Source: a bacterium (GTDB lineage Bacteria > Patescibacteriota > Saccharimonadia > Saccharimonadales > Saccharimonadaceae). From it: a DNA stretch of 64,000 nucleotides. How positions within the stretch are numbered: the first letter of the stretch is position 1; every line of letters starts with the position of its first letter. Position numbers and translations under genes: made by a program. Shown piece after piece: positions 1 through 64,000 of the stretch. Where the stretch lies: the NCBI GenBank assembly GCA_030431855.1, contig JAUIII010000001.1, positions 25,089 through 89,088 on the forward strand, written 5' to 3'. The notes below the pieces were generated by a model. It was not told where the DNA came from and searched no databases. It saw only the letters and a program-made list of their open reading frames with translations.

Positions 1-1
1 C

Positions 2-382
2 GGTATGTTGACGCTGCCAGTAATGATGACCATCGCCGTTGCTGGATTCACTGGCGTGAAATTCCCAAAGTGGTTTATGCGAGCTGCGTTTATTGGTGCA
101 TCGCTCGGGTTGGTGTTTGCAGGCTGGATGTTCTACATGAGCTACGTAGTGATTCAGGCGCTGTGCCCTTGGTGTCTGTTGACTGACTTATCAATGCTGC
201 TTATCTTTTTCGCTATGCTTCGACACAACATCAAGGCGGGCTATACGTGCCTGCCAAAAAAAGCAGCAAAAGAAGCTGAAAAGCTGGTGCAGCAAAACTA
301 CGATAGGTTCGCTCTGGCAGTACTTATTGCAGTGACATTGCTACTCATTCTTGTCAAATACGGCGAAGGACTGTTCGTTTAG
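2..382 (+). CDS. VKOR (vitamin K epoxide reductase) family membrane protein, C-terminal part; the 5' end lies outside the window
   Basis: The frame is open to the left edge. Hydrophobic helices plus a redox CxxC at a helix start (QALCPWCLLTD) match the VKOR active-site arrangement. Confidence 0.6.
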   Translation, partial: GMLTLPVMMTIAVAGFTGVKFPKWFMRAAFIGASLGLVFAGWMFYMSYVVIQALCPWCLLTDLSMLLIFFAMLRHNIKAGYTCLPKKAAKEAEKLVQQNYDRFALAVLIAVTLLLILVKYGEGLFV

Positions 383-456
383 ACAGTTGCGATAGCATAC
401 GAAAAATGTGTGCTACAATGTAAGCAACCATAACCATCATAACAAGGGGGGAACGT

Positions 457-960
457 ATGGCTACTAAACCAAAATATGAAAGTGCTTGGGTCGCACTGGC
501 GGTAACGCGTATTGCCGTTGGGTGGGTATTTCTATGGGCATTTCTAGACAAAACATTTGGACTTGGCTTTGCAACAAAGCCTGACTCTTCATGGGTCATG
601 GGAGGCTCACCAACAAGTGGCTTCCTGAAATTCGGTGTTAATCCAGAAAGTCCGTTCGCGAGCTTTTTCAATGGACTTGCCGGTAGCGCTTTGGTTGACT
701 GGCTATTTATGGCTGGTTTGCTTGGCATCGGCGTCGCTTTGATTCTGGGCATTGGCCTGCGCGTCGCGGCGATCACAGGCACGATATTGCTCGTAATGAT
801 GTGGGCAGCGATGCTCCCACTCGAGAATAACCCAGTAGTAGACGACCACCTGGTCTACGCACTCGTGCTGTGGGTTGTAGCGCTCGGCCGTCGCGAGCTA
901 AGTCTTACAGACTGGTGGCTGAAACAAAAATTCGTCAAGAAAAACCCAATACTCTGGTAA
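457..960 (+). CDS. DoxX-family integral membrane protein
   Basis: 167 aa with about 4 TM helices. The N-terminal AVTRIAVGWVFLWAFLDK resembles DoxX/DoxD-like proteins. A G-rich SD (aagggggg) lies upstream of the ATG, and a TGcTACAAT -10 box sits at 411..419. Confidence 0.55.
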   Translation: MATKPKYESAWVALAVTRIAVGWVFLWAFLDKTFGLGFATKPDSSWVMGGSPTSGFLKFGVNPESPFASFFNGLAGSALVDWLFMAGLLGIGVALILGIGLRVAAITGTILLVMMWAAMLPLENNPVVDDHLVYALVLWVVALGRRELSLTDWWLKQKFVKKNPILW

Positions 961-980
961 AACCAGACGTACTTTAGTAG

Positions 981-1006
981 AATAGAGGCTGAAAGACGCC
1001 TCTATT
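981..1006 (+). terminator. Hairpin after the DoxX-like gene
   Basis: 9-bp stem AATAGAGGC/GCCTCTATT with an 8-nt loop, followed by T-rich tctatatt. Confidence 0.5.
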
Positions 1007-1035
1007 TCTATATTGAACCAGAGATAACAGTTATC

Positions 1036-1203
1036 AGCTGTGAATGTTAGTCGAAAGAGCCGAGGTATCGGGGTAGAATCGACCGTGTACGCTACGATAA
1101 AGCGAACAAACAAGTGCTAAGAAGTGTCTTCTTGGAAACTGGATGGTACCTCCGCCGAAAAGTGGATCCAGTGGCTAAGAGGCTATTTTTATTGGAGAAC
1201 AGA
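1036..1203 (+). promoter_or_regulatory. Candidate T-box (tRNA-Ile sensing) leader, possibly acting on translation
   Basis: The core lies at 1138..1172. It has helix ACUGGA/UCCAGU, a 7-nt bulge UGGUACC identical to the T-box consensus bulge, and an inner helix UCCGC/GUGGA. The 3' strand can alternatively pair over the GGAG SD at 1194..1197. A possible AUC specifier lies at 1078..1080. Confidence 0.45.
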
Positions 1204-1464
1204 ATGAACGACGCAGACCCAACACGATACGCACCAGTTGAAACTGAGCAGCCAGCAATGGATTTCAGACGTATTAATGATGTAATGCGGGCACACGGTA
1301 TCGACACGCTTGATGAAGGGAATCTGCGTCGTATACACGAAAACAGTGGCCCAGATGGCGTCAAGGCAGTGGTTGTGTGGCATATGAAAGAAGAAAATAT
1401 TGCTGATGTTGATGGTGTGGGGACAGAGTGTTTTGATGACTGGGAAGAAGGAGTGTGGCAATGA
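1204..1464 (+). CDS. Hypothetical acidic 86-aa protein (upstream ORF of the ileS unit)
   Basis: The ATG has a GGAG 6 nt upstream. Its TGA overlaps the ileS ATG (ATGA at 1461..1464). I recognised no motif. The track ORF starting at GTG 1114 would run through the structured leader, so I prefer the ATG at 1204. Confidence 0.45.
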   Translation: MNDADPTRYAPVETEQPAMDFRRINDVMRAHGIDTLDEGNLRRIHENSGPDGVKAVVVWHMKEENIADVDGVGTECFDDWEEGVWQ

Positions 1465-4367
1465 AGTTCAAACACGGTACACGCCGGCGCGCAATCGAGT
1501 ACGAAAAAGACTGGGTACAGCGCTGGAAGCAAGACAAAACTTTTGAAAAATCGGTAGAGAATCGACCGAAGGATAATTCGTATGTGTTTTACGACGGGCC
1601 GCCATTTATATCTGGCGTGCCGCACCACGGTACACTGCTTTCTAGCATTGTAAAAGACGCCGTGCCGCGCTACCAAACCATGAAAGGCAAGCGAGTAGAG
1701 CGTGTGTGGGGTTGGGATTGCCATGGGCTGCCAGCAGAGCGGTACACTGAGAAAAAACTGGGTATTCATAGCCGCGAAGAAGTGCTGGAATATGGCATAG
1801 AAAAATACATTGTGGCGTGCCGCAACAATATGGTGCAAACCAGCAGCGAATGGGAAGATGTAGTCGACCGCGTAGGCCGCTGGGTGGATTTTAAGGGCGC
1901 CTATAAAACCATGGACAAAGAATACATGGAAAGCGTGTGGTGGGCGTTTAAAGAGTTGTACGACAAGCAGAAGATATACGAAGGCGAAAAGGTGCTGATG
2001 TACTGTACGCTGGATGCTACGCCGCTGAGCAAGGCCGAGGTGACTATGGACGCTGGGGCGTATCAGGACGTGACCGACCCGAGTGTGTATGTGAAGTTTA
2101 AGCTTAAGTCTGAGCCGAAGGCAATGGGCGACGAAAAGGGTGACGAATCAAAACCGCTATACATGCTTGCGTGGACTACGACGCCGTGGACGCTGCCTGC
2201 TAATACCGCACTCGCTATTGATCCTGATGCTATGTATAACGAATATATTCTAGACGAAGAAAGAGTAATTATTGCTGCAGATCAAGCTGTTGAATTCTCA
2301 GTACTTCACGAAAGGGATGGCTTAAAGTACGGCGAGAATCCAAAATTGGTAAGATGCTTCTTTGCCAAGGAGTTGATAGGCTTGTCGTACGAACCGCTGC
2401 TAGGAATCGATCGAGGCCCTGAGGCACACAAGATATGGGGCGCGGACTATGTCACTGCAGACACAGAAGGACATGGCACCGGTATTGTCCACCTCGCACC
2501 AACCTATGGAGAAGAGGACTTCGAACTCGCCAAAGAAAAAGGCTTTCCGGCGGTTCACGTTATCGATGAAAACGGAGTGTTCTCAGAAAGCGACTGGGAA
2601 GGCAAAAATGTTTGGGAAATAAACAAACAGATTGCTAAAGATCTAAAAGAGCGTGGCATCGTGTGGAAGATAGACTATATTCGCCACAGCTACCCGCACT
2701 GTCACCGCTGTGGCACTAAGCTAATGTACCGCGCGCATCCGAGCTGGTTTATGGACATCAATGGCCAGCGCGAATTGATGCTCGAGAAAAACGAGCCAAT
2801 TAATTGGTTCCCGCCGCATGTAAAGCACGGTCGGTTCGAGAAGACGGTTGAGCAAGCGCCGGACTGGAATATCTCTCGTGACCGTTTCTGGGCGACAGCT
2901 ATGCCAGTATGGAAGAGTGAAAGTGGCAAGGTAAAGGTTGTCGGCAGTTACGCAGAACTGAAAGAACTTTCTGGTGTTGAGCTAGAAGATTACCACCGCC
3001 CGTGGATTGACGACGTGAAGTTTACTATCGATGGCGAGGAATATACACGCATCGATAAAGTTATGGACAGCTGGTTCGAAGCAGGTAGCATGCCGTTTGC
3101 GCAGTTCCACTATCCGTTTGAAAATAAGGAAAAATTTGAAGATAATTTCCCAGGTGATTTTATTGTTGAATACATTGGTCAGGTACGTGCATGGTTTTAC
3201 TATATGCACGCTATGAATGTCGCACTATTTGGTGAAAACAGTTTCAAAAACGTGATTGTAACTGGAAATGTGGCTGGCAATGACGGCCGCAAGATGAGTA
3301 AAAGCTATGGCAACTACACCGACCCGAATGAGCTGATGGACAAATTTAGTGCGGACTCACTGCGATTCTTGCTGCTGAGTTCGCCACTGTTAAACGGCGA
3401 AGATTTTGCCCTGCAAGACAAAGAAGTGGGCGATGTTGCCAGAAAACTGAGCATGATATGGAACATGTACGACTTTTTCACGATGTATGCGGAAGTGGAT
3501 GGCTGGGAGTTCACCGGCGAAGTAAAAGATCCGCTGAGTGTGCTGACAAATCCGCTGGATATTTGGGTTGTTTCACGCGTGCATCAACTGGTTGCTGAGG
3601 TTGAAAAACACATGGATGTTTACGACATACCAAACGCACTAGAGCCAATATTGCCGTTCCTAGACGACGCTAGCAACTGGTATGTGCGCCGCAGCCGCCG
3701 CCGTTTCTGGAAGTCGGAAGACGATGGCGACAAAGCCGATGCCTACAAAACTCTACATTATGTTTTGGTCCGCCTAGCCTATGTTCTAGCGCCATTCGCG
3801 CCATTCTTGGCGGAAGAATTGCACCACAATTTAACTGGCGACACAGAATCAGTTCATTTGAAAGACTGGATGCCAGCTGGAAGTGTAAACCATGCGGTGA
3901 TGACAGAGATGGACTCACTGCGAGACTATGTGAATCAAGGCTTAAGTTTGCGTGCGAAAGCAGGGCTAAAAGTACGTCAACCACTGGCGAGTGTATCAGT
4001 ACCGACTAAGGGTGAAGTGGTAGATTTTGAATCGGTATTAATCGAAGAGTTAAATGTAAAAACGATTGAATTTGGAAAAGAAATAGCAATTGACGAAACT
4101 ATAACACCGGAACTTAAACGCGAAGGTCTGATGCGTGAGGTTATTCGTCATGTACAGTCTGCTCGCAAAAAGGCAGGCTTGAACATTGACGATAGGATTG
4201 TGCTCAGCTTGCAAACACATTCAGCAGATCTCGCTCAGGCTATTACAGAGCACCAAGAGACTATTCATGCTGAAACCTTGGCTGGCGATGCAAAGGAAAA
4301 TGGTGGATATAGCGAAACAGTAAACGTTGAAGGCGACGAGCTAACGATTCACCTACAGAAAGCTTAG
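1461..4367 (+). CDS. ileS: Isoleucyl-tRNA synthetase, type 2 (eukaryote-like) form
   Basis: The N-terminus YVFYDGPPFISGVPHHGTLL aligns with the type-2 IleRS FFDGPPFATGxPHYGH block. WGWDCHGLPAE and KMSKS (RKMSKSYGN) are present. AAGGAG lies 7 nt upstream of the ATG at 1461. Confidence 0.95.
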   Translation: MKFKHGTRRRAIEYEKDWVQRWKQDKTFEKSVENRPKDNSYVFYDGPPFISGVPHHGTLLSSIVKDAVPRYQTMKGKRVERVWGWDCHGLPAERYTEKKLGIHSREEVLEYGIEKYIVACRNNMVQTSSEWEDVVDRVGRWVDFKGAYKTMDKEYMESVWWAFKELYDKQKIYEGEKVLMYCTLDATPLSKAEVTMDAGAYQDVTDPSVYVKFKLKSEPKAMGDEKGDESKPLYMLAWTTTPWTLPANTALAIDPDAMYNEYILDEERVIIAADQAVEFSVLHERDGLKYGENPKLVRCFFAKELIGLSYEPLLGIDRGPEAHKIWGADYVTADTEGHGTGIVHLAPTYGEEDFELAKEKGFPAVHVIDENGVFSESDWEGKNVWEINKQIAKDLKERGIVWKIDYIRHSYPHCHRCGTKLMYRAHPSWFMDINGQRELMLEKNEPINWFPPHVKHGRFEKTVEQAPDWNISRDRFWATAMPVWKSESGKVKVVGSYAELKELSGVELEDYHRPWIDDVKFTIDGEEYTRIDKVMDSWFEAGSMPFAQFHYPFENKEKFEDNFPGDFIVEYIGQVRAWFYYMHAMNVALFGENSFKNVIVTGNVAGNDGRKMSKSYGNYTDPNELMDKFSADSLRFLLLSSPLLNGEDFALQDKEVGDVARKLSMIWNMYDFFTMYAEVDGWEFTGEVKDPLSVLTNPLDIWVVSRVHQLVAEVEKHMDVYDIPNALEPILPFLDDASNWYVRRSRRRFWKSEDDGDKADAYKTLHYVLVRLAYVLAPFAPFLAEELHHNLTGDTESVHLKDWMPAGSVNHAVMTEMDSLRDYVNQGLSLRAKAGLKVRQPLASVSVPTKGEVVDFESVLIEELNVKTIEFGKEIAIDETITPELKREGLMREVIRHVQSARKKAGLNIDDRIVLSLQTHSADLAQAITEHQETIHAETLAGDAKENGGYSETVNVEGDELTIHLQKA

Positions 4368-5161
4368 CTTGCTTGTACGTCGCGGCGAATGAAGCCATAC
4401 CAACCCACAACAATTAGCACAACCGCAACAGTCCCTAGAATTAGTAGATGGTTGCCGTTTAGTCCCTCTGTCATAATCTGTGGGTTGTTGTAGTAATGCA
4501 GCAATGAAAACTTGTCGGCTGTTGCTAGTTTGTCGACCGCGGGTGCCAGGCTAGTGATGAACAGGCTCGCGACGGCGTACCCAGAGCTAATGAGAATCGT
4601 ATAACCTTTGCTACCAGTCACCATAGCGGCTACGTAGGCAATTAGTCCATATACTACGTTGATGATAGTGAATGCAAATATAGACTGCCAAATGCGCCCA
4701 TAATCTGCAGACTCATCGATAATCAGTAGCGCTACCCACAGCGCCGCAATAACACTGACGCTGATAAGTGTCACTACTGTGGTTGCTGCCAATAGCTTCT
4801 GGAAATACACTTTGGTTCGGCTAACAGGCAGACTGAGCAACGACTGCAATCTTCCGTCAGCCTCCTCGCTGGCACTGATACTCACGAATATCAGGATCGA
4901 CATAATAAGAGACACGATGTAAAGATTTGGCCCGAAGATTTGTTGGCCGATATAACCTGGAATGGTTTTGAAATCGGCTACATCACCAACCAAGCTACGC
5001 ATCGATTCTGGTACAGAATCAACAATTTGCTCGATGCCATCCTGTGAGAAAGAAGGGTAGAGCACCATTGTGAAGAAAGCAATGAACATAATAGCGGCAA
5101 TCCAGCCAAATAATTGCCAGCGGAGCGTGTAGAGGCTTTTGGTGAAGAGATTCTTAAACAT
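4364..5161 (-). CDS. ABC-2 type transporter permease
   Basis: Polytopic membrane protein directly downstream of the ABC ATPase. The ATG at 5161 is preceded by AAGGAGG and overlaps the ATPase stop by 8 nt. I did not adopt the longer track start at 5221. Confidence 0.75.
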   Translation of the reverse strand: MFKNLFTKSLYTLRWQLFGWIAAIMFIAFFTMVLYPSFSQDGIEQIVDSVPESMRSLVGDVADFKTIPGYIGQQIFGPNLYIVSLIMSILIFVSISASEEADGRLQSLLSLPVSRTKVYFQKLLAATTVVTLISVSVIAALWVALLIIDESADYGRIWQSIFAFTIINVVYGLIAYVAAMVTGSKGYTILISSGYAVASLFITSLAPAVDKLATADKFSLLHYYNNPQIMTEGLNGNHLLILGTVAVVLIVVGWYGFIRRDVQAS

Positions 5162-6074
5162 CTGACGCCTCCTTGCTCTGATAGTATTCCATGAAGAGTT
5201 CATCGAGTGGTGTTTCGACAATTTGTAGATCGCGGATTGGCTTCATGGAAAGTACTCGCAGTAGTTCATTGTATTTACCGCGGAACACGAATTCACGGCG
5301 ATTACCAGCTTTTTTAAGCTCGGAGACGCCCTTCAGTGTTCGTAATTGCGAATCAGGAGCCACGGCGCCGTACAGTACGTTAACTCTACGTGGTGCGCTC
5401 TCCATTAGTTCTTCAAGGCTGCTTACCCGTAGCAATCTACCGTCTCGAATAAAACCAACTCTATCACAGACTGCTTGAACTTCGCTTAACACATGCGAGC
5501 TCATAAAGGTGGTTTTTCCTGCTGTTTTTCGTTCATGGATAATTTTATTAAACTCAGCCTGCACGAGAGGGTCTAAACCGCTGGTTGGCTCATCTAAAAT
5601 CAGTAGTTCTGGGTCATGCATAAGCGCTGCGACGAGTCCAATCTTTTGCCTATTACCACGAGAAAGTGACTTTATTTTTTTGTTAGTCTCGCAGCGGAGT
5701 CTCTTTAGTAGCTCGTTGACGTATTGTGTGTCGACGTTGCCGTGCACGCTAGCTGCGAACGCAAGATACTGCTTGCCGGTGAGGCTTGGGTCAGTCGCCA
5801 TGTCGCCGGATAGGTATCCGATACGTTTGCGAATATCCACACTGTCTTTGTGGCTATCCATACCAAAGATGGAAATGGTACCTTCGTTTGCATACAAAAG
5901 ATCTAAAATAACATTAATCGTAGTTGATTTACCTGCACCGTTTGGCCCCAGAAAGCCAAACACCTCACCTTTTGTAATTTCAAGAGATACATCTTCAATG
6001 CCGCGAGATTTGCCATACGACTTTGTTACTCCATCGAGCACAAGAACTGATTCAACTACCCCTTGGTTCCTCAT
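5154..6074 (-). CDS. ABC transporter ATP-binding protein
   Basis: Walker A GPNGAGKST, signature LSRGNRQK and Walker B LLILDEPTSGLD. Confidence 0.9.
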   Translation of the reverse strand: MRNQGVVESVLVLDGVTKSYGKSRGIEDVSLEITKGEVFGFLGPNGAGKSTTINVILDLLYANEGTISIFGMDSHKDSVDIRKRIGYLSGDMATDPSLTGKQYLAFAASVHGNVDTQYVNELLKRLRCETNKKIKSLSRGNRQKIGLVAALMHDPELLILDEPTSGLDPLVQAEFNKIIHERKTAGKTTFMSSHVLSEVQAVCDRVGFIRDGRLLRVSSLEELMESAPRRVNVLYGAVAPDSQLRTLKGVSELKKAGNRREFVFRGKYNELLRVLSMKPIRDLQIVETPLDELFMEYYQSKEASDV

Positions 6075-6144
6075 ACTATAAGCGTATACGTTTTATACAA
6101 GGTCTGTCAAATACGGTAGCCTATGCCGTACAATAGAAGTAGCT

Positions 6145-6852
6145 ATGCAAAAAACTTCTCGACCAATCATAGGCGTGGTGCCCTCCTTTGACGTGGGCGA
6201 AGGTCCTATTTATTTCCCTGGTCCAAAAACAGAGCGGATTTATATTCGTACGGAGTATACGCATGTCTTGACATCGGTCGGGGCCTTGCCGCTTATTCTG
6301 AGCCCTGACATGCCACTGGATATGGTGGCTGACTTATGCGATGGCGTCGTGATATCAGGAGGGTTTGACATAGACTCAACATTATATGGTGAAGACCCAG
6401 CGACAAGTGATCCAGTCGAACCGATTAAACGGTTTATGTGGGAAGAGCGACTGATTGCAGCGTGTGACGAGGCGAATGTGCCGATATTGGGCATTTGTTA
6501 TGGGATGCAGCGGCTCAATCTGTATTATGGCGGGACCTTATTCCAAGATATTAACGGTGCCGTGGCGGGCAACGTTGGCCACATGGAAACGATGCACTCG
6601 GTGCTGTTTAGGCAGAATTTCTTAGGGGTTGGCCAAGATGAAACGCGTAATATTAATTCTCGTCATCATCAAGCAGTCGATAGACTTGCTCAGGGATTTG
6701 AGATAGCCGCACTGGCGCCCGATGGAATTATTGAGGCAATGGAGGGGCGTGGACATTTTGGCATGCAGTGGCATCCAGAGTCAGATACCACTGGTATTCA
6801 TATGTATCGAGCGTTTGTGGAACATTGTGCGCACGGTGGCTTGCAAACATAA
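6145..6852 (+). CDS. Class I glutamine amidotransferase / gamma-glutamyl hydrolase (peptidase C26, PuuD-like)
   Basis: Nucleophile elbow GICYGMQ and catalytic His motif MQWHPE. Confidence 0.75.
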   Translation: MQKTSRPIIGVVPSFDVGEGPIYFPGPKTERIYIRTEYTHVLTSVGALPLILSPDMPLDMVADLCDGVVISGGFDIDSTLYGEDPATSDPVEPIKRFMWEERLIAACDEANVPILGICYGMQRLNLYYGGTLFQDINGAVAGNVGHMETMHSVLFRQNFLGVGQDETRNINSRHHQAVDRLAQGFEIAALAPDGIIEAMEGRGHFGMQWHPESDTTGIHMYRAFVEHCAHGGLQT

Positions 6853-6910
6853 GCACGATGGGCGTATAGTGAAAGTACCAACAATTCTCTAACAAAAAGG
6901 GTACGTAGCG

Positions 6911-8251
6911 ATGGAGCACTCACTTTCAGCTGCACGCGTCCTGATGGGCGACAGCTTAGGATTTCATATTATCTTTGTTCTATTGGGGCTGACACTGCCG
7001 GTTTTGGTAGTATGGTTCGAATACATGGCGATTCGGCGACGCGACACAAAGCTGCGTAACGTTGCGAAGTTTTGGTCGAAAATAATGTCACTTCTTGTGA
7101 TTACGGGTGTGCTATCGGGCACGGTGATTGCGTTGCAAATGTCATTGGTGTGGCCTGGCATTCTCAAGTTTGGTGGCGAAGTGATTGGGCTGCCATTTAT
7201 GCTTGAGACCTATTTCTTTATGATCGAAGCAGTCTTCCTGGCGCTATACATGTTTACCTGGGAGAATAAAAAAGTATCAGAGTGGCTCCACTGGTTTTTT
7301 GGCGTGATGGTTGTCATTGGTAGCACTGGAAGCGCATACGTGATTACCAGCGTCAATGGCTGGATGAATCTGCCGAGCGGTTTTGACATTATTGATGGAA
7401 AATTCGCCAATGTAGACGTGCTCGCCGCGATGTTCTCGGTATCGTCACTGGTGACGTTCTTTCACTCGATGCCGGGATACTATGTTGCCGCCGGTTTGCT
7501 GATTGTAGGACTATACGCGTTTCGGCTATTGAAAGCGCGCGCGAAGGATCGGGGGTCTGCGAAATATAAGCTCGACTATTTCATCGTGCAAAAACTGATG
7601 GTATTTGTAGCAGTGGCCCTTGTGTTTTCAGCTATTACCGCTGATATCACCGGTAAATACCTAGCGAAACACGAGCCAGAAAAGCTTGCCGCGCTAGAGC
7701 TGAACTATGAAACACGCACGAACGCTCCTCTGTTGATCGGAGGTGTCTCAGACGGGAAGGGTGGTGTTATAGGGCCTCATTTTGAGATTCCAAACGCACT
7801 CAGTTTGCTGGCATGTAACAGTCCTGGCTGCAGCGTTGAAGGTTTGAATGCAACACCAAAAGAACTTCAGCCACCACTCTACGTGCACACATTTTTCGAC
7901 ATCAAGATGACAATGATAACAATCCTCGCGGTAGTTGTTCCACTCTATTTCTTGGTACGCTGGAAGCGCCCAGAACTACTGAGAAACAGAGCTATGCTAC
8001 TCGGTTTTGTGGCGATTAGCTGGTTTGGTATCGCGATTGTGGAACTTGGTTGGATGATGACTGAAATTGGGCGGCAGCCGTGGGCAGTGCGCGGCTACGT
8101 CACTACATCTGAAGCACTGACAAAGACTCATGACATCACGACATTCGGCTACTTATTCCCAGCCGCGTACATTGTGTTATTTGTAGTCACATATCTGGGA
8201 ATACGACAAATCGTAAAACATGAAAAAACAGTGAAGGGAGGTGTGTTGTGA
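6911..8251 (+). CDS. cydA: Cytochrome bd-type quinol oxidase subunit I (short Q-loop form)
   Basis: An N-terminal His lies in LGFHIIFV, a second His in TFFHSMPGYY, and the conserved GWMMTEIGRQPW motif is present. 446 aa. Confidence 0.85.
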   Translation: MEHSLSAARVLMGDSLGFHIIFVLLGLTLPVLVVWFEYMAIRRRDTKLRNVAKFWSKIMSLLVITGVLSGTVIALQMSLVWPGILKFGGEVIGLPFMLETYFFMIEAVFLALYMFTWENKKVSEWLHWFFGVMVVIGSTGSAYVITSVNGWMNLPSGFDIIDGKFANVDVLAAMFSVSSLVTFFHSMPGYYVAAGLLIVGLYAFRLLKARAKDRGSAKYKLDYFIVQKLMVFVAVALVFSAITADITGKYLAKHEPEKLAALELNYETRTNAPLLIGGVSDGKGGVIGPHFEIPNALSLLACNSPGCSVEGLNATPKELQPPLYVHTFFDIKMTMITILAVVVPLYFLVRWKRPELLRNRAMLLGFVAISWFGIAIVELGWMMTEIGRQPWAVRGYVTTSEALTKTHDITTFGYLFPAAYIVLFVVTYLGIRQIVKHEKTVKGGVL

Positions 8252-8763
8252 TGGCGTGGGCGTATGTATTAATTTATGTGCCAATCGCACTCTTCGTGCT
8301 CGCATTTTTGTACGAAACATATCTTAGTTTTGTGCGTTTGCAGCATCCGAAACAAGGCAGAGAAGGCTATCTCAGTGCCACCTGGGAGGTTACACACACG
8401 CTCCTAGTGTTTGGTGTGGTAATGATGTTGATGCTGTTTACGAAATCAATCGACGAGTTAGCTGATGTCATCTTTCTTTCGACGTTCTGGGCGGCAGTCT
8501 TCCTTGGATTAAGAGGCGCGCTCTACATCTACATTTTCTACGTTCGCAGAGTACCCACCATCAATTGGATGGATTGGGTATTCGCATTTACTCACGTAGC
8601 GGCAGCAGGGTTATTGGTAGTAACAGTAGTGCGAGCAACCTGGTTTATCATAGCTGAACAGCCAGAGGCTAATCTGCAATTTATCCCCGTATTCCTGCCT
8701 GGGCTGGCGCTCATTCTTGCGGTGACTGCATTGCCAATGTATGTACTATACAAAAGTAAGTAA
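8251..8763 (+). CDS. Small polytopic membrane protein coupled to cydA (non-canonical partner; about half the size of CydB)
   Basis: The start overlaps the cydA stop (TGATG), with GGGAGG upstream. About 5 TM helices in 170 aa. There is no room for a full-length cydB before the next gene at 8783. Confidence 0.6.
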   Translation: MAWAYVLIYVPIALFVLAFLYETYLSFVRLQHPKQGREGYLSATWEVTHTLLVFGVVMMLMLFTKSIDELADVIFLSTFWAAVFLGLRGALYIYIFYVRRVPTINWMDWVFAFTHVAAAGLLVVTVVRATWFIIAEQPEANLQFIPVFLPGLALILAVTALPMYVLYKSK

Positions 8764-8782
8764 AATTTGCTATACTTTGTAT

Positions 8783-9055
8783 ATGAATAGAATCATTATA
8801 GATACACGCGAAGACTTTGAATTTGCGGCCAGCCATGTACAGGGCGCCATCAACATACCACCGGCAAAATTTATGTCAGGCAAGTTACCAAAGAAGCTTG
8901 CAGACATCAATAAAGACACAGAAATTATCGTGTATTGTCGTAGCGGCGCCAGGTCAAACACTGTTGGACACATACTATCTCAGCATGGCTTTACGAACAT
9001 AAAAAATGGTGTAAACGAAAACCACGTACGAAAATACTTGTCGAGTGTAGCGTAG
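8783..9055 (+). CDS. Rhodanese-like (sulfurtransferase) single-domain protein
   Basis: Active-site loop IIVYCRSGARS. The ATG at 8783 lies 6 nt downstream of TGcTATACT (8768..8776). Confidence 0.8.
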   Translation: MNRIIIDTREDFEFAASHVQGAINIPPAKFMSGKLPKKLADINKDTEIIVYCRSGARSNTVGHILSQHGFTNIKNGVNENHVRKYLSSVA

Positions 9056-9066
9056 CGTAGCGTAGC
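9047..9066. repeat. (GTAGC)x4 pentanucleotide tandem repeat between convergent genes
   Basis: gtagcgtagcgtagcgtagc read directly from the sequence. It contains the rhodanese TAG stop and abuts the photolyase stop. Confidence 0.9.
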
Positions 9067-10461
9067 TTACAGCCAATCTTTCTTGTATTGCTCTGTATCA
9101 AACTTTTTTCGTAGCCCAGAGTCAGACATGTAGCGGATAGTGCCGTATATGCTGCGTTCAAACCATGGTCTGTCGTGGAGTCCCGCGATACTCCATAAAA
9201 TGCCTACATAACCATTGGGGTCGCCGCCATCAATAGAGTAGTGGTCGTTGAGATAGATAGCGGTGCGTATAGCTTGTTCCGGATTATCGGACCATTCTAA
9301 GATCTTTTTTGCCCAATACATGCGCATATAACCGTGCATCTTGCCACTTTTTCGTAGCTGTAGCTGGGCGGCGTTCCATAGATCATCATGCGTTCTGGCT
9401 TCTTCGAATTGTTTTTGAGTATAGGTAAATTCACGGGGGTCAGACGCATGAGCTGCTAGTGTCTTTTGTGCCCAAGTAGCGGCGCCGTCAAGGCTGCTGT
9501 AGCTAGGGCTGTAAAAACAATAATTATCGGATAGTTCTTTGCGCACCACGAGCTCTTCAATAAACGCATCAATACTGTCTTGTCTTGTCGCGGGTTCGCT
9601 AATGCTGGGCATCTTCGGTGCGCGTAGTAATTGTGGAGGCTTTTCTGCTACATCTAGTAGGGTTAGGGCGATACGAAGACTTGAGAGCTGGCCGTAATGC
9701 AGATACGGGCTGAGGTTGCTCTGCGCTTGCTGATTTGGGTCGTTGCGACCAGTTGCATAGTTGTCCAATGCGTCTAGGAACGACGTCAACGCAGCACGTG
9801 CCGCCTGTTCTCCACTAGTTGTAGTGACTGCTATTCCACACGCGGGCACGGTACGTACAATCTCATCAACCTCTTTCCATGACGCTCCTGCAGCGAGATT
9901 TTTGTAGTGATGGGGGTGGCTTTGCACTGTGTCGGGTTCAACCAACCACGGTTCTATCACGTTGTGTAATTTGCGGCGAATGGTGTGAGCGGCGTATTCT
10001 TGCTTATCGCTAGTCACCCAAACGGGCACAATATTATGCGTATCTACTACAGCGACGCGACACTCGGCATTGGCAGCAAATTCCTTTTGAGCATGTCGTG
10101 GGCCGTGAAGTGGTGAAAAGTCAAAATATACGGTGCGAGGACGAAGCGTCTGAGAAAGCTTGCCGAGCTCTGTAGATAAGTCCCCGATCATTAACACAAA
10201 GGGAATGTGTTTGTTCGCGAGCGTTGTCTCTAACTCCTTGAGGCCGGCGACCATGAACTCGTAGTGCTCGCGTGCGCGGACGCCAAGCTTTGGTATAAGA
10301 TTGAACACGACAATCAGTGGAAGAGTATGTTCGAGTGCTTCTGACTGTGCCGCAACTAGCGCATGATTGTCCTCGACGCGTTGATCGCGACTCATGACAT
10401 ATATCACGCAGTCTGCAACGCGGGGCGGGGTATCTGCAAGCACAAGACAGCGTGAATTCAT
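9067..10461 (-). CDS. phr: Deoxyribodipyrimidine (CPD) photolyase, class II
   Basis: N-terminal VIYVMSRDQRVEDNHAL and C-terminal GKMHGYMRMYWAKKILEW and DPNGYVGILWSIAGLHDRPW blocks are typical of class II photolyases. Confidence 0.85.
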   Translation of the reverse strand: MNSRCLVLADTPPRVADCVIYVMSRDQRVEDNHALVAAQSEALEHTLPLIVVFNLIPKLGVRAREHYEFMVAGLKELETTLANKHIPFVLMIGDLSTELGKLSQTLRPRTVYFDFSPLHGPRHAQKEFAANAECRVAVVDTHNIVPVWVTSDKQEYAAHTIRRKLHNVIEPWLVEPDTVQSHPHHYKNLAAGASWKEVDEIVRTVPACGIAVTTTSGEQAARAALTSFLDALDNYATGRNDPNQQAQSNLSPYLHYGQLSSLRIALTLLDVAEKPPQLLRAPKMPSISEPATRQDSIDAFIEELVVRKELSDNYCFYSPSYSSLDGAATWAQKTLAAHASDPREFTYTQKQFEEARTHDDLWNAAQLQLRKSGKMHGYMRMYWAKKILEWSDNPEQAIRTAIYLNDHYSIDGGDPNGYVGILWSIAGLHDRPWFERSIYGTIRYMSDSGLRKKFDTEQYKKDWL

Positions 10462-10481
10462 ACCACCAGTGTATCAGTATA

Positions 10482-10510
10482 TTGACTTTTTATAATACTT
10501 ATGCTATACT
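10482..10510 (+). promoter_or_regulatory. Sigma70-type promoter (TTGACT-17 nt-TATACT with TG extension)
   Basis: TTGACT at 10482..10487, TG at 10502..10503 and TATACT at 10505..10510. Confidence 0.5.
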
Positions 10511-10538
10511 AAAATAGTAAACACCTATAAAAACAGAC

Positions 10539-10748
10539 ATGAATATTCCATTTTTTCACCACAAACTTGCATTCGCCAAGATAGACCCGTTAGCAGATGG
10601 TCTCGGTGATGAGATTGATGCCGAGCGCGCAGAATCCGACCACATAGACCTAAAAGAACAGTTTGACCCAGAGCTCGAGCAGCGTTGGGAAGCGATTGTT
10701 GATGATGTGCGCAAAGACCCAAAGTGGTTTGATTTTAGCGACGAATGA
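10539..10748 (+). CDS. Hypothetical small acidic protein (69 aa)
   Basis: The ORF lies downstream of the promoter above. It has no SD and no recognised motif. Confidence 0.45.
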   Translation: MNIPFFHHKLAFAKIDPLADGLGDEIDAERAESDHIDLKEQFDPELEQRWEAIVDDVRKDPKWFDFSDE

Positions 10749-10764
10749 TATACTTTATATAGTA

Positions 10765-11148
10765 ATGCACGAATTATCAGACGAACAATTTGACGCACTC
10801 ATTACGAGAGCTATGGACGAGTTGCCCCAACAGTATATAAAGGGGCTGAAGAATGTCGCTATTGTTATGGCAGACGAACCAAATGAACATCAGCGTTCAA
10901 AGTTACAATTACGCGGCGACCAGCTACTACTTGGCTTGTACGAAGGCGTGCCGTTGACGCACCGTGGCGGCAACGAATCAGGCATACTACCAGATAAGAT
11001 ATCTCTCTTTAAATACCCCATTCTTGCCGTAACCTATAGTGAGCAGAGTTTGTTTGAACAAATAAAGCGAACATTATGGCACGAGATTGCTCATTACTAT
11101 GGGCTTGATCATCCACGTATTCACGAATTAGAGCAAAAAAACCGTTAA
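10765..11148 (+). CDS. Small zinc metallopeptidase-like protein (zincin fold, DUF1025-like)
   Basis: HExxH motif in WHEIAHYYG near the C-terminus. The ATG at 10765 lies 10 nt downstream of TGaTATACT. The longer track ORF from 10663 overlaps the previous gene. Confidence 0.65.
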   Translation: MHELSDEQFDALITRAMDELPQQYIKGLKNVAIVMADEPNEHQRSKLQLRGDQLLLGLYEGVPLTHRGGNESGILPDKISLFKYPILAVTYSEQSLFEQIKRTLWHEIAHYYGLDHPRIHELEQKNR

Positions 11149-11243
11149 ACTATCTTTTCAGCAAACCGTAAGCGTCGTATACTAAATACATTAGTAAACG
11201 CCGGAGGGAGTGGAGTCCCGTTTGTACGGTCTGCGGGGGAGTT

Positions 11244-13118
11244 TTGTTTTTTTTCACACCAAACGGTCGTGCGCGGTCATTGACAAGAACTATAGTCATT
11301 ACTGCAGCATTAGCGCTGTTGTTCCAGCCTTTTTCTGTGCTAGGTGCGCCGCACGCAGGGGCTCTCAGTACGAGTCTTTTTAGCGATAGCTTCGAAACCC
11401 AACCAGCCTTTAGCGCATGGAACGATGTGGGCGATAACTGGGCGGTTGTTTCCACAAATTCCTACGATGGGGTGAAGCGAGCAGATTACTCGGGCTCAAA
11501 TGAAAACAGTCAGTCAGACCTCGTTGCGCGTATCAATGCAAATGGCTATGAAAACCTGACGCTCTCGTTCTACTACAAGCGATATCAGATGGACCCTGGC
11601 GATTACGGACAGGTGTTGTATACGGTGAATGGCCAGGAGACAATACTCGCAACATACGAAGGCGCAACCAATAATGGCAATGACGATATGGAGTGGCAGC
11701 AGGCTAGCTTCTCGTTGCCTGACGCAACAGACCAGGCAGATGTTGATATTGTGATTCGAGGATATGCGAATTCATCATCAGATAAATTTAAAATTGACAC
11801 GCTAAATGTAAGTGGCGACGAAATGGCCGCATCGCCTGATACACATGCGCCGACCGTACAATTAACTGCTCCGTTGGAGCCCGTTATCAACCCAGAACAG
11901 ATTACGCTGAAGGCCGTTGATGATGTCAGGCTTGCATCAGTACGCGTCGTCGTATCAAATGAATCTGGCGTGGTTGATGAGTGTAGCGAGTCGAATGTAG
12001 GACTAGTAGAAACAACGCTGCAATGCGATGTCGGTGGACTTACTGATGGGCTATATAGTGCAGCATTTACCGCTACCGACACATCTGGTAACGAGTCAGA
12101 ACCTGGGCTGCTTGAGTTCACGGTTGATCATACCCAACCGAGTCTTTCAATTGTCGTGCCAAAGAATGGTTTAGTAACGAAATTTGGCGCGCTCCATGTT
12201 ACCGGTACGGCTTCCGATATGTTCACAGACATCTTGAAGGTTGATTACTCAGTAGAACGTGTGAGCGGCATAGCTGGAAGTGTCGTGGGAAGTGTGTATG
12301 ACGGAACAGCAACAGGTACCGAGGCGTGGGAGTTTACTGCGCTGAGTTTGACCACAGGGTTTTATCGATTTACTGTAACAGCCTATGATGAAGCGGGCAA
12401 TCAGCGCTCTTTGGCGCATGACATCCAAGTAGACTTAGTGTTACCAAACATGTCTTTGGTGAACGCACTAAAAGATGATGAGATCCAAGCCCACAACTTC
12501 GCAGTTGCAGCGCAAGCAAAGGATAGCGATAGCGGCGTTACGCGTGTTTCGGCCGACGTATTTAGCGGCACGCAGCTTCTGTCGCATGTAAAATCTTGTC
12601 ATGATGAAACGATGTCGGCAACTGTAGTACTGAAAGATGTCTCGTGCAGCATCGATGTGAGTCAGCTAGGCGGCGGCAACTACACGATTCGATTCCTTGC
12701 CGAGGATGCAGCTGGCAATCAAAGCAACCCACTATTTTGGAAATTCCGCATACTGACCGGTACGATCGTAGTGACGCCATCGATTCCTGTTGCGAATGGA
12801 GACACGGGCTCAGCTTCGGGAGGTGCTGTTACCCGACAGACAACCAACACTATCGTGGCGCCACGTAGCACGGTGGTTCGTGCTAGCTCTACACCAACAC
12901 GTCTGCAGGACGCTCGCACAAGTAAAAAAGAAACCCCGCCGATACAGGAATTACTGCAGAAAGGCAGCAGGGATGTTCTTGCCGCATCAAGTCAAGGGCT
13001 AGACGAAGGCTGCAAGCAGTTACTTGGTGTTTGCTTGCGTAACAGCTTGCCTATCGTGGTTGGCGCTACTCTGATAGCTGGTGTCGCTGTAGTCGTGTTA
13101 CGACAGCGAGGAGGCTGA
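11244..13118 (+). CDS. Large secreted surface protein: N-terminal beta-sandwich-like domain, about 4 Ig-like repeats and a C-terminal TM anchor
   Basis: A signal-peptide-like N-terminus ends in VLGAPHA. Modules of about 100 aa each begin with a D/T-x-x-x-P segment (HAPTVQL, DHTQPSLSI, DLVLPNMSL). A hydrophobic C-terminal helix is followed by RQRGG. The start codon is uncertain (TTG at 11244). Confidence 0.7.
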   Translation: MFFFTPNGRARSLTRTIVITAALALLFQPFSVLGAPHAGALSTSLFSDSFETQPAFSAWNDVGDNWAVVSTNSYDGVKRADYSGSNENSQSDLVARINANGYENLTLSFYYKRYQMDPGDYGQVLYTVNGQETILATYEGATNNGNDDMEWQQASFSLPDATDQADVDIVIRGYANSSSDKFKIDTLNVSGDEMAASPDTHAPTVQLTAPLEPVINPEQITLKAVDDVRLASVRVVVSNESGVVDECSESNVGLVETTLQCDVGGLTDGLYSAAFTATDTSGNESEPGLLEFTVDHTQPSLSIVVPKNGLVTKFGALHVTGTASDMFTDILKVDYSVERVSGIAGSVVGSVYDGTATGTEAWEFTALSLTTGFYRFTVTAYDEAGNQRSLAHDIQVDLVLPNMSLVNALKDDEIQAHNFAVAAQAKDSDSGVTRVSADVFSGTQLLSHVKSCHDETMSATVVLKDVSCSIDVSQLGGGNYTIRFLAEDAAGNQSNPLFWKFRILTGTIVVTPSIPVANGDTGSASGGAVTRQTTNTIVAPRSTVVRASSTPTRLQDARTSKKETPPIQELLQKGSRDVLAASSQGLDEGCKQLLGVCLRNSLPIVVGATLIAGVAVVVLRQRGG

Positions 13119-13119
13119 T

Positions 13120-13986
13120 ATGGGCGCAAAACGGCAGCTACACCACCGCACGGCACAAGGCATCAAAAAAGCCATTGTGCCACACAAACATAATGGCTAT
13201 CGACCGCATCTCGTACGCTCGAAAGGGCTAGTGTTACTTGTTATCGCTGCAATGGGTCTGCAGTTGGGTAGCCTGGCGCAACCTGGCTCGGTATTAGGTG
13301 AAACCCAAGATGTGACGCAGCATCAGCTACTACGTGCAACCAACGCAGCGCGAGAAAGAAATAGTAAGCCGCCACTTTCGCTAAATGAAAAATTAAGCTA
13401 CGCTGCCACCTTGAAAGCGCAAGATATGTTCAAAGAACAATACTGGGCGCACAATTCACCAAACGGTACGACACCATGGGTATGGATAGAGAAAGCTGGT
13501 TACGACTATGGGTATGCGGGTGAGAACCTAGCGCGTGGGTTCCGAACATCGCAAGGGGTTGTCACTGCGTGGATGAACTCGCCCGAACATCGAGATAATA
13601 TGCTCAGCGAGCGCTATACTAACGTTGGCTTTGCCGCGCTCACAGGTACGCTAGAAGGCGAAAAAACAACGCTAGTGGTGGCCGAGTATGGTATGCCGGC
13701 AACTAGTTTGCTGCAGTCGAGTACGTTTTTATCGGCGCAAAGCGGTACACTTGGTCCGTTGTCTCGTTTTGGTATAGCCTTGCAGTCGATGAACCCCGCA
13801 GCGCTAGCCTCTATAGGGTTGCTGTTGCTTGGTGCAGTGGTGGCATTGGCGGCGCACAGTGCACGTAAACAGTTGCCAAAACAGTGGCGCACGAGCTGGC
13901 GACGACACCATGGTTTTTACAAAGCCGTAGGTATGATGTTGCTTATTGCGATTGTCATCGCCGTCTATGGCGGTGGGCAGATATAG
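13120..13986 (+). CDS. CAP/SCP (PR-1-like, YkwD-like) domain protein flanked by TM segments
   Basis: LLRATNAARE...YWAHNSPNG...GENLARGF...AWMNSPEHRDNML follows the CAP-domain pattern. The ATG lies 1 nt after the upstream stop, with GAGGAGG just upstream. Confidence 0.8.
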   Translation: MGAKRQLHHRTAQGIKKAIVPHKHNGYRPHLVRSKGLVLLVIAAMGLQLGSLAQPGSVLGETQDVTQHQLLRATNAARERNSKPPLSLNEKLSYAATLKAQDMFKEQYWAHNSPNGTTPWVWIEKAGYDYGYAGENLARGFRTSQGVVTAWMNSPEHRDNMLSERYTNVGFAALTGTLEGEKTTLVVAEYGMPATSLLQSSTFLSAQSGTLGPLSRFGIALQSMNPAALASIGLLLLGAVVALAAHSARKQLPKQWRTSWRRHHGFYKAVGMMLLIAIVIAVYGGGQI

Positions 13987-13992
13987 GGTAGA

Positions 13993-14820
13993 ATGATAGG
14001 TATGAGAATAACCAAAGCAATTATCCCGGTAGCAGGATGGGGAACTCGCATGCTCCCGATTACCAAATCAATTGAAAAGTGTATGCTGCCAGTGGGCACG
14101 CGGCCAGTTATCGACTACGTAGTGCAAGACGTGCTAAAGGCTGGAATTAAAGATATATACTTTGTCGTGGGTGAACAGAGCGCACAGCTGCAGAGCTATT
14201 ACCGTAGTAATATTCCACTAAACGATTATTTGCGTCGGGCAGGCAAAGATGAAAAACTTGCCTTGGTAGCGCCGCTGAGTGATGTAAACATCCACTTTCT
14301 CACACAACCCAGCACCGGTAAATATGGTACGAGTGTGCCGGTAGGAATCGCCAACGAGTTTATCGACAATGATGAGTCTGCGGTAGTGATTATGGGTGAT
14401 CAATTTTTCCTGCGCGCAGATGACGGATCGAATACCGCTGAGCTGATAGAGTTAGTCGAACGAAAAGGCCTGAATGCCGGCATGTATGGGGTACAAGTAC
14501 CGATGGACGGTATTGATAGTAGTATCGAAAAAGACGCCGAAGACAACTTTGTGCGTATCATCGAAAAGCCAGCCTCGGGCGAAGCGCCGACTAATCTGCA
14601 GAATGCCAGTTTCTATGTTCTAAACAAAGAGATTTTTGAACAAGCGCGAACGCTACCAGCTAATCCTAAGCGTGGCGAGCACGAGATTACTGATGCGATA
14701 AATGAGTATGTCGCGCGTGGCGGTAAAATGGCAGTTGCAACAGTACAAGGCCAGTACATGGAATGCGGTAGCCCTGAAGGATGGCTTCACGCCAACAACG
14801 TCGTGGCTGGCCGGTCTTGA
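13993..14820 (+). CDS. galU: UTP--glucose-1-phosphate uridylyltransferase-like sugar nucleotidyltransferase
   Basis: N-terminal KAIIPVAGWGTRMLPITKSIEKCMLPV matches the GalU/nucleotidyltransferase signature. Confidence 0.7.
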   Translation: MIGMRITKAIIPVAGWGTRMLPITKSIEKCMLPVGTRPVIDYVVQDVLKAGIKDIYFVVGEQSAQLQSYYRSNIPLNDYLRRAGKDEKLALVAPLSDVNIHFLTQPSTGKYGTSVPVGIANEFIDNDESAVVIMGDQFFLRADDGSNTAELIELVERKGLNAGMYGVQVPMDGIDSSIEKDAEDNFVRIIEKPASGEAPTNLQNASFYVLNKEIFEQARTLPANPKRGEHEITDAINEYVARGGKMAVATVQGQYMECGSPEGWLHANNVVAGRS

Positions 14821-14880
14821 AACTAATCGCTACATCTGTTACAATACTCTAGATTAGAAATTAACTTATAAAAGGACGTT

Positions 14881-15192
14881 ATGAAAGCAGTCGTTAAAGT
14901 TGGCGGCAAACAATATGTTGTCGCTGAAAAAGAGACCCTCCTGGTGGACCGCCTCCCGGAAGGAACAAAAGAGCTCACACTCGACGCACTCATGCTGGTT
15001 GACGGAGATAAATCGACCGTCGGCACGCCACTAGTGAAAGGTGTTAGCATTAAAGCCAAGGTAGTAGAGGAAGAGGTGAAGGGCGACAAGCTCCGCATTA
15101 TTCGCTATAAAGCTAAAAAGCGCGTACACACCGAAACTGGCCATCGCCAGAAATACAGCCGTATACAAATTGGCGCTATTGGCAAAAAGTAA
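14881..15192 (+). CDS. rplU: 50S ribosomal protein L21
   Basis: MKAVVKVGGKQYVV...IRYKAKKR...GHRQ is typical of L21. An SD is present, and TGtTACAAT lies at 14837..14845. Confidence 0.95.
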   Translation: MKAVVKVGGKQYVVAEKETLLVDRLPEGTKELTLDALMLVDGDKSTVGTPLVKGVSIKAKVVEEEVKGDKLRIIRYKAKKRVHTETGHRQKYSRIQIGAIGKK

Positions 15193-15205
15193 CTAAGTTG
15201 CTTTT

Positions 15206-15235
15206 AAAAAACTCCGCGTTTCAGCGGAGTTTTTT
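15206..15235. terminator. Bidirectional intrinsic terminator between convergent rplU and the HAD gene
   Basis: AAAAAACTCCGC / GCGGAGTTTTTT stem with a 6-nt loop. The HAD stop codon lies in the loop. Confidence 0.7.
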
Positions 15236-15880
15236 GATTACTTGGGGTAACTCGGTAAACAAATTAATTGATGCATCAAGAGTGTGGCTATCGAAATGCT
15301 CTGGGCCACGCAAACCACTTTCGTAGCAGGCGATAAACTGCATGCCCGCACCATTTGCGGCAGTAGCGTCTGAGGGACTGTCGCCCACATAGACACACTC
15401 ATTGGGGCGTAAGTTGTAATCATTGAGCAAGTTATCAAACGCACGGGGGTCGGGTTTGATGTGCGACGTATTGCCATCGTAGTAAAAATGAGCCAGGCGA
15501 CTGGAAAGGTGATGGGTTGGGTCCATCAGATGTGCAGCCTCTGCTTCATTTCGAGAGGTTAAGATAAACAGTCGGTAGCCATCAGTAATCAGCTGGTCGA
15601 GGCAGGCAAGATTTTCTTCACTGACGATATCAATTTCGCCGTTTTGAACCATTTCTTGGTGTACACGATTAGCAACTGGTTGATACTCGTCTGGGTCAAC
15701 ACCTGGCGAACGTACTTGAATCGCCTCACGAATAGGGGTTCCCCAGTTTACTTTATGGGCTTCGCGACTCATCGGTGCACGACCCATCTTTGCTAACGCT
15801 CGATTTTCTAATCTGAAACACGCCTCCTCAGACATTGTCAGTGTGTCATCGAAGTCGATAATAATTGCTTTTAGGCTCAT
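15221..15880 (-). CDS. HAD-superfamily hydrolase
   Basis: Motif I IIIDFDDTL (DxDxT), motif II ILTSR and a distal VGDSPSD motif. Confidence 0.75.
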   Translation of the reverse strand: MSLKAIIIDFDDTLTMSEEACFRLENRALAKMGRAPMSREAHKVNWGTPIREAIQVRSPGVDPDEYQPVANRVHQEMVQNGEIDIVSEENLACLDQLITDGYRLFILTSRNEAEAAHLMDPTHHLSSRLAHFYYDGNTSHIKPDPRAFDNLLNDYNLRPNECVYVGDSPSDATAANGAGMQFIACYESGLRGPEHFDSHTLDASINLFTELPQVIKKLR

Positions 15881-15954
15881 GAGATGTAGTATACACGATG
15901 TTTCTGCTGTGCCCGTGCTATAATATAGGGAGTAAATGAGGGTAGAATAAACAC

Positions 15955-16725
15955 GTGAGCACGGTTATTTCAGTCACAAATCAAAAGGGTGGTGTGGGCA
16001 AGACTACCACTGCCGTGAGTGTGGCGTATTATCTTGCAAAGGCCGGCCACAAGACCTTGCTGATCGACTACGATCCGCAAGGCAATGCCACGAGTGGGCT
16101 GGGTGTCGACAAGCAAAAACTAGAAGAAACTGGCACCATGAGTGACGTAATGCTGGAAACAAAGCAGCTACAAGAAGTAATTCTGGAGACACAGCACAAG
16201 AACCTCTCATTGGCACCTGCAACTGCGCAGTTGGCTAATACAGAGGTTGAGCTGGCAAAAGCATCGCGGCGGTTCACACGCTTGAAGAATGCCATTGTTA
16301 ACACAGCGGGGTTTGACTACGTGATTATCGATAATCCACCAAGTCTTAGTTTGCTGACGGTGAATGGACTGATTGCTTCAAGGTATGTATTACTACCCGT
16401 GCAGGCCGAGTTTTATGCGCTCGAAGGCCTCGGGCAACTGTTAGAAACGATGAAGCTGGTGCGTAAAAACATGAATCCGACCCTTGACCTTATTGGCGTG
16501 TTGCCAACAATGGTAGACAGTCGCACGACGCTCTCAAGTCAGGTACACGAAGAAATTAAGAAACACTTCCCGGGCAAGGTATTTACGACCGTTATACCAC
16601 GCAATATTCGCTTAGCAGAAGCGCCAAGCCATGGTGTGCCTATCGGCGTATACGACCGTTTCTCTAGGGGAGCGCGCGCCTACAAAGCAGTTACCAAAGA
16701 GTTAGTCGAAAGGATATCGGGCTAA
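15955..16725 (+). CDS. parA: Chromosome partitioning ATPase ParA/Soj
   Basis: Deviant Walker A NQKGGVGKTT. It is followed 1 nt later by parB. GTG start. Confidence 0.9.
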   Translation: MSTVISVTNQKGGVGKTTTAVSVAYYLAKAGHKTLLIDYDPQGNATSGLGVDKQKLEETGTMSDVMLETKQLQEVILETQHKNLSLAPATAQLANTEVELAKASRRFTRLKNAIVNTAGFDYVIIDNPPSLSLLTVNGLIASRYVLLPVQAEFYALEGLGQLLETMKLVRKNMNPTLDLIGVLPTMVDSRTTLSSQVHEEIKKHFPGKVFTTVIPRNIRLAEAPSHGVPIGVYDRFSRGARAYKAVTKELVERISG

Positions 16726-16726
16726 T

Positions 16727-17593
16727 ATGAAAAAAGGCCTTGGACGCAGTTTCGAATCGCTGATACCTGACGATTTACTGGACGAGTCGTTTGACCCAAC
16801 AGCCAATGATGACCACGCCGTAAGCGATTTGCGCACGATAAAGCTTAGCGATATTGTTCCCGACCCAGACCAGCCGCGACGCCACTTTGACCAACAGATG
16901 CTCGACGAGCTTGCTGCATCGATTCGTGAACACGGGGTATTGCAGCCTATCGTGGTGGTACCGCACAAGGGCAAGTATCAGATTGTGGCTGGCGAACGTC
17001 GCTATCGGGCAAGTGAAATGGCTGGTAAGGATACTATTCCTGCGCTGGTTCGGACACTGAGCGCACAACATAAGCTGGAACTTTCACTGATAGAAAATAT
17101 ACAGCGTCACGATCTCACACCTATTGAAACGGCTACTGCCTATGGTAAACTTCGTGATCAATTTAACTTGTCGCTTGAAGAAATTGGAAATCGCGTGGGC
17201 GGTAAATCGGTGAGCGCCGTCTCGAATACACTGCGACTACTTAAATTGCCCGCAGTAGCTAAGCAGGCTGTCGCGCGTGGTGAACTTACAGAGGGGCAGG
17301 CGCGTCCGCTTATAGGTGCTGACCCAGAACGCGTGAAGGAACTGTTGCCACAGATTATTAAAGAGGGATGGAGCTCACGTAAGATTGAGCAACTGAGTAA
17401 TCAGGTGAAGCCTGTGCTCAGGGCACGGCCAAAGAACGACCGTGTACAGTTCTTTGATGATGCAAATAAACTATCGGGCAAATTGAATACAACGGTGAGA
17501 ATTAGCGCCTCACAAAGAGGCGCTGGTACGATTTCAATCGCTTTTTCTAGTGACGAAGAGCGACAACGAATACAAAAATTACTCGAAAAGTAA
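16727..17593 (+). CDS. parB: Chromosome partitioning protein ParB/Spo0J
   Basis: ParB box IVAGERRYRAS, and an HTH region follows. Confidence 0.9.
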   Translation: MKKGLGRSFESLIPDDLLDESFDPTANDDHAVSDLRTIKLSDIVPDPDQPRRHFDQQMLDELAASIREHGVLQPIVVVPHKGKYQIVAGERRYRASEMAGKDTIPALVRTLSAQHKLELSLIENIQRHDLTPIETATAYGKLRDQFNLSLEEIGNRVGGKSVSAVSNTLRLLKLPAVAKQAVARGELTEGQARPLIGADPERVKELLPQIIKEGWSSRKIEQLSNQVKPVLRARPKNDRVQFFDDANKLSGKLNTTVRISASQRGAGTISIAFSSDEERQRIQKLLEK

Positions 17594-18190
17594 CTAGAAC
17601 GTCTGAATTTTATTGAATGGGAAAATTCGAAGACTCACTGGTCCAACGATGTCGTAGAGCGGGATGGTCCCTAGGCCGTTGCGAGAGTCCATTGAATAGC
17701 CCTCTTGGCGATGGTCACCAGCAACAAATATCTCGCCAGTAGGAACGACCATATCAACCTGGCCGTCGGTAGGCTGTTGCGGCCCTTCGGTTAATTTATC
17801 TGGGTTGAAACAGTTCAGGTTTTTATTGTCGCATACGGTAAATGCTCCATTTTTGAGCACAACGTGTTCGCCAGGAAAGGCAATTACTCGCTTGACAATA
17901 TACTCTTCACCAAGACCTGGGACATATTTAGGATTTTTAAACACGATGACATGGCCGCGTGGCGGAATATATTCCTCGTTTTTCAAGTGAGACCAGGTGA
18001 CGGGTAGGCGATTTACGATAAGTCGGTCACCAGTGTGAAGCGTATTTTCCATACTTGGCCCTTCGACATTGAAGCTACGAAACACGAAAGCATTGATAAT
18101 AAGTGTGCCCACGAGCACAAACAGAACGAACACGAGCAAGCCGAGTAAGTCTTTCACCCCTTGGTGACGTTCTAGAAATTTAGCATTCAC
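17594..18190 (-). CDS. lepB: Signal peptidase I
   Basis: N-terminal TM segment, catalytic Ser box GPSMENTL and GDHRQEGYSMDSR box. GTG start. Confidence 0.85.
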   Translation of the reverse strand: MNAKFLERHQGVKDLLGLLVFVLFVLVGTLIINAFVFRSFNVEGPSMENTLHTGDRLIVNRLPVTWSHLKNEEYIPPRGHVIVFKNPKYVPGLGEEYIVKRVIAFPGEHVVLKNGAFTVCDNKNLNCFNPDKLTEGPQQPTDGQVDMVVPTGEIFVAGDHRQEGYSMDSRNGLGTIPLYDIVGPVSLRIFPFNKIQTF

Positions 18191-18288
18191 TCCTATTACT
18201 ATACACTGGCAGCATAAAAATCCCTATGATTTTGCCTATGGTTTTAAGGTTTTATTCGGAAAATTTGCTACAATAAGTAGAGTTATTT

Positions 18289-19947
18289 ATGCGAAAAAAC
18301 CCAAACTCTGTAGACGGATTTGTGCCCCGGCGACATACGGGTGTATTAGGTGAACATCACGAAAAAAGTACACCACCAGAAGGCTTTAAGCCAGTGGAAC
18401 GCCCACAACTCGGTGAGGCAGGCAAGCCGTTGCAAACGAACGAGACTTCGCAGCCTGTTGGCGTGGTGTCTCGGGCAGAAATCGACGAGTCACTTGCTGG
18501 TATAGACAATGAAGAGCCAGTAAAAAAGCGCGGTTTGTTTGGGCGGCGCAAAAAGCCACAACGCGTTGCGAAAGTGCAGAGCCGCCGTAAGAAAATTATC
18601 AAACGGAGCCTCATCGCCTTGGCGATACTATTGGCAATCGTCGGTGGATATATGCTAGTGCACTTTATTATGACAACTGGCAAAGTGTTTCAAGGTAACA
18701 TCCTCGGCTTATTCTCGAACCAGCCACTTAAAATGGATGCAAATGGACGTAGCAACGTACTGGTATTTGGTACATCCGAAGATGACCCAGGACATGAGGC
18801 GCCGTATCTTACTGATTCGATTATGGTAGTGAGTATCGACCAAAAGAAGAAGAATGCGTACATGCTAAGCATTCCACGTGATTTATGGGTTGAATATGGC
18901 AAAGCATGCCTTTCAGGCTATGAAGGAAAAATAAATGAAGTATATGGCTGTAACTCAGAACTTGGCAAAAATGAGAAAGAAGGTGCTACGGCGCTCCGCA
19001 AAAAAGTAGGTAGTATATTAGGGCTTGATATCCAATACTATGCGCACGTAAACTACAGTGTTGTTCGTGACGTCGTGAAAGCAACAGGCCCCATCACCGT
19101 AGACATTCAAGGCAGTAACGGTGATCCAGGTGTGATGGATAGCAACTTCGACTGGAAGTGCGGACCAGATTACGCGACTCGCATAAAGCGATGTCCACCA
19201 AATGGTCACTTCATTGACTATAAAAACGGTCCCGCCGTGCTGGATGCAGAACACGCATTGTACCTGGCGCAAGCGCGTGGTGATCGAGCGCCTACGTATG
19301 GCTTGAGTCGTTCAAACTTCGACCGAGAGATAAACCAGCAGAAAATAGTAAAAGCAATTCGCGAAAAGGCGCTAAGTGTTGGCACGCTCGCTAACTTCGG
19401 CAAGGTAACTGCGCTGATGGATGCGATAGGTAATAATTTACGTACAAACTTCGAGACAGCTGAGATTCGCACGTTAGTGTCACTGGCAAGCGACATTCCT
19501 TCCGAGGACATCAAGTCACTGAGCTTTATTGAACAGGGCAACGAATTGATGGTAGGGGCTGGCTTTAGCGGGGCTGTCGTACCAGCTGCTGGCATCTTTG
19601 AGTATGGTCAGATTCAAGCCTTTATAGCAAAAAGCCTCAGTAGCAATGCTGTCGTGCGCGAAGCTGCTGAAGTTGTAGTGCTAAATGGTACAGAAGAAAT
19701 TGGTTTGGCGCAAAAAGAGGCAGACATACTGACAAAGAAGGGCTATACGATCACCTCAACTGATAATAGTGCATCAAATTACGAAACGACTGCTGTTTAT
19801 AAACTAAAGAAAGGCTACGCAGGTACGAAGGCAGCACTCGAAAAACGCTACGGCGTAACAGTGCAGACAAAGCTACCGGCGGACATTACTGTCGATGTTG
19901 GCACTGTATTTGTGGTGGTACTCGGCAGCGACAAGCTACCAGAGTAA
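18289..19947 (+). CDS. LytR-CpsA-Psr (LCP) family cell-wall polymer transferase with a C-terminal LytR_C-like domain
   Basis: Basic N-terminus plus a TM anchor. LCP core VLVFGTSEDD...TDSIMVVSID...SIPRDLWV. Confidence 0.8.
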   Translation: MRKNPNSVDGFVPRRHTGVLGEHHEKSTPPEGFKPVERPQLGEAGKPLQTNETSQPVGVVSRAEIDESLAGIDNEEPVKKRGLFGRRKKPQRVAKVQSRRKKIIKRSLIALAILLAIVGGYMLVHFIMTTGKVFQGNILGLFSNQPLKMDANGRSNVLVFGTSEDDPGHEAPYLTDSIMVVSIDQKKKNAYMLSIPRDLWVEYGKACLSGYEGKINEVYGCNSELGKNEKEGATALRKKVGSILGLDIQYYAHVNYSVVRDVVKATGPITVDIQGSNGDPGVMDSNFDWKCGPDYATRIKRCPPNGHFIDYKNGPAVLDAEHALYLAQARGDRAPTYGLSRSNFDREINQQKIVKAIREKALSVGTLANFGKVTALMDAIGNNLRTNFETAEIRTLVSLASDIPSEDIKSLSFIEQGNELMVGAGFSGAVVPAAGIFEYGQIQAFIAKSLSSNAVVREAAEVVVLNGTEEIGLAQKEADILTKKGYTITSTDNSASNYETTAVYKLKKGYAGTKAALEKRYGVTVQTKLPADITVDVGTVFVVVLGSDKLPE

Positions 19948-19968
19948 GTGCTATAATATACTGAGCTT

Positions 19969-20736
19969 ATGGAATTACTAAAGACCGCCCGGCGACGATC
20001 GTTTTTGAGCGAAAGCTTCTACATATTATTGAATGTCTCGTTGGCGGCAGCTATTTTAGGAACAGTCTTGGTGACTGCCGCACCTTGGTATGCCTTCTTG
20101 CTCGTGCTACTTAGTAAATGGCGAGTCTTTGCCGTTCGTACACGGTACTGGGTTGCCAACATCCGTGCCAACATGGTCGATACTATCGTCGGTCTCAGTG
20201 TAGTTATCTTGCTGTTTACGGCCACAGGCTCACTGCTAACGCAAATAGCGCTGACGTTGCTGTATGTGGTATGGCTGCTGTTTATCAAGCCACGCTCAAG
20301 TCGACTGTATATCATCATTCAGGCTCAGGTCGGTCTCTTTCTTGGCATAGCTGCTATTATGCAGTTATCAGCAAACTGGCCATCTTCGCTCGTTGTGCTG
20401 CTTTCATGGATTATTGGCTATAGCGTTGCTCGCCATGTGCTCAGTGTCGAGCATGAAACACACCTGAACTTCCTTAGCCTGCTATGGGCATTTATTGTGG
20501 CCGAGATTGCTTGGCTAAGCTATCATTGGACGATTGGGTACAGTCTGCCTGGCAATATGCAGCTGCCGCAAGCGGCGATTATTATTACACTACTTAGCTT
20601 TTTGGCTGAAAGGGTCCATGCGAGCTATCAACGAGATGGCGAGGTGCAGGTACAAGAAGTACTACTCCCTTCATTATTGACGGTTAGTATTATTGCAATA
20701 TTGCTATTTGTATTCGGTAGCGCAGCGAGCATTTAA
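19969..20736 (+). CDS. Hypothetical polytopic membrane protein
   Basis: About 7 hydrophobic helices. TGcTATAAT lies 11 nt upstream of the ATG. Confidence 0.6.
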   Translation: MELLKTARRRSFLSESFYILLNVSLAAAILGTVLVTAAPWYAFLLVLLSKWRVFAVRTRYWVANIRANMVDTIVGLSVVILLFTATGSLLTQIALTLLYVVWLLFIKPRSSRLYIIIQAQVGLFLGIAAIMQLSANWPSSLVVLLSWIIGYSVARHVLSVEHETHLNFLSLLWAFIVAEIAWLSYHWTIGYSLPGNMQLPQAAIIITLLSFLAERVHASYQRDGEVQVQEVLLPSLLTVSIIAILLFVFGSAASI

Positions 20737-20772
20737 GCCTATTTTCAGGTTAATTCGGTAGAAAGGAGAGGT

Positions 20773-21969
20773 ATGGAAGACAAAACAGGCAATACAACAA
20801 CTAGGGAAAAAACCGTAACTTCATCGACACCGCAGCCAACAGTGCGTCGCGGTACGCTCAACCCATTTATGGTAATCGCGCTTATTTTAGCAGCCGTCGT
20901 AGCGGGCTATCTTGGTAGTTGGTATTATGGCCAAACCACGTCGACGACAACTCTGCCAACCCTCTCGGCAACAGAAGACGGAAATAATATCGTTACCGCC
21001 AATGAAGAGTCGATTGCTGCTGTCGCAAAAAAGGTATCGCCTAGTGTCGTTTCTATCTTAAGTACGTCACAACAAACATCATTCTTTGATCAATCCTATA
21101 ATCAGCAAGCCGCCGGTACAGGTATGATTGTGAGTAAGGACGGGTATGTTCTTACCAACAAGCATGTTGTTGACGGTGCTTCGAGTGTGACGGTAATCTT
21201 GCCCGACGGAACCACTTACAAAGGTGTTGAAGTACTGGGTACTGATCCTTTAAACGACATCGCCTTTTTGAAAATCAAGGATGTGTCTGATTTACCTGTC
21301 GTGACGCTTGGCGATTCAAAGACGGTACGTATTGGTCAGAGTGTTGTTGCAATCGGTAACGCGCTTGGTCAATATCAAAACACGGTAACAAGTGGCATTA
21401 TTTCAGGTCTTGGCCGTCCAGTTGTCGCAGGTAGCGGTAGCGGGAGTGACAGTTCGACGGAAAGTCTTAACGATTTGATTCAAACTGATGCAGCTATTAA
21501 TTCTGGGAACTCCGGAGGTCCACTGTTGAATTTAAAAGGACAAGTGATTGGCATTAATACTGCGATTGCAGCAGACGCACAGGGCATCGGCTTCTCGATA
21601 CCTATAGGAGCAGCAAAGGGTATGCTGGCAAACCTTGTGAAAACAGGAAAGCTAGAACGACCGTACCTCGGCATTCAGTATCTAACTATCACACCAGAAG
21701 TGAAAGAGCAGTATAAACTACCAGTGAATCAGGGCGACTATGTATTTGCAACAAGTGGACCGAGTGTCCAGCCAAATGGTCCTGCAGATAAAGCGGGTGT
21801 GAAGAATAAAGACATTATTACAAAAGTAAACGGAGTAGAGGTAGGCGCTGGCTCTAGTGTGGCGACACTCATCAGCGAGTATCAACCGGGTGATGTAGTG
21901 CAGCTTACCGTATTACGAGACGGCAAGACGCTGACCCTGAAGGCGACTCTAGGCGCGTACAAAGAATAG
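20773..21969 (+). CDS. htrA: HtrA/DegP-family serine protease with a PDZ domain
   Basis: TM anchor, trypsin-like core with TNKHV and DIAFLK, and catalytic Ser GNSGGPL. A C-terminal PDZ-like region is present. Confidence 0.9.
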   Translation: MEDKTGNTTTREKTVTSSTPQPTVRRGTLNPFMVIALILAAVVAGYLGSWYYGQTTSTTTLPTLSATEDGNNIVTANEESIAAVAKKVSPSVVSILSTSQQTSFFDQSYNQQAAGTGMIVSKDGYVLTNKHVVDGASSVTVILPDGTTYKGVEVLGTDPLNDIAFLKIKDVSDLPVVTLGDSKTVRIGQSVVAIGNALGQYQNTVTSGIISGLGRPVVAGSGSGSDSSTESLNDLIQTDAAINSGNSGGPLLNLKGQVIGINTAIAADAQGIGFSIPIGAAKGMLANLVKTGKLERPYLGIQYLTITPEVKEQYKLPVNQGDYVFATSGPSVQPNGPADKAGVKNKDIITKVNGVEVGAGSSVATLISEYQPGDVVQLTVLRDGKTLTLKATLGAYKE

Positions 21970-21970
21970 A

Positions 21971-22798
21971 CTAGGCAGCGCGAAATGCGATAGCAAAGCT
22001 GTCGCGGGCGAGCTCGCTAAAGCCGTGCGTTCGCGCATAGGAGGCAACGTCGTTAAGCTGACGAGTATCCACTTCTAGAATCAATAGTGCGCCAGGCTGC
22101 AGGCGTCTGGCGCATTGTTCAATACATCGTTTTACAATTGCTAAACCGTTGTCCCTTGCAAATAGCGCCTCGCTTGGTTCATGTGCCAACTCGGGCGAGC
22201 GTTCCCAGCTTTTATCAACATACGGAAGGTTCGCGAGTACGATATCGGGCGAATGGGGGTAGCGTGATAGAAGGTCAGACGTATATGTGTGTACTTCCGC
22301 TTGCAGCGTGGCAGCGTTTTTCTCGGCAGTGGTAAGCGCGTGTCTGCTTGTGTCTAAGAGCGCGACGTCAAGCTCCGGAAACTCCAGCTTAGCGGTAATG
22401 CCTAAGCACCCGCTACCAGTACCAATATCAACCAGTTTTTTCGCTACAATGCCCGGCAATGGCTTTGTTTGCGGGAGTAGTTGCTCTAATAGATCAATAA
22501 CTTGCTCGCTTTCTGGGCGTGGAATGAGCACGGAGGGACTAACGATAAACCGTCGACCGTAAAAATAGCGGTGACCGATAATATACGCTACAGGTACGTG
22601 GTCTTTACGAAGCTCCATACGCGCGTTCGCAATTTCCTCTTGGCGTGGTTCCAGTGATTCGTCGCCATGTGCATGTAGCCAGGTCCGTTGCTTTCGAATG
22701 GTGTGGGCTAAAATAATCTCGGCATCAAGTCTCGGTGAACTAAACATAGCATCTGCTAATTCGTCAGTCGCGTCTTTTATCCACTCGGCTATAGTCAT
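21971..22798 (-). CDS. prmC: Release-factor glutamine N5-methyltransferase
   Basis: SAM motif VDIGTGSGCLG and a catalytic NLPY (NPPY variant). The ATG at 22798 lies 6 nt downstream of TATAAT (22805..22810, minus strand). I did not adopt the 40-aa longer track start. Confidence 0.85.
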   Translation of the reverse strand: MTIAEWIKDATDELADAMFSSPRLDAEIILAHTIRKQRTWLHAHGDESLEPRQEEIANARMELRKDHVPVAYIIGHRYFYGRRFIVSPSVLIPRPESEQVIDLLEQLLPQTKPLPGIVAKKLVDIGTGSGCLGITAKLEFPELDVALLDTSRHALTTAEKNAATLQAEVHTYTSDLLSRYPHSPDIVLANLPYVDKSWERSPELAHEPSEALFARDNGLAIVKRCIEQCARRLQPGALLILEVDTRQLNDVASYARTHGFSELARDSFAIAFRAA

Positions 22799-22888
22799 AG
22801 GGTTATTATACTCCGAACAGGGGTGAAAGTACATTTGACAACGCATGGTATGAGGAGTAGGATGGACCTGTAACTTTATGTAGCGCCT

Positions 22889-23569
22889 ATGACTGTACTT
22901 ACAGAGCCAGGACAACACACAAACACACTCGAAACTAATAGATCGCCACTGCTCGATAGGGCTCGAGAAGAGCTAGGTTTTCGGGCCGTTCGCGGGCCAG
23001 ACAAGTTATCAGATGGCAGCGTTCCACCAACATTTGAAGATAAAAAGCCACTCTATGGTCCAGCGCTACACAGCTTACTAAAGGTTCTATCTAAACTCGA
23101 ATATAAAATAGCAGATGAATCGACTCAAATTCCTTCAGTAGAAACAGTTATCGAGCGTGAACTTGGCTTTAATGGGTTGCTTGGTGAGCTTACGAGTGAG
23201 CTGGACCAAGAGGCGGCAGAGCTTATTATAGCTCTTGCTAGGTTAGACGACGAATTAGCAAGGATAGACGTGAGGATTGCAGCGTATAAAGCGAAAATTG
23301 AGCGACTTGAGTGGGAGCAAAATATGCACAGAGAGCCATATAGCGATGTGCCAAAGGGCGGAAAAGTGCATATGCAGAACAATAACCCGACATCAAGCAT
23401 GAAACACCAGATTGAAATTGTCCGCGACGACATGATTCGCAGGCGTGCCGGCATTCTTGAGGAAATGGACGGAGTCTTATTGAAACAAGAATTACTGATG
23501 GATAAGACATATAGGGAGTTTCAGCAACGACCGTATAGAGTAGATGAACCAACTTCTATGGCTGGCTAG
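22889..23569 (+). CDS. Hypothetical coiled-coil protein (226 aa)
   Basis: The ORF fills the whole gap between prmC and prfA on the opposite strand. The central heptad-like region is [28 protein letters not shown]. No recognised motif. Confidence 0.55.
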
Positions 23570-24636
23570 CTAGCGGTATTCTGTGCTTTGAGCTCGCGTT
23601 CGGCGGCCTGCAAGCGCTCGATGAGGTCGTCGATATCACCGTTCATCGCCTGCGGTATACCACTGCGGCTGTAGCCTATACGGTGGTCGGTGATACGGTC
23701 TTGCGGGAAGTTGTAAGTGCGAATTTTTTCAGAACGGTCGCCGCTACCGATGAGCGCGCGCCGTTCGGCAGTGAGTTTGGCGTTTTCTTCATCGACTTTC
23801 ATTTGTAGTAGCCTAGAACGCAGTACGCTCATTGCTTTGTCTTTGTTCTTTATCTGCGATTTTTCGTCTTGGTTAGTGACAACCAGGCCGGTTGGCAGGT
23901 GAGTAATACGCACAGCGCTGTCCGTCGTGTTCACGCTCTGGCCACCGTGGCCACCAGCGCGGTAGACATCGACTTTTAGGTCATTCGCGTTGATCTGTAT
24001 GTCGGCTTCTTCTGCCTCTGGCAGCACTGCTACGGTCACTGTGCTGGTATGAATACGACCTTGGCTTTCGGTCGCAGGGATACGCTGCACGCGGTGTACG
24101 CCGCTTTCGAATTTTAGGAATGAATAGGGCATCTCGCCGTTTACTTCAAACACGACTTCTTTGTACCCGCCAGTGTCGTTGGCGCTTTCGCTCATTAGGT
24201 CCGTTTTAAAACCGTGAGCTTCGCACCAACGTAGGTACATGCGGTAAAGTTCTGCGGCGAATAGGCTGGCTTCGTCACCACCAGCACCTGCACGGATTTC
24301 GATAATCACGTTTTTTTCGTCGTTCGGGTCTTTTGGCGTTAGCATGACGAACAGTTGATTCTCGATAGACTCTAGCCTAGTTTCAATATCTTTTACTTCT
24401 TCCTTGGCAAGTTCGGCAAGTTCGCCGTTGCCTTCGCTGAACCCTTTGGCGTCAATTAGCTCTTGTTCGAGTTGATCGCGTCGTTCAACAGCTTCAATTA
24501 TGATTGTCAACTCATTTAATCTTTTACTCTTTTTCCCAAATTCTGCATCAGAAAAGGCATCAGGGCGCGACAAAAAGGCCGTTAGCTCGGTTTGCTCAGC
24601 TTTCAGGTCATCGATATTGAGATTTATGGTTGCCAT
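23566..24636 (-). CDS. prfA: Peptide chain release factor 1
   Basis: PxT tripeptide ([10 protein letters not shown]) and GGQ motif ([17 protein letters not shown]). Confidence 0.95.
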
Positions 24637-24641
24637 ACTTA

Positions 24642-24857
24642 TTAATGTTCTCCAAACATAGCCATGTAAAAACAGACAACCGAAATGACTCCACCAACAG
24701 GTATGCTAGATATCACAATGAGTGTGCTAAGAGGGGTGCCTCCACCAAGCACAGACCACATAACTGTTTCGAAATTTAGGGCTAGAAGAAAAACTGGAAC
24801 GAGTAGAGAAATAATTCCAGCTATTATCCATTTTGATTTCGACGAAGGGCTATTCAT
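24642..24857 (-). CDS. Hypothetical small membrane protein (71 aa, 2 TM)
   Basis: Two hydrophobic helices. The gene ends 5 nt before the prfA start. Confidence 0.5.
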
Positions 24858-24883
24858 ATCAGTATTATACCTAAATTGCTAAC

Positions 24884-24916
24884 AAAAAGAGACCGCCATC
24901 ATAGCGGTCTCTTTTT
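24884..24916 (-). terminator. Intrinsic terminator downstream of rpmE
   Basis: AAAAAGAGACCGC / GCGGTCTCTTTTT stem with a 7-nt loop. U-runs are available on both strands. Confidence 0.65.
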
Positions 24917-24925
24917 AAAGCATAG

Positions 24926-25252
24926 CTATTTTTCAGTACTAGCTTTTTTCGCAGCTTGTGCTGACTTTTTCTTGGCTTTGTTTGCCAGTTGCTCTTTACG
25001 AGCTTCTGCTGCGGCAAATTTCGCCTTGAAGCGATCGACACGACCTTCGGTGTCGATGATCTTTTCCTCACCGGTAAAGAACGGGTGAGAGGCGCTCGAG
25101 ATGTGAATCTTTACCAGTGGGTATTCGTTGCCGTCTTCCCACTTGATAGTGTCATCTGTTTGCGCAGTGCTTTGCGTCAAAAACGCAAAACCAGCCTGAT
25201 CGTCGCTAAATACGACGGGGCGATAGTTGGTTGGGTGTATACTGCTTTTCAT
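24926..25252 (-). CDS. rpmE: 50S ribosomal protein L31 (type B, no CxxC) with a Lys/Ala-rich C-terminal tail
   Basis: [15 protein letters not shown]...HPFFTG is the L31 pattern. It lacks the zinc-binding cysteines. Confidence 0.85.
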
Positions 25253-25312
25253 ATCTGAATAATTGTAGCGTAAAGGGGTGGAAATGTCAAAGGTTAGAGT
25301 GTGTAGGTATGT

Positions 25313-25377
25313 GAGAGCCCGCCAGGAGAAGCCGTGGGCGAGGGAAGACCAATCACGGTCTTTCCCGGCGGGCTCTC
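25313..25377 (-). other. GC-rich nested inverted repeat at the 3' edge of the first high-GC cassette
   Basis: An 11-bp perfect outer stem GAGAGCCCGCC/GGCGGGCTCTC encloses an inner GGGAAGACC/GGTCTTTCCC hairpin. No T-run follows. Confidence 0.5.
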
Positions 25378-25396
25378 GTAGAGGCGGGCTGCGTGT

Positions 25397-25600
25397 TCAG
25401 GCCCTCGGACGCTTTGACGTCATGTGAACGACAGGTCCTAGGGCAAGGATCGCAGTGCCCAGGAAGACGGCTGACACTCGAGCGATGCTGATGAGGGTCG
25501 TACCGCCGTCCTTGAGCCCAGCGACCCAGACGGTAGCGGTGAGGATGCACATCGCAACAACCGCGACAGTGCACCAGACGATAAGCGCTCGTCTGCTCAC
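25397..25600 (-). CDS. Hypothetical 67-aa two-TM protein with high-GC codon usage
   Basis: GTG start with AAAGGAG about 8 nt upstream. Two hydrophobic helices. By my hand count, about 47 of 68 codons end in G/C, unlike the neighbouring genes. Confidence 0.5.
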   Translation of the reverse strand: MSRRALIVWCTVAVVAMCILTATVWVAGLKDGGTTLISIARVSAVFLGTAILALGPVVHMTSKRPRA

Positions 25601-25787
25601 GGCTTTTTCTCCTTTCGGATTTGAGTACCGGACATGAACGATGCTATTTAAACGCTTGTAGATTGTTATGTCAATGCTAGCCCTTGAAAAACAGTGGAGT
25701 TTACGCTATAATAACAGAGTAACAATTTTAACGAAGCACCGTTCGGACATATCCTATACAGGCCGAGCGGGAAGGGAGAAGGATACA

Positions 25788-26489
25788 ATGGCTACTTCAG
25801 TAGACATGAAGGCTCTATTAGAAGCCGGTGTTCATTTCGGACACAAAACCAGTCGTTGGCACCCAAAAATGGCGCCATACATTCACAGCAAGCGACAAGA
25901 TTCGCATATTATTAACCTAGAAAAGACAGTCGAAGGTCTAGAAGCGGCACTGCCATTCCTCACAAAAACTGCGGCGAGTGGTAAAAAAGTACTGTTTGTT
26001 GGTACCAAAAAGCAGCACAAAGACATTGTAAAAGCTGCTGCAGAGTCTGCTGGCCAGCCATACGTCACCGAACGCTGGATTGGTGGTATGCTGACCAACG
26101 TTTCGACTATCACTAGCCAGATCAAGAAGCTGAAAGACCTTGAAAAGCGAATGGCGAGTGGCGACCTAGAAAAGCGCTACAACAAACTAGAAGTGCAGCG
26201 CTTCCAGGAAGAAATCGATAGCCTAAACGAAAAATACAGCGGTATCAAAGACCTCAGCGGTATGCCAGGTGCGGTTGTAGTGGTAGATACACTCAGCGAT
26301 GTGAACGCTGTTCGCGAAGCAAAAAACCTAGGTATTCCAGTGGTAGGCGTGGTAGATACAAACGCAGACCCAAGCGTAATCGACTACGTAGTGCCTGGTA
26401 ACGATGACGCAATCAAAGGTACACAGCTATTGCTGGACTACTTTGTAAGTGCAGTGAAATCTGGTCTTAACAAAGAACAATCTAAATAA
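25788..26489 (+). CDS. rpsB: 30S ribosomal protein S2
   Basis: LLEAGVHFGHKTSRWHPKM is the S2 signature. GGAGAAGGA SD lies upstream of the ATG at 25788. Confidence 0.95.
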   Translation: MATSVDMKALLEAGVHFGHKTSRWHPKMAPYIHSKRQDSHIINLEKTVEGLEAALPFLTKTAASGKKVLFVGTKKQHKDIVKAAAESAGQPYVTERWIGGMLTNVSTITSQIKKLKDLEKRMASGDLEKRYNKLEVQRFQEEIDSLNEKYSGIKDLSGMPGAVVVVDTLSDVNAVREAKNLGIPVVGVVDTNADPSVIDYVVPGNDDAIKGTQLLLDYFVSAVKSGLNKEQSK

Positions 26490-26588
26490 CGTAAGGGAAA
26501 AGAGCAGCCCGAGCAGCTGGCTTTGCCAGTGCCCGGAGCGATGAGAAAAACCGCAAGGTTTGTCTTATATCCCAATAAGGAGGCAAAA

Positions 26589-27185
26589 ATGGCAATTACT
26601 GTAGAAGACATTAAGAAACTAAAAGAACTCACCGGTGTAGGTTTGACCGACGCGAAAAAAGCATTGACTGAAGCGAATGGCGACTTTGACAAAGCACTGG
26701 AAGAAATGCGTAAAAAGGGCCTGACTCGCGCCGAGAAAAAAGGTGATCGTGAAGCCCGTGAAGGTGTGATTGACAGCTACGTACACGGCGGACGTATTGG
26801 TGTTGTGCTAGAACTCAACTGTGAAACTGACTTCGTCGCGCGTCTGGACGATTTCAAACAGCTAGCACACGAACTTTCTATGCAAGTTGCAGCTATGAGC
26901 CCACTGTATGTCAGTGAAACTGATATCCCAGAAGAAGAGATGGGTCGTGTAAAAGCAGAGTTGATGGCGAGTGACGAACTGGCCAAAAAGCCTGTTGAAA
27001 TGCGCGAGAAAATCGTGGAAGGTCAGGTAAAGAAGCACTTTGTTGAAAAAGTTCTGATGAACCAAGCCTATATTCTAGACGACAGCAAAACAGTCGAACA
27101 ACACGTGAAAGAAGCAATTGCGAAATTGGGCGAGAACATCCTGGTTGGTCAGTTCAAGCGAATTGAACTTGGCGTGACTGAATAG
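26589..27185 (+). CDS. tsf: Elongation factor Ts (short form, 198 aa)
   Basis: ITVEDIKKLKELTGVGLTDAKKAL is the UBA-like N-terminus of EF-Ts. TAAGGAGG SD present. Confidence 0.9.
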   Translation: MAITVEDIKKLKELTGVGLTDAKKALTEANGDFDKALEEMRKKGLTRAEKKGDREAREGVIDSYVHGGRIGVVLELNCETDFVARLDDFKQLAHELSMQVAAMSPLYVSETDIPEEEMGRVKAELMASDELAKKPVEMREKIVEGQVKKHFVEKVLMNQAYILDDSKTVEQHVKEAIAKLGENILVGQFKRIELGVTE

Positions 27186-27202
27186 TTCAGCAAAAAACGC
27201 AT

Positions 27203-27230
27203 AATAGCCCGGTATAGACCGGGCTATTTT
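27203..27230 (+). terminator. Intrinsic terminator after tsf
   Basis: AATAGCCCGG / CCGGGCTATT stem with a 6-nt loop, followed by a T-run. Confidence 0.7.
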
Positions 27231-27260
27231 GTTATAATGCACCCAAGTAGGTATGTGGGC

Positions 27261-28955
27261 ATGAACCAGAATTCGAACAATCACGAGAAAGAACCAACGA
27301 ACGAAGGCGGCTTTTGGTCGCGGTTTGGCTTTTCTGAAAAGCAAGAGTCGCACGATAAAAAAGATGAGAGTCAGGAACAGCAAAAACCAGAAGAGCCTAA
27401 ACAAGAAGAAAAAAAGCAACCGCCGAAAGATGATCTTACCGAGAAACTGACAAAAGAGGAAAAAGCAGAACGTAAACGAGCCAAACGCCGTAGAGTCGTA
27501 TCTCGCTCGCGTAGCCAGGTAGCCGATGCTGATAGAAAAGACCCGTACAGAACCCGAACGTATTCACCGATAGAGCGAGTATCGCTGGCGCTAGCAGAAC
27601 GAATCGTACGTCTGGATACACGACTGCAAACAGACGAGTCGCTAGACGACGCGGACATCACTTCTATCGAGTACGCCATTGATTTCATGGGGCTCATGAC
27701 GGACAAGCTGGAGGATCCGCAAAGTGAAGCAGCCCCAGAAGTAGATGCAGCGATTGCAGTGCTACTAGAACCGTTAGTCTCACCGCAGGAGACGATAAGG
27801 CTCGAGACAAATGACGAAGTGCAAGAGAATTTGGCGGCGGATGTGAAAGATATAGTGGTGGCAATTGCTTCAACTCAGCGCGATGCCATAGAGCCTTGGC
27901 TTCTTCTAGGCAAAGGCGAGATTCTACAGCCGCCGGCTCCAGACAGTAATTCTGGTGACGTAAAGAACGAAACACGACCAGAGCTACGGCGAATTGACCC
28001 AGAGCAGATACTAGAAACCGCCAACGATTATCGCAGGATGGTGCCGACGGTCATGCGAGTGTTAAAGAAAGAGCGACGTAAACAGCAAGTTAGTTACGGG
28101 CCTGGGCCAGGCATAGGACTAGCAGCTGCAGGCGCTACTGCGGCTACAGTACACGAGGCTGAGGAACATGATGCTGAAACAGAGCAACCTGCATCTGTAG
28201 CGTCGCGTAGGACCACACAGCGCCATGTAGGTGGGGTAGGGCAGAGCATGTCGACAAAGCAGCCTGAGGCAAACGAGCCACTGCGTCACGTTAGCGAACC
28301 ATCCCATACAGAGGAGTCTATGTATCATCGCGCCCAGACTCACCAGCGCGTGCACGATAGACCTAGCGGTGAAGGTTTGAACTATCATGAATCAGAGAAT
28401 CCTCATGTTGCGCCGCTACCGGATTCGATTTCTAAAAAGCGACCAGAGGAGCTATCGCTACGCGAGCTACTGCATGAAGCCGAGCATATATCGGTGGGGC
28501 ATGGTATGTATTTGCGCCAAGCGTTTGAAAGAGGTGAGATTGACCAAAAGGGGCTGGTAGATGTGATAAAGAGCAAGCGAAAAGGACGTGATTTTCGTCA
28601 GGAATTTTCGTTGCAAAAACAGTCCTTTGCTCGGAAAAAGCGCGAATCGCCAGAGTTTTTGCATCAGTCTGAATCGACTATGTCGCAGCAGAATAACTCG
28701 TCAGGTACACCGGCTATGTCTGATTTGAGAGAAAAAATTGCTCGCGAGCCACTGTCTGCTCCTATGCAGTCACAGCCAACGAACGCACAGGCAACACAGA
28801 CTCCTGATGCTAGCAGCACAGATCACCGCAAGGGTCTGCTAGGTGACATACTGTCGCGAAATCAGGATGAAAAGCCTCGACGCAGCTGGGGCATGTGGCT
28901 GGCCCTTGGGCTATCAGTAGCAGCCGCGGCGGGCTTGCTGATGTGGCTATTCTAG
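27261..28955 (+). CDS. Hypothetical low-complexity, highly charged protein with a single C-terminal TM helix (tail-anchored)
   Basis: K/E/Q-rich N-terminal region and C-terminal WGMWLALGLSVAAAAGLLMWLF. The start is ambiguous (ATG at 27237 or 27261). TATAAT at 27233..27238 overlaps the first ATG, so I chose the second. Confidence 0.55.
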   Translation: MNQNSNNHEKEPTNEGGFWSRFGFSEKQESHDKKDESQEQQKPEEPKQEEKKQPPKDDLTEKLTKEEKAERKRAKRRRVVSRSRSQVADADRKDPYRTRTYSPIERVSLALAERIVRLDTRLQTDESLDDADITSIEYAIDFMGLMTDKLEDPQSEAAPEVDAAIAVLLEPLVSPQETIRLETNDEVQENLAADVKDIVVAIASTQRDAIEPWLLLGKGEILQPPAPDSNSGDVKNETRPELRRIDPEQILETANDYRRMVPTVMRVLKKERRKQQVSYGPGPGIGLAAAGATAATVHEAEEHDAETEQPASVASRRTTQRHVGGVGQSMSTKQPEANEPLRHVSEPSHTEESMYHRAQTHQRVHDRPSGEGLNYHESENPHVAPLPDSISKKRPEELSLRELLHEAEHISVGHGMYLRQAFERGEIDQKGLVDVIKSKRKGRDFRQEFSLQKQSFARKKRESPEFLHQSESTMSQQNNSSGTPAMSDLREKIAREPLSAPMQSQPTNAQATQTPDASSTDHRKGLLGDILSRNQDEKPRRSWGMWLALGLSVAAAAGLLMWLF

Positions 28956-30014
28956 GGTTAGTATTTGCGCGTTAATCTTTAGCGAGTTTCGAAGGTCAGT
29001 CGCGGTGATGACCGTCTGATAGCCCTGCAAACTATGCATGAGGGACTTTTCGCGGGTGATGTCGAGTTCGGAAAACACATCGTCCATCAGGATGAGCGGT
29101 AGCTGACCGGTGATTTCTTTCTGCAGTTCAACTTCGAGTAGTTTATACGCTAGCATAATGGTACGCATCTCGCCGCGCGAAGCGGTTTCAGATGCCGGAT
29201 GGCCGTCTAGTAGTACTGTGAAATCATCGCGGTGAGGGCCTTCAGATGTAAAACCGCGTAGTATGTCGAGTGCACGGGATTGTTGCAAGCGGCCCATCAG
29301 TACCTGCTGGTAGCTTGACTCTTTTTTCACTGGCTCGTAGTGTACCTGTACCACGTGCTCGGCATTTGCCATGCCAGAGTACAGTCGGCTGAGGTGTTTG
29401 TTTGATATATCGCTGAACTCTGCCCGTGCATGTACGAGTGTGGTAGCAAGCTCGGCGAACTTTACGTCCCAGGCAAACAAATGGCTTTCCCATGCAGATT
29501 TGCTCATGGTCTCGTGCTGTTTCAATAGTTCGTTACGCTGCAATAATGCGCGCTGAAATCGTGACAGTGCGGTGGCGTAGGACGGGTATAGCCGCGCTAA
29601 GATATCGTCGAAAAACTGCCTGCGTCGCTGCGGGCTCGAGGAAAGCATACGCAGTTCATCTGGCTCGAACAGCACTACTGGTAGGCGGTGCTTTGCCAGC
29701 AGACGAGCCGAGGTTTTATCTTCGACAGTGAACTTTTTCGTGATTTTTTCGTCTGGGCCGAGCGAAAGGTGGATCTTTCGTGTCGGACCCGAGCTGTCGG
29801 TCACCTTTATATCCGCTGTTTTGCCGTCGTGAGCTATCATATCGCGGTCACGGCCCCTGAAGCTACTGCCACGCAGCGCAACGTGTAATGCCTCGAGTAG
29901 CGTGGTTTTACCAGAGCCATTCGGCCCCAATATCAGCGTGACATGCGGGTCCAGCTGCGCCTCGAACAGTTTGTACGAGCGTATATTTGCAACCTTCACC
30001 TCGGAAATAGACAT
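28947..30014 (-). CDS. recF: DNA replication and repair protein RecF
   Basis: Walker A GPNGSGKTTLLEAL, SMC-like signature and Walker B LILMDDVFSELD. TATACT lies 6 nt upstream of the ATG. Confidence 0.9.
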   Translation of the reverse strand: MSISEVKVANIRSYKLFEAQLDPHVTLILGPNGSGKTTLLEALHVALRGSSFRGRDRDMIAHDGKTADIKVTDSSGPTRKIHLSLGPDEKITKKFTVEDKTSARLLAKHRLPVVLFEPDELRMLSSSPQRRRQFFDDILARLYPSYATALSRFQRALLQRNELLKQHETMSKSAWESHLFAWDVKFAELATTLVHARAEFSDISNKHLSRLYSGMANAEHVVQVHYEPVKKESSYQQVLMGRLQQSRALDILRGFTSEGPHRDDFTVLLDGHPASETASRGEMRTIMLAYKLLEVELQKEITGQLPLILMDDVFSELDITREKSLMHSLQGYQTVITATDLRNSLKINAQILTLE

Positions 30015-30063
30015 AGTACTAGTATAGGTGATGCTAGAATGAATATGAAGAAAGAATCAAGAC

Positions 30064-31278
30064 GTGAAGCATATCCGAACATTTTTACACGGCAATATCG
30101 GCAAGCTGATTGCCATAAATTTTTTGATTGGCTTTGTGCTTTGGTATGGTATTGAAAAAACTTTCTTGAGAGAGGCATTTGATGTTGGGGCACAAGGAGT
30201 TGCTGCGATTGCGATTACCTATATTGTAGTGTCCTTGATTTTTGACGTACCTAGCGGTGTCCTTGCGGATAAGTGGAGTAGAAAGTACATGATTGTAGTG
30301 GCAGCGAGCCTATTTCTTCTGGCAGACATAATCTTGGGTCTTGCCACTAGCTTCGAGGTTTACCTATTAGCAACAGTTATCTGGGGGCTGTTCACAGTAT
30401 CCATGTCGGGCACATATGAATCGATTACCTATGACAGCTTGTTCGAAGAGGGTAGATCGGATCAATACCAGAGAGTAGACGCAGTACAGCGAAGCGCATT
30501 TATGGTCGGAATATTTATTAGCTCTGCAAGTGGTGGATTCATTGGCGAAGCTTTCGGGCTGCGTTCAACTTTCTTTCTGTCGGCCATCCCATTGGCGATA
30601 GCAATACTGCTTGCGTTTCGTCTGTCAGAGCCAAAAAAGCACCAGGAACTTACACAGACGAATTTTCTTGGTCATACAAAGTCTGCGTTCAGTAGTGTTT
30701 TCAGTAACAAGACCACGACCGTCATAGCCTTGCTGATGGTCGCTGTTCTAATACTGCAAAACCTCCTGTATGAATATTCTCAGTATTTCTTTCTGTATGC
30801 TTTTGACTCAAGCCTGACGTTGACCGCAATAGCAAATGGAGCAACAGGACTCCTGCTGGGTATAGGCTACTTGATAGCTAGCAGAGTAAAACGCTACGGA
30901 ATGTTTTTGAGCGTATCTGGTGTTTTTATGCTTATTGCTACATTTTGGCAGGGTGTATGGGCGATCGTACCATTCGCGCTAGTATACATATTTCTGGCTA
31001 TTCTCCAGAATCTTACTCAAACCTCTTTGCAGCACAGCCTTCCTAGCGTTATTCGCACCGCTTCTACGTCAGCCGTAAACTTTATCGGAAATATATTCAT
31101 TATTCCGATAGCGATTGTGTTTGCATGGTCAATTGATACTTATGGGGTAGAGATAGCGTATCGGTATGTCGGGGCCGTCTTTATGTTGATTGGGCTGCCA
31201 TTTATCACGCTTATGTATAAAAAGCGGAGCAACAAGATGCCTCCTGTAGCTTCAGTCGATGAATTTACAGTGAAATAG
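30064..31278 (+). CDS. MFS transporter
   Basis: About 12 TM helices. The loop 2-3 motif GVLADKWSRK is typical of the major facilitator superfamily. GTG start. Confidence 0.75.
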   Translation: MKHIRTFLHGNIGKLIAINFLIGFVLWYGIEKTFLREAFDVGAQGVAAIAITYIVVSLIFDVPSGVLADKWSRKYMIVVAASLFLLADIILGLATSFEVYLLATVIWGLFTVSMSGTYESITYDSLFEEGRSDQYQRVDAVQRSAFMVGIFISSASGGFIGEAFGLRSTFFLSAIPLAIAILLAFRLSEPKKHQELTQTNFLGHTKSAFSSVFSNKTTTVIALLMVAVLILQNLLYEYSQYFFLYAFDSSLTLTAIANGATGLLLGIGYLIASRVKRYGMFLSVSGVFMLIATFWQGVWAIVPFALVYIFLAILQNLTQTSLQHSLPSVIRTASTSAVNFIGNIFIIPIAIVFAWSIDTYGVEIAYRYVGAVFMLIGLPFITLMYKKRSNKMPPVASVDEFTVK

Positions 31279-31311
31279 ATTAATTGATATACTGTAGGAA
31301 AGAGGAGAAAT

Positions 31312-31866
31312 ATGTTTGACACCAAACCATACGAAGTAAAAATGGATGCCGCCCTAGAGCATTATTACGATGAGCTGAAAAAAGTACGCACCGGCCGTGC
31401 TCACCCAGACATGCTGGGGAGCGTGCACGTGGATGCCTACGGCACAAAAATGCCATTGAACCAAGTAGCCAACGTAACTGCGCCAGAGCCGCAAATGCTA
31501 CTCGTGAGTCCATTTGACCCGAGTAATATCCAGGCGATCTCTGCCGCGATTCGTGAAGATCAATCATTAGGTTTCAACCCCAGCGATGATGGCCGAGTAG
31601 TGCGCGTGCCGATACCTGCACTGACCGAAGACCGTCGCCGAGAGATGGTAAAGCAGCTTGGCGACAAGGTAGAAGAATGTCGTATCGCAATGCGTAACGT
31701 CCGCCAAGATGCGCTAAAGGAGGCCAAGCGTAAAAAAGACGCCAAAGAGCTATCAGAAGACGACGAACGAGCAGTAGAAAAAGAATTCGACAAACTGATG
31801 CACGACTATCAAGCAAAAATAGACGAAGCTTTCAAAGCAAAAGAACAAGAAATCCTGACTATATAA
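31312..31866 (+). CDS. frr: Ribosome recycling factor
   Basis: The length and the LKKVRTGRAHPDML...VRVPIPALTEDRR pattern match RRF. AGAGGAG SD present. Confidence 0.95.
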   Translation: MFDTKPYEVKMDAALEHYYDELKKVRTGRAHPDMLGSVHVDAYGTKMPLNQVANVTAPEPQMLLVSPFDPSNIQAISAAIREDQSLGFNPSDDGRVVRVPIPALTEDRRREMVKQLGDKVEECRIAMRNVRQDALKEAKRKKDAKELSEDDERAVEKEFDKLMHDYQAKIDEAFKAKEQEILTI

Positions 31867-31882
31867 GAGTACAATAGGAAGA

Positions 31883-32572
31883 GTGACACACGAACTACCT
31901 AAACACATAGGCTTTATCCTCGACGGCAACCGACGTTGGGCAAGAGAGCATGGCCTACCTTCGTATGAGGGTCATTTGGCTGGCTACAATGCTATGCAAG
32001 ATGTACTCCTGGAAACCTTAAAAAGAGGTGTTACTTATGCCAGTGCATATGTTTTTAGCACAGAGAACTGGGATCGCTCGGAAGACGAAGTGAACCGTAT
32101 TATGAAATTGCTTCGGAATATTCTACGGAAAGACATTAAAGTATTTGAAGAAAACAACATTCGCCTTAGGGTCATTGGTACGCAAGAGGGACTGGCTGAT
32201 GATATTGTGGCATCGATTAAGTCTGCCGAAGAGCGAACGGCGAAGTACACGGGCGGCGAACTGCTACTGTGTTTGAACTATGGTGGGAAGCTTGAAATTG
32301 CCGATGCAGTGAAAAAAATTGTTCAGTCTGGCGTTGACGCGGACGAGGTAACACCAGAACTTATCGGCCAGAATATCTATGCACCAGAGGTGCCCCCGTG
32401 CGATCTGATTGTTCGTACCAGTGGTGAACAGCGTTTGAGTAACTTTATGCTGTGGCGTGCCGCGTATAGCGAGCTGATGTTTGTAGATAAGCACTGGCCA
32501 GATATGAACAAAGACGACGTAACTGCTATACTAGAAGAATACGCAAATAGACACAGACGATTTGGAGGGTAG
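31883..32572 (+). CDS. uppS: Isoprenyl transferase (undecaprenyl-diphosphate synthase)
   Basis: HIGFILDGNRRWA and RTSGEQRLSNFMLWRAAYSE motifs. GTG start. Confidence 0.9.
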   Translation: MTHELPKHIGFILDGNRRWAREHGLPSYEGHLAGYNAMQDVLLETLKRGVTYASAYVFSTENWDRSEDEVNRIMKLLRNILRKDIKVFEENNIRLRVIGTQEGLADDIVASIKSAEERTAKYTGGELLLCLNYGGKLEIADAVKKIVQSGVDADEVTPELIGQNIYAPEVPPCDLIVRTSGEQRLSNFMLWRAAYSELMFVDKHWPDMNKDDVTAILEEYANRHRRFGG

Positions 32573-33733
32573 ATGCTGATATTTGGAATTTTATTAGGCC
32601 TGATTATTTTGGTTGCACTGGTGGTGGTGCATGAACTTGGCCATGCTATTGTGGCGCGTCGAAACGGCGTAGAGGTAGAAGAATTTGGTATTGGCTTCCC
32701 GCCACGTGCAAAGGCGTGGAAAAGAAAAACGAGTTTTCTTGGTAAAAATGTCGAATACAGCCTTAACTGGTTGCCACTCGGTGGTTTTGTAAAGTTGAAA
32801 GGCGAGTACGACAGTGCAGACAAAAAAGGCGACTATGGAGCGGCTACGTACTGGCAGAAAACTAAGATTTTGTTGGCTGGCGTAGCTATGAACTGGCTAG
32901 CAGCTATCGTGATATTTACGATTTTAGCACTCGTAGGATTGCCAAAAATTTTACCAAACCAGTTTAGTGTACCTGCGGATACGCAACTTCGGGTAGCTGG
33001 TCTTCAGGTGGCGAGTGTTGGTTCGGGTACTCCTGCAAGCGAAGCAGGATTACAGATTGGTGACGAAATACTGTTGATCAACGGACGCGAGGTGACAACA
33101 GCCAAACAGTTAGCTGCTGAAACAAAATCACGGGCAGGCGAAACGATTAGTATTACATACTCGCGCGATGATGAAGAGCGAACGACCGACGCGACCTTAC
33201 GTATGAGCAATGATGATGGAAAAGGCTACCTGGGCATAGGCTCAGCAGAGCGAACCGAGATTCGTGCAACGTGGTCGGCACCAATTGTTGGTGTAGGAAC
33301 TACTGTGCAGCTGACCGCCGAAACATTTGCGGGGCTTGGCAAGCTTCTAGCAGACACTACTACAGGTTTAGCGAGCAAGTTTAGTAGCGACAAAGAGACT
33401 CAGGCTGAAGGCCAACAAAAATTAGACAGTGCAGCGAATAGCGTATCGGGACCGATAGGTATTTTAGGGGTGATATTCCCTCAAATGGAGCAGGCGGGCA
33501 TTAAACCACTCTTGTTGCTTACCGGTATTATTTCACTAAGCTTGGCAGTCATGAACAGCCTGCCTATACCTGCGCTTGACGGAGGCAGGTGGTTTACGAT
33601 GACTGTGTTCAAACTACGCAAAAAAGTGCTGACCAAAGAAAAAGAAGAGCAAATTCAAGGCATTGGCTTTATGGTACTTATGGGGTTAATACTACTGGTG
33701 ACACTGCTTGATGTCGGCAAAATCATTAACTAG
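32573..33733 (+). CDS. rseP: RIP metalloprotease RseP (site-2 protease, M50) with a PDZ domain
   Basis: HELGHA zinc motif, a PDZ-like middle region and NSLPIPALDGG motif. Confidence 0.85.
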   Translation: MLIFGILLGLIILVALVVVHELGHAIVARRNGVEVEEFGIGFPPRAKAWKRKTSFLGKNVEYSLNWLPLGGFVKLKGEYDSADKKGDYGAATYWQKTKILLAGVAMNWLAAIVIFTILALVGLPKILPNQFSVPADTQLRVAGLQVASVGSGTPASEAGLQIGDEILLINGREVTTAKQLAAETKSRAGETISITYSRDDEERTTDATLRMSNDDGKGYLGIGSAERTEIRATWSAPIVGVGTTVQLTAETFAGLGKLLADTTTGLASKFSSDKETQAEGQQKLDSAANSVSGPIGILGVIFPQMEQAGIKPLLLLTGIISLSLAVMNSLPIPALDGGRWFTMTVFKLRKKVLTKEKEEQIQGIGFMVLMGLILLVTLLDVGKIIN

Positions 33734-34460
33734 ATTAGCCGCTTATACGGTGGGTTTGGCGCTATGGACATCATTCGCCTTTATCTCCGCTCAGTACGCA
33801 GCCGCGATAGTGCTGTATGCATTTGCGTATGTCGTGCCATCATTAGGCTCATTGAATGAATCAGTGTCGACAACACTGTTTGCCGCACTTGCGTACTCGC
33901 TAGCGTTAGTCGGCGCTGTATATCTACCACGTATTGTAGGCTTGCGTACAAGCCGGGAAGAGCTTGGCGTCACTCGCTGGCCTGCCTGGCGTGATATTGG
34001 TGCGTTCTTGCTGGCCATAGTGCCATATATTTTACTGACTATGCTGCTCGTGACGGTTGTAGATTTGATTTGGGCTATTAATACCGAGCAGCAGCAAGAA
34101 ATACCATTCGCTCAGCCTGTTTTGAGAATAGAGTATATTGTCGCGTTTGTAACACTGGTGGTACTGGCGCCGCTTGCAGAAGAACTGTTGTTTCGAGGCT
34201 ACTTGCTGGGTAAGCTACAAAAAAAGATGCATCCTTACGTCGCGATTGGTATTAGCGCGCTGGTGTTTGGTGCTATGCATCTACCGGCCAAAGAACTGCA
34301 ATGGGCGGTTGCCATCGATACATTTGCCCTAGGTATCGTGTTGGGCGTTTTGCGAGTGCACACAGGTTCGGTATGGGCAAGTGTGCTGCTGCATTCACTG
34401 AAGAACGGTATTGCGTATTATTTCCTCTTTATCGCACCGCAATTTCTTGGTATGCTGTAA
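33711..34460 (+). CDS. CPBP-family intramembrane glutamic endopeptidase (CAAX protease-like)
   Basis: EELLFRG motif plus downstream FGAMH and HSLKN histidines in a polytopic protein. Confidence 0.8.
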   Translation: MSAKSLTRLAAYTVGLALWTSFAFISAQYAAAIVLYAFAYVVPSLGSLNESVSTTLFAALAYSLALVGAVYLPRIVGLRTSREELGVTRWPAWRDIGAFLLAIVPYILLTMLLVTVVDLIWAINTEQQQEIPFAQPVLRIEYIVAFVTLVVLAPLAEELLFRGYLLGKLQKKMHPYVAIGISALVFGAMHLPAKELQWAVAIDTFALGIVLGVLRVHTGSVWASVLLHSLKNGIAYYFLFIAPQFLGML

Positions 34461-34463
34461 CAG

Positions 34464-35708
34464 ATGAGAGTTTCGAAACTATTTACCAAAACGCTGAAAA
34501 ACGCACCTGCGGATGAAGTGGCGAAGAATGCACAGCTGTTGATTCGGGCTGGGTTTGTATACAAAGAAATGGCCGGAGCCTACGCCTACTTACCACTAGG
34601 AATTCGCGTGCTAGAAAAAATAAAACAGATTGTGCGCGAAGAGATGAATGCTATTGATTCAAATGAGTTGATTATGACAACTCTGCAACGAAAAGAAATC
34701 TGGGAAAAGACCGGACGGTGGGATAATTCAGTGGTTGATATTTGGTTCAAGACACATCTGCAAGATAATACCGAAATTGCTTTGGCCTGGAGTCACGAAG
34801 AGCCAATTGTCGAGATGATGAAGCAATATGTTTCTAGTTACAAAGATTTGCCGATAAGCGTGTACCAGTTCCAGAACAAGATGCGCAATGAGCTTAGGGC
34901 AAAAAGTGGCATTATGCGTGGTCGCGAATTTATCATGAAAGATATGTACTCATTTCACACGACGAAAGAAGATCTTGATGCATACTATGAAAGAGCAATC
35001 AAGGCCTACAAGCGGGTATATGATCGCTTGGGTGTGGGCGATGAAACATATGTCACGTTTGCGAGTGGTGGTGCATTTACAAAGTTCAGTCATGAGTTCC
35101 AAACTATTTGTGATGCAGGCGAAGATATGATTTATTTGCACCGTGGCAAGAATATTGCAGTGAATGAAGAAGTGATAGACGATGCCGTAAAAGAATTAGG
35201 CATTGTAAAAGATGAGTTTGAAAAAGTTAAAACGGCGGAAAGTGGTAACATCTTTAACTTCGGCACCCAGAAGACCGATGAACTAGGACTGTACTATACC
35301 GATAAAGATGGTAAAAAGCAGTCACTATGGATTGGTAGTTACGGAGTTGGTATCACGAGGATGATGGGCGTAATTGCTGAGAAAATGAGTGACGATAAGG
35401 GTCTTGTCTGGCCGGTAAATATAGCACCTTACATGGTCTATTTGGTATCAATCGGCGAAAAGGGTTCAGCGGAAGCAGACAAGCTGTACGAAGAGCTGAC
35501 CGGAATGGGAATCGAAGTGCTATATGATGACCGCGATGAGCGCCCGGGTGCAAAATTTGCCGACGCTGAACTGCTGGGAATCCCATATCGTGTGACGGTG
35601 AGTGACCGCCTGGTTGAAAGCGGTGAATTTGAGCTCGTTCAACGTGTAGATAGCGCGCAAGAAACGTTGACACACCAGGCGCTAGTTGCTAGACTAAAAC
35701 AATTGTAA
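34464..35708 (+). CDS. proS: Prolyl-tRNA synthetase, bacterial-type core without the INS editing domain
   Basis: Motif 2 region MRGREFIMKDMYSFH and motif 3 region GSYGVGITR. Only about 110 aa lie between them, and the protein is 414 aa in total. Confidence 0.9.
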   Translation: MRVSKLFTKTLKNAPADEVAKNAQLLIRAGFVYKEMAGAYAYLPLGIRVLEKIKQIVREEMNAIDSNELIMTTLQRKEIWEKTGRWDNSVVDIWFKTHLQDNTEIALAWSHEEPIVEMMKQYVSSYKDLPISVYQFQNKMRNELRAKSGIMRGREFIMKDMYSFHTTKEDLDAYYERAIKAYKRVYDRLGVGDETYVTFASGGAFTKFSHEFQTICDAGEDMIYLHRGKNIAVNEEVIDDAVKELGIVKDEFEKVKTAESGNIFNFGTQKTDELGLYYTDKDGKKQSLWIGSYGVGITRMMGVIAEKMSDDKGLVWPVNIAPYMVYLVSIGEKGSAEADKLYEELTGMGIEVLYDDRDERPGAKFADAELLGIPYRVTVSDRLVESGEFELVQRVDSAQETLTHQALVARLKQL

Positions 35709-35823
35709 ACACGTCTTTAAACAGGGCTGAAAGAGTGTTTGCACTCGAATTTGAAATAGTTGGTGCTGCTAAGGCACCTATTAAAAAGACTGTCTCTCAC
35801 CGAAATAGAAAGGAGACGAAATT

Positions 35824-36279
35824 ATGAAAAAAATGTATCAAATTACATCTGAAGGTAAAGCCGACTTAGAGGCTGAGCTAGAAAAACTGAAGGGTCGCCG
35901 CGGAGCGATTGCTGATAAAATTGCTGATGCTCGTGGCTATGGCGACCTTTCTGAAAACGCTGAATATGACGCCGCCCGCGAAGAGCAGGGCTTGGTAGAA
36001 AGTCGCATTGCTGAAATCGAAGATATTTTGCTAAATGCAGAACTAATCAAAGGTCACAAAAAGACTGCAGTCGGACTCGGTAGTAAAGTTGAACTAAAAA
36101 ACGGTAACAAGAAACTTGAATATTACGTGGTTGGCCCAGTTGAAGCCGACCCAGTATCTGGTCGTATTTCTAACGAATCACCAATCGGCCTTGCACTGAT
36201 GGGCAAAAAAGTAGGCGAAACTGCCACTGTCACCACGCCAAAAGGCGACATCAACTACAAAGTCGTTGCAATTAGCTAG
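35824..36279 (+). CDS. greA: Transcription elongation factor GreA
   Basis: GDLSENAEYDAAREEQ acidic coiled-coil tip and a C-terminal FKBP-like domain. Confidence 0.9.
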   Translation: MKKMYQITSEGKADLEAELEKLKGRRGAIADKIADARGYGDLSENAEYDAAREEQGLVESRIAEIEDILLNAELIKGHKKTAVGLGSKVELKNGNKKLEYYVVGPVEADPVSGRISNESPIGLALMGKKVGETATVTTPKGDINYKVVAIS

Positions 36280-36376
36280 TAGGTACTAATGCTTCTTGGA
36301 AAATGAGCGCACATATCGCGTGCCTGTGGCTTTAGTTGTGTAGGAAAGACCACCCGAGTACGGTATACTATAGTCA

Positions 36377-37882
36377 ATGGCAACACTACAAGATTACAGA
36401 GACGAGCGACTGAAAAAGCTCGAGAGTTTGAAAAGTTTGGGTATTGATCCGTACCCTGCAAAAGCAAACCGCACACATATGACTGGTGATGTGTTGGAAA
36501 AATTTGCCGAACTGAGTGGGCAGACGGTGACGATTGCTGGTAGGATTGCCGCGCTGAGAAAATTCGGCAAGCTGGCGTTTATCGTCGTCCGCGACGAATC
36601 TGGCCAAATCCAATTGTTTCTGCATGGCCCTGATGTCGACGCACTTGATGCCTCGAATGGAGTGCTTGGTATGGATCAGGTGGGGCTGCTCGATACCGGT
36701 GATTTTATAGAAGCAACTGGCGAAGTGATTACGACGAAAACGGGCGAGAAATCAGTGGGAGTAAAAACACTGCGGTTGCTCACGAAATCACTGCGACCGA
36801 TGCCAACAGAGCTGACGAACAAAGAAGAACGCTTCCGTCGCCGCTATGTTGATATGAATGTGAACACAGATGTGCGGGAACGCTTTCGTCGGCGTAGTGT
36901 TTTTTGGCAAGCAACGCGTGACTTTTTAAACGACCATGGCTTTGTAGAGATTAATATTCCCGTGCTTGAGCACACTACCGGTGGCGCTGATGCCAACCCA
37001 TTCGTGACACACATGGATGCGCTGGATAACCAGCAGTTTTATCTGCGAATAAGCCACGAGCTGCCCTTGAAGCGTTTGATAGGTGCTGGGTTTGAAAAGG
37101 TGTACGATCTTGGCCCTCGTTTTAGAAACGAAAATTACAGCGACGAACATCTTCCTGAACACATTGCCATGGAGTGGTACTGGGCATATGCCAACTGGCA
37201 AGATGGTATGAAGTTCATGGAAGAAATGTACAAGGTGACACTGGAAAAAACCTTCGGCACATTGCAGTTCAAGCTCGGTAATTTTGATGTAGATATGAGC
37301 GGTGAGTGGGAAGTGTGGGATTATGCCACAGTGATAAAAGATCGCTACGGCATTGACGTATATGACACGACGATTGAAGAAGTTGCCGACAAGCTAAAAG
37401 AGAACGGTCTGGAAGTAGAAAAGACCGATTCGATTCCGCGTGGTGTCGACAAGCTGTGGAAGCATATTCGCAAAGACGTAGCTGGGCCAGTGTGGCTAGT
37501 AAATACGCCAAAGTTTATCAGTCCGCTAGCGAAAACCAACCCCGAAGATGATAGGGTGGTAGAGCGGTTCCAACCAGTAATTGCCGGAAGCGAACTAGGC
37601 AATGGTTTTAGTGAATTAAACGACCCGATTGACCAGTTGAATCGCTTTACCGAACAGCAAGCGATGCGTGATGCTGGCGATGATGAAGCGATGATGCTCG
37701 ATATTGATTATGTAGAAATGTTGGAATACGGCATGCCTCCAGCTTGTGGGTGGGGTCACAGCGAACGGGTGTTTTGGATTTTTGAAGGCGTGACTGCACG
37801 CGAGGGCGTGCCATTTCCTCAGCTAAAACACGAAATCGATGAAACAACGCGCTCATTATATCCTGACGTAACGTTTGATTAG
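36377..37882 (+). CDS. lysS: Lysyl-tRNA synthetase, class II
   Basis: OB-fold N-domain and class II motif 2 GPRFRNENYSDEHLPEHIAMEWY. TATACT lies 7 nt upstream of the ATG. Confidence 0.95.
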   Translation: MATLQDYRDERLKKLESLKSLGIDPYPAKANRTHMTGDVLEKFAELSGQTVTIAGRIAALRKFGKLAFIVVRDESGQIQLFLHGPDVDALDASNGVLGMDQVGLLDTGDFIEATGEVITTKTGEKSVGVKTLRLLTKSLRPMPTELTNKEERFRRRYVDMNVNTDVRERFRRRSVFWQATRDFLNDHGFVEINIPVLEHTTGGADANPFVTHMDALDNQQFYLRISHELPLKRLIGAGFEKVYDLGPRFRNENYSDEHLPEHIAMEWYWAYANWQDGMKFMEEMYKVTLEKTFGTLQFKLGNFDVDMSGEWEVWDYATVIKDRYGIDVYDTTIEEVADKLKENGLEVEKTDSIPRGVDKLWKHIRKDVAGPVWLVNTPKFISPLAKTNPEDDRVVERFQPVIAGSELGNGFSELNDPIDQLNRFTEQQAMRDAGDDEAMMLDIDYVEMLEYGMPPACGWGHSERVFWIFEGVTAREGVPFPQLKHEIDETTRSLYPDVTFD

Positions 37883-37936
37883 TTTTCAGTGATTTCTCAG
37901 CTTTGGTCGCTATTATAGACACGGAAGGTGAACGTT

Positions 37937-38248
37937 ATGGCAAAAAAAGACGAGAAAGAAGCGAAAAAAGCATCTGTAGAGAAGGATGAGGTGGAGAAGA
38001 AATCCACGGCACACACTGCAAAGCAGGAGACGCCCGCGAAAGACGACGCAGCAGGACAACTGCAAAACTTGAAAGTAACAACAATTGTCCTTGCTGGAGT
38101 GGTGGTAGTAATGTTCTTATGGCTCGGCTGGTTAACAGCGAGGGTTCACCAGTACGAAGAAAGTGGACAGGGTAGCTACTGGCCTCGAGAGATGATGCAC
38201 CAGAATAGCGACGAAGGCTACGGCAATCGCAACTGGCAATTTCGATAG
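37937..38248 (+). CDS. Hypothetical single-TM protein with a K/E-rich N-terminus
   Basis: GGAAGG lies 8 nt upstream of the ATG at 37937. There is one hydrophobic helix. Confidence 0.5.
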   Translation: MAKKDEKEAKKASVEKDEVEKKSTAHTAKQETPAKDDAAGQLQNLKVTTIVLAGVVVVMFLWLGWLTARVHQYEESGQGSYWPREMMHQNSDEGYGNRNWQFR

Positions 38249-38282
38249 ATGATATATCTATGAGCTGATACAATGTCAGTAG

Positions 38283-40040
38283 ATGAAGCGTCTACTGTGG
38301 GGTATCGGGGTGCTGCTACTGGCGTCGGCTGTAACGACGCCAACCTTTGCATCGACGAATGATTTCCGTTTCAAGAGTTTTGAGGCGGATTATTATTTAG
38401 ATATAGACTCAGAGGGACGTTCGACATTAAAAACAGTGGAACAGCTCGTGGCTGTCTTTCCTGATTACGACCAAAACCATGGCATTGAACGAGCGATACC
38501 AAAGGAGTACGATGGTCATTCAACGAGTCTGAAGATTGAATCAGTCACTGATGAAGCAAATGTGCCGCTGAACTACACGACGTATACAACGAATGGTACT
38601 CTGGTTCTTCGCATAGGTGACAAGGACACCTACGTGCACGGAGAGCAACAGTATACGATTACGTACACTCAACGTGATGTTACAAAGTATTTTTCAGATA
38701 CAAACGACGATGAATTTTATTGGGACACCAATGGTTTACTATGGCCACAGCCATTCGAGAGCGTTGCCGCGAGAGTCCAGGTGAGTCACATCTTACAAGA
38801 CAAGCTGACGGGTCAGCAAAACTGCGTGTATGGCACATCAGGCAGCGACGCGCCGTGTCAGATTAAAGCGAGCGGTGACGGTATATTCGCTGCGAGTACG
38901 CCTCGAGCTTTACAGCCATTTGAGAACATGACGATTGCCATCGGTTTTCAGCCACGCACTTTTACAGAGTACGAGCCGAGTCTATTTGAACGGCTGTTCA
39001 CGATATGGGTAATTGTGCAGGGCTTCGCGGTCGTTGCCAGCACCCTTATTACTGGATGGATACTGATATGGTTCTATCGTAGATATAATCGCACAAAGGA
39101 GCTAAGTGCCGTGCCACCCGAGTACACGCCACCAAAAGATATTTCCGTGACGACAGCAGCGAAACTGTTGGGAAGTGCTGCACAATCCGTCATGGCAGCT
39201 CAGTTGATTGATCTTGCCGTCCGGCACTATGTGAAGATTCATGAAGTGAAAGAGAAGTCATTTTTCTCGCCTGCGGAATATGAAATTGAAATTATTCGAT
39301 CGCCGAAAGACCTAACCTGGGAAGAGAAAGAGCTGTTAAGTGACACGTTTGGATCGTTGCCTAGTATCGGTCAACGGCTAAACTTAAAGACTTTGAAAAA
39401 CAGCACAAGTTACTACAAGCGTACGTTGAATAACGACTCGGATCTGACGAAACTGATTCGAGATGAGTACGGACTACGCTCGAAAGATCAAGTACTTAGT
39501 GCTCGGTTGAAAAGGGTCGCAGCGATAAGTCTAGCCATTAGTCTTTTGACTATCTCGCCAGCACTACTGGTACTGCCCATACTAGCGTTTGCGCTGTCGT
39601 TTATGACTTGGCCATTAACCGATAAAGGGCTCGAACTAAAACGCTACCTGCTGGGATTGAAAGACTATGTAGGTCTAGCTGAAGCACAGAGGCTAGAGGC
39701 ACTGCAAAGCCCGCAAGGCGTCGAAAAAGTTGGTGCAGGGGTGGGCAAAGACGTAAAGAAACGACTCGTACTATACGAAAAGACGCTACCTTATGCGATA
39801 TTGTTTGGCCAAGAAAAAGCGTGGAATAGAGAAATCGGCGCGTATTACGAACAAGCCAATACACAGCCAGACTGGTACAATGCTCGCTCGGGCGTGTTTC
39901 ATGCTGCCGCCTTTAGTAGCGCGGTAACGAACTTTAGCAGCGCCACCAGTTATGCGTCATCAAGCAGCTCTAGTTCTGGCGGTACAGGAGGCGGTTCGTC
40001 AGGCGGTGGCGGTGGCGGTGGTGGTGGTGGCGGCTGGTAA
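38283..40040 (+). CDS. DUF2207-family membrane protein with a C-terminal Ser/Gly tail
   Basis: Signal peptide, about 220-aa exported N-domain, TM helices, a cytoplasmic region, and a terminal SSSSSSGGTGGGSSGGGGGGGGGGGW tail, as seen in DUF2207 proteins. Confidence 0.7.
   Translation: MKRLLWGIGVLLLASAVTTPTFASTNDFRFKSFEADYYLDIDSEGRSTLKTVEQLVAVFPDYDQNHGIERAIPKEYDGHSTSLKIESVTDEANVPLNYTTYTTNGTLVLRIGDKDTYVHGEQQYTITYTQRDVTKYFSDTNDDEFYWDTNGLLWPQPFESVAARVQVSHILQDKLTGQQNCVYGTSGSDAPCQIKASGDGIFAASTPRALQPFENMTIAIGFQPRTFTEYEPSLFERLFTIWVIVQGFAVVASTLITGWILIWFYRRYNRTKELSAVPPEYTPPKDISVTTAAKLLGSAAQSVMAAQLIDLAVRHYVKIHEVKEKSFFSPAEYEIEIIRSPKDLTWEEKELLSDTFGSLPSIGQRLNLKTLKNSTSYYKRTLNNDSDLTKLIRDEYGLRSKDQVLSARLKRVAAISLAISLLTISPALLVLPILAFALSFMTWPLTDKGLELKRYLLGLKDYVGLAEAQRLEALQSPQGVEKVGAGVGKDVKKRLVLYEKTLPYAILFGQEKAWNREIGAYYEQANTQPDWYNARSGVFHAAAFSSAVTNFSSATSYASSSSSSSGGTGGGSSGGGGGGGGGGGW
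40002..40034 (+). repeat. Run of 11 consecutive GGY glycine codons
   Basis: ggcggtggcggtggcggtggtggtggtggcggc lies in frame at the 3' end of the DUF2207 gene. Confidence 0.9.
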
Positions 40041-40108
40041 GTCTGGCCGATAGCCAATTGAAAACAGACCGCAAGTGACATACAATGGAGAGTAACAAAG
40101 GGGGACAT

Positions 40109-41290
40109 ATGAAAATAAAATATGGTGCGACAGCGTTTCTTACTGCATGTTTGGTGGTGGGAGTCGTTTTTGTAGCAAATGTATCTGCAGGCGCATTGTA
40201 TCTTGCAAATGACAAGGGCAATGCCACGGTAGAGAAAAATCAAGTCGTGAACGGCGCTGCGTATCTTGCAGGCAACACTGTCACGGTAGACGGTACTGTA
40301 AACGGCGACCTATATTGTGCAGGTAATTCCGTGGCCGTACGGGGTACGGTTTCAGGAGATGTATTGTGCGCAGGTAACGATGTGAGTATTGATGGCGTTG
40401 TAAAGGGTGACGTACGCGTTGCTGGTGCAACCGTGACACTTGGAGGAGAAGTAACTGGGAACGCGACTGTTGCAGGCTCTAATGTCACCGCAAGTTCGTC
40501 GCTCAAGCTTGGCCGCGACTTAACTGGAGGCGCAAGTACGCTAAAAATCGATGGCGAGATTGGACGTGACATGACTGCTGGTACCAGCGCGCTTGTCGTC
40601 AATGGTACGGTAGGCCGCAACGTGGAAAGTGGTTTTGGTAGCGTTGCCTTCGGTAATGAGGCAAAAGTTGGCGGCGATTTCAGCTACAGTGCACAAAAAG
40701 AAGCATCAGTTCCGACCAACGTTGTGGCTGGTGAAACTAAGTTTACGATGGTTGAGGACGGCGGCCAGGCAAGTGTCGGCCAAGTATCTACGTTTTGGGG
40801 TGTTGGCATGGCGATAGCGATTGCTGTCGTGGCTCTGCTTGGCGCAGTAGTGATGCCTCGTCAGGTTCATGCGACGGCCAGTCCAACGTGGGGTAAGTTT
40901 GCCGCCGCGCTGACGCTTGGTTTTGTAGCCGTGTTCATGACACCAGTCGCCACGCTACTGTTCTTCGTAACTGGTATTGGTGCGATTGCTGGCTACGCCT
41001 TAGTACTCATGTGGCTACTGCTCATGGCGTTATCACCAGTATTCGTGGCTTACTTTATTGGCTCACGCGTGTACGGCTCTAATAGCCAAAACATCTTAGT
41101 TCGTTCGTTGGCGGGTGCATTTGTGCTCGTGATTTTACTCCTCATCCCAGGAGTAAACGTAGCAAGCTTCCTTGTAATGTTATTCGCTGGTGTGGGAATG
41201 GTGCTGATGCAGGTGCCGAAACTATATCATGGCGATGCGTATCAGGCATCTAAGAAACCTGTTGTTAAGGCCAAGAAGAAAACTGCATGA
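40109..41290 (+). CDS. Membrane protein with an exported bactofilin-like (polymer-forming cytoskeletal, beta-helix repeat) domain and 4-5 C-terminal TM helices
   Basis: Signal peptide, then repeats of the type GNTVTVDGTVNGDLYCAGNSVAVRGTVSGDVLCAGNDVSIDGVVKGDVRVAG. AAAGGGGGA SD lies upstream of the ATG at 40109. Confidence 0.7.
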   Translation: MKIKYGATAFLTACLVVGVVFVANVSAGALYLANDKGNATVEKNQVVNGAAYLAGNTVTVDGTVNGDLYCAGNSVAVRGTVSGDVLCAGNDVSIDGVVKGDVRVAGATVTLGGEVTGNATVAGSNVTASSSLKLGRDLTGGASTLKIDGEIGRDMTAGTSALVVNGTVGRNVESGFGSVAFGNEAKVGGDFSYSAQKEASVPTNVVAGETKFTMVEDGGQASVGQVSTFWGVGMAIAIAVVALLGAVVMPRQVHATASPTWGKFAAALTLGFVAVFMTPVATLLFFVTGIGAIAGYALVLMWLLLMALSPVFVAYFIGSRVYGSNSQNILVRSLAGAFVLVILLLIPGVNVASFLVMLFAGVGMVLMQVPKLYHGDAYQASKKPVVKAKKKTA

Positions 41291-42021
41291 TACAACTCGA
41301 AAACGTCTCAAAGGTCTATGGAAAAAAAGACCGAGCTTTTACAGCGCTCGACGATATTAGCTTAACCATAGAAGATGGCAGTAGTGTCGCAATTGTCGGC
41401 AAGTCTGGCAGCGGTAAGAGTACGCTGATGCACGTTATGAGTGGCCTGGATCGTGCAAGCAGTGGTACGGTCACTATCGATGGTCAGGACATATCGAAGT
41501 TAAAAAACAAAGCACTTGATAGTTTCCGCGCAGAAAAAATTGGCTTTATATTTCAGGCATTCTTCGTGCAGGCAAACGAAACGTGCGCGCAGAATATCAG
41601 CTTACCTCTCGAGATCATGAAGGTAAAGCGTTTCAGTAGAAAGAAACGAGTGCAGGCTGCACTGCAGGCGGTGGAGCTTACGGACAAGGCAAACGAAAAA
41701 GCCAAGAATCTGTCTGGTGGGCAAAAGCAACGCTTGGCAATTGCCAGGGCAATAGCGAATAAACCACGTATTTTATTTGCCGATGAGCCAACCGGCAACC
41801 TTGACAGTGTCACCGGAGAAATGGTTGAAAACTTATTGTTTTCATTTACGAAAAAGCTAGGCTCAACGTTGGTTATCGTAACGCACGATACCGACTTGGC
41901 AGCCAAGTGCGACCACCAAGTGTTTATAAAAGACGGTAAAATTGTGCACCAGTCTAGCAAACAAGTGATAGCACCTGCCAAAAAACCACCAGCTAAAAAG
42001 AAAGTGGCGAAAAAAGTATGA
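41287..42021 (+). CDS. ABC transporter ATP-binding protein (MacB/LolD/FtsE-like)
   Basis: Walker A GKSGSGKST, LSGGQKQR and ILFADEPTGNLD. ATGA overlap with the upstream gene. Confidence 0.9.
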   Translation: MIQLENVSKVYGKKDRAFTALDDISLTIEDGSSVAIVGKSGSGKSTLMHVMSGLDRASSGTVTIDGQDISKLKNKALDSFRAEKIGFIFQAFFVQANETCAQNISLPLEIMKVKRFSRKKRVQAALQAVELTDKANEKAKNLSGGQKQRLAIARAIANKPRILFADEPTGNLDSVTGEMVENLLFSFTKKLGSTLVIVTHDTDLAAKCDHQVFIKDGKIVHQSSKQVIAPAKKPPAKKKVAKKV

Positions 42022-43397
42022 AATTACGCGATATATTTACTCGAGCTGGTCGGAGCCTTCGCAGCGCAAAGGGGCGTACAATTCTTACGAGCCTTGCTAT
42101 TGCCGTTGGTGCATTCACTCTTACACTCAGCCTGGCGGCGGGCGAAGGCGCACGACAGTATGCGGATAAACTTATTTCAAGCAACGTTGATCCACAAAGT
42201 ATTTTTATTGTGAAAGACGACAGCGTATTTGGCGCTGGCCCGGGAGGCGGCTTGAAAGAATATTCCGCGACTGCTACGCAATATGGTGGCATATCTTTTA
42301 AAACACTTTCGAACGAAGACTTAGAAATCGTTCGTGGCGTAGACGGTGTCGCTTCGGCCACCCCCACCTATATCGTAAATGCAGAATACGTGACATTTGA
42401 AGGCAAGAAAACAAAGTATACAACTGATATTACGGCCTACGACCCAAGCGTTCGCTCGGAGGTAGCGGCGGGTAATCTGCCACCGCTAGGCCAGCAAATA
42501 GAGACCGACAGCGTGGTCGTTCCTGAGGTGTACGCAGAGCAACTAAAGATAAAGCCAGCTGATTTGATTGGCAAAATTGTGACGCTTCGACTGGTGAAAA
42601 CGGCCGAGCAATTGTCGCAAAAACAAATCGAGCAGATTATTAAGAAAGATGGTGTAAAAGCACTGCGTAAGCGTTTGGCTGCGCAAAGCAAGGACGTGAT
42701 GCTAACAGTGAGCGCCGTAAGCGGTAAATCAAGTACAGCGTTGTCAACGAGTAGCGGGCTGTTCATCTCTGAAAAGAAGGCGAAAGAACTTTCGGACTAC
42801 CTTACGAAAGGGACAGATCAGTATCAGCAATATGTGAGCGCGACTGTACGAGTAAAAGATGGCTATAAGCCAGAAGATGTCAAACAATCGTTTAAGAAGG
42901 CGTATCAGGACGCGGGCAACGACGGCTATATCGGTGCAAAAACCGCCGAAGACCTGCAGAGTTTGTTGTTTACGATAGTGAATACACTGCAGGGAATTGT
43001 GGCTGGTTTTGGCGTGATAGCCTTGATTGCCAGTGTGTTCGGCATCATTAATACACAATACATCTCGGTGCTTGAACGAACGCGCGAAATCGGACTGATG
43101 AAAGCGCTTGGTATGCGCGGACGTCATGTCAGCCGTTTGTTTCAGTTTGAAGCCGCCTGGATTGGTTTGCTGGGTGGCGTGATTGGCGCGGCGGGAGCAT
43201 GGGCCGTGGGTACATTGCTCAACCCATGGATAACAGAGTCGCTTAGTCTGGGAGAGGGCAATCATCTGCTCGTGTTCCAGATTATCCCAGTCATTATCTT
43301 GGTCGCGAGTCTGGTAGCCATCGCCATGCTTGCCGGTTGGTTCCCAGCGCGCAAAGCTGCCAAGCTTGACCCAATTGAAGCCCTACGAACAGAGTAG
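42018..43397 (+). CDS. ABC transporter permease, FtsX/MacB-type
   Basis: N-terminal TM, a large extracytoplasmic domain and a C-terminal FtsX-like 3-TM bundle. ATGA overlap with the ATPase gene. Confidence 0.85.
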   Translation: MKLRDIFTRAGRSLRSAKGRTILTSLAIAVGAFTLTLSLAAGEGARQYADKLISSNVDPQSIFIVKDDSVFGAGPGGGLKEYSATATQYGGISFKTLSNEDLEIVRGVDGVASATPTYIVNAEYVTFEGKKTKYTTDITAYDPSVRSEVAAGNLPPLGQQIETDSVVVPEVYAEQLKIKPADLIGKIVTLRLVKTAEQLSQKQIEQIIKKDGVKALRKRLAAQSKDVMLTVSAVSGKSSTALSTSSGLFISEKKAKELSDYLTKGTDQYQQYVSATVRVKDGYKPEDVKQSFKKAYQDAGNDGYIGAKTAEDLQSLLFTIVNTLQGIVAGFGVIALIASVFGIINTQYISVLERTREIGLMKALGMRGRHVSRLFQFEAAWIGLLGGVIGAAGAWAVGTLLNPWITESLSLGEGNHLLVFQIIPVIILVASLVAIAMLAGWFPARKAAKLDPIEALRTE

Positions 43398-43398
43398 A

Positions 43399-43427
43399 TT
43401 GACTTTTTAAAGCATAAGTGCTATAAT
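43399..43427 (+). promoter_or_regulatory. Near-consensus sigma70 promoter (TTGACT-17 nt-TATAAT, TG-extended)
   Basis: TTGACT at 43399..43404, TG at 43419..43420 and TATAAT at 43422..43427. The ATG follows 11 nt later with no SD. Confidence 0.65.
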
Positions 43428-43438
43428 AAAGCGTAGTT

Positions 43439-44125
43439 ATGTCAGAGCTATCTCGCATACATGTCGGTCGTGACCCAGTACCCCCAGACAATGAGCTGGT
43501 GGTTGATGGACGTGATGCTTTTACGGATACGGTAATGGCGCCACGTCAACATTTTCATGACATGCGTCTCAGCTGGGAGGATGATAGTATGCTCACAGAA
43601 ACGACAGAATCAGGAGCTATTATTTCGAAACAAGGTGTTACTCACGCCGATATCGAAGCTAGGGTCACCGCAGTATTAGACGATGCTAAGTCACGATTTC
43701 TTATTCCCGATGACGCATCGTTTTCTGGGTTTGATTTCTTAGCTCGAGACGAAGCCGGTAACGGATTCTTCATTCAGTCTCATGCAGATGCTGTCACGTG
43801 GATAGAGCTGAAAGGAAGTGCTGCAGGAGGCCCCACTGTCTCAGCAAAAGCAAAACGTCTCAAGGGAGTGGAATTTCAAATACCACCACAGAACCCCACA
43901 GCGCTTATTCGACTGTATGCGCGTAAAAAGGGAGTCAGAATGCCACTTACGAACGGGTCTGGTTCTGAAATAGCACGAGGTCAAGCGAAGCGCCTTGATG
44001 ATCACATCCGATTACTGAATCGACAAAACGAGAACTACGGCACACGTACATTCTCTATGCGTGAGCGACGTATAGGCCGCGTAATGCTTGGCACGGGCAT
44101 TGAAGAGCTTCGCCGCACGAGCTAG
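43439..44125 (+). CDS. Hypothetical soluble protein (228 aa)
   Basis: Uninterrupted ORF behind a near-consensus promoter. No recognised motif. Confidence 0.6.
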   Translation: MSELSRIHVGRDPVPPDNELVVDGRDAFTDTVMAPRQHFHDMRLSWEDDSMLTETTESGAIISKQGVTHADIEARVTAVLDDAKSRFLIPDDASFSGFDFLARDEAGNGFFIQSHADAVTWIELKGSAAGGPTVSAKAKRLKGVEFQIPPQNPTALIRLYARKKGVRMPLTNGSGSEIARGQAKRLDDHIRLLNRQNENYGTRTFSMRERRIGRVMLGTGIEELRRTS

Positions 44126-44171
44126 TCATTTTTGGTCGCGTAATCTGTGAAAATGCGCTATAATCAAGGCG

Positions 44172-45416
44172 ATGTTAGATATTCGTTTTATTCGGGAAAA
44201 CGCTGATAAGGTTCAAGAGTCTGCCAAACAAAAAGGCTACGATGTTTCTATTGCCGACTTGCTAAAGCTAGATGACGAGCGTCGCAGCTTGCAGCAACAG
44301 GTTGATGAACTGCGGGAAGCGCGCAACGCCAACGCAGCCAAAATGAAAGGCGGCAAGCCAGATCAAGCGACGATTGACGAAGGCAAACAGATAAAGATTG
44401 AGCTAGCTGAGCGTGAGAAATATCTCGAAAGTACTGACCTAGAGTACAAGAAACTACTTGAGTCAGTTCCAAACGTGACACAAGACGACGTGCCGCTAGG
44501 CGATGAAGAAGACAGTGTCGAAATAAAACAAGTTGGCGAGCAACATGAAGGTGCGGAAGATCATCTTGATTTCGCCCTGAACCGTGACTGGGTCGATTTT
44601 GAACGCGGCGCGAAAGTAGCCGGTACAAAGTTTTACTTCCTGAAAGATGAGTTAGCGCTGCTTGAGCAAGCACTCATCCAGTACGGTATTAATTTCGTGA
44701 CGCAAAAAGGCTTCCGTTTCCTAACGGTGCCACACATGGTTAACGCGCAGACCGCCGAAGGCGCTGGTTTTGCTCCAAAGGGTGATGATAGCGGTAACGA
44801 GTATTTTATCGAAGATACGAATCTCACCATGATTGGCACCGCGGAGGCGCCACTGACCGGCTATCATGCTGGTGAAATTCTGGACGAAAAAGACCTGCCA
44901 CTTTTGTATGCGGGCCTCAGCCCATGCTATCGAAAAGAAGCAGGAACCTACGGCAAGCACACTCGAGGCTTATTCCGCGTCCATCAGTTCAACAAACTCG
45001 AAATGTATGCATTTACGTTGCCCGAACAGAGTAATGAAATGCACGAACGTATTCTCGCGCTTGAAGAAGAGTTGTGGCAGAGCCTCGGTATTTCCTATCA
45101 CGTGATAAATATCGCAGCGGGTGATTTGGGCGCACCGGCTGCTAAGAAGTATGATGTTGAATACTGGTCGCCAGTCGATAAAACCTACCGTGAACTAACA
45201 AGCTGTAGTAACTGTACCGACTTTCAGGCGCGTAACCTCAATATTCGTGTTCGACGAACCGACGGAAAAGTAGAGGTTGTCCACACGTTGAATGGTACTG
45301 CCATCTCTCTTGCTCGGGGACTCATTACAATTTTGGAGAATTACCAAAATGACGACGGCACATTGCGTGTACCTGAGGTGTTAAAGCCATACCTCGGCGG
45401 GCGTGACGTTTTGTAA
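44172..45416 (+). CDS. serS: Seryl-tRNA synthetase
   Basis: N-terminal coiled-coil arm and class II motifs (CYRKEAGTYGKHTRGLFRVHQFNKLEMY). TATAAT lies 7 nt upstream of the ATG. Confidence 0.95.
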   Translation: MLDIRFIRENADKVQESAKQKGYDVSIADLLKLDDERRSLQQQVDELREARNANAAKMKGGKPDQATIDEGKQIKIELAEREKYLESTDLEYKKLLESVPNVTQDDVPLGDEEDSVEIKQVGEQHEGAEDHLDFALNRDWVDFERGAKVAGTKFYFLKDELALLEQALIQYGINFVTQKGFRFLTVPHMVNAQTAEGAGFAPKGDDSGNEYFIEDTNLTMIGTAEAPLTGYHAGEILDEKDLPLLYAGLSPCYRKEAGTYGKHTRGLFRVHQFNKLEMYAFTLPEQSNEMHERILALEEELWQSLGISYHVINIAAGDLGAPAAKKYDVEYWSPVDKTYRELTSCSNCTDFQARNLNIRVRRTDGKVEVVHTLNGTAISLARGLITILENYQNDDGTLRVPEVLKPYLGGRDVL

Positions 45417-45468
45417 AAACGGGAGTATAATAGAAGTACAGAATCCTTTAACTAAGAAGGAGGGGTAC

Positions 45469-45843
45469 ATGATTCAATCTATCAACGTAACGGGTGTCAA
45501 ATACGATCTCGATGACGCCACGAAAAAATACGTGATGAAAAAGATTGGTCGACTTGATCGGTTTCTACCACGGCACGCACGAAAAAGCGCGTCTGCCGAA
45601 GTAGTAATAAAAGAAGTAAACCGTTCTGGCGGAAACAAGTATGAGGCAGAGGTGGTAATGCATATACCAGACAAGCAGCTCACCGCCAAAGACAGTACGA
45701 TGAACGCGCTTGCAGCAATCGACATCGTTGAGGCAAAGCTAGCAAATCAGCTGCGCAAGTATAAAGACGCGCACGTGAGCCATATTGGTAAAACGCGCGC
45801 AGCGCTGAGTCGTTTCAAGCGAAGCTACGACCGCGAACAATAG
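45469..45843 (+). CDS. hpf: Ribosome hibernation promoting factor / RaiA family (short form)
   Basis: MIQSINVTGVKYDLDDATKKYVMKKIGRLDRF matches the HPF N-terminus. AAGGAGG SD lies upstream of the ATG at 45469. Confidence 0.8.
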   Translation: MIQSINVTGVKYDLDDATKKYVMKKIGRLDRFLPRHARKSASAEVVIKEVNRSGGNKYEAEVVMHIPDKQLTAKDSTMNALAAIDIVEAKLANQLRKYKDAHVSHIGKTRAALSRFKRSYDREQ

Positions 45844-45857
45844 CGAAACCATAGTAA

Positions 45858-45887
45858 AGAGGTGAAAATATACGTCACCTCTTTTTT
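45858..45887 (+). terminator. Intrinsic terminator after hpf
   Basis: AGAGGTGA / TCACCTCT stem with a 9-nt loop, followed by TTTTTT. Confidence 0.7.
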
Positions 45888-45951
45888 ATACCAACAAAAG
45901 AGCGTATAATAGAATGAGTTTCAAATACGAATTTCAGGAGTAGAAAAGACT

Positions 45952-48582
45952 ATGGCTGCACGGTTGAACAGGCAACAAGTTCTGACGAAAATTTTTGGTG
46001 ACCCACAGAAGCGAATCGTGAGGGGTCTTGAGAAAAAAGTAAAATTAATAAACGCGCTTGAAGACAAGTACAAAAAGATGAAAAAGACCGACCTGCCAAA
46101 GCAGACGGCCGTTTTGAAAAAGAAGCTTGAAAGAAAAGGTACGACCCTTGATGATATCCTTCCCGACGCATTCGCTTTGGTACGTGAAGCCAGCGACCGT
46201 GTGCTGGGAATGCGACATTTCGACGTGCAGTTGATCGGCGGCATGGCACTACATGATGGTAACGTGGCTGAAATGAAAACAGGTGAGGGTAAAACACTAA
46301 TGTCGACACTACCAGTATATCTAAATGCTCTTGAAGACAAGGGTGTGCATGTTGTGACAGTCAACGACTATCTGGCTCAGCGTGACGCTGGCTGGAATGG
46401 AGAACTATATGATTTCTTGGGGTTGAGTACTGGTGTGATTATCAATGACGCTAGTTTCCTATACGACAAAGATTATGACAACGAAGCACACACCGATTCT
46501 CGTATGCGTAAGCTACGCCCGTGTACCCGAAAGGAAGCGTACGCCGCAGATATAACCTACGGTACTAACAATGAATTCGGTTTTGACTACCTCCGTGACA
46601 ACATGGTTGATGATGTCGAGCTACTGCGTCAGCGTGAACTGAACTTCGCTATCGTTGACGAGGTAGACTCAATTCTCATTGACGAAGCGCGTACGCCGCT
46701 GATTATTTCGGCCCCTGCAGCAGAGAATCCAGAAAGTTACTATCAGTTTGCCAAAGTCGCTGCGAAACTTACAGAAGAAGACTACATTCTAGACGAAAAG
46801 CGCCGCAGTGTTGCCCTGAGCGACAAGGGTGTTGAAAAAGTACAAAAAATGTTGGGTATAAAAAACTTGTTCACACCAGAATATGTACGAACTGTCTATC
46901 ACATGGATCAAGCGTTGAAAGCGCAAACTATCTTCAAACGCGACAAAGACTACGTAGTAACAAACCAAGGTGAAGTCGTGATCGTCGACGAACACACTGG
47001 TCGTTTGATGCAAGGTCGCCGTTACAACGAAGGCTTGCACCAAGCAATTGAGGCCAAAGAGAACGTCCAGGTACTTGAAGAGAGTATGACGCTCGCAACT
47101 GTCTCGTTCCAGAACTATTTCCGTTTGTACAATAAATTATCTGGCATGACTGGTACCGCGTTTACAGAAGCAGAAGAGTTCCAACAGATTTACAGTCTCG
47201 ATGTTGTACAGATTCCACCTAATCGCCCCATCATTCGCGAAGACAAAGAAGATTTGATTTTCAAGACCGAAAAAGGCAAACTAAAAGCCGTCGCTGAGGT
47301 GATAAAAGAACATCACAAAGCAGGACGGCCAGTGCTGGTTGGGTCAGCGAGTATCGCCAAGAACGAACTGATAGCCAGTTGGCTCGACAAAGAGAAGATT
47401 CCATATGAAATCTTGAACGCTAAAAACAACGAACGTGAAGCAGCCATTATAGAAAAAGCCGGAGAAAAAGGTGCGATTACATTGGCAACCAACATTGCCG
47501 GCCGCGGTACGGACATCAAGCTGGGCAAGGGCGTGAAGGAATTAGGCGGTTTAGTTGTGATTGGTTCTGAACGTCATGAATCTCGTCGTATCGACAACCA
47601 GCTACGTGGACGAGGCGGACGTCAGGGTGACCCTGGTGAAACGCAGTTCTTCGTATCCACCGAAGATGACTTGATGCGTATTTTCCAGGGCGAGCGAATT
47701 GCTGGACTGATGGATCGTCTGGGTGTTGATGAAGAGACGCCAATCCAAAACCGCGCCGTTTCAAAAACACTCGAAGCTGCTCAGAAACGTGTGGAAGGCT
47801 ACAACTTCGACACTCGTAAAAATGTTGTTCAGTATGACAACGTGATTAACCGTCACCGACGTGTTGTGTACATGATGCGCCGCAAGATTCTTGAAGGCGA
47901 CGATATGAAGTACGAGATTGAACGCTTACTTACCGAAAAGGTGCGTGAGCTGACGCTACTGCCAGCGAAAAATAACCCGAAATTTTACGATGAATTTGAA
48001 GCCGTTTTTCCGGTAGAACGCAAGAAACTCGAGAAAATTGGCAACGAAAAGAAAGACAAAGCTCGGTTTGAAGCAGCTAAAAAGCTGGCGGACGATTTGT
48101 ATGCAGATAAAGAGAAAGAAATTGAAACAGAGATGCTGCGTAAGGTAGAGCGCGATGTGTATCTGCAAGTACTCGATACGTTATGGATGCAGCACCTCGA
48201 GAATATGCAACACCTAAGGGATGGTATCCACTGGCGAAGTGTTGGTCAGCGCGACCCGCTAGTTGAGTACCGATCAGAGTCGCAAAAACTCTTTGACGGT
48301 TTGCAACAAACCCTACGCGATGAAGTGCTCCGTGCCGTCATGCATGTTCACAAACACGACGCTATTACAGCCGAAGAAGAGCACCACGATACCGAACTCA
48401 CTCGTTTAGCGGAGGGTTCAGTGGAGCGTGGCGTGAATGAACTCGGCTTGGGTGAGGTAAACCGTGACGATGACTTCAAAGTTACCAAGCTCAAGAGTAG
48501 TTCTGATGCTAACCGCGTGAAAAACGCAGCTCGCAAAAAGAAGAAAGCCCAGCGGCAGAACCGTAAAAAAGGTCGCAAGTAG
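45952..48582 (+). CDS. secA: Preprotein translocase ATPase SecA (basic C-terminal tail, no Cys-rich zinc finger)
   Basis: MRHFDVQLIGGMALHDGNVAEMKTGEGKTL, DEVDSILIDEARTPLIIS and TNMAGRGTDI-type (TNIAGRGTDIKLG) motifs. Confidence 0.95.
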   Translation: MAARLNRQQVLTKIFGDPQKRIVRGLEKKVKLINALEDKYKKMKKTDLPKQTAVLKKKLERKGTTLDDILPDAFALVREASDRVLGMRHFDVQLIGGMALHDGNVAEMKTGEGKTLMSTLPVYLNALEDKGVHVVTVNDYLAQRDAGWNGELYDFLGLSTGVIINDASFLYDKDYDNEAHTDSRMRKLRPCTRKEAYAADITYGTNNEFGFDYLRDNMVDDVELLRQRELNFAIVDEVDSILIDEARTPLIISAPAAENPESYYQFAKVAAKLTEEDYILDEKRRSVALSDKGVEKVQKMLGIKNLFTPEYVRTVYHMDQALKAQTIFKRDKDYVVTNQGEVVIVDEHTGRLMQGRRYNEGLHQAIEAKENVQVLEESMTLATVSFQNYFRLYNKLSGMTGTAFTEAEEFQQIYSLDVVQIPPNRPIIREDKEDLIFKTEKGKLKAVAEVIKEHHKAGRPVLVGSASIAKNELIASWLDKEKIPYEILNAKNNEREAAIIEKAGEKGAITLATNIAGRGTDIKLGKGVKELGGLVVIGSERHESRRIDNQLRGRGGRQGDPGETQFFVSTEDDLMRIFQGERIAGLMDRLGVDEETPIQNRAVSKTLEAAQKRVEGYNFDTRKNVVQYDNVINRHRRVVYMMRRKILEGDDMKYEIERLLTEKVRELTLLPAKNNPKFYDEFEAVFPVERKKLEKIGNEKKDKARFEAAKKLADDLYADKEKEIETEMLRKVERDVYLQVLDTLWMQHLENMQHLRDGIHWRSVGQRDPLVEYRSESQKLFDGLQQTLRDEVLRAVMHVHKHDAITAEEEHHDTELTRLAEGSVERGVNELGLGEVNRDDDFKVTKLKSSSDANRVKNAARKKKKAQRQNRKKGRK

Positions 48583-48601
48583 CTAGGCTCGGGCACACCA
48601 C

Positions 48602-49888
48602 ATGAATCACACCGTACAAGAAGTAAAACTGAAAAACGGCGCGAGCGGACTTCTTATTAATGTTCCTGGCGCGACGGTAATGAGTTTTCAATTCCAATTT
48701 CGCGCAGGTAATCGCTATGTCAAACACAAGGACATCTACGAAACTGCACACATCATGGAACACATGGCGTTTGGCGCGAATGCTGGTTATAAAAGTGAAC
48801 ATGAATATGAGGCAGAGTTTACGAAAAACGGTGCCTACCACAATGCGTATACCAGCGATCTTTCTATGGTGTACGTAGCGGATTGCGCCGACTTCGAATG
48901 GGAGCGGATTCTAAAACTTCAGCAGCTAGCTATTTGTCAGCCTCGGTTCAACGAAGAAGAGCTTGAAGCAGAGAAGGGTAATGTAAAAAGCGAACTAACC
49001 GGCTTTTTAAACAATCACAATCGTGTGCTGTGGCCGAAGATTCAACAGCTTTTAGGCGAAGATACTCTTACATTCTGGCAGCGCCTACAAACGATTCACA
49101 ACGTCACTTTAGCTGATATAAAAGAACACTATCGTCGCACGCATACCGCGCACAACATGCGCTTTGTTATATCAGGTAAGCTACACGGAAGACGCAGCGA
49201 GATTATTCGTCAGCTAGAAAGCTGGGAACTAAAACCCGGCGAACGATTTAGTGTCCCGCGTGACAATCTTTCAAGCGCTAATCCAACGTTGATTCGTCGT
49301 AAAGAGGCGAGCAACCTAACGTTCGGTCTGAGCCTTATGGTGCCACGCGAAATTAGCGACGAAGAAAGCGACGCGATGGATGCGCTGGATCATATTCTGA
49401 CAGGCACCATGCACTCGCGCATTTACGGTGCTGCCAGACAAAAGGGCTTGGCGTATCATGTGTTTTCGGATACATCAGCAGGCTTCCATGATAGTAGTTG
49501 GGACTTCGGTGGCCAGGTCAATCTTGATACCGCGAAGCCACTGTTTGATATCATCGTGCGCGAGATTAAAGCCGTGCTTGACGGTAAAATTACCGAGAAA
49601 GAACTGGATGCAGCGAAAAGCTACGCGTTGGGCAGGCACCAAATGGGTGCGCAAACGGTCGCACAGATTAGCAATTTTTACACCAACCGTTATTTCGCCG
49701 ATGGCGTAGTGAAAGACTACAATCGTGCGCCACAAGACATCATGAAAATTACACGCGATCTCATGAAGACGACCGCAGAAAGCTTTATTGCGCATAACAC
49801 CTGGGTACTCGCCGGTGTTTCTAGTGGCGAAAAAGAGCACATCGTTGATTTATCAGAAAAACTCGAACCATTGTTTCAGGGGAAATAA
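48602..49888 (+). CDS. M16-family (pitrilysin/insulinase-like) zinc peptidase
   Basis: Inverted zinc motif HxxEH in HIMEHMAF. The length fits a two-domain M16 protein. Confidence 0.8.
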   Translation: MNHTVQEVKLKNGASGLLINVPGATVMSFQFQFRAGNRYVKHKDIYETAHIMEHMAFGANAGYKSEHEYEAEFTKNGAYHNAYTSDLSMVYVADCADFEWERILKLQQLAICQPRFNEEELEAEKGNVKSELTGFLNNHNRVLWPKIQQLLGEDTLTFWQRLQTIHNVTLADIKEHYRRTHTAHNMRFVISGKLHGRRSEIIRQLESWELKPGERFSVPRDNLSSANPTLIRRKEASNLTFGLSLMVPREISDEESDAMDALDHILTGTMHSRIYGAARQKGLAYHVFSDTSAGFHDSSWDFGGQVNLDTAKPLFDIIVREIKAVLDGKITEKELDAAKSYALGRHQMGAQTVAQISNFYTNRYFADGVVKDYNRAPQDIMKITRDLMKTTAESFIAHNTWVLAGVSSGEKEHIVDLSEKLEPLFQGK

Positions 49889-49891
49889 CAC

Positions 49892-51190
49892 ATGAAAATC
49901 GCTATCGCAGGGTTTGGGCAAGAAGGCAGAGCGAACTACCAGTACTGGAACACGTCCGAGAACAGTGTCACTATTGTCGATGAGCGTGAAGAGCTTGATG
50001 CCCTGACAGAGGGTGCCGCAACCATTTTAGGTGATGGAGCTTTTTCAAAACTAGCGGATTTTGACATGGTGGTGCGTACGGCTAGTTTACGACCGGACAA
50101 GATCGTGACAAATGGTAAAGTATGGAGTTCAATCAATGAATTCTTCGACAAATGTCCTGCTCCAATCATCGGCGTGACTGGTACCAAGGGCAAGGGCACT
50201 ACCTGCAGTTTAATTACGAGTATTCTGCGTGCCGCAGGTAGAACCGCACATCTCGTTGGAAACATTGGTGTGCCAGCGCTGGGTGAACTCGAAAAGATTG
50301 AACCCAGTGATATTGTGGTATTCGAGCTCAGTAGTTTCCAGCTGTGGGATATTCAAAAGTCGCCACAAACAGCGGTTATATTAAAAATCGAGCAAGACCA
50401 TATGGATGTACATCATGGCATCGATGAATACATTACCGCTAAGGCGCAGATTGCGCGGTTTATGACTGCTGACGAGACAGTGTATTACCATCCGACTTTC
50501 GCGTACTCTCGTCAAGCCGCCACAATGTACAACAAGGCGATAGCGAAACGATATGGCGTCAAAGACGAAGGTGTGGCGTATGTAGAAGATGGCTGGTTCA
50601 TGAAGGCTGATGAACGCATTTGTGAAACAAGTGTGATGCAGATACCTGGTGAACACAATGTTGAGAATGCCTGCGCGGCCATTTCCGCTGCATACAAATA
50701 TACGCAAAGTCACGATGCAATAAAGCAAGGCTTGGTTAGCTTTACTGGCTTGCCACACCGCTTGAAATTCATTCGTGAAGTAGGTGGGGTACAATACTTC
50801 GATGACAGTTATTCATCTGCACCGTCTGCTGCCATCGCGGCGATACGCGCCCATAAAGAACCCCAGGTCTTGCTACTAGGCGGCTACGACAAGGGCGCAT
50901 CATTTGAAGAACTTGCCGCAGAGATCATGAAAAGTACCGTAAAGCACGTTGTGATTTATGGTCAGACAAAACAGGCAATACGTGATGCATTAGTAGGCGC
51001 AGGATTAACCGATGAGACGAGCTTCACAATGCTAGACACGACAAACTTTGAAGAAATCGTGCAGTGCGCCAGTAATAAAGCCAGTGCGGGCGATGTTGTG
51101 GTGCTGAGCCCGGCATGTGCCAGCTTTGATATGTTCAAAAACTTTACTCAGCGTGGCGAGCAGTTCATTGCAATCGTAAACAGTTTATGA
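49892..51190 (+). CDS. murD: Mur ligase of the MurD type (UDP-N-acetylmuramoyl-L-alanine--glutamate ligase), possibly a MurD2-like variant
   Basis: P-loop GVTGTKGKGTT and Mur ligase middle and C-terminal domains. The N-terminal dinucleotide-fold motif reads IAGFGQEG rather than the common GLGxSG. Confidence 0.85.
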   Translation: MKIAIAGFGQEGRANYQYWNTSENSVTIVDEREELDALTEGAATILGDGAFSKLADFDMVVRTASLRPDKIVTNGKVWSSINEFFDKCPAPIIGVTGTKGKGTTCSLITSILRAAGRTAHLVGNIGVPALGELEKIEPSDIVVFELSSFQLWDIQKSPQTAVILKIEQDHMDVHHGIDEYITAKAQIARFMTADETVYYHPTFAYSRQAATMYNKAIAKRYGVKDEGVAYVEDGWFMKADERICETSVMQIPGEHNVENACAAISAAYKYTQSHDAIKQGLVSFTGLPHRLKFIREVGGVQYFDDSYSSAPSAAIAAIRAHKEPQVLLLGGYDKGASFEELAAEIMKSTVKHVVIYGQTKQAIRDALVGAGLTDETSFTMLDTTNFEEIVQCASNKASAGDVVVLSPACASFDMFKNFTQRGEQFIAIVNSL

Positions 51191-52470
51191 GCTACCAGTC
51201 ACCATACCAAACATTTGTTTTCGAGCGGTACGATTTCGACACCGACTCAAATACTGCAACCTTCCACTATAGCTTTGATGAGACCATTCACTTTTCAGAG
51301 CGGGTGCATTTTGTGCGAGCGAACGACTACGACGTGGCAGCACTCGATAGGGCGCTACAACTCTCATTCGTGCTTGCTGGCGTATCATATTACAAAGCAT
51401 TTCCTACAAAGAAAGTTGTACTAAAAACCATCGAATTAGATGCAGAGCAAGCAGCGTTTTTCACGGCTGTGTATCAAAGTGGCCTGAGTCAGTTCGTGTA
51501 TGAAAACAACATAGACCCCGCTGATATTGCGCGTTTCGAGCCAACGACAGAAGGGACGAGCCAGCCAACTAACTACAGTGGTGAAGGTATTATGGCGCTA
51601 CAAAGTGGTGGCAAGGATTCGTTGTTGATGGCAGAGTTGCTGGCGAAAAAGGGCGTAGACTTTACTCCGTGGTATATTTCGCAAGTCGATACCATACCCG
51701 CAGTACTGCAGATATTCCAACATCCACTACGACACGCGAAGCGTGACATCGATATCGCAGCACTTACCAGCGCCAAGCAAAACGGCGGGCTGAACGGCCA
51801 TGTGCCGATAACGTTCATCGTACTCAGTTTTGCGCTGATTGATGCCATATTGCTGGGCAAAAGCACGATACTGATGGGCATTGGGCATGAAGGCGAGGAG
51901 CCGCATGCAATGATAGGCGACTACCCCGTAACGCACCAATGGTCAAAGACATGGCGGGCAGAGCAATTGTTTCAGGAATATGTGCAATCGAACATTAGCC
52001 CGGCGCTACGCGTCGGCTCGCCACTACGTGGTTACAGTGAGCTAAAAATTGCTCGATTATTCGTAGAACATGCCTGGGAAAAATATGGCCACTCGTTCTC
52101 ATCATGTAACGTTGCGAACTATCGGCAAGGTCATGATAATAGCCAGCTATCGTGGTGTGGCGATTGCCCCAAATGCGCCAACAGCTATCTGCTATTCGCA
52201 GCTTTTGTTGAGCCGAGTGAACTGTATCGTCTGTTTGGTGGCAATTTGTTTGAAAAACAGTCGCTCCAGGCTGATTTCAAAGGCTTATTAGGAGTCGACG
52301 GTGCCATGAAGCCATTTGAATGCGTGGGAGAAGTCGACGAGCTGCGAAAAGCCTACGAACTAGCGCTTGCTCGTGGCTATGCGCCATTGGCGTTTGCTGT
52401 AGAAAAAAGTAACTTCAACATAGACACCGTATACGATGCTCAGGACTGGGCAGTACAAATGATACAATAG
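51187..52470 (+). CDS. PP-loop (SGGKDS) ATP pyrophosphatase-family protein translationally coupled to murD; candidate MurL-like epimerase
   Basis: ALQSGGKDSLL PP-loop and a WCGDCPKC cysteine motif. ATGA overlap with the murD stop. Confidence 0.65.
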   Translation: MSYQSPYQTFVFERYDFDTDSNTATFHYSFDETIHFSERVHFVRANDYDVAALDRALQLSFVLAGVSYYKAFPTKKVVLKTIELDAEQAAFFTAVYQSGLSQFVYENNIDPADIARFEPTTEGTSQPTNYSGEGIMALQSGGKDSLLMAELLAKKGVDFTPWYISQVDTIPAVLQIFQHPLRHAKRDIDIAALTSAKQNGGLNGHVPITFIVLSFALIDAILLGKSTILMGIGHEGEEPHAMIGDYPVTHQWSKTWRAEQLFQEYVQSNISPALRVGSPLRGYSELKIARLFVEHAWEKYGHSFSSCNVANYRQGHDNSQLSWCGDCPKCANSYLLFAAFVEPSELYRLFGGNLFEKQSLQADFKGLLGVDGAMKPFECVGEVDELRKAYELALARGYAPLAFAVEKSNFNIDTVYDAQDWAVQMIQ

Positions 52471-52475
52471 TATCA

Positions 52476-53555
52476 ATGCAACCCCTGAAGAAAAAAGTCG
52501 AACAGCTGCTAGCTGACGTGCGTTCCGCAATGGAACGGCTCGATGTTGTGGGGAAAAAGCAACAGCTTGAAATGTTGGATAGTGAATTAGCCGTTCCGGA
52601 AATTTGGAATAATCCTGGCCATGCGCAAGATGTAAGCAAAAAGGCAGCTGCCGTGCGAGCACAACTTGAGCCATGGGAGACGCTTGCCGCGCAGCTCGGA
52701 GACATTGATGAACTGATGGAACTCGGTGACGATTCAATGTTGGGTGAATTTGAGGCGCAGGTGGCGGCATTTGAAACGCAGTATACGGACCTAAAAAAAG
52801 AACTATTATTTAACGGTGAGTTTGACGACCATAATGCAATTGTGCGTATAACCTCAGGCGTAGGTGGTACCGACGCGCAAGATTGGGCAGAAATGCTGGA
52901 GCGCATGTATCTACGTTGGGCAGAGAAAGCTGGCTTAGAAACCAAGCAGCTTGAACGCAGTACAGGCGAAGAAGCAGGCATTAAGACCAGCGTGCTAGAA
53001 GTAAATGGTAGCTATGCGTACGGAAAATTACGGAGTGAACACGGCGTGCATCGCCTAGTGCGCCTGAGCCCGTTCAATAGCGACAGCTTACGGCAAACCA
53101 GTTTTGCGCTAGTAGAAGTGTTGCCACAAATTGATGCACCCGAAGAAGTCGAGATTGATGATAAAGACCTCAAGGTGGATGTATATCGTGCGGGTGGTCA
53201 TGGTGGTCAAAGTGTGAACACTACCGATAGCGCTGTACGCGTCACTCATCTGCCCACCAATATTGTCGTAGCAATTCAGAACGAACGGAGCCAGCTACAA
53301 AACAAAGAAACCGCCATGAAGATTCTTCGCTCGAAATTGGCGCAGCTAAAGCTTGAGCAGCACGCCGAAAAGCTGAGTGATTTACAGGCGGGCGAGAGCG
53401 CCAACTGGGGCAGCCAGATACGGAACTACGTATTGCACCCGTACACATTAGTGAAAGATACACGCACAAAGTATGAAGACAAGGATACCAAGAGCGTACT
53501 TGATGGCAAGCTGGATGACTTTATGGCGAGCTACCTAGAAAACACTAGTGCATAA
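52476..53555 (+). CDS. prfB: Peptide chain release factor 2 (uninterrupted, no programmed frameshift)
   Basis: SPF tripeptide (RLSPFNS) and GGQ motif. A single continuous ORF. TGaTACAAT lies 7 nt upstream of the ATG. Confidence 0.95.
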   Translation: MQPLKKKVEQLLADVRSAMERLDVVGKKQQLEMLDSELAVPEIWNNPGHAQDVSKKAAAVRAQLEPWETLAAQLGDIDELMELGDDSMLGEFEAQVAAFETQYTDLKKELLFNGEFDDHNAIVRITSGVGGTDAQDWAEMLERMYLRWAEKAGLETKQLERSTGEEAGIKTSVLEVNGSYAYGKLRSEHGVHRLVRLSPFNSDSLRQTSFALVEVLPQIDAPEEVEIDDKDLKVDVYRAGGHGGQSVNTTDSAVRVTHLPTNIVVAIQNERSQLQNKETAMKILRSKLAQLKLEQHAEKLSDLQAGESANWGSQIRNYVLHPYTLVKDTRTKYEDKDTKSVLDGKLDDFMASYLENTSA

Positions 53556-53582
53556 GCGGTTTATGCTATAATAAGTCTAGTA

Positions 53583-54278
53583 ATGATACTGCTAGATAGG
53601 GTCACGAAAACGTATGGTAGAACCACAAAACCGGCACTCAGCCGGATTAGTTTGCATGTGAAGCCGCGAGAGTTCGTGATACTGGTAGGTACCTCTGGAG
53701 CGGGCAAGTCGACACTGCTGAAGCTTCTGACCCGCGAAGAAAAGCCGACTAGCGGTAAAATTGTTGTAGGTGGTATAGATTACGACAGTCTAAAAGACAA
53801 GCATATCCCATTGCTGCGCCGCAAAATCGGCGTAGTCTTCCAGGATTTCAAGCTGCTGCCGCAACGTACGGTGTATGAAAACGTGGCCTTTGCTCTGGAA
53901 ATTGCTGGTATGACAAACCGCGAGATAAAAAGCACGGTGCCGAAAGTGATTGAACTCGTGGGGCTCAGCGGCAAGGAAAAGAATTTCCCTCATGAACTGA
54001 GTGGTGGTGAACGCCAACGCGTGGCGATTGCTCGCGCTGTGGTGCGTCAGCCAAAGATTCTGATCGCAGATGAGCCAACTGGCAACCTTGACCCAAAGCA
54101 CAGCTGGGATATTGTACGTTTGCTTGAAAAAATTAACCACTATGGCACCACTGTGCTGCTAACAACGCACAACGTTGAAATTGTAAACAAGCTAAAGCGC
54201 CGCGTGGTGACGCTAGATCACGGTAAAATTACCAGCGACCAAGCTCAAGGCAGCTACAGGCAAGGGAAGGCCGGCTAA
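53583..54278 (+). CDS. ftsE: Cell division ATP-binding protein FtsE
   Basis: Walker A GTSGAGKST, LSGGERQR and ILIADEPTGNLD. It is followed by ftsX with a TAATG overlap. Confidence 0.9.
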   Translation: MILLDRVTKTYGRTTKPALSRISLHVKPREFVILVGTSGAGKSTLLKLLTREEKPTSGKIVVGGIDYDSLKDKHIPLLRRKIGVVFQDFKLLPQRTVYENVAFALEIAGMTNREIKSTVPKVIELVGLSGKEKNFPHELSGGERQRVAIARAVVRQPKILIADEPTGNLDPKHSWDIVRLLEKINHYGTTVLLTTHNVEIVNKLKRRVVTLDHGKITSDQAQGSYRQGKAG

Positions 54279-55255
54279 TGGCGCGAAAACTCGATGCCAA
54301 AGGCTTTGCCCAGCAAAAAAGAAGTCGCCGTCGCTGGCTGACGTTTATTCGCATGTGCCGCTATGGCATCAACAATTTCAGCCGTAACGCATGGCTTACC
54401 ATCGCCGCGACTGCAGTAATGACCATTACGCTCCTCATTGTGTTCGTGACGCTTGCATCGCGTAGCACGTTGGTCAATTCAATCGAAGAAATTCGCGACA
54501 AAGTCGATATGTCGGTATATCTGAAAACTGAAACGCCAGAGGATACAGTGAACGTGATAGAGGAAGGGCTACGTAGCCTTGGTACCGTGACGCGAGTTGA
54601 TTACATTAGCCCCGAAAAGGCGCGAGAGAACTTCGCACAGAAAAATAGCAGCGACCCAGATACATTGAATGCGCTAAATGAAGCAGTCAATAAATTTCCG
54701 GGCACGCTGCGCATCAAGCTCGTCGATATCAACGATACAGAAGAGCTTGAAAACTTTGTCAAAACAGATGCAACCCTGCAAGAGAACATCGACCCCGATC
54801 GAGAGCCGTCGTTTGCCGGTGAAAGGCGTTCGGCCATTCAAAATATTGCTAAAACCGTTGATTTTGCCGACAAAGTAGGCTTGGGTGCAAGTATTATCTT
54901 TATCACTATATCTTCGCTCATCGTGTTCAATACCATCCGCATGGCTATCTTCAACCGCAAAGATGAAATCGAAATGATGAAGCTGATTGGTGCCGATAAA
55001 AGCTTTATTCGTGGACCGTTTATCGTGGAAGCGGTGGTGTATGGCTTTATTGCCGCGTTGATTGCTACCGGGCTTGGGTTTGCCATGCTGTACTCGGTAA
55101 AAGGCAAGCTGCTAGACTATGGTATCGCGGTGAGTCCTACTATAGACTTTGTTGTGACATACATTGGCCCGGTACTACTTGGCATGATTTTACTTGGTGC
55201 TATAATAGGTGTTGTATCATCACTGTTAGCGACACGTCGCTACCTAAAGATTTAA
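54278..55255 (+). CDS. ftsX: Cell division permease-like protein FtsX
   Basis: TM1, an extracytoplasmic domain and three C-terminal TM helices, immediately after ftsE. Confidence 0.85.
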   Translation: MARKLDAKGFAQQKRSRRRWLTFIRMCRYGINNFSRNAWLTIAATAVMTITLLIVFVTLASRSTLVNSIEEIRDKVDMSVYLKTETPEDTVNVIEEGLRSLGTVTRVDYISPEKARENFAQKNSSDPDTLNALNEAVNKFPGTLRIKLVDINDTEELENFVKTDATLQENIDPDREPSFAGERRSAIQNIAKTVDFADKVGLGASIIFITISSLIVFNTIRMAIFNRKDEIEMMKLIGADKSFIRGPFIVEAVVYGFIAALIATGLGFAMLYSVKGKLLDYGIAVSPTIDFVVTYIGPVLLGMILLGAIIGVVSSLLATRRYLKI

Positions 55256-55267
55256 AACAAAAACGGA

Positions 55268-55297
55268 TTGACAAAACAGTTATGCTTATGCTAAAAT
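55268..55297 (+). promoter_or_regulatory. Sigma70-type promoter (TTGACA-18 nt-TAAAAT, TG-extended)
   Basis: TTGACA at 55268..55273, TG at 55289..55290 and TAAAAT at 55292..55297. The ATG at 55306 lies 8 nt downstream. Confidence 0.55.
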
Positions 55298-55305
55298 ACA
55301 ACTCA

Positions 55306-56469
55306 ATGAAACGACGGTCCACCACACCAGTTTCGACCTCGTTCACTACCAAAGCCGTTTTGGTAGCCGCTTCTGTATTGATGGCTGTATCCGCGCCTAT
55401 GATGGTGGCACGAACAGTCGGTGCTGACAATTTCGATGAAAAGATTGCGGCTGTACAAAAGAAGATTGATGAATACAACGCGCAGGCATCAAAGCTCGCC
55501 GACAAGCGAGAGACGCTTGAGAACCAACTTGCAAAACTAAACAACGAAAAAGCACGTATTCAAGCACAAATTGACCTTTCTGAAGCAAAGGCCAAGAAAC
55601 TTGCCGACCAAATAACGAAGAGCGAGCTACAAATTGCCCAAAACCAAGATGCACTGGGCTCTTTAATGGCCGACATCGCGCTTGATGAAGACGTTTCGAC
55701 CATCGAAATGCTGGCGAGTAGCGACAATATTGGTGATTTCCTCGATAAACAAACCTACCAGGCGACAGTACAGCAAAACCTGACTGACACAATCAAGAAA
55801 ATCAACAAGCTGAAAGATCGTTTGCAGAAGCAAAAGAAAGACGTAGAAGAAATTTTGGCTGGCCAACGACGTGCACGCAGTGCTCTGGCTGCGAAAGAAG
55901 CTGAAAAAGCACAACTTATCTCTCAGACAAAAGGCCAGGAAAGTGCCTTCCAGAAGCTTTCGTCTAAGGCGAAGAAAGAACGCGCTGAGTTGCAGCGCCA
56001 ACAGCAAGCGGCGATTGCTGCGGCCTCTGGTGGAAATGAAATCTACCTCGGTGGTGGTGGCGCTGGTGGCTACCCATGGGGCAGCGGCTGCTACGTCGAC
56101 CAATATCTGTACTCTCATGGTGGGCCAAATGGCGACGGTACTGACCCGCTAGGTTATGCATGTCGACAATGCACCAGCTACGCAGCCTATAAGGTGTTGC
56201 AGCACACTGGTCGCGCCTACCGATGGCTCGGCAACGCCAACATGTGGCCAAACAGCTTCAGCAACAAAGGCTCAACGCCTCGTGCAAACTCTGTTGGTGT
56301 TATCTCAAGCGGTCAATACGGCCACGTAGTATGGATCGACAGTGTTAACGGCGACGGTACGGTAAACATTAGTCAGTACAATTACTACAATGCTGGTGGC
56401 CCAGGATGGGGACACTTTAGCCAAATGAAGGTACCTGCCTCTACCTACGACACTTACATTTACTTCTAG
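55306..56469 (+). CDS. Secreted coiled-coil + CHAP-domain peptidoglycan hydrolase (PcsB-like)
   Basis: Signal peptide, about 200 aa of heptad-rich coiled coil, and a C-terminal CHAP domain (CRQCTSYAAYKV...GHVVWIDSV). Located directly after ftsEX. Confidence 0.8.
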   Translation: MKRRSTTPVSTSFTTKAVLVAASVLMAVSAPMMVARTVGADNFDEKIAAVQKKIDEYNAQASKLADKRETLENQLAKLNNEKARIQAQIDLSEAKAKKLADQITKSELQIAQNQDALGSLMADIALDEDVSTIEMLASSDNIGDFLDKQTYQATVQQNLTDTIKKINKLKDRLQKQKKDVEEILAGQRRARSALAAKEAEKAQLISQTKGQESAFQKLSSKAKKERAELQRQQQAAIAAASGGNEIYLGGGGAGGYPWGSGCYVDQYLYSHGGPNGDGTDPLGYACRQCTSYAAYKVLQHTGRAYRWLGNANMWPNSFSNKGSTPRANSVGVISSGQYGHVVWIDSVNGDGTVNISQYNYYNAGGPGWGHFSQMKVPASTYDTYIYF

Positions 56470-56491
56470 CCTCGGAATAACCTGAAATACT

Positions 56492-56518
56492 GTATAGCGC
56501 GCCCAGAGTGCGCTATAC
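56492..56518 (+). terminator. Hairpin after the CHAP hydrolase gene
   Basis: 9-bp stem GTATAGCGC/GCGCTATAC with a 9-nt loop, followed by ttata. Confidence 0.45.
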
Positions 56519-56526
56519 TTATAGGA

Positions 56527-57714
56527 GTGAAAAAACGGGTAGAACTAACAAAACTAACATTTGCTGCAATTGTTGTCGTGGTGCTGGCACTTGGCTTTGT
56601 GGCGGGTACGCGCAGTCGTGATATCTACGCGCTGATGGGGCCGCTAGTAGGCGTGCGCATTAGCACCGATACGCTCGACCTATCTTCACTACAAGAGACG
56701 TACCAAACGCTTAAGGCGAATTACAACGGCAAGATTAACGACCAGAAGTTGATAGACGGCGCCAACCACGGCTTGGTAGACGCACTGGGTGACAAATATA
56801 CCGTGTTTATGAGTGCCAAAGAGGCAAAAGAGTTTTCCAATGAACTTACGGGCAATATTGGTGGCGGTATTGGCGCTGAAATAGGCGTGCGAAAAGGGCA
56901 ACCAACGATTATTCGTACGCTCGATGATAACCCAGCGCAGAAAGCTGGCGTGCACGCCGGCGACGTGATTATAGCGGTGAACGACGAATCGGTAGAAGGC
57001 AAAGACGCCGAGGCCGCAGTCAAGCTCATACGTGGTGAAATTGGCACAACAGTGAAGCTTACCGTGCGCCGCGGCTCAGCCGCAAAAACATTTTCTATTA
57101 CCAGAGATGAAATTACCAACCCGAGCGTGAAAAGTGAAATAAAAGATGGCATCGGTATTCTGACGCTGAATCGATTTGATAGCGAAACGGCGAGTCTGAC
57201 GCAGCAAGCGGCGCAATCGTTTGTGAATCAGCGAGTCAAAGGCGTGGTGCTTGATTTACGTGGCAATGGCGGTGGCTATTTAGAAGCGGCTCAAGCGGTT
57301 GCTGGGCTATGGCTACGCGACAAAGTAGTGGTAACGGTCAAGAGTATAGGGTCGTCACATGATTTGTATTCAGAAGGTGAACCAACCCTAAGGGGCCTGA
57401 AAACAGTCGTGTTGGTGAATGGCGGTAGCGCAAGCGCGAGCGAAATCGTGGCGGGTGCTTTGAAAGACTACAAGGTTGCGACACTGATTGGTGAAAAGAC
57501 TTATGGTAAGGGTACAGTGCAAGAATTATTCCCGCTAGCTAATGACGCTGAGCTAAAGGTAACCATAAAACGATGGTACACGCCAAATGGTAAAAACATT
57601 ACTGACGAGGGCATTGCGCCGAACAAAAAGGTCGGCCTGACGCAAAAGAATCTTGACGCTGATCGTGACCCTCAACTCGAGGCGGCACTCAAACAGCTGG
57701 GCGCTACGCGGTAA
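56527..57714 (+). CDS. ctpA: S41-family C-terminal processing peptidase with a PDZ domain
   Basis: TM anchor, PDZ (GDVIIAVNDESVEG) and catalytic region GGSASASEIVAGALKD...GEKTYGKGTVQ. GTG start. Confidence 0.85.
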   Translation: MKKRVELTKLTFAAIVVVVLALGFVAGTRSRDIYALMGPLVGVRISTDTLDLSSLQETYQTLKANYNGKINDQKLIDGANHGLVDALGDKYTVFMSAKEAKEFSNELTGNIGGGIGAEIGVRKGQPTIIRTLDDNPAQKAGVHAGDVIIAVNDESVEGKDAEAAVKLIRGEIGTTVKLTVRRGSAAKTFSITRDEITNPSVKSEIKDGIGILTLNRFDSETASLTQQAAQSFVNQRVKGVVLDLRGNGGGYLEAAQAVAGLWLRDKVVVTVKSIGSSHDLYSEGEPTLRGLKTVVLVNGGSASASEIVAGALKDYKVATLIGEKTYGKGTVQELFPLANDAELKVTIKRWYTPNGKNITDEGIAPNKKVGLTQKNLDADRDPQLEAALKQLGATR

Positions 57715-57754
57715 CGGTTGTGCTTTAGAAACATTCGGGGTAGTATTAATACAT

Positions 57755-58156
57755 ATGAACGACAAAAAACGTATTCTTTTGGTAGAGGATGACACCGCCC
57801 TCTCTGGCGTGTATAGGTCACGTCTCGAGCTTGAAGGCTTCGATGTACAAGAAGTAAGCAACGGTGAAGACGCGCTATCGGCTGCGCTAGAGTTTAAGCC
57901 TGATTTGGTGCTACTTGATGCCATGATGCCGAAAATTAGCGGCTTTGATGTGCTAGATATTTTACGAAATACCCCTGAAACTGGCAACATAAAAGTGGTC
58001 ATGCTGACAGCTCTTAGCCAGCCAAAAGACAAAGAACGCGCCGAAGACCTTGGTGTTGATGATTATCTGGTGAAATCACAGGTAGTGATAGGCGATGTCG
58101 TGCAACGCGTGAAGCATCATCTTGGCATGGCTGAAGAGCCATCTCCGTCAGAATAG
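57755..58156 (+). CDS. Stand-alone response-regulator receiver domain protein (CheY-like)
   Basis: RILLVEDD, phospho-acceptor LVLLDAMMP, and conserved T (MLTA) and K positions. There is no output domain. Confidence 0.85.
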   Translation: MNDKKRILLVEDDTALSGVYRSRLELEGFDVQEVSNGEDALSAALEFKPDLVLLDAMMPKISGFDVLDILRNTPETGNIKVVMLTALSQPKDKERAEDLGVDDYLVKSQVVIGDVVQRVKHHLGMAEEPSPSE

Positions 58157-58166
58157 CATAAGCATA

Positions 58167-58195
58167 TTGACAAAATAGCAATTTTTTGCTATTAT
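58167..58195 (+). promoter_or_regulatory. Near-consensus sigma70 promoter (TTGACA-17 nt-TATTAT, TG-extended)
   Basis: TTGACA at 58167..58172, TG at 58187..58188 and TATTAT at 58190..58195. The ATG at 58202 lies 6 nt downstream with no SD. Confidence 0.65.
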
Positions 58196-58201
58196 TAAAT
58201 T

Positions 58202-58855
58202 ATGGACCACGATCCAACACAAACACTGAAAAAACCAGAAAAGATCGTCACACGAGACAATATTGATAAAATTTTCCCGCCGTGCCGATTTTGGGTGAAG
58301 CGCAATGCTGACGAAAAAAGCGGTTTGCCAGAGAGATTTGAAAGTGGCTGGTCAATTAATGCAATCCACACGAACCCTGAAGGACAGGTTACAAAAGTAG
58401 ACATAGTTAATGGCAAAAAAATAAAACCAAGTGTATCAATATCTGAGTTGCTTGCATGGCAAGATGATGGCTCAGACGCTGACACAACCCCACGCTCTGA
58501 GGTTGTACGTGAGTTAGGGGGCGCTGTACTTGGCAACCCAGCCCAGCCGTTAGTCGAGGCTGGCTTTGAACAAGACAGAAAAACCGACGTCCGAGAGTTG
58601 CTTCGCATCATAGAGCAGTTGTCTGCTGGCACCTATGATCCTAGTGTTATGAGTGGCCATCTACTGCGTCAGCTTGATTTATTACAGCAGGGCGAAACAG
58701 ATACCGAGCGCCTCCGTTCTATCGGAGCTATTCGTACGATTGTAGACGAAATGAGCTACCACGATACGCCAGTAGTGACTTCTAGCAAGGTAAGAAAAAT
58801 ATCTGCTGAGGCAGGCTACTTAAGACTGCTTTACGGTGATGGGACTGGTGCGTAG
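58202..58855 (+). CDS. Hypothetical soluble protein (217 aa)
   Basis: Uninterrupted ORF behind a near-consensus promoter and ahead of a strong terminator. No recognised motif. Confidence 0.6.
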   Translation: MDHDPTQTLKKPEKIVTRDNIDKIFPPCRFWVKRNADEKSGLPERFESGWSINAIHTNPEGQVTKVDIVNGKKIKPSVSISELLAWQDDGSDADTTPRSEVVRELGGAVLGNPAQPLVEAGFEQDRKTDVRELLRIIEQLSAGTYDPSVMSGHLLRQLDLLQQGETDTERLRSIGAIRTIVDEMSYHDTPVVTSSKVRKISAEAGYLRLLYGDGTGA

Positions 58856-58900
58856 TGAGCGGCGAATTCCAAAGCTTGCCCCGACAACACGCAAGAATAA

Positions 58901-58924
58901 AAAACGGCCCATGAGGGCCGTTTT
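58901..58924. terminator. Bidirectional intrinsic terminator between convergent genes
   Basis: AAAACGGCCC / GGGCCGTTTT stem with a 4-nt loop. A-run and T-run flank it. Confidence 0.75.
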
Positions 58925-58938
58925 AGTTGCGGTAAGTC

Positions 58939-59211
58939 TTATTCCACTACTACTTGGGTGCGACGAGCAGTTTTGCCGGTAAAGCGGCCTTTTTTCACTT
59001 GCTTGAACGCTACGATACCGCTTTTTGCGGCGTGGATAGTGAAATTGCGGCTCATGAAGGTGCCTGGGCCAGCAATCTTGGTGCTGCCAGTTTGACGCAC
59101 GAGCACTTCGCCTTCAGAGACCGTTTGGCCACCAAAACGCTTTACGCCAAGGCGTTGACCTGCGTTATTGTGGACGTTTTTCGATGAACCGCCAGCTTTG
59201 ACGTGTGACAT
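58939..59211 (-). CDS. rpmA: 50S ribosomal protein L27
   Basis: MSHVKAGGSSKNVHNNAGQRLGVKRFGGQ is the L27 signature. Confidence 0.95.
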   Translation of the reverse strand: MSHVKAGGSSKNVHNNAGQRLGVKRFGGQTVSEGEVLVRQTGSTKIAGPGTFMSRNFTIHAAKSGIVAFKQVKKGRFTGKTARRTQVVVE

Positions 59212-59302
59212 AGGGTACTCCTTAAAGTTTATAAAACAATCTAGTAAATTGTACTAAACTTTTGGGCTTTTTGCAAGGGGTAGCGTATAATTATGGGTAG
59301 AT

Positions 59303-60214
59303 ATGCGCATGCAAGAAAGATGGGGGAAGACGCCGATAATCATTGTCGGTAGTGTGGTAGCGACATTGCTGCTGGTTGGCGCTGGAGCCGGTGGCTATTG
59401 GTATTGGCAGGCGCAGCAGGCAGACGAAGAGGCATCTGTATCACGCGGCGGCCCGACCGTTATTCCTCTAGCAGGCACTGAGCAAACTGACACAGAGACT
59501 GAGATAAAAGATGAAAAATCAGCCGCAAACACGCTGGTTAGCCTAGTAAAGCCACAACTGTTAGGCAAAGAGAAGCAGCCGAGTGTGAGTGGGCCGTTCG
59601 GTAAAGTCGGCGAAAACAACTTTTTTGTACGCAATGACACTTACTATGGAGCGGCAGTGGAAGGAACTAGTGAACAAGCCGCACAAACATTGGCGCTCAT
59701 CAAGAAGCAGCTAATGTTGGATAAGTACAAAGAAACTATTCGGCAAAAAGGGAGCACTACGCAGTCGTACGAAGCGCTGTTTGTGAACGATACAGTACTT
59801 TGCTTGGTATACGACATCAAGCCTACGCGTAACGACGGCAAGACAGAGGTAGGTATGTTATGTGCTGATGCTGAGCAATTCAAGGAAACGGCAAATATTT
59901 ACGAACCGTACGTCACTGCCTACAAAGATGCATCAAAGCTTGACGTGGCAAATAGGGGTTTTTACGACCTAAAAACCGCAGAGAGTCCTGTGCCCGGCTA
60001 CCGACGCGCTAGCTTGCGTATTACCGGTGAAAACCAAGACACGCAGAGCGGATATTTGGGTGTATTCTACCAAACCCCCGATGGTGTTTGGAAGTACTTT
60101 ACAAGCTCTCAAGGCATGGTGGCCTGTAGTAAATATCAAGGCACAGAGCTGCAAAATGCGTTTAAAGACGAGCCATGTGAGAAGGCGGGTGAAGTTTCGA
60201 AAGTCGGCTCATAA
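59303..60214 (+). CDS. Hypothetical membrane-anchored exported protein, paralogue A
   Basis: N-terminal TM helix. The C-terminal domain shares blocks and 4 Cys positions with the next gene (GVFYQTPDGVWKYF versus GLFYQVPDGEWQYF). Confidence 0.6.
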   Translation: MRMQERWGKTPIIIVGSVVATLLLVGAGAGGYWYWQAQQADEEASVSRGGPTVIPLAGTEQTDTETEIKDEKSAANTLVSLVKPQLLGKEKQPSVSGPFGKVGENNFFVRNDTYYGAAVEGTSEQAAQTLALIKKQLMLDKYKETIRQKGSTTQSYEALFVNDTVLCLVYDIKPTRNDGKTEVGMLCADAEQFKETANIYEPYVTAYKDASKLDVANRGFYDLKTAESPVPGYRRASLRITGENQDTQSGYLGVFYQTPDGVWKYFTSSQGMVACSKYQGTELQNAFKDEPCEKAGEVSKVGS

Positions 60215-60274
60215 ATACTGCTATTGTTTATTTTCAGCCGACGACGCATAATAAGCCTGAAATAGGAGTATCGC

Positions 60275-61261
60275 ATGGAAGACAAGAAAGATATGCAGCC
60301 TCGTGATGAGGAAATGCCAGGCACTGAACAGATTGATGAATCTGAACAAATGCCAAAACAGGTAACCGAGAGCACGCCTATGTCTCTAGAAAAGCCACCG
60401 AAAGCGCGCAAGCCATTCAAGGCATTAATGGCCGTTGGTGCTTTGCTGTTAGTTGCGCTTGCGGGACTTGTGTATTATTTCTTTTTTATGCCAACAAAAG
60501 CTCCAGCTGCTACTAACAGTGGTGCAAAGCCAGCTACCAAGCAGGAGGTCTTGACCGCAGCGGGGCAGGTGATAGCAGACATGAAAACTAAGCTTGAGGG
60601 TACGGTGAAAGATACCGATACAAGTGGACCAGCATTTCAGCCTAGTGGTTACGAATTTTGGGTCCAACCTTCGACGTATTATGGTGTTATTGCAACCAGT
60701 TCGACAGATGTACTGGTAAAAAACCTCGATATGGTAGACACATACTTTACAGACAAAGACTATAATGTCGCACAGGCAGACCCTCAGGCTGATTTTCCGC
60801 TAAACAAAGAAATTACGTATGATAGCAAAGAAGTGGTGTGCGGTATCACGAGTTATGACCCACCACAAGGCGATGCGAGTGATCCGTGGATGAATGTTGT
60901 ATGTGAGGACATGAGTGACATTCTTGCTACGGCGAAAGAGGCTGAGCCGTTTGCTGTGGTGTACGCAGCGTCAACGAATGAGCCACTAGCGGACACATCA
61001 TTTAGCCAAGTGGTGATTGATGAAAGCCCCGTTGAGGGGTACAGGAACGCGACAGTGGCTATAAGCCAATCGGGATTTGGTAGGGTGGGCGGCTTTGCCG
61101 GGTTGTTCTATCAAGTGCCAGATGGTGAATGGCAATATTTTAAAGGCACGCAAGAAACTGTCGACTGCAAGGAATATAATACAGATGATTTGAAAAAGGC
61201 ATTTGCGAGCCAAAATTGCTACGACTCTGAAAGCAATACGTCGAGCGCTATAGAGCCTTAA
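60275..61261 (+). CDS. Hypothetical membrane-anchored exported protein, paralogue B
   Basis: Acidic N-terminal tail, a TM helix, and a domain alignable to 59303..60214. AGGAG SD present. Confidence 0.6.
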   Translation: MEDKKDMQPRDEEMPGTEQIDESEQMPKQVTESTPMSLEKPPKARKPFKALMAVGALLLVALAGLVYYFFFMPTKAPAATNSGAKPATKQEVLTAAGQVIADMKTKLEGTVKDTDTSGPAFQPSGYEFWVQPSTYYGVIATSSTDVLVKNLDMVDTYFTDKDYNVAQADPQADFPLNKEITYDSKEVVCGITSYDPPQGDASDPWMNVVCEDMSDILATAKEAEPFAVVYAASTNEPLADTSFSQVVIDESPVEGYRNATVAISQSGFGRVGGFAGLFYQVPDGEWQYFKGTQETVDCKEYNTDDLKKAFASQNCYDSESNTSSAIEP

Positions 61262-61320
61262 TCGTCTTTGTATCTGCGTTTGGAACAGGTAACTAACTAA
61301 AAAAGAAGCCAAAAAAGAGT

Positions 61321-61352
61321 CGAGCCCCGCGCCACACGGGGAGCGGGGCTCG
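61321..61352 (-). terminator. GC-rich intrinsic terminator of the second high-GC cassette
   Basis: 10-bp stem CGAGCCCCGC/GCGGGGCTCG with a 12-nt loop, followed on the minus strand by ACTCTTTTTT. Confidence 0.65.
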
Positions 61353-61369
61353 ACCGGTGGGGTACGGGG

Positions 61370-61720
61370 CTAGAGAGCGGGCGAGAGGATGACCGTGAAG
61401 TCGAGTCCGAGCCTCACGCCCGTGTAGGTGATGATGACACCCTTCAGGTCGCGCAGGTGCTTGTCCAGCGTCTTCGCCACGAACTCAAGAGCGCTGTGGG
61501 TGTCGTCGCGGCCGAGGATCTTCTGGAGGACCTCGGTCTCGTGGGCGTCCGTGACCACGAAGCGCTCGTTGGCCTCCAGATGGATCAGCCAGGGCTCACC
61601 GAGGTTCTCCCTCGACGCACCGTAGCGGGCGAGAGCGGCGTAGTAGCAGGCAAATACGTAGTGCTTGGCTGCCTCGAACCTCTCGTCGCTCGCAGCGTCG
61701 GCGAAACTGTACTCTGACAT
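61370..61720 (-). CDS. Hypothetical 116-aa soluble protein with very high GC3 codon usage
   Basis: AAGGAG lies 7 nt upstream of the ATG. By my hand count, about 100 of 117 codons end in G/C. No recognised motif. Confidence 0.6.
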   Translation of the reverse strand: MSEYSFADAASDERFEAAKHYVFACYYAALARYGASRENLGEPWLIHLEANERFVVTDAHETEVLQKILGRDDTHSALEFVAKTLDKHLRDLKGVIITYTGVRLGLDFTVILSPAL

Positions 61721-61740
61721 GTGTCATCTCCTTGGAAGGT

Positions 61741-61763
61741 TCGTCGGCTCTTCTAGCCGACGA
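61741..61763 (-). other. GC-rich hairpin at the 5' edge of the second high-GC cassette
   Basis: 9-bp stem TCGTCGGCT/AGCCGACGA with a 5-nt loop. No U-run on either strand. Confidence 0.4.
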
Positions 61764-61836
61764 GAGTCGACAAAACAAAGCCTGATAAATATATTATATC
61801 AAAAATAGTAAGAAAAGTCAATACTTCACTTAATTC

Positions 61837-62991
61837 CTATACTTTTCTGAGCACCAACAGCTCGCGGGCCACTACCTGGTCTTCCCGGTAGTACAGCAAG
61901 TCGGTCGCCTTTGCATGACGAAGCAAGATTTGTTGATAGCCAAGCGTGCCTAGGCTATTTACCAGGGGTAAATGTGTCAGCCGACCAGATTTGTCACGCC
62001 AAGCGGGTACGGCTAAACAAAGCGGCGTACCGCTTTCTAGTTGTGGGCCGATATTTTGTAGAAACTTTGAAATGATTTCGTTACAATTACGCTGCACCTG
62101 CGCCAGTTTATCTGGTGATGGCGGAGCAGAGAATGGTTGGCCGAGATAAGTTTCGGCCACAACTGCGTCGATAGGCGGCTGCCATTTGGTTTCGATGGCG
62201 TCACCATGGTGGATTGTTACGTTGACATCTACGCCAAATTTGTCTGCCAGCCACTTCATATTTGCGGTAGAATAATCGACCATCTTTTCTGATAGGTCAG
62301 TGCCGTAGACATCGAAGCCAAGCAAGGCTGCTTCCTGCAGTACAACACCAGTGCCACAGAATGGGTCTAGTACTCTGCCTTTTGTAGCTCCTGACATGTT
62401 TATCATCATCAATGCCAGTTTCGGTGGTAGCATACCCACGAATGCATCGGTTTTTGGTCTGGCTTGGTCCCGTGCGGCGTATGCATCAATATTTTGCACA
62501 CCAGAAACTTGTCCAAGCAGCGTGGTAGATCCACTGCGCACAAAGACGAGCTCCATACCGAGCTCACTTGTCAGGCTGTTGTGGAGCGTCTGTGCGCTCG
62601 AGAGACTAGGCGAGGTGTTTGGCACAACCCTCACAGATCGCCCCGACTTTTTAATCGCCGTCTTCAAGCTTAGTGCATTTGCCTGTATCTTAGCGAGCGG
62701 CATGTCGAGCCCGTACAAGCTAACGCCAAGTTTGATTTTTCCCTCTGGCCGCATGGCAGCGTGCTTTGGCAGTTCGCGGCGGCAATAATCGAACACTTTT
62801 TGTGGGTTCGTTGTGTCGAGCTCGGTCAAAAGGGTGGCGACTTTTATGGTACCACCAAGTGTATCAATGTCGACTTCCGCATCTACTACCGCAAAGTCGC
62901 TGCCAACTAGCTGCAAGGCATCAGCACCATATTTCATTTCTAGCTCTGCAATACCAAGCTGTGGCTGCCGACCAAGTAAACATATATTCAT
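61837..62991 (-). CDS. Class I SAM-dependent methyltransferase (Trm11/RlmL-like, putative RNA methyltransferase)
   Basis: SAM motif I LDPFCGTGVVLQEAALLGFDVYGTDL, with an N-terminal non-catalytic domain. TATACT lies 7 nt upstream of the ATG. Confidence 0.65.
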   Translation of the reverse strand: MNICLLGRQPQLGIAELEMKYGADALQLVGSDFAVVDAEVDIDTLGGTIKVATLLTELDTTNPQKVFDYCRRELPKHAAMRPEGKIKLGVSLYGLDMPLAKIQANALSLKTAIKKSGRSVRVVPNTSPSLSSAQTLHNSLTSELGMELVFVRSGSTTLLGQVSGVQNIDAYAARDQARPKTDAFVGMLPPKLALMMINMSGATKGRVLDPFCGTGVVLQEAALLGFDVYGTDLSEKMVDYSTANMKWLADKFGVDVNVTIHHGDAIETKWQPPIDAVVAETYLGQPFSAPPSPDKLAQVQRNCNEIISKFLQNIGPQLESGTPLCLAVPAWRDKSGRLTHLPLVNSLGTLGYQQILLRHAKATDLLYYREDQVVARELLVLRKV

Positions 62992-63037
62992 CTGTTTTAG
63001 TATACCTGCTCGGGCACGCTATGTATAATAAGTGTAT

Positions 63038-64000
63038 ATGTCTGTACGCAAAACGCTGAGTGTGGTTACCGCTATTTTGCTGGTAATTATCATATTTCTA
63101 TCGAGGCACGAAATCGCTGCTGCGTGGCGGCTGTTAGGACAGGTCAATTTGTGGATATTGTTGCTGCTGATTCCAGTACAGATTTTTTCCTACTACAGCG
63201 CGGCGGAGATTGGCTTTTCGTATTTACGGGCTAAAAAATCTATTCAAGACATACCTCGCAGAACTCTCACGCGCCTGGCGCTTGAAATGAATTTCGTGAA
63301 TCACATACTGCCTAGCGCGGGGGTAAGCGGCATTTCGTATATGTCGTGGCGCTTGAGTGGGTTTGGCCTCAGTGCGGGCAAGGCAACCATGTCGCAGATT
63401 GTTCGCTTTGTGATGGGCTTTATCGCGTTTACAGTACTCTTGATTCCGTCGGTGTTTGCCATCACGGTAGATGGCTCGATTAACCGCTGGATTATTTTGG
63501 GAAGTAGTGGCTTTGTGAGTGCGATGATAGGCCTGACACTAGGCAGTATCTTCATTCTGAGTAGTAAAAAACGCATGCACGCCATGGCTTCATTCATGAC
63601 AAATACGGCAAATGCAATTATGCGGCGTGTATTCCCGCGCTCGAAAAAGCGGTTGAAGCAATCAAAACTGAATGAATTTTTCGATGATATGCACGATGAT
63701 TTCGTGATTCTACGCGCAGATAGGAAAATTCTTGTGCGGCCATTTTGGTGGGCAATAGCCTTTACTATTAGTGACATGATGCTGTTTTGGGTAACTTTCC
63801 TGGCGCTGGGGCACACGGTCAACATCGCGGCGATATTGGTGGCGTATGGTCTGGCTATTATCTTGGCCGTGGTGGCTTTTACGCCAGGCGGTGCCGGTGT
63901 GCTGGAAACAGTGATGGTAACGGTGCTAGCACTCGCTGGTATCGAGCCAAGCGTGGCGCTTGCAGGCGTGCTATTGACACGTGTGATTACGCTGCTGGGC
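63038..64000 (+). CDS. Flippase-like / lysylphosphatidylglycerol-synthase TM-region family membrane protein (UPF0104-like); the 3' end lies outside the window
   Basis: This ORF is not in the track because it has no stop in the window. My own translation from the ATG at 63038 gives 321 uninterrupted codons (MSVRKTLSVVTAILLVIIIFLSRHEIAAAW...FTPGGAGVLETVMV) with many TM helices. TGTATAAT lies 8 nt upstream. Confidence 0.7.
   Translation, partial: MSVRKTLSVVTAILLVIIIFLSRHEIAAAWRLLGQVNLWILLLLIPVQIFSYYSAAEIGFSYLRAKKSIQDIPRRTLTRLALEMNFVNHILPSAGVSGISYMSWRLSGFGLSAGKATMSQIVRFVMGFIAFTVLLIPSVFAITVDGSINRWIILGSSGFVSAMIGLTLGSIFILSSKKRMHAMASFMTNTANAIMRRVFPRSKKRLKQSKLNEFFDDMHDDFVILRADRKILVRPFWWAIAFTISDMMLFWVTFLALGHTVNIAAILVAYGLAIILAVVAFTPGGAGVLETVMVTVLALAGIEPSVALAGVLLTRVITLLG

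Follow-up and report, generated by a model that had tools for sequence, protein, structure and literature searches.

Positions 1027-1190 of a 64,000-nt stretch of DNA from a member of the Saccharimonadaceae (contig JAUIII010000001.1; hereafter the window, forward strand throughout) almost certainly form a T-box riboswitch that senses tRNA-Ile and precedes the isoleucyl-tRNA synthetase (ileS) unit. We further predict that this T-box is likely to control transcriptional read-through into a two-gene unit, perhaps by exchange of a strand of Stem III. A T-box-like antiterminator ahead of the ileS unit, specific for tRNA-Ile, had been proposed in a first-pass annotation of the same DNA, and the modules, their covariation and an AUC specifier all agree with that proposal. 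The annotation's start at 1036 denotes the same object; the real element begins at 1027, and its specifier (1033-1035) lies just upstream of the earlier start. The conserved region reaches about 120 nt further 5' than the element recognised at first pass and holds all T-box modules in order.

Results

The ileS leader and its modules

The genome amounts to 830 kb over 28 contigs, and the window carries a single ileS leader element. A DoxX-like ORF, the gene preceding the leader, ends at 960, and the terminator hairpin of the upstream gene lies at 980-1005. Between this ORF and the next is a gap of 243 nt (961-1203), which bears out the earlier report of a non-coding leader before the ileS unit. 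The first gene of the regulated unit is an 86-codon ORF (1204-1464) with a Shine-Dalgarno sequence, GGAG, at 1194-1197; it starts with ATG at 1204 and its TGA overlaps the ATG of ileS. Pfam and PHROG searches with its 86-aa product gave no match, and among the loci searched the ORF is kept in the closest relative alone (87% identity). The second gene, ileS (1461-4367), encodes a 968-aa isoleucyl-tRNA synthetase with a DUF5915 C-terminus, identified by Pfam matches and by NCBIfam TIGR00392 (773 bits; cut-off 621). The window's ileS shares 72-78% nucleotide identity with the nearest named loci.

A TATATT at 1009-1014, past the upstream terminator hairpin, reads as a candidate -10 box and would place the transcript start at about 1020, just 5' of Stem I. 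The promoter scan did not call TATATT at 1009-1014. A promoter-like TCGAAA-17-TAGAAT that the scan reported at 1051-1079 was discounted, since it falls within the conserved Stem II.

The element opens with a short Stem I (1027-1041), in which ACAG (1027-1030) pairs with CUGU (1038-1041) around a 7-nt apical loop, UUAUCAG (1031-1037). The loop contains the specifier AUC (1033-1035), an Ile codon complementary to the anticodon GAU, followed by a conserved purine, A1036. The long Stem I with its distal elbow-stacking platform is absent, Stem I being a 4-bp hairpin. At its flanks, in the position of a K-turn, relatives have GA...GA and the window UA...GA. Stem II (1050-1083) consists of a lower helix (1050-1054 with 1079-1083) and an upper helix (1060-1063 with 1068-1071), with the S-turn strands GAG (1057-1059) and GGUA (1072-1075), for which the family consensus is GAA and AGUA, a loop-E signature. 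GUAGA in Stem II is invariant in an alignment of 20 leaders, and the Rfam T-box model places the orthologues' AGUA on its own Stem II. The first-pass annotation had taken the 1050-1083 hairpin for Stem I, with an AUC at 1078-1080 exposed as specifier. This assignment does not hold, as U1079 and C1080 are paired within what is Stem II; the triplet was rejected as a specifier, being partly paired and unconserved, with AAC, ACC or AUU-type triplets there in relatives.

Stem II is followed by an H-type Stem IIA/B pseudoknot of 21 nt (1084-1104), located by covariation and a register-free search, in which CGU (1084-1086) pairs with ACG (1094-1096) to form IIA and CGCU (1090-1093) pairs with AGCG (1101-1104) to form IIB. 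The purine string AAGUG (1112-1116) represents the RRRxG motif 5' of Stem III; its AAG is invariant in the 20-leader alignment, and Rfam aligns it to the model's 'AAGuG'. Stem III (1117-1135) was placed by constrained folding, with strand X, CUAAGAAG (1117-1124), paired to strand X', CUUCUUGG (1128-1135), around a UGU loop, and a conserved AA (1136-1137) follows it.

The antiterminator (1138-1172) is built from helix A1 (ACUGGA 1138-1143 with UCCAGU 1167-1172), the 7-nt T-box bulge UGGUACC (1144-1150) between the two helices, and helix A2 (UCCGC 1151-1155 with GUGGA 1162-1166; 6-nt loop). On re-reading the sequence, A1, the bulge, A2 with its loop, GGAG and the ATG were all found where the first-pass annotation had put them, and our own count of identities to the classic T-box sequence returned the same 12 of 18 positions. 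The closing pair of helix A2 in the window is U1151-A1166, not the G-U wobble described as an aminoacyl sensor; across 58 leaders of the family this pair is GU in 25, UA in 12, GC in 11 and AU in 4.

Conservation and covariation in orthologous leaders

We located ileS in 40 relatives and then read the DNA upstream. About 20 of 28 relatives have TGGTACC with covarying A1 and A2 helices 5' of ileS. Its distance to the start codon is 56-80 nt, or 270-600 nt where an ORF intervenes. The A1 helix occurs in the compensatory versions ACUGGA/UCCAGU, ACCGGA/UCCGGU, GCCAGA/UCUGGC, UUGAGA/UCUCAG and AUCAGA/UCUGAU. The heptamer by itself is uninformative, with 14 occurrences in the window against 4.6 expected, and the first-pass annotation was right to caution that it arises by chance.

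In a MAFFT alignment of 20 leaders, 89.4% of cells were paired and 24 of 34 pairs had double changes; none of 500 shuffles scored as high, and slid controls gave 34-43%. A model-based alignment of 58 leaders (A3) had 92.4% of cells paired and double changes in 27 of 32 pairs (slid controls 30-45%), and as it was fitted to the structure it leans towards the structure. Stem I was paired in 100% of cells, with double changes in three of its four pairs, in both the 20 and the 58 leaders. The lower helix of Stem II was 93-96% paired and all five of its pairs had double changes. Among the 58 leaders, Stem III was 93-98% paired with double changes, helix A1 was 100% paired (double changes in five of six pairs) and helix A2 was 97% paired (four of four pairs).

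The pseudoknot columns of the MAFFT alignment were misaligned in about half of the rows (54-62% paired), and a register-free, per-sequence search was used instead. A strict 3+4 bp H-type pseudoknot was found in 28 of 58 leaders, compared with 3.2 expected in shuffles, and IIB covaries (CGCU/AGCG, CCGG/CCGG, AAGC/GCUU, GACA/UGUC and others). As a whole the element is far beyond chance, and its conservation among the ileS leaders of relatives is accompanied by compensatory changes. The comparison of orthologous leaders that the first-pass annotation had suggested as a check came out in its favour, with bulge and helices conserved.

The loop triplet tracks the downstream synthetase

AUCA in the Stem I loop is invariant in the 20-leader alignment, and AUC occupies this position in 57 of 58 leaders. 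The lone non-AUC leader (L069) precedes valS, and its true Stem I, identified by eye, carries GUC followed by A. Likewise, in paralogous leaders from other Patescibacteria the loop triplet plus A tracks the synthetase gene downstream: GUC precedes valS (L079, L077, L078, L073 and L076), GAC precedes aspS (L087, L075 and L086) and AUC precedes ileS (L074, L080 and L081). An IleRS is encoded downstream of every ileS-type leader tested. This tracking of specifier and synthetase is, in our view, the strongest functional evidence short of experiments.

Neither tRNA-Ile(GAU) nor an rRNA operon was found in the element's own assembly, and the tRNA-Ile(GAU) of relatives stands in for it. In a genome of the same genus (G008) and one of the same order (G027) this tRNA ends in A73-CCA. 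Judged from these relatives, the UGGU of the bulge fits discriminator A73, as the first-pass annotation had reasoned from the U of UGGU. One relative has the bulge UGGA though its tRNA has A73.

Distribution and relation to the Rfam T-box model

A covariance model (R1) was built from 20 ileS leaders. On its own genome it returned one match, the window element (142.8 bits, E 1.5e-31). It matches 130 of 151 sampled genomes of the order, across about 70 families and nearly always once per genome, and, in a sample of the phylum, 46 of 151 genomes, some of which carry two or three copies. Matches of a pattern scan of named genomes were nearly all to 'Candidatus Saccharibacteria/Saccharimonadales', with a few to other Patescibacteria.

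The Rfam T-box model, RF00230, gave no match in 800-1400 (E<=10), in the whole window (gathering score) or in the whole genome (E<=1). The RF00230 search proposed at first pass was borne out in part: run on 1012-1195 (184 nt) it scored 24.5 bits (E 6e-4), far under the gathering score of 93. In that alignment the 3' half (pseudoknot, AAGUG, Stem III and T-box) was placed confidently, with high posterior probability, and the 5' half was forced onto the model's long Stem I. Orthologues scored 25.7-39.5 bits, all under the gathering score, so standard annotation misses the element. For several of them the alignment ran end to end and omitted 76 distal Stem I positions, at 30-40 bits and E values of 2e-5 to 5e-3, which links the family to T-boxes independently of R1.

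These low Rfam scores, together with the abundance of the UGGUACC heptamer in the window, are what might be said for a leader that is no tRNA sensor at all, either a constitutive attenuator or a protein-binding leader that merely resembles a T-box. We consider this highly improbable. Such a leader would need to carry all T-box modules, in the right order and covarying, and to have a specifier triplet that tracks the regulated synthetase across genes, while its orthologues are aligned end to end by the Rfam T-box model.

Two predicted helices share one strand before the U-run

The first-pass annotation had reported that no terminator hairpin follows the antiterminator. However, in the minimum-free-energy fold a strand that we call X'' (1175-1185) forms the 3' side of a terminator base helix: its CUAAGAGG (1175-1182) pairs with X' (1128-1135), and there are two further pairs, U1184-G1126 and A1185-U1125. 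These pairs extend A1, and the run UUUUU (1186-1190) follows directly 3' of the helix, with the Shine-Dalgarno sequence outside the hairpin. The CUAAGAGG of X'' is a near-copy of X, and X' is complementary to both. A canonical terminator formed from the 3' strands of A1 and A2 was also considered; there is none in the window, by eye or by folding.

The same arrangement recurs across the family. The stretch from purine string to U-run folds as one long hairpin in nearly every leader, in which the 3' strand of Stem III, immediately 5' of A1, is paired to the sequence immediately 3' of A1. In 54 of 58 leaders, the window included, the minimum-free-energy fold leaves A1, the bulge and A2 intact, enclosed in a helix that reaches the U-run. 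The X':X'' helix is 86-91% paired and covarying in the 58 leaders, though X'' is modelled as unpaired in the covariance model; alignment pair 227-347, for example, is AU in 15, CG in 11 and UG in 10, and pair 228-346 is CG in 21, UA in 13 and UG in 10. A U-run stands directly after the covarying helix in all of the first 20 homologues and in nearly all of the 58 leaders; three of its T's are invariant in the 20-leader alignment, and 4-6 U end most of the 58 leaders.

For the window, the antiterminator form has a predicted energy of -19.7 kcal/mol and the terminator form -28.3 kcal/mol with the U-run or -24.0 kcal/mol without it. Over 58 leaders the antiterminator form averages -20.6 kcal/mol and the terminator form -31.9 kcal/mol, and with the U-run excluded the terminator form is favoured by 7.7 +/- 3.3 kcal/mol. 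X':X'' and Stem III both covary, so that the one strand they share retains two helices that exclude each other. The comparison of leaders shows that the U-run directly follows the one predicted to be the more stable.

On this basis the element probably acts by transcription termination. The first-pass annotation had favoured translation, and a translational T-box would use the 3' strand of A1, UCCAGUGG (1167-1174), to pair with AUUGGA (1191-1196) and hide the Shine-Dalgarno sequence, alone or besides termination. The short-Stem-I decoding module is indeed translational in Actinobacteria (PMC7583486; TBDB preprint). Furthermore, the UCC of A1 is complementary to the GGA of the Shine-Dalgarno sequence, the X' strand is pyrimidine-rich and also resembles an anti-Shine-Dalgarno sequence, and the isolated segment 1167-1197 can adopt a masking fold of -7.6 kcal/mol. 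However, when both conformers of the leader were folded, as had been suggested at first pass, the terminator form was favoured and the masking pairs were absent from the minimum-free-energy fold; to form them, the sequestrator must open the 6-bp, G+C-richer A1 helix that is kept in the predicted OFF hairpin. A conserved Shine-Dalgarno sequestrator was looked for across 20 leaders and not found: the relatives' Shine-Dalgarno sequences lie 3-15 nt past the U-run, differ in sequence and have no consistent partner, and they are predicted to be unpaired with probabilities between 0.23 and 0.94. A translational model also leaves unexplained the conserved U-run that abuts a covarying helix. We therefore regard translational control as unlikely, with a secondary effect on translation still conceivable beside the termination that we prefer.

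How termination would be switched is less firmly indicated, and we give exchange of the Stem III strand an even chance. Termination through another OFF structure has been weighed against it and seems as improbable as translational control. It might involve a mini-hairpin (1173-1176 with 1181-1184), a 4-bp GGCU/GGCU structure predicted directly 5' of A1185 and the U-run, but this weak hairpin contains two G-U pairs and is not conserved. Alternatively, tRNA might act as a steric wedge in the long hairpin, with no exchange at Stem III, and two leaders that have no Stem III (L029 and L066) still have the outer helix and the U-run. Against both variants, Stem III and X':X'' covary on their shared strand in most members, which points to exchange. 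In L029 and L066 the partner of the terminator strand is the purine string itself, and L022 has a canonical terminator that competes with A1, the sole canonical case among 58 leaders; one mechanism may therefore not fit every member. That an OFF state which keeps A1, bulge and A2, with X and X'' competing for 1128-1135, is the normal mode for the family in Saccharibacteria and other Patescibacteria is a tentative proposal, to which we give slightly less than an even chance.

Discussion

We propose that Stem III exchange would operate as follows. [quoted passage not shown] The AAGUG-Stem III-AA segment with A1, UGGUACC and A2 likewise makes up a standard discriminator, whose UGGU is able to pair with the terminal ACCA of an uncharged tRNA-Ile(GAU). 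During transcription Stem III (X:X') would form first and yield a working discriminator. Without uncharged tRNA, X'' would, once made, displace X to give the longer and more stable hairpin; X':X'' would extend A1 downwards into an intrinsic terminator ending at the U-run (1186-1190), and transcription would stop. An uncharged tRNA-Ile held by both specifier-anticodon and UGGU-ACCA pairing would stabilise Stem III and the purine latch. With Stem III locked onto the tRNA end, X'' would stay single-stranded and unable to invade, and polymerase would pass the U-run. tRNA shows no appreciable binding to an antiterminator that lacks Stem III (PMC7583486), and it is from this published requirement for Stem III that we infer that bound tRNA would block the X':X'' helix. 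Switching by competition for Stem III is not described in the T-box reviews consulted.

T-boxes are generally taken to be characteristic of Firmicutes and Actinobacteria and to occur sporadically in other groups. A full-text literature search returned nothing tying T-boxes to Saccharibacteria, Patescibacteria or the candidate phyla radiation, and in the TBDB preprint the translational Ile model is applied to Actinobacteria only. Across an entire order of bacteria that are ultra-small and depend on hosts, most genomes have one copy of the element described here 5' of ileS. Since Rfam thresholds miss the family, riboswitch censuses of these genomes undercount regulation. The minimal decoding module of translational actinobacterial T-boxes is here combined with a transcription terminator, and this terminator appears to be wired via Stem III instead of helix A1. 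If confirmed, the arrangement would widen the known routes from tRNA binding to a genetic decision and, at about 165 nt, would offer a compact model of that conversion.

The closest known systems, judged from published descriptions, are the actinobacterial ileS T-boxes. Short-Stem-I ileS T-boxes of Mycobacterium tuberculosis, M. smegmatis and Nocardia farcinica are credited to Sherwood et al. (2015) in PMC7583486 and correspond to the 'translational Ile' class of TBDB. The same review gives a 21-nt pseudoknot and, for T-boxes in general, a 5'-RRRxG-Stem III-AA-3' discriminator motif, and with the TBDB preprint describes an apical-loop specifier and a Stem II S-turn. [quoted passage not shown] The likeness to actinobacterial ileS T-boxes drawn at first pass is thus sound for the short-Stem-I type and fails for the sequestrator logic, as Shine-Dalgarno pairing is not conserved. 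In contrast to the actinobacterial elements, the host here belongs to the Saccharibacteria (Patescibacteria), the expression platform is a predicted hairpin with a U-run rather than a Shine-Dalgarno sequestrator, and the OFF hairpin draws on the 3' strand of Stem III, leaving A1 and A2 intact.

With the classical T-boxes of RF00230, such as Bacillus subtilis tyrS and glyQS, the element shares two-point reading of the tRNA, by specifier-anticodon and UGGN-NCCA pairing, and the RRRxG-Stem III-AA discriminator followed by an intrinsic terminator that ends in a U-tract. The predicted preference for the OFF form, roughly 8-11 kcal/mol here, is comparable to TBDB values. Unlike classical T-boxes, the element has no long Stem I, AG bulge, distal-loop platform or specifier internal loop. 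Moreover, the 5' strand of a classical terminator is made of the A1 and A2 3' strands, whereas in the present element both helices remain enclosed by the terminator. Together, the comparisons describe a real tRNA-Ile T-box in which a short Stem I is joined to a terminator that encloses the antiterminator.

T-boxes beyond the single ileS leader

The short-Stem-I T-box design is not confined to ileS and is also found 5' of other synthetase genes in other Patescibacteria. In front of valS (loci L079, L077, L078, L073, L076 and L069 in relatives' genomes) the specifier in the Stem I loop is GUC, and in front of aspS (L087, L075 and L086) it is GAC, each matching the gene downstream; a further T-box precedes thrS (L082). 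At L072 the loop codon is AAC (Asn) and the downstream gene is a bacterial-type aspS. This combination of codon and gene would fit a T-box that senses tRNA-Asn by way of a non-discriminating AspRS pathway.

Copies also occur within a genome. Genomes G087 (L080 and contig C36) and G166 (L081 and contig C14) each carry two ileS genes, and every ileS copy is preceded by an AUC T-box of its own. Furthermore, matches to the covariance model are paired in tandem, with approximately 30 nt between them, at G134:C5:42207-42519 and G059:C41:2135-2450, and these may represent tandem T-boxes.

Genomic setting of the ileS leader

The interval between the T-box and ileS holds non-homologous ORFs from genome to genome (loci L034, L035, L038, L044, L049, L055 and L059). 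The encoded products include a GNAT acetyltransferase, a SAM methyltransferase, a T5orf172 protein, an EcoRI-type adenine methylase, an inositol monophosphatase, a SET-domain protein and a HAD-GNAT fusion. The interval in the window is filled by an 86-aa ORF (1204-1464) with no family assignment. Together these loci look like an insertion hot spot that brings diverse genes under tRNA-Ile control.

Within 980-1014, the upstream DoxX-like gene ends in a hairpin in which AAUAGAGGC pairs with GCCUCUAUU, and a U-rich tail comes next. The sequence offers a candidate -10 box, TATATT, at 1009-1014, for which no recognisable -35 was seen. This pattern agrees with a separate entry of the first-pass annotation on promoters in this genome that depend on the -10 box.

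The bulge sequence as DNA, TGGTACC, occurs at 14 sites in the window versus 4.6 expected from shuffles (for example 26000-26007, 40579-40586, 50179-50186 and 62847-62854). Four sites are the palindrome TGGTACCA, which was counted on both strands.

Departures from the common architecture

UGGAACC replaces the UGGUACC bulge in 4 of 58 leaders in the model-based alignment (L041, L027, L051 and L052). The genome of L041, G169, encodes a tRNA-Ile(GAU) (L208:1494-1570) with discriminator A73, and the fourth bulge-tRNA pair is therefore non-Watson-Crick in this genome. At L022 a canonical terminator competes for the 3' strand of the antiterminator helix A1. Stem III, described as indispensable in published work (PMC7583486), is missing in some leaders (L029 and L066), where the RRRxG purine string is instead the pairing partner of the terminator strand.

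Follow-up and report, generated by a model that had tools for sequence, protein, structure and literature searches.

The DNA considered here (the window) is a stretch of 64,000 nucleotides from a Candidatus Saccharibacteria MAG (hereafter G000; 830 kb in 28 contigs, 94% complete, 48.1% GC). Among its features is a short GC-rich unit whose neighbors are rpmE, prfA, rpsB and tsf. Positions 25311-25620 have a GC content of 0.619, as against 0.379 on one side (25253-25310) and 0.419 on the other (25621-25787). An earlier inspection based on the letters of the window (the sequence-only reading) had noticed a G/C-rich patch between A/T-rich spacers, and the composition statistics establish it as a true outlier, with z = 3.2 relative to 310-bp windows of the genome (mean GC 0.481, sd 0.043). 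Of these 310-bp windows, 1.2% are as GC-rich as the patch, and the majority of those are other islands of the same kind. Segmentation places the limits of the island at 25317-25603. All of the elements listed by the sequence-only reading were found where it had put them.

The island carries a small ORF on the minus strand (25397..25600) that begins with GTG and encodes 67 amino acids, preceded at a distance of 8 nt by the Shine-Dalgarno sequence AAAGGAG (25609..25615, minus strand), both as originally described. The earlier hand count of about 47 of 68 codons ending in G or C proved exact on recounting. The two hydrophobic helices proposed for the product are matched by two Kyte-Doolittle segments and by two helices in an AlphaFold2 model made without an alignment (residues 3-31 and 34-59, mean pLDDT 72.8), and the ORF is thus predicted to encode a two-helix membrane peptide. 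Both ends of the peptide are basic (MSRR at the N terminus, KRPRA in the C-terminal tail), which suggests a helical hairpin with both termini facing the cytoplasm. The GC contents at the three codon positions are 0.59, 0.56 and 0.69, and the annotated frame scores best of the six under a codon model of the islands (+0.08 versus -0.22 to -1.2 bits per codon). The codon signal of this ORF is weak, its +0.08 bits per codon standing against 0.21-0.9 in other island ORFs and its GC3 reaching only 0.69 with a GC2 of 0.56. Other frames of the same DNA contain two more overlapping ORFs, of 60-73 aa, as is expected where GC content is high.

Three promoters or candidate promoters surround the ORF. That of rpmE (TTGACA-17-TACAAT, 25262..25290, minus strand; 11/12 in the consensus scan) falls immediately beyond the island's edge, is unbroken and is conserved in G017, the closest relative; columns 1-42 of the alignment, on this side, are nearly identical. 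That of rpsB (TTGAAA-17-TATAAT, 25684..25712, plus strand; also 11/12) lies inside a segment wholly different from that of G017. Between them, in AT-rich DNA, a putative promoter for the small ORF was recognized by eye (TTGACA-17-TTAAAT, 25646..25674, minus strand), its -35 box standing back to back with that of rpsB at a distance of 10 nt. This last site is absent from the output of the consensus scan because its imperfect -10 box has no A at position 2; the equivalent place reads TTGACT-17-TATTGT in G017 and TTGATT-17-TATTGT in the related species G001. The same scan revealed no plus-strand promoter-like site in or beside the unit besides the rpsB promoter, and no promoter for a separate hairpin RNA.

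The view of the locus as a self-contained single gene with its own Shine-Dalgarno sequence and 3' hairpin was therefore borne out, and so was the statement that it has no mobility gene. Searches of the 94%-complete assembly with PF00589, PF01797, PF07282 and PF00078 gave no match to a tyrosine recombinase, Y1 transposase, TnpB or reverse transcriptase. Mechanisms of an integron-like, IS200/IS605-like or retro-insertion kind were rejected for the unit, none of these enzymes having been detected. The competence genes ComEC and DprA are present in the genome.

The hairpin module behind the small gene

The ORF is followed by a structured and conserved module of about 90 nt (25305..25396, minus strand), which consists of the half-site AGCCCGCC just past the stop codon, a short spacer and a long nested hairpin. 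A repeat search reproduced every component that had been reported for the nested inverted repeat at 25313..25377, and it gives arms at 25313-25336 and 25354-25377, a perfect 11-bp outer stem (GAGAGCCCGCC/GGCGGGCTCTC), an inner hairpin (25342-25350/25357-25365) and a direct repeat of GGCGGGCT, with copies starting at 25367 and 25383. The second copy (25383..25390), which is the AGCCCGCC of the ORF sense, lies between the stop codon and the hairpin. Folding energies are -46.2 kcal/mol for the ORF-sense strand (z = -6.0) and -52.4 kcal/mol for the opposite strand (z = -4.8), and in each case 0 of 200 shuffled sequences folded as well.

The second GGCGGGCT copy can replace the 5' arm of the hairpin in pairing with the 3' arm. 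The resulting alternative fold is 3-7 kcal/mol from the first, and RNAalifold picks it as the outer helix. An alignment shows the module to be homologous in 6 of 20 species of the genus at the rpmE-rpsB locus; all six keep the second half-site copy, and both alternative helices are conserved. A covariance model of the module finds one copy per genome and the hairpin is single-copy in G000, which excludes a dispersed repeat or MITE. A 14-nt match to the hairpin on contig C9 lies within a native gene and was judged to be chance. Matches to the exact core of the hairpin came from Saccharibacteria alone, and Rfam yielded sub-threshold chance hits only, to miRNA and sRNA models.

A GC-rich stem-loop directly 3' of a stop codon is what an intrinsic terminator would provide. 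After the stem, G000 has CUCUCACAU and no U tract; UUUU occurs only in G005, where the same stem has a run of A on one side and of T on the other, much as a canonical bidirectional terminator does. The module likely serves as a terminator or insulator and as a stabilizer of the mRNA 3' end, with termination itself not certain because the hairpin in G000 lacks the U tract.

A variable slot between rpmE and rpsB

In every genome of the genus that has both ends on one contig, rpmE and rpsB flank the spacer, whose length ranges from 137 bp to about 2 kb. In G018 the site is empty (137 bp), with overlapping -35 boxes, and further species have pilin-like or other genes in the spacer. Five species (G017, G001, G013, G004 and G005) carry the same ~90-nt 3' module after different two-helix ORFs of 55-85 aa, each of which has its own Shine-Dalgarno sequence of the GGAGG or AAGGAG type 5-9 nt before the start.

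The comparison with G017 delimits the variable part. The flanks of the two genomes are 90-92% identical and the ORF region is unalignable, with sharp breakpoints, so that the segment 25380..25722, comprising the ORF, its Shine-Dalgarno sequence, its promoter and the rpsB promoter, has no counterpart that can be aligned. Conservation resumes at both edges, with about 89% identity in the hairpin to the left and 100% over 70 nt in the rpsB leader to the right; no protein similarity was found between the slot ORFs of G000 and G017. Two other pairs of species do align. Between G001 and G013, whose flanks are 93% identical, the slot ORF differs by 11 synonymous and 3 non-synonymous codon changes, a ratio with a binomial p of ~3e-4 by hand calculation if 30% of changes are synonymous by chance. 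For G004 and G005 the flanks are 76% identical and the cassette still aligns at 68%; the peptides of this DNA-homologous pair reach a Smith-Waterman z of only 1.8. Among all six peptides no pairwise similarity is significant (z -0.7 to 3.5), and a single sequence family cannot be demonstrated by these scores; it is therefore position, topology and the shared 3' module that would unite them. The same cargo was not encountered in any two non-sister genomes, and hence it is the breakpoints that point to exchange by recombination.

The sequence-only reading had proposed that a conserved hairpin next to an absent ORF would indicate an RNA element. The first half of that expectation is seen, in that conservation extends to the hairpin and not to the ORF sequence, but an ORF is present all the same: all six species with the hairpin retain a two-helix ORF of 55-85 aa, led by a Shine-Dalgarno sequence, in the same place and orientation. 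This retention, together with the 11:3 ratio in G001 and G013, therefore favors a protein gene over a bare RNA element, and the sequence comparisons argue for the slot counterparts being real protein genes.

GC-rich islands and the question of import

The rpmE-rpsB unit is one of some 45 GC-rich islands in the genome that measure 230 bp or more. Twenty-eight were read, with one small ORF picked from each, and in all 28 a long GC hairpin lies within ~5-30 nt after the ORF, with GC3 values mostly of 0.75-0.96. The GC contents of the island ORFs at the three codon positions are about 0.59, 0.43 and 0.82. A crude longest-ORF gene calling mis-framed the GC-rich islands and was used for native-gene statistics only. 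The candidate ORFs have no similarity to one another, and none of the 20 tested has a Pfam domain. The likeness that had been seen to a second cassette, at 61318-61766 of the window, is upheld: that region has 63.9% GC and a 116-aa minus-strand ORF (GC3 0.87) with hairpins on both sides. Some islands have in common the motif GAGCCC(C)GC/GC(G)GGGCTC, and one (contig C6:130130-130240) resembles the design of the present unit. No claim of a hairpin family across islands is made, because the covariance model does not link the rpmE-rpsB module with the others. No description of this pattern of GC-rich orphan-gene islands was found in the literature searched.

The peptide is an orphan in every collection searched. 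No homologue was found among 1.84 billion cluster representatives (exhaustive HMMER) or in a 5.8-billion-protein library, nor in metagenome contigs, viral contigs and phage genomes (tblastn) or 300 Saccharimonadales genomes; Pfam and PHROGs gave no family match, a word-indexed search likewise returned nothing real, and G000 itself has no paralogue. The only two HMMER matches, in multiple stretches to proteins of 1000-1500 aa, were read as spurious, and two matches at E ~0.007 among the 300 Saccharimonadales genomes were judged to be noise.

These results go against the suggestion, made from the sequence alone, that the cassette is a recently acquired insert of actinobacterial type. Neither a donor lineage nor a homologue outside the recipient clade was found in the libraries searched, the hairpin core was seen only in Saccharibacteria, and the orthologous site in five other species already holds the GC-rich 3' module with a counterpart ORF, which brings to six the species with the module at this locus. 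Homologues of a 606-aa gene of another island were found in Saccharimonadales alone, where they lie at the same site and are just as GC-rich (GC3 0.79-0.88), and for this reason the GC-richness of the island class looks persistent and not freshly imported. Two islands common to G000 and G017 keep GC3 values of 0.80-0.92.

Interpretation and relation to known systems

The reading that we prefer, with a probability of roughly 0.55, is that of a resident, self-contained and fast-turning-over gene for a single small membrane protein, which sits in a variable slot and has no mobility gene. A promoter in AT-rich DNA would start a transcript whose leader, some 40 nt long, has a strong Shine-Dalgarno sequence and precedes the GTG-started gene for the 67-aa membrane peptide, and the ~90-nt 3' module would close the unit by terminating or insulating transcription before the rpmE promoter and by protecting the 3' end of the mRNA. 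The slot in which the unit sits is bounded by the promoters of rpmE and rpsB, which stand back to back, and its content varies by species of the genus. The cargo probably changes both by very fast divergence in place and by wholesale replacement. The most plausible route of replacement is homologous recombination after natural transformation, in which the conserved 3' module and the rpsB leader would act as anchors and no mobility enzyme would be needed. Transformation of this kind, with homology arms, has been achieved in the laboratory with other Saccharibacteria (PMC10633639). GC-richness would then be a property of the whole class of orphan genes in Saccharibacteria rather than evidence of recent import. 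A role of the peptide in the envelope, for example in host contact or in protection against phage or toxins, is only a guess.

A more ambitious version, which we regard as a rather unlikely conjunction, would have the GC-rich units actively kept GC-rich and the 3' module act as a two-state switch. The composition might be maintained by repair or gene conversion with a GC bias, concentrated where transformation makes recombination frequent, or by selection for host-like (actinobacterial) codon usage, the latter proposed because the products or transcripts would act on or in the host. As for the switch, a ribosome that has reached the stop codon to terminate would sit over the first half-site and thereby determine the helix that forms, and translation of the small ORF might in this way be coupled to termination versus read-through towards rpmE.

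Recent horizontal acquisition would make the DNA from the Shine-Dalgarno sequence to the hairpin a foreign piece placed between resident promoters, with an actinobacterial host or a phage of that host as the high-GC donor. The composition boundaries are indeed sharp, and the codon-position values of the island ORFs (~0.59/0.43/0.82) are not far from those of an organism with 62-66% GC. Hairpin terminators without a U tract, like the hairpin seen here, are common in Actinobacteria. The biology of the group is also favorable to such transfer, in that Saccharibacteria live on Actinobacteria and are naturally competent, transformation with homology arms having been shown experimentally (PMC10633639), and a preprint describes gene transfer between Actinomycetota and Saccharimonadia (10.64898/2026.09.16.751625). 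We nevertheless consider this account doubtful, given a peptide with no homologue in the libraries searched, a hairpin core confined to Saccharibacteria among the sequences found, and other island genes that are either orphans or limited to Saccharimonadales, where they occupy the same site and are persistently GC-rich. In addition, the GC-rich 3' module is common to six species at the locus, which means that at least the module is old. A poorly sampled high-GC donor, such as a host phage, is possible as a source. The same module recurs with one layout at one locus in five further species, whose genomes were assembled independently, and in two metagenome contigs. This also speaks against an artefact of assembly or binning, in which a chimeric junction would have placed foreign GC-rich reads in a Saccharibacteria contig. 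The genome is a 28-contig MAG, a circumstance in which such errors can be suspected, but the flanking promoters are intact on both sides, and a chimera is very unlikely in view of that recurrence in independent assemblies of five related species; of all the explanations considered, an artefact has the least credit with us.

The conservation of the module and not of the ORF sequence might instead mean that the ORF is untranslated and that the functional part is a structured RNA or DNA element (an sRNA, a terminator/insulator or a protein-binding palindrome), beside which GC-rich DNA drifts as filler with chance ORFs. The weak coding signal of the target ORF, with several frames open, and the conservation of two alternative helices fit this idea, which we think unlikely though deserving of some weight: the ORF persists in 6 of 6 species in the same orientation, by a Shine-Dalgarno sequence and promoter and with two hydrophobic helices, the 11:3 ratio in G001 and G013 (p ~3e-4) speaks for a protein gene, and neither an Rfam match nor a promoter for a separate hairpin RNA was found. 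A type I toxin-antitoxin-like (hok-like) locus would join the peptide and the RNA structure in one scheme, with translation of a membrane toxin blocked by pairing of the Shine-Dalgarno sequence and start codon with the 3' end of the same mRNA or with an antisense RNA. The peptide is suitably small and hydrophobic, and in G000 the 3' arm contains CACGGCUUCUCCU, which is complementary to AGGAGAA...GCCGUG across the Shine-Dalgarno sequence and the start codon, the 5'-3' duplex having an energy of -36.2 as against -26.7 +/- 3.9 for shuffles (p ~0.03). The same complementarity is missing from the five relatives, however (shuffle p 0.2-0.9), and a conserved 5'-3' mRNA clamp was accordingly discarded for this locus. 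The consensus scan has no promoter-like site for an antisense RNA, there is no match to a Pfam or PHROGs family, and the type I toxins known so far are mostly single-helix peptides of under 60 aa, which together make a toxin-antitoxin locus improbable. Two helices, ~67 aa and a charged C-terminal tail would also suit the remnant of a phage lysis or exclusion cassette, either a class II holin-like or a superinfection-exclusion peptide, since class II holins have two helices and a charged C-terminal tail. This origin is quite improbable: no endolysin or other phage gene lies nearby, where the neighbors are rpmE, prfA, rpsB and tsf, and no match was found in PHROGs, phage genomes or viral contigs.

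Under the preferred reading of a resident gene in a variable slot, the unit taken alone is a small orphan gene, of interest because it illustrates cleanly a pattern seen throughout the genome. The 830-kb genome of this epibiont has dozens of units of one gene each, in which a native-type promoter, a highly GC-rich coding sequence and a long GC hairpin come together; they appear to turn over quickly at fixed slots, with no mobility gene and no drift to the composition of the genome. The pattern makes composition-based calls of host-to-epibiont transfer in Saccharibacteria unsafe and points to an unexplained force on base composition. It also offers a set of small, rapidly evolving envelope proteins, which may have a part in host contact or defence, in bacteria that have become genetically tractable.

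Several known systems resemble the unit in part. Genomic islets of atypical composition, which are normally explained by recent transfer and later drift to the composition of the host, share with it the sharp discontinuity, the orphan gene and the intergenic position, but here no donor is found and the class keeps its high GC content at the orthologous sites of distant Saccharimonadales, where gradual drift would predict the reverse. Type I toxins and class II holins are similar in size, hydrophobic helices, charged termini and structured mRNA ends, and the pairing of the Shine-Dalgarno sequence and start codon with the 3' end in G000 adds to the likeness. The unit departs from type I systems in having no promoter found for an antisense RNA, a 5'-3' pairing that is not conserved and no family match, and from class II holins, whose two transmembrane helices and charged C-terminal tail are present here by prediction, in the lack of a lysis-gene context and of a phage, viral-contig or PHROG match. 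The likeness to integron gene cassettes lies in a short ORF with an imperfect inverted repeat (60-90 nt) behind it and in unrelated cargoes beside similar hairpins. Unlike those cassettes, the unit has no GTTRRRY core at the ends of its hairpin, where the conserved motif is AGCCCGCC/GGCGGGCT, and no integrase of any kind (Phage_integrase family) was detected in the assembly; moreover, it has a plausible promoter of its own and stands as a single unit rather than in an array, with a locus-specific module present once per genome.

In naturally transformable bacteria, genes are gained and lost at hotspots that lie between core genes and contain no mobile elements. The slot is like these hotspots in its core-flanked site, high turnover of accessory genes, absence of mobility genes and possession of competence machinery, and is unlike them in spanning only a few hundred bases, in being one of dozens of single-gene sites in 830 kb and in its lasting compositional signature. 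The minimal mobile elements of Neisseria offer a further parallel. They too occupy a slot between conserved genes (here rpmE and rpsB), with contents that range among close relatives from an empty site to unrelated cargoes, and they too have no transposase, integrase or dispersed repeat, terminal repeats being absent here and the hairpin single-copy. Competence genes in the organism and breakpoints at conserved anchors complete the likeness, exchange by flank recombination being the probable route in the present case. What sets the rpmE-rpsB unit apart from the minimal mobile elements is that it carries a single very small orphan gene, which has a promoter of its own and is followed by a conserved 3' RNA module, that the GC content of both gene and module stays above that of the genome, and that the swapped segment includes the promoter of the neighboring essential gene rpsB.

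A small GC-rich gene unit between rpmE and rpsB

The GC-rich island at 25311-25620, between rpmE and rpsB, is most likely a resident gene that encodes a small membrane peptide, turns over fast and sits in a recombination slot without mobility genes, with a conserved structured 3' module at its end. The sequence-only reading had described a G/C-rich patch between A/T-rich spacers, and computation agrees: the island has 61.9% GC, against 37.9% and 41.9% in the side spacers of 58 and 167 bp. Among all 310-bp windows of its genome (G000, a Saccharibacteria MAG of 830 kb in 28 contigs, 48.1% GC and 94% complete) it lies 3.2 sd over the mean, in the top 1.2%. The target ORF is placed between divergent genes, with rpmE, a 71-aa ORF and prfA on the minus-strand side and rpsB and tsf on the plus-strand side, and near-consensus promoters for rpmE (25290..25262) and rpsB (25684..25712), found by a promoter scan, flank the island.

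The target ORF itself (25397-25600, minus strand) begins with GTG and encodes 67 aa behind the Shine-Dalgarno sequence AAAGGAG, 8 nt upstream of the start, as the ORF list and the sequence confirm; the earlier hand count of 47 of 68 codons ending in G or C was the same on computing. A TTGACA-17-TTAAAT element in AT-rich DNA (25674..25646), read by eye, imperfect and uncalled by the scan, is a plausible promoter for it. The evidence that the ORF is coding is moderate. In its favor are the Shine-Dalgarno sequence at optimal spacing, the nearby putative promoter, and a model of codon use derived from 27 other island ORFs, under which this frame is the best of six (+0.08 bits per codon versus -0.22 to -1.2 in the others). 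The two hydrophobic helices claimed earlier for the product also count for it, as they were recovered both by hydropathy, as two hydrophobic segments, and in a single-sequence AlphaFold2 model made without an alignment (helices at residues 3-31 and 34-59, mean pLDDT 72.8), and both termini of the peptide bear basic residues. Finally, there are five positional counterparts in related genomes, one pair of which appears to be under purifying selection. Against coding stand a codon signal that is the weakest among the island ORFs (GC1/2/3 = 0.59/0.56/0.69) and the further reading frames that are also open across the ORF.

The 71-aa ORF between prfA and rpmE (24642-24857, minus strand) has native AT-rich composition and two to three hydrophobic segments, and is a second small membrane-protein candidate beside the island. 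The rpsB 5' leader (25719-25787, about 70 nt) is 100% identical to that of the related genome G017, and across 15 genomes of the genus and family a long-range stem of 8 bp in it is preserved by compensatory changes (CACCGUUCGG/CCGAGCGGG, CAACAUCUGC/GCGGAUGUG and ACACGCAC/GUGCGUGU, for example), with the Shine-Dalgarno sequence GGGAGAAGGA directly after it. The leader has no match in Rfam and may be an autoregulatory leader for ribosomal protein S2.

The structured 3' module

The ORF is followed by an element of about 90 nt (25305-25396), within which the repeat search returned two features that had been reported from inspection: the nested inverted repeat at 25313-25377 and two direct copies of GGCGGGCT, at 25367 and 25383. 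The inverted-repeat region folds at -46 and -52 kcal/mol on the two strands (z = -6.0 and -4.8 against shuffled sequence). Read in the sense of the ORF, the stop codon is followed by AGCCCGCC, a short spacer and a long hairpin whose 5' arm repeats (G)AGCCCGCC and whose 3' arm is GGCGGGCT(C)T. Both 5' copies of AGCCCGCC are retained in all six species with the module, so that two mutually exclusive helices are possible; they differ by only 3-7 kcal/mol, and RNAalifold chooses the outer one. The stem in the relative G005 is bordered by A and T runs, as in a canonical bidirectional terminator, and the tail after the stem in G000 is CUCUCACAU. We read the module as a putative terminator or insulator and 3'-end stabilizer.

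The six modules can be aligned across about 90 nt. Searched with a covariance model of this alignment, every one of the six genomes gave a single strong copy, and G000 has no other. Its two weak matches (G009:C4:74888-74977, L083, and G015:C1:90488-90585, L084) represent a related module at another locus, in which GACCGCC replaces GCCCGCC and which comes after a GC-rich ORF whose product, about 90 aa long, seems to have three hydrophobic segments. Among public genome records, one other, that of Candidatus Saccharibacteria bacterium UBA1050, contains the exact hairpin core. In G000 the Shine-Dalgarno sequence and GTG start (25595-25618) are complementary to the distal hairpin arm (25324-25339; AGGAGAA..GCCGUG against CACGGCUUCUCCU), with a duplex of -36 kcal/mol versus -27 +/- 4 in shuffles. 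A conserved 5'-3' mRNA clamp at this slot was nevertheless rejected, because the pairing is absent from all five relatives with the module.

Divergence and probable replacement in the rpmE-rpsB slot

The rpmE-rpsB spacer was compared in 20 species of the genus, the relatives all having small genomes of 0.6-1.1 Mb, and its length ranges between 137 bp and about 2 kb. It is an empty site in G018, with its two -35 boxes overlapping in back-to-back orientation. Five relatives (G017, G001, G013, G004 and G005) resemble G000: each has an ORF on the minus strand that encodes 55-85 aa, including two hydrophobic segments, is preceded by its own Shine-Dalgarno sequence and is followed by the same 3' module. 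In other species the slot is taken up on the plus strand, by type IV pilin-like genes or by ORFs of other kinds. One or two pilin-like genes with an N-terminal GFTIVELLIVIVVI motif replace the small membrane-peptide unit in G014 (L023), G016 (L004), G012 (L006), G021 (L027), G008 (L021) and G006 (L020).

Three pairs of genomes illustrate how the unit changes. Between G001 and G013 the cassette is 94.6% identical and the flanks 93%, and the codon changes in the ORF (11 synonymous, 3 non-synonymous) indicate purifying selection, as expected of a real protein. The pair G004 and G005 has flanks about 76% identical and a cassette that can still be aligned at 68%, with peptides barely alike, which is best read as very fast evolution in place. 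That pace predicts about 86-88% identity between G000 and G017, whose flanks are 90-92% identical and whose hairpins are about 89% identical; the stretch at about 25380-25722, containing the target ORF, its Shine-Dalgarno sequence, its putative promoter and the rpsB promoter, is instead unalignable, and the two slot peptides have no similarity to each other. This segment thus appears to have been replaced outright.

Origin of the GC-rich class and turnover of the slot

The island belongs to what appears to be an undescribed class of Saccharibacteria orphan genes whose GC-richness persists. Whole-genome segmentation of G000 gave 64 GC-rich segments, and about 45 of these reach a length of 230 bp or more. 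The islands examined hold a small ORF (GC3 0.75-0.96 in most of 28 selected, native mean 0.47), and in all 28 a long, almost perfect GC hairpin comes within about 5-30 nt after it. A U tract is missing from most of these hairpins, and behind many of them there is a separate native AT-rich terminator. The candidate ORFs are unrelated among themselves, and none of 20 tested has a Pfam domain. The cassette at 61318-61766 is a further member, which bears out the shared architecture proposed earlier. Two parts of it (61309-61370 and 61773-61826) are found again in relatives: the hairpin elsewhere in G017, G018 and G019, the G017 copy adjoining a different 119-aa GC-rich ORF, and the AT-rich promoter stretch at different places in G008, G005, G001 and G013. 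Two tandem GC-rich units lie between a gap-like gene and rpiB (C15:10640-11700 of G000); their ORFs, for a 120-aa membrane protein and a 100-aa basic protein, are unrelated, and between the two units the TTGACT-17-TATAAT promoter, the 5'-leader hairpin and the 3' hairpin are all 80-87% identical.

The island had been taken for a foreign, acquired cassette, and that view holds in part: the unit is self-contained and a compositional outlier, but no donor was found in the libraries searched and the GC-richness of the class appears native to the lineage. The target peptide has no homolog in a word-indexed library of 5.8 billion proteins, in phage genomes, metagenome contigs or viral contigs, or among 300 Saccharimonadales genomes. 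Exhaustive HMMER over 1.84 billion cluster representatives likewise gave no credible homolog; two multi-stretch matches in very long proteins were read as spurious. A link to GC-rich phages gave no match for this peptide in phage genomes or viral contigs. The 116-aa ORF at 61373-61720 and a 281-aa ORF (GC3 0.96) are also orphans. All source-named homologs of a 606-aa island gene come from Candidatus Saccharimonadales, and in two distant genomes this gene has the same neighborhood (after rpsF-ssb-rpsR-efp) and a GC3 of 0.79-0.88 in DNA of about 46% GC. Two islands common to G000 and G017 have GC3 of 0.80-0.92 in both; their synonymous versus non-synonymous codon changes (23 versus 40 and 22 versus 46) suggest weak constraint. 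Relatives that are lacking or confined to Saccharimonadales, and GC-richness kept at the same site, argue that the composition is persistent rather than the fading mark of a recent import. It is still conceivable that the target ORF itself came from a poorly sampled donor.

The 606-aa protein lies in a 4-kb GC-rich block with three ORFs (C24:800-5400 of G000) and has a TP-repeat region, an LPDTG motif and a hydrophobic C-terminal anchor; one homolog adjoins a sortase gene.

For the resident gene favored here, turnover would proceed by homologous recombination, with the slot cargo swapped as an allele replacement, a process consistent with the sharp breakpoints seen at conserved anchors. The unit had been described as lacking a mobility gene, and no tyrosine recombinase, Y1 transposase, TnpB or reverse transcriptase was detected in the 94%-complete G000. 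The tyrosine recombinase family PF00589, which all 14 control genomes matched, has no match at all there, so that no XerC/XerD-type enzyme was detected. ComEC and DprA are encoded in G000, and laboratory work shows that Saccharibacteria import linear DNA and insert it into intergenic sites by way of homology arms (PMC10633639). The same cargo in non-sister genomes, which would show exchange directly, was not found. The minimal mobile elements of Neisseria are defined as regions of variable content that lie between particular conserved genes (PMC3787668), and the rpmE-rpsB slot, with its variable content and conserved flanks, fits that definition.

Follow-up and report, generated by a model that had tools for sequence, protein, structure and literature searches.

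The 116-aa open reading frame (ORF) located on the minus strand at 61370..61720 of the window, i.e., of the whole 64,000-nucleotide stretch of DNA analyzed, is on balance likely to be the insert currently occupying an expression slot restricted to one clade, in which the coding sequence (CDS) is replaceable and persistently rich in G and C at third codon positions (GC3). This cassette slot is known only from a narrow group of Saccharibacteria. The window belongs to a saccharibacterial genome, as an earlier note made from the letters alone had guessed, and the high GC3 is a stable property of the gene pool, not the fading trace of an import.

Composition of the Window ORF

The GC content of the window ORF is 0.63 overall and 0.63, 0.39, and 0.87 at the first (GC1), second (GC2), and third codon positions, respectively. 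Among the 61 other non-overlapping ORFs of at least 90 aa present in the 64-kb window, the GC3 is 0.480 ± 0.043, with a maximum of 0.59. The window ORF ranks first (z = 9.0), which bears out the GC3 outlier claimed in the earlier note, and the hand count of about 100 G/C-ending codons given there is very close to the 101 out of 116 computed. The GC profile in 300-nt windows peaks at 0.64 over 61300-61700 and is about 0.48 around this region. The four-fold sites are C-biased (C 0.51, G 0.29), and the anomaly is confined to GC3, since GC1 and GC2 are host-like. The window contains only one other GC island, at about 25300-25610, which was rejected as a silent donor copy, being unrelated to the chassis described below.

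Organization of the Unit

The unit is bounded by the stop codons of the methyltransferase (MTase) gene (61837) and of par2 (61261), and the alignments show that the stretch present or absent as a whole is 61262..61836, all of which is carried by both the window and L083, a relative from the sister sub-clade. The features are as follows:

61262..61836 (-), whole accessory unit, delimited by alignment with empty sites and spanned by independent contigs
61793..61821 (-), promoter: -35 TTGACT (61821-61816), 17-nt spacer, extended -10 TGATATAAT (61801-61793)
61719..61826 (-), conserved 5' chassis (promoter, 5' UTR, and ribosome-binding site, RBS), 85% identity to L083
61741..61763 (-), 5'-UTR hairpin with a 9-bp stem and a 5-nt loop, predicted by folding
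61728..61733 (-), Shine-Dalgarno AAGGAG, 7 nt upstream of the ATG
61370..61720 (-), CDS, 116 aa, GC3 0.87, variable insert of the cassette
61297..61375 (-), conserved 3' chassis (stop codon and CCCCG..., intrinsic terminator), 87% identity to L083

The self-contained single-gene transcription unit described in the earlier note therefore has a promoter, an RBS, and a terminator of its own. The promoter scan matched 11 of the 12 consensus positions, with a TG preceding the -10, and this extended -10 (TGnTnTAAT) is kept in all six cassettes known so far. The claim that A/T-rich DNA lies outside the unit on both sides stands only in part, since 61766-61836 carries the unit's own promoter. The Shine-Dalgarno sequence was found at 61728-61733, where it had been noticed previously, and AGGAG is kept in five of the six cassettes. 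A six-sequence nhmmer profile matches the 5' chassis with E = 5e-21.

The 9-bp hairpin reported upstream of the gene was recovered (stem 61741-61749/61755-61763), and its 3' arm, GCCGACGA, is near-invariant across the family. Since RNAalifold gave seven consensus pairs with only two compensatory changes and several broken pairs, i.e., weak covariation, this hairpin is conserved mainly at the sequence level. The Rfam covariance models gave nothing at or near the gathering score in the 5' UTR, and the presence there of a known riboswitch or structured RNA is not supported. The GC-rich hairpin and T-run previously interpreted as a terminator were likewise recognized at 61319-61354, followed by the U-run: the hairpin GGTCGAGCCCCGC...GCGGGGCTCGAC, then TCTTTTTT, has a perfect 13-bp stem (61319-61331/61342-61354), a U-run at 61310-61317, and a fold energy of -33.3 kcal/mol (z = -4.7 vs. 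shuffles). The 3' chassis shows 35 invariant columns over the six cassettes, and an 18-pair stem was predicted by RNAalifold. An 8-bp direct repeat, AGAGTCGA, occurs at 61316-61323 and 61763-61770; it was rejected as a target-site duplication because it lies off the indel boundaries and is not conserved in the L083 cassette, and it was read as a chance occurrence.

Homologs and Functional Predictions

The window protein is predicted to be acidic (pI 5.3), with a single cysteine, Cys25, and neither a signal peptide nor a transmembrane segment was detected in its 116 residues. An exhaustive phmmer search of 1.84 billion cluster representatives, standing for about 15 billion proteins, returned the protein itself and one homolog, the 115-aa P0002 of another Saccharibacterium, which is collinear with it and shows 30% identity (E = 4e-7 library-wide; E = 1e-15 by BLASTP). 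In a word-indexed search of 5.8 billion clusters, the protein matched nothing but itself, no homolog from a high-GC organism was found among the 1.84 billion representatives, and the phage, plasmid, and IMG/VR searches yielded no homolog either. These large protein-database searches covered the window orphan; for the second group of inserts described below, a high-GC source is possible.

The earlier description of an orphan without any recognizable motif agrees with the lack of matches in Pfam, NCBIfam, PHROGs, PADLOC, and the PDB. When the orphan and five other inserts of the family were compared with the first four of these collections and with PDB profiles, nothing was found below E ~0.02, and none of the six proteins matched a toxin-antitoxin, immunity, or known defence family in PADLOC, Pfam, or NCBIfam. 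The unit is monocistronic and has no adjacent partner gene. The AlphaFold2 model based on a two-sequence alignment is poor (pLDDT 57.7), and the best Foldseek match of this model to the PDB has E = 3.

The searches with short conserved words gave two matches to the UTR/RBS 20-mer in the JGI metagenomes, on contigs with 62% GC and next to unrelated genes, and none in IMG/VR, where the terminator 17-mer gave four matches on contigs with 58-67% GC, without the hairpin partner. These matches were rejected as due to chance, the number of 20-mer matches being close to the chance estimate.

That the feature might be an artefact, i.e., a chimeric assembly or an ORF arising spuriously within a GC-rich gene for a non-coding RNA, is hardly credible. 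The genome is a metagenome assembly, long chance ORFs are common in GC-rich DNA, and several overlapping ORFs do occur here in other frames. On the other hand, independent Logan assemblies from two runs, SRR24442554 (window 60520-61780) and SRR24442558 (window 60847-62066), bridge both junctions with 100% identity, which bears on the question of chimerism raised in the earlier note and makes a chimera unlikely. The ORF shows strong codon periodicity (GC1/2/3 = 0.63/0.39/0.87), its RBS, start, and stop are consistent in six genomes where the ORF length is kept at 114-122 aa, its product is collinear with P0002 (E = 1e-15), and it has no match in Rfam.

Distribution of the Cassette at Two Loci

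The site occupied in the window (locus 1) lies between the MTase gene and the par/L27 genes, in a region comprising the MTase, L27, S41 peptidase, FtsEX, and ExoVII genes, the synteny of which is conserved across Saccharibacteria. Locus 1 is filled in the window, in L083, where the order MTase, P0002, par1, L27 places P0002 at the same site, and in the outgroup L004. The GC3 is 0.72 in the P0002 gene and 0.59 in the L004 cassette, which is homologous in its chassis. The window and L083 sequences are identical at 90 of 106 positions (85%) from the promoter to the ATG and at 55 of 63 (87%) in the terminator, as compared with 173 of 335 (52%) in the CDS and 7 of 18 (39%) and 13 of 32 in the spacers just outside the chassis. 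The identity at four-fold sites is 0.38 for the orphan pair and 0.32-0.37 for the neighbors: the two copies are saturated at synonymous sites, as their neighbors are, and the cassette is therefore not recent.

The phylogeny groups the window with L003 and L088, and L083 with L086 and L087. Locus 1 is empty in L086/L087, L003, and L088, the stops of MTase and par1 either abutting or lying 22 nt apart; in L003 and L088, the nearest sampled relatives of the window genome, the distance is 0-22 nt. In each sub-clade, a single member thus has the cassette at locus 1, and the distribution of the cassette is patchy relative to the phylogeny. The neighboring par1 also evolves fast (48-54%).

These data bear on the interpretation favored in the earlier note, namely a recent, lineage-specific import of a single, unameliorated gene from a high-GC donor, perhaps the actinobacterial host. 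A GC3 of 0.87 with C-biased four-fold sites does resemble a high-GC genome; the unit is missing from L003 and L088, where the empty site looked for in the synteny check was found; Actinobacteriota are present in the source community (PMC10582022); and the ClpC1-N-domain gene of L083 described at the end of this text shows Actinobacteria-like gene flow into the clade. The same synteny check, however, found the site filled by a homologous cassette in L083 and by a chassis-homologous one in L004, and the observation which the earlier note had set against its own reading, a gene of the same composition at the same locus, was made in L083, where the GC3 is similarly raised (0.72). The divergence from this copy is saturated, which does not fit a recent arrival, GC1 and GC2 are host-like, and the databases searched yielded no homolog from a high-GC organism, a phage, or a plasmid; the conjecture that the donor was the actinobacterial host found no homolog to support it among the 1.84 billion representatives. 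Cassettes in five other saccharibacterial contigs have the A/T-rich promoter and the other parts of the chassis in common with the window unit, and the replacement of inserts between conspecific genomes (see below) requires donors with the same flanks. Recent import is therefore very unlikely.

A second site, locus 2, lies between a histidine kinase gene and a gene encoding a 224-aa protein. Further GC3-rich ORFs surrounded by the chassis were detected with the terminator and UTR profiles in L086, L088, L003, and L004, and none elsewhere in the 1.48 Mb of related loci. Locus 2 is filled in L086, L088, and L003, and empty in L083, L004, L005, and L006; wherever both loci were seen, only one was filled per genome. 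The window ends before locus 2, which would lie about 3.5 kb past position 64000. The family sample consists of six cassettes on six contigs from five species-level lineages, in which the inserts are 114-122 aa long and the RBS, start, and stop are placed alike against the conserved flanks in all six genomes. The conservation of the chassis is 85-100%, as compared with an amino acid identity of 19-43% between the inserts. The GC3 is raised in six out of six inserts (0.59-0.87), with z-scores of 9.1, 8.5, 12.6, 5.0, and 3.6 relative to the cassettes' own loci.

The inserts form at least two groups without any detectable mutual homology: the hhalign probability between the two groups was 0.1%, and the comparison of L004 with group 1 gave E = 0.028. 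A cysteine occurring at residue 25-30 after aromatic residues was noted by eye in all six inserts. The groups may lack recognizable homology because they have diverged to an extreme degree, and need not be different genes.

Replacement of the Insert in Conspecific Genomes

The DNA of the conspecific genomes L003 and L088 is 95.5% identical over 1986 nt and 97.0% identical over 5904 nt. The identity falls to 0.30-0.53 only at positions 6053-6391 of L003, where the insert CDS extends from 6058 to 6417, so that the low-identity block with its sharp edges corresponds to the CDS. The two insert proteins share 27-29% identity, and that of L003 is 43% identical to the insert of L086, which belongs to clade B. 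L003 and L088 therefore differ by the wholesale replacement of exactly the CDS. This clean swap occurs at locus 2, whereas the window cassette sits at locus 1. Locus 2 thus carries, in conspecific genomes, unalignable alleles with sharp boundaries, as replacement-type hypervariable loci do, and the relationships between the alleles conflict with the genome phylogeny in this small sample. Since the replacement of inserts between conspecific genomes needs donors with the same flanks, these donors must be relatives and not Actinobacteria.

A single ancient acquisition or origin followed by vertical descent, with a fast-evolving protein, purifying selection on the regulatory signals, repeated and independent loss or duplication of the slot, and no exchange of inserts, is an unlikely history. 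An ancestral slot would fit the presence of the cassette at locus 1 both in the outgroup L004 and in the two sub-clades, the neighboring par1 is fast as well (48-54%), and the orphan pair has diverged at synonymous sites to the same degree as its neighbors. However, vertical descent cannot yield the pattern observed in L003 and L088, because DNA that is 95.5-97% identical encloses inserts that are about 27-29% identical and very sharply delimited, the insert of L003 being nearer to that of clade-B L086 than to that of its conspecific L088. Saturated sites under neutral drift would moreover be expected to give a GC3 of about 0.48 and not 0.72-0.87, and at least three precise losses would be required.

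Comparison with Known Systems

Phage morons are independent transcription units added between genes (PMC3594210). Like the cassette, they consist of one accessory gene that brings along a promoter and a terminator and is inserted between unrelated genes, have an odd composition, and are patchy among relatives. The cassette differs from them in that it occurs in a core chromosomal context (tRNA/DNA methyltransferase, L27, FtsEX) and not in a prophage, and it gave no PHROG, phage, or IMG/VR match. Morons are not known to exchange their coding inserts within a promoter/terminator chassis that is itself conserved.

Replacement flexible genomic islands and other hypervariable loci include the O-antigen and glycosylation islands and the pherotype and bacteriocin-immunity loci, and are usually explained by homologous recombination mediated by the flanks along with frequency-dependent selection. 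The slot resembles them in that conspecific genomes carry barely homologous or non-homologous sequences at the same site between conserved flanks, with cross-species alleles and an atypical composition. It differs from them in that it consists of a single ORF of about 350 bp and not several genes, it is flanked by conserved UTRs belonging to the gene itself and not by conserved neighboring genes, its composition is shifted upward and at the third codon positions only, and it has two alternative sites, which are apparently mutually exclusive.

The attC/VCR repeats of chromosomal integrons are imperfect palindromes occurring after unrelated small ORFs, and SALIN and CALIN elements are solitary and clustered attC sites, respectively, without an integrase. 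The cassettes share with these systems small unrelated orphan ORFs, with a conserved imperfect inverted repeat after each of them. If the unit were an integron-like cassette or a small mobile element moved site-specifically by a recombinase acting in trans, with the 3' hairpin serving as the recombination site, this likeness to attC/VCR repeats would be accounted for, and the same module does occur at two chromosomal sites, the whole unit being present or absent with clean edges. This explanation is nevertheless highly improbable. The earlier note had already remarked on the lack of an integrase, a transposase, and flanking direct repeats. In the analysis, no integrase domain was found among the genes called within ±10 kb in L083, L086, and L088, nor was an integrase or transposase seen in the neighborhoods inspected, and there is no target-site duplication. 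A motif-level check for attC cores (RYYYAAC ... GTTRRRY) flanking the hairpin revealed no GTT/AAC cores at its ends, and the hairpin is followed by a U-run, as in an ordinary intrinsic terminator. Every cassette is solitary, no array being present, and brings its own extended -10 promoter, unlike integron cassettes, which are promoterless and placed under Pc. Lastly, the breakpoints between L003 and L088 are located at the CDS edges inside the unit and not at the ends of the unit.

Actinobacteria are the cultivated hosts of Saccharibacteria (PMC10633639). As might be the case in a host-to-epibiont transfer, the cassette is a GC-rich accessory gene in a genome with about 48% GC, but no donor homolog was detected and the trait is common to a family with a native chassis.

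Proposed Mechanism and Implications

In the expression slot proposed here, a fixed chassis composed of an extended -10 promoter, a 5' UTR with a hairpin and a strong RBS, and a GC-rich intrinsic terminator would drive the production of a 114-122-aa cytoplasmic protein, the CDS of which is hypervariable. Related Saccharibacteria would trade inserts and sometimes whole slots; the exchange probably proceeds via homologous recombination in the conserved flanks, which would be preceded by natural transformation. Natural competence has been described in Saccharibacteria (PMC10633639): DNA is integrated by homologous recombination that depends on comEC, in the experiments between convergent ORFs. The diversity of the inserts may be kept up by diversifying or frequency-dependent selection. 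Hypervariable loci usually mark conflicts between strains or with phages or hosts. The maintained diversity of the inserts suggests a role of the conflict type, and our guess is that the protein may be an immunity, anti-toxin, or anti-defence factor or one involved in interactions with the host or other strains.

GC-biased gene conversion (gBGC) at a recombination hot spot and selection on the mRNA are candidate causes of the high GC3, and a foreign ultimate origin of the cassette family is possible. With gBGC, frequent recombination at the slot would entail a gain in GC specifically at synonymous sites, but conversion requires a heteroduplex of similar alleles and the slot inserts are almost unalignable. 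The known genome-wide effects of bacterial gBGC are far smaller than a shift in GC3 from 0.48 to 0.87. The existence of the process in bacteria has been reported previously (PMC4450053).

It is also conceivable, if quite unlikely, that the slot belongs to an undescribed cassette-exchange system in which a population-wide pool of unrelated small genes supplies active replacements for the insert and the very high, maintained GC3 has a functional or mechanistic meaning. If so, the inserts could come from a high-GC actinobacterial host, or have their codons tuned to it, as a host-directed effector or immunity repertoire, or a mechanism of GC-biased diversification or conversion could be aimed at the slot.

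A strong compositional anomaly is normally taken as a sign of recent horizontal gene transfer (HGT), whereas the anomaly described here is stable and common to a family of interchangeable genes, which calls for caution when detecting HGT from composition alone. If the exchange of inserts occurs as proposed in the expression-slot model, the slot would constitute a compact hypervariable locus in ultra-small epibiotic Saccharibacteria, and, given the natural transformability of these bacteria, it would be open to direct manipulation. The slot also provides a natural test case for what holds synonymous sites at about 85% GC in a genome with 48% GC, whether gBGC or selection on the mRNA.

Another GC-rich gene was observed in the same region of L083, which carries a ClpC1-N-domain gene (GC 0.61) where the window has about 38 bp. 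The best PDB matches of its product are actinobacterial ClpC1 entries (E = 4.5e-46), and this gene appears to be a bona fide example of host-to-epibiont transfer.

Composition and signals of the GC-rich ORF

The minus-strand ORF 61370..61720 (116 aa, hereafter the orphan) is as GC-rich as the earlier note had described. Its GC content is 0.63 (GC1/GC2/GC3 = 0.63/0.39/0.87), and its GC3 ranks first, at z ≈ 9 from the 61 other non-overlapping ORFs of >= 90 aa in the window (0.480 ± 0.043; maximum 0.59). The four-fold sites carry C (0.51), G (0.29), T (0.14), and A (0.07), as against a near-even background. The signals attributed to the ORF were also found, namely the RBS AAGGAG 7 nt from the ATG, a 9-bp 5' hairpin at 61741-61763, and a 3' hairpin with a U-run at 61319-61354 (fold energy -33.3 kcal/mol, z = -4.7). 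The A/T-rich upstream stretch had been placed outside the unit, which was wrong, since it holds the unit's own promoter:

61821..61793, minus strand: near-consensus promoter with extended -10, TTGACT-17-TGATATAAT

A chimeric assembly at the orphan is very unlikely, because Logan assemblies of two different runs, SRR24442554 (window 60520-61780) and SRR24442558 (window 60847-62066), match at 100% identity. Both runs originate from a biofloc aquaculture metagenome (PMC10582022). The 8-bp direct repeat AGAGTCGA present at both sides of the GC-rich block (61316-61323 and 61763-61770) is probably due to chance: the indel's true boundaries lie elsewhere, and in the related contig L083 the repeat is not conserved.

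Host lineage and the MTase-L27 junction

The genome belongs to the Saccharibacteria, as previously surmised: the best GTDB species representative for the flanking methyltransferase (MTase) shows 73% amino-acid identity, and nothing closer was found in any database. The gene order LPG-synthase/MTase/L27 (the latter a ribosomal protein gene) is conserved across Saccharibacteria, and the MTase-L27 junction is variable, different lineages taking different inserts. This junction (window 59212-61836; related contigs L003-L092) is a general insertion hot spot in Saccharibacteria, with spacings of about 10-100 bp (e.g., L018, L013, L021) up to 1-2 kb. The inserts include par1-like genes (L003, L023, L083, L086), a 652-655-aa holin_4_2/phosphodiesterase gene (L089, L092), and uncharacterised ones (L005, L011, L017).

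The membrane-protein gene par1 occurs at this junction in one small clade, which pairwise identities divide into two halves: A, consisting of the window and L003 ≈ L088, and B, consisting of L083 and L086 ≈ L087. In L003, L088, L086, and L087, the stop codons of MTase and par1 overlap or are separated by <= 22 nt. The window and L083 have a complete promoter-to-terminator unit exactly between these two stops. The unit is therefore accessory, as had been proposed, being carried by one member of each sub-clade and missing in that member's nearest relative.

In the window, par1 (59303-60214) and par2 (60275-61261) form a pair of paralogues whose products evolve fast and are anchored at the N-terminus (par1 shows 48-54% identity to its orthologues). 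Since par2 has no counterpart in L083, L003, L086, or L088, it is a duplication or insertion specific to the window lineage, located between the cassette and par1. On the other side of the MTase, a plus-strand LPG_synthase_TM homologue (63038-64000, 56% identical to its L083 orthologue) runs past the window end, and the 174-aa minus-strand ORF listed there (63301-63825) is probably a spurious antisense ORF.

A homologue at the same site

In a word-indexed search of 5.8 billion clusters, the orphan protein matched itself only, and an exhaustive phmmer search of 1.84 billion representatives yielded one extra protein, P0002 of L083 (115 aa; 30% identity, collinear; library E = 4e-7, pairwise E = 1e-15). 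Its context is MTase → P0002 → par1 → L27, and its GC3 amounts to 0.72, that of its neighbours being about 0.49. A homologue with raised GC3 thus occupies the same site in L083, an observation that the earlier note had itself named as refuting its claim. The proteins neighbouring the unit are 48-96% identical between the two contigs, and the orphan is the most diverged. Identity at four-fold sites is 0.32-0.37 in the neighbours and 0.38 in the orphan; this synonymous saturation in both dates the two copies to the A/B split or earlier. The conservation is concentrated around the coding sequence:

Identical positions between the window and L083
18 nt from the MTase stop to the -35: 7/18
-35 to ATG: 90/106
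CDS: 173/335
Stop codon to U-run: 55/63
After the U-run: 13/32

The cassette family and its conserved chassis

An nhmmer profile of the terminator gave four more matches, each directly 3' of a small unannotated GC3-rich ORF:

L086, 2078-2422: 114 aa, GC3 0.67
L088, 1995-2363: 122 aa, GC3 0.86
L003, 6058-6417: 119 aa, GC3 0.83
L004, 11300-11653: 117 aa, GC3 0.59

All six units share the extended -10 promoter TGnTnTAAT, a 5'-UTR hairpin with an almost invariant 3' arm (GCCGACGA), and a 3' element consisting of the stop codon followed by (C)GCCCCGC...GGTCGAGCCCCGCTCC-loop-GGGGCTCGA-U-run, with 35 invariant columns. The RBS AGGAG is present in five of the six. These conserved parts form a chassis around a variable coding insert. 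Relative to their own loci, the inserts have GC3 z values of 3.6 to 12.6 and rank first in all cases except L083, where the insert comes second, behind an unrelated GC-rich insertion.

Six-sequence profiles of both flanks, run on 1.48 Mb from about 95 related loci, matched only the six units and the window's Logan copies, so that the family is restricted to a narrow clade. In L084 (2570-2589, minus), a metagenomic contig with 62% GC, 20 nt match the cassette UTR/RBS exactly (CCGACGAACCTTCCAAGGAG). The RBS context of this match, directly before an unrelated ORF's start codon, is curious, and it was rejected as a cassette relative because the number of matches is about that estimated by chance.

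Alternative loci and replacement of the insert

The unit is located at the MTase-L27 junction (locus 1) in the window, L083, and L004. In L086, L088, and L003 it lies at a second site (locus 2), about 3.5 kb upstream of the MTase and flanked by a histidine-kinase gene and a gene of 224 aa. Locus 2 is empty in L083, L004, L005, and L006, and locus 1 in L086/L087, L003, and L088. One locus is filled and the other empty in all five contigs showing both (locus 2 lies beyond the end of the window). At neither indel did the alignments of the two loci show a target-site duplication or terminal repeat.

By DNA identity, which is 95.5% over 1986 nt and 97.0% over 5904 nt, L003 and L088 are one species. 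Their sole differing block (L003 6053-6391) starts 5 nt 5' of the start codon and stops about 25 nt before the stop codon; the 40-nt window identity is 0.30-0.53 within it and 0.85-1.00 on both sides. The two insert proteins are only 27-29% identical, and that of L003 is 43% identical to the one in L086, from the other sub-clade. Vertical divergence cannot give such a pattern; the difference is an allelic or cassette replacement within a constant chassis.

With hhalign, no homology was detectable between the proteins encoded at locus 1 (window, L083) and those encoded at locus 2 (probability 0.1%), and that of the L004 insert is marginal (E = 0.028). It is possible that the six inserts arose from one ancestor by extreme divergence, because all have similar lengths and, by eye, a Cys that follows aromatic residues at position 25-30.

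Saccharibacteria are naturally competent, and comEC-dependent homologous recombination integrates DNA, as experiments with a site flanked by convergent ORFs have demonstrated (PMC10633639). Recombination via the flanks after transformation would therefore be the simplest route of insert exchange.

Origin and probable maintenance of the high GC3

All six inserts are GC3-rich, with GC1 and GC2 like those of host genes. Conspecific replacement requires donors with the same flanks, so that these donors are related Saccharibacteria. GC3 has been kept at 0.87 in the window and 0.72 in L083 despite synonymous saturation, and we infer that the insert gene pool maintains its high GC3 and that this is not the decaying trace of a recent import. 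The view of a self-contained accessory cassette in a Saccharibacterium was borne out; recent acquisition from a high-GC donor was not supported. We judge the cassette more interesting than a routine HGT call.

The GC3 might be upheld by selection on the mRNA or, if the slot is a recombination hot spot, by GC-biased gene conversion. The known effects of the latter in bacteria are much smaller than the GC3 shift of the inserts. As a concept, it has been discussed for bacteria (PMC4450053).

The family might ultimately be foreign in origin, and transfer of this kind does occur in the clade, since L083 carries an independent, actinobacterial-looking GC-rich gene (17328-18002, minus; GC 0.61, GC3 0.74). 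Called as 224 aa, and probably truly starting at MFERF (207 aa), it encodes a ClpC1 N-terminal-domain homologue (best PDB matches, ClpC1 N-domains, E = 4.5e-46). It lies directly 5' of the ftsE promoter, in an interval that measures only about 38 bp in the window (53525-53563), and has the appearance of a true single-gene acquisition of actinobacterial type by the sister sub-clade.

Possible function and comparison with known systems

With its near-consensus promoter, 5' hairpin, strong RBS, and strong terminator, the unit looks built for strong constitutive expression. The insert products are small, have neither a signal peptide nor a TM segment, and differ in charge (pI 5.3-9.7). The cassette is hypervariable and patchily present, its alleles are shared between species, and one slot is occupied in each genome. 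Conflict loci, such as those for immunity, anti-toxin, anti-defence, or strain recognition, typically show these four traits, and on these grounds we tentatively suggest that the inserts may belong to this class, a reading based on the sequences of six cassettes. Searches of family, structure, and defence databases gave no match backing any specific function.

Like phage morons (PMC3594210), the cassette is an autonomous accessory transcription unit of deviant composition, although it sits outside any phage and has no phage relatives. It behaves similarly to replacement flexible genomic islands and hypervariable allelic loci, and differs in its single-ORF scale and in having its own UTRs as conserved flanks. 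The small orphan ORF and conserved palindrome superficially recall integron cassettes, which were rejected because the unit lacks attC cores, integrase, and array and has its own promoter. The unit matched no known RNA family.

A second GC-rich island

Another GC-rich island (window 25300-25610; 200-nt GC up to 0.64) lies between rpmE/L31 (24926-25252, minus) and rpsB/S2 (25668-26489, plus). It has no Rfam or tRNA match and does not resemble the cassette chassis, and its 67-aa protein is absent, as an exact sequence, from the protein collection. The island contains:

25397-25600, minus strand: hydrophobic 67-aa ORF with GTG start, AAAGGAG upstream, GC 0.61, GC3 0.70
about 25313-25378: long GC-rich inverted repeat after this ORF, GAGAGCCCGCC...GGCGGGCTCTC
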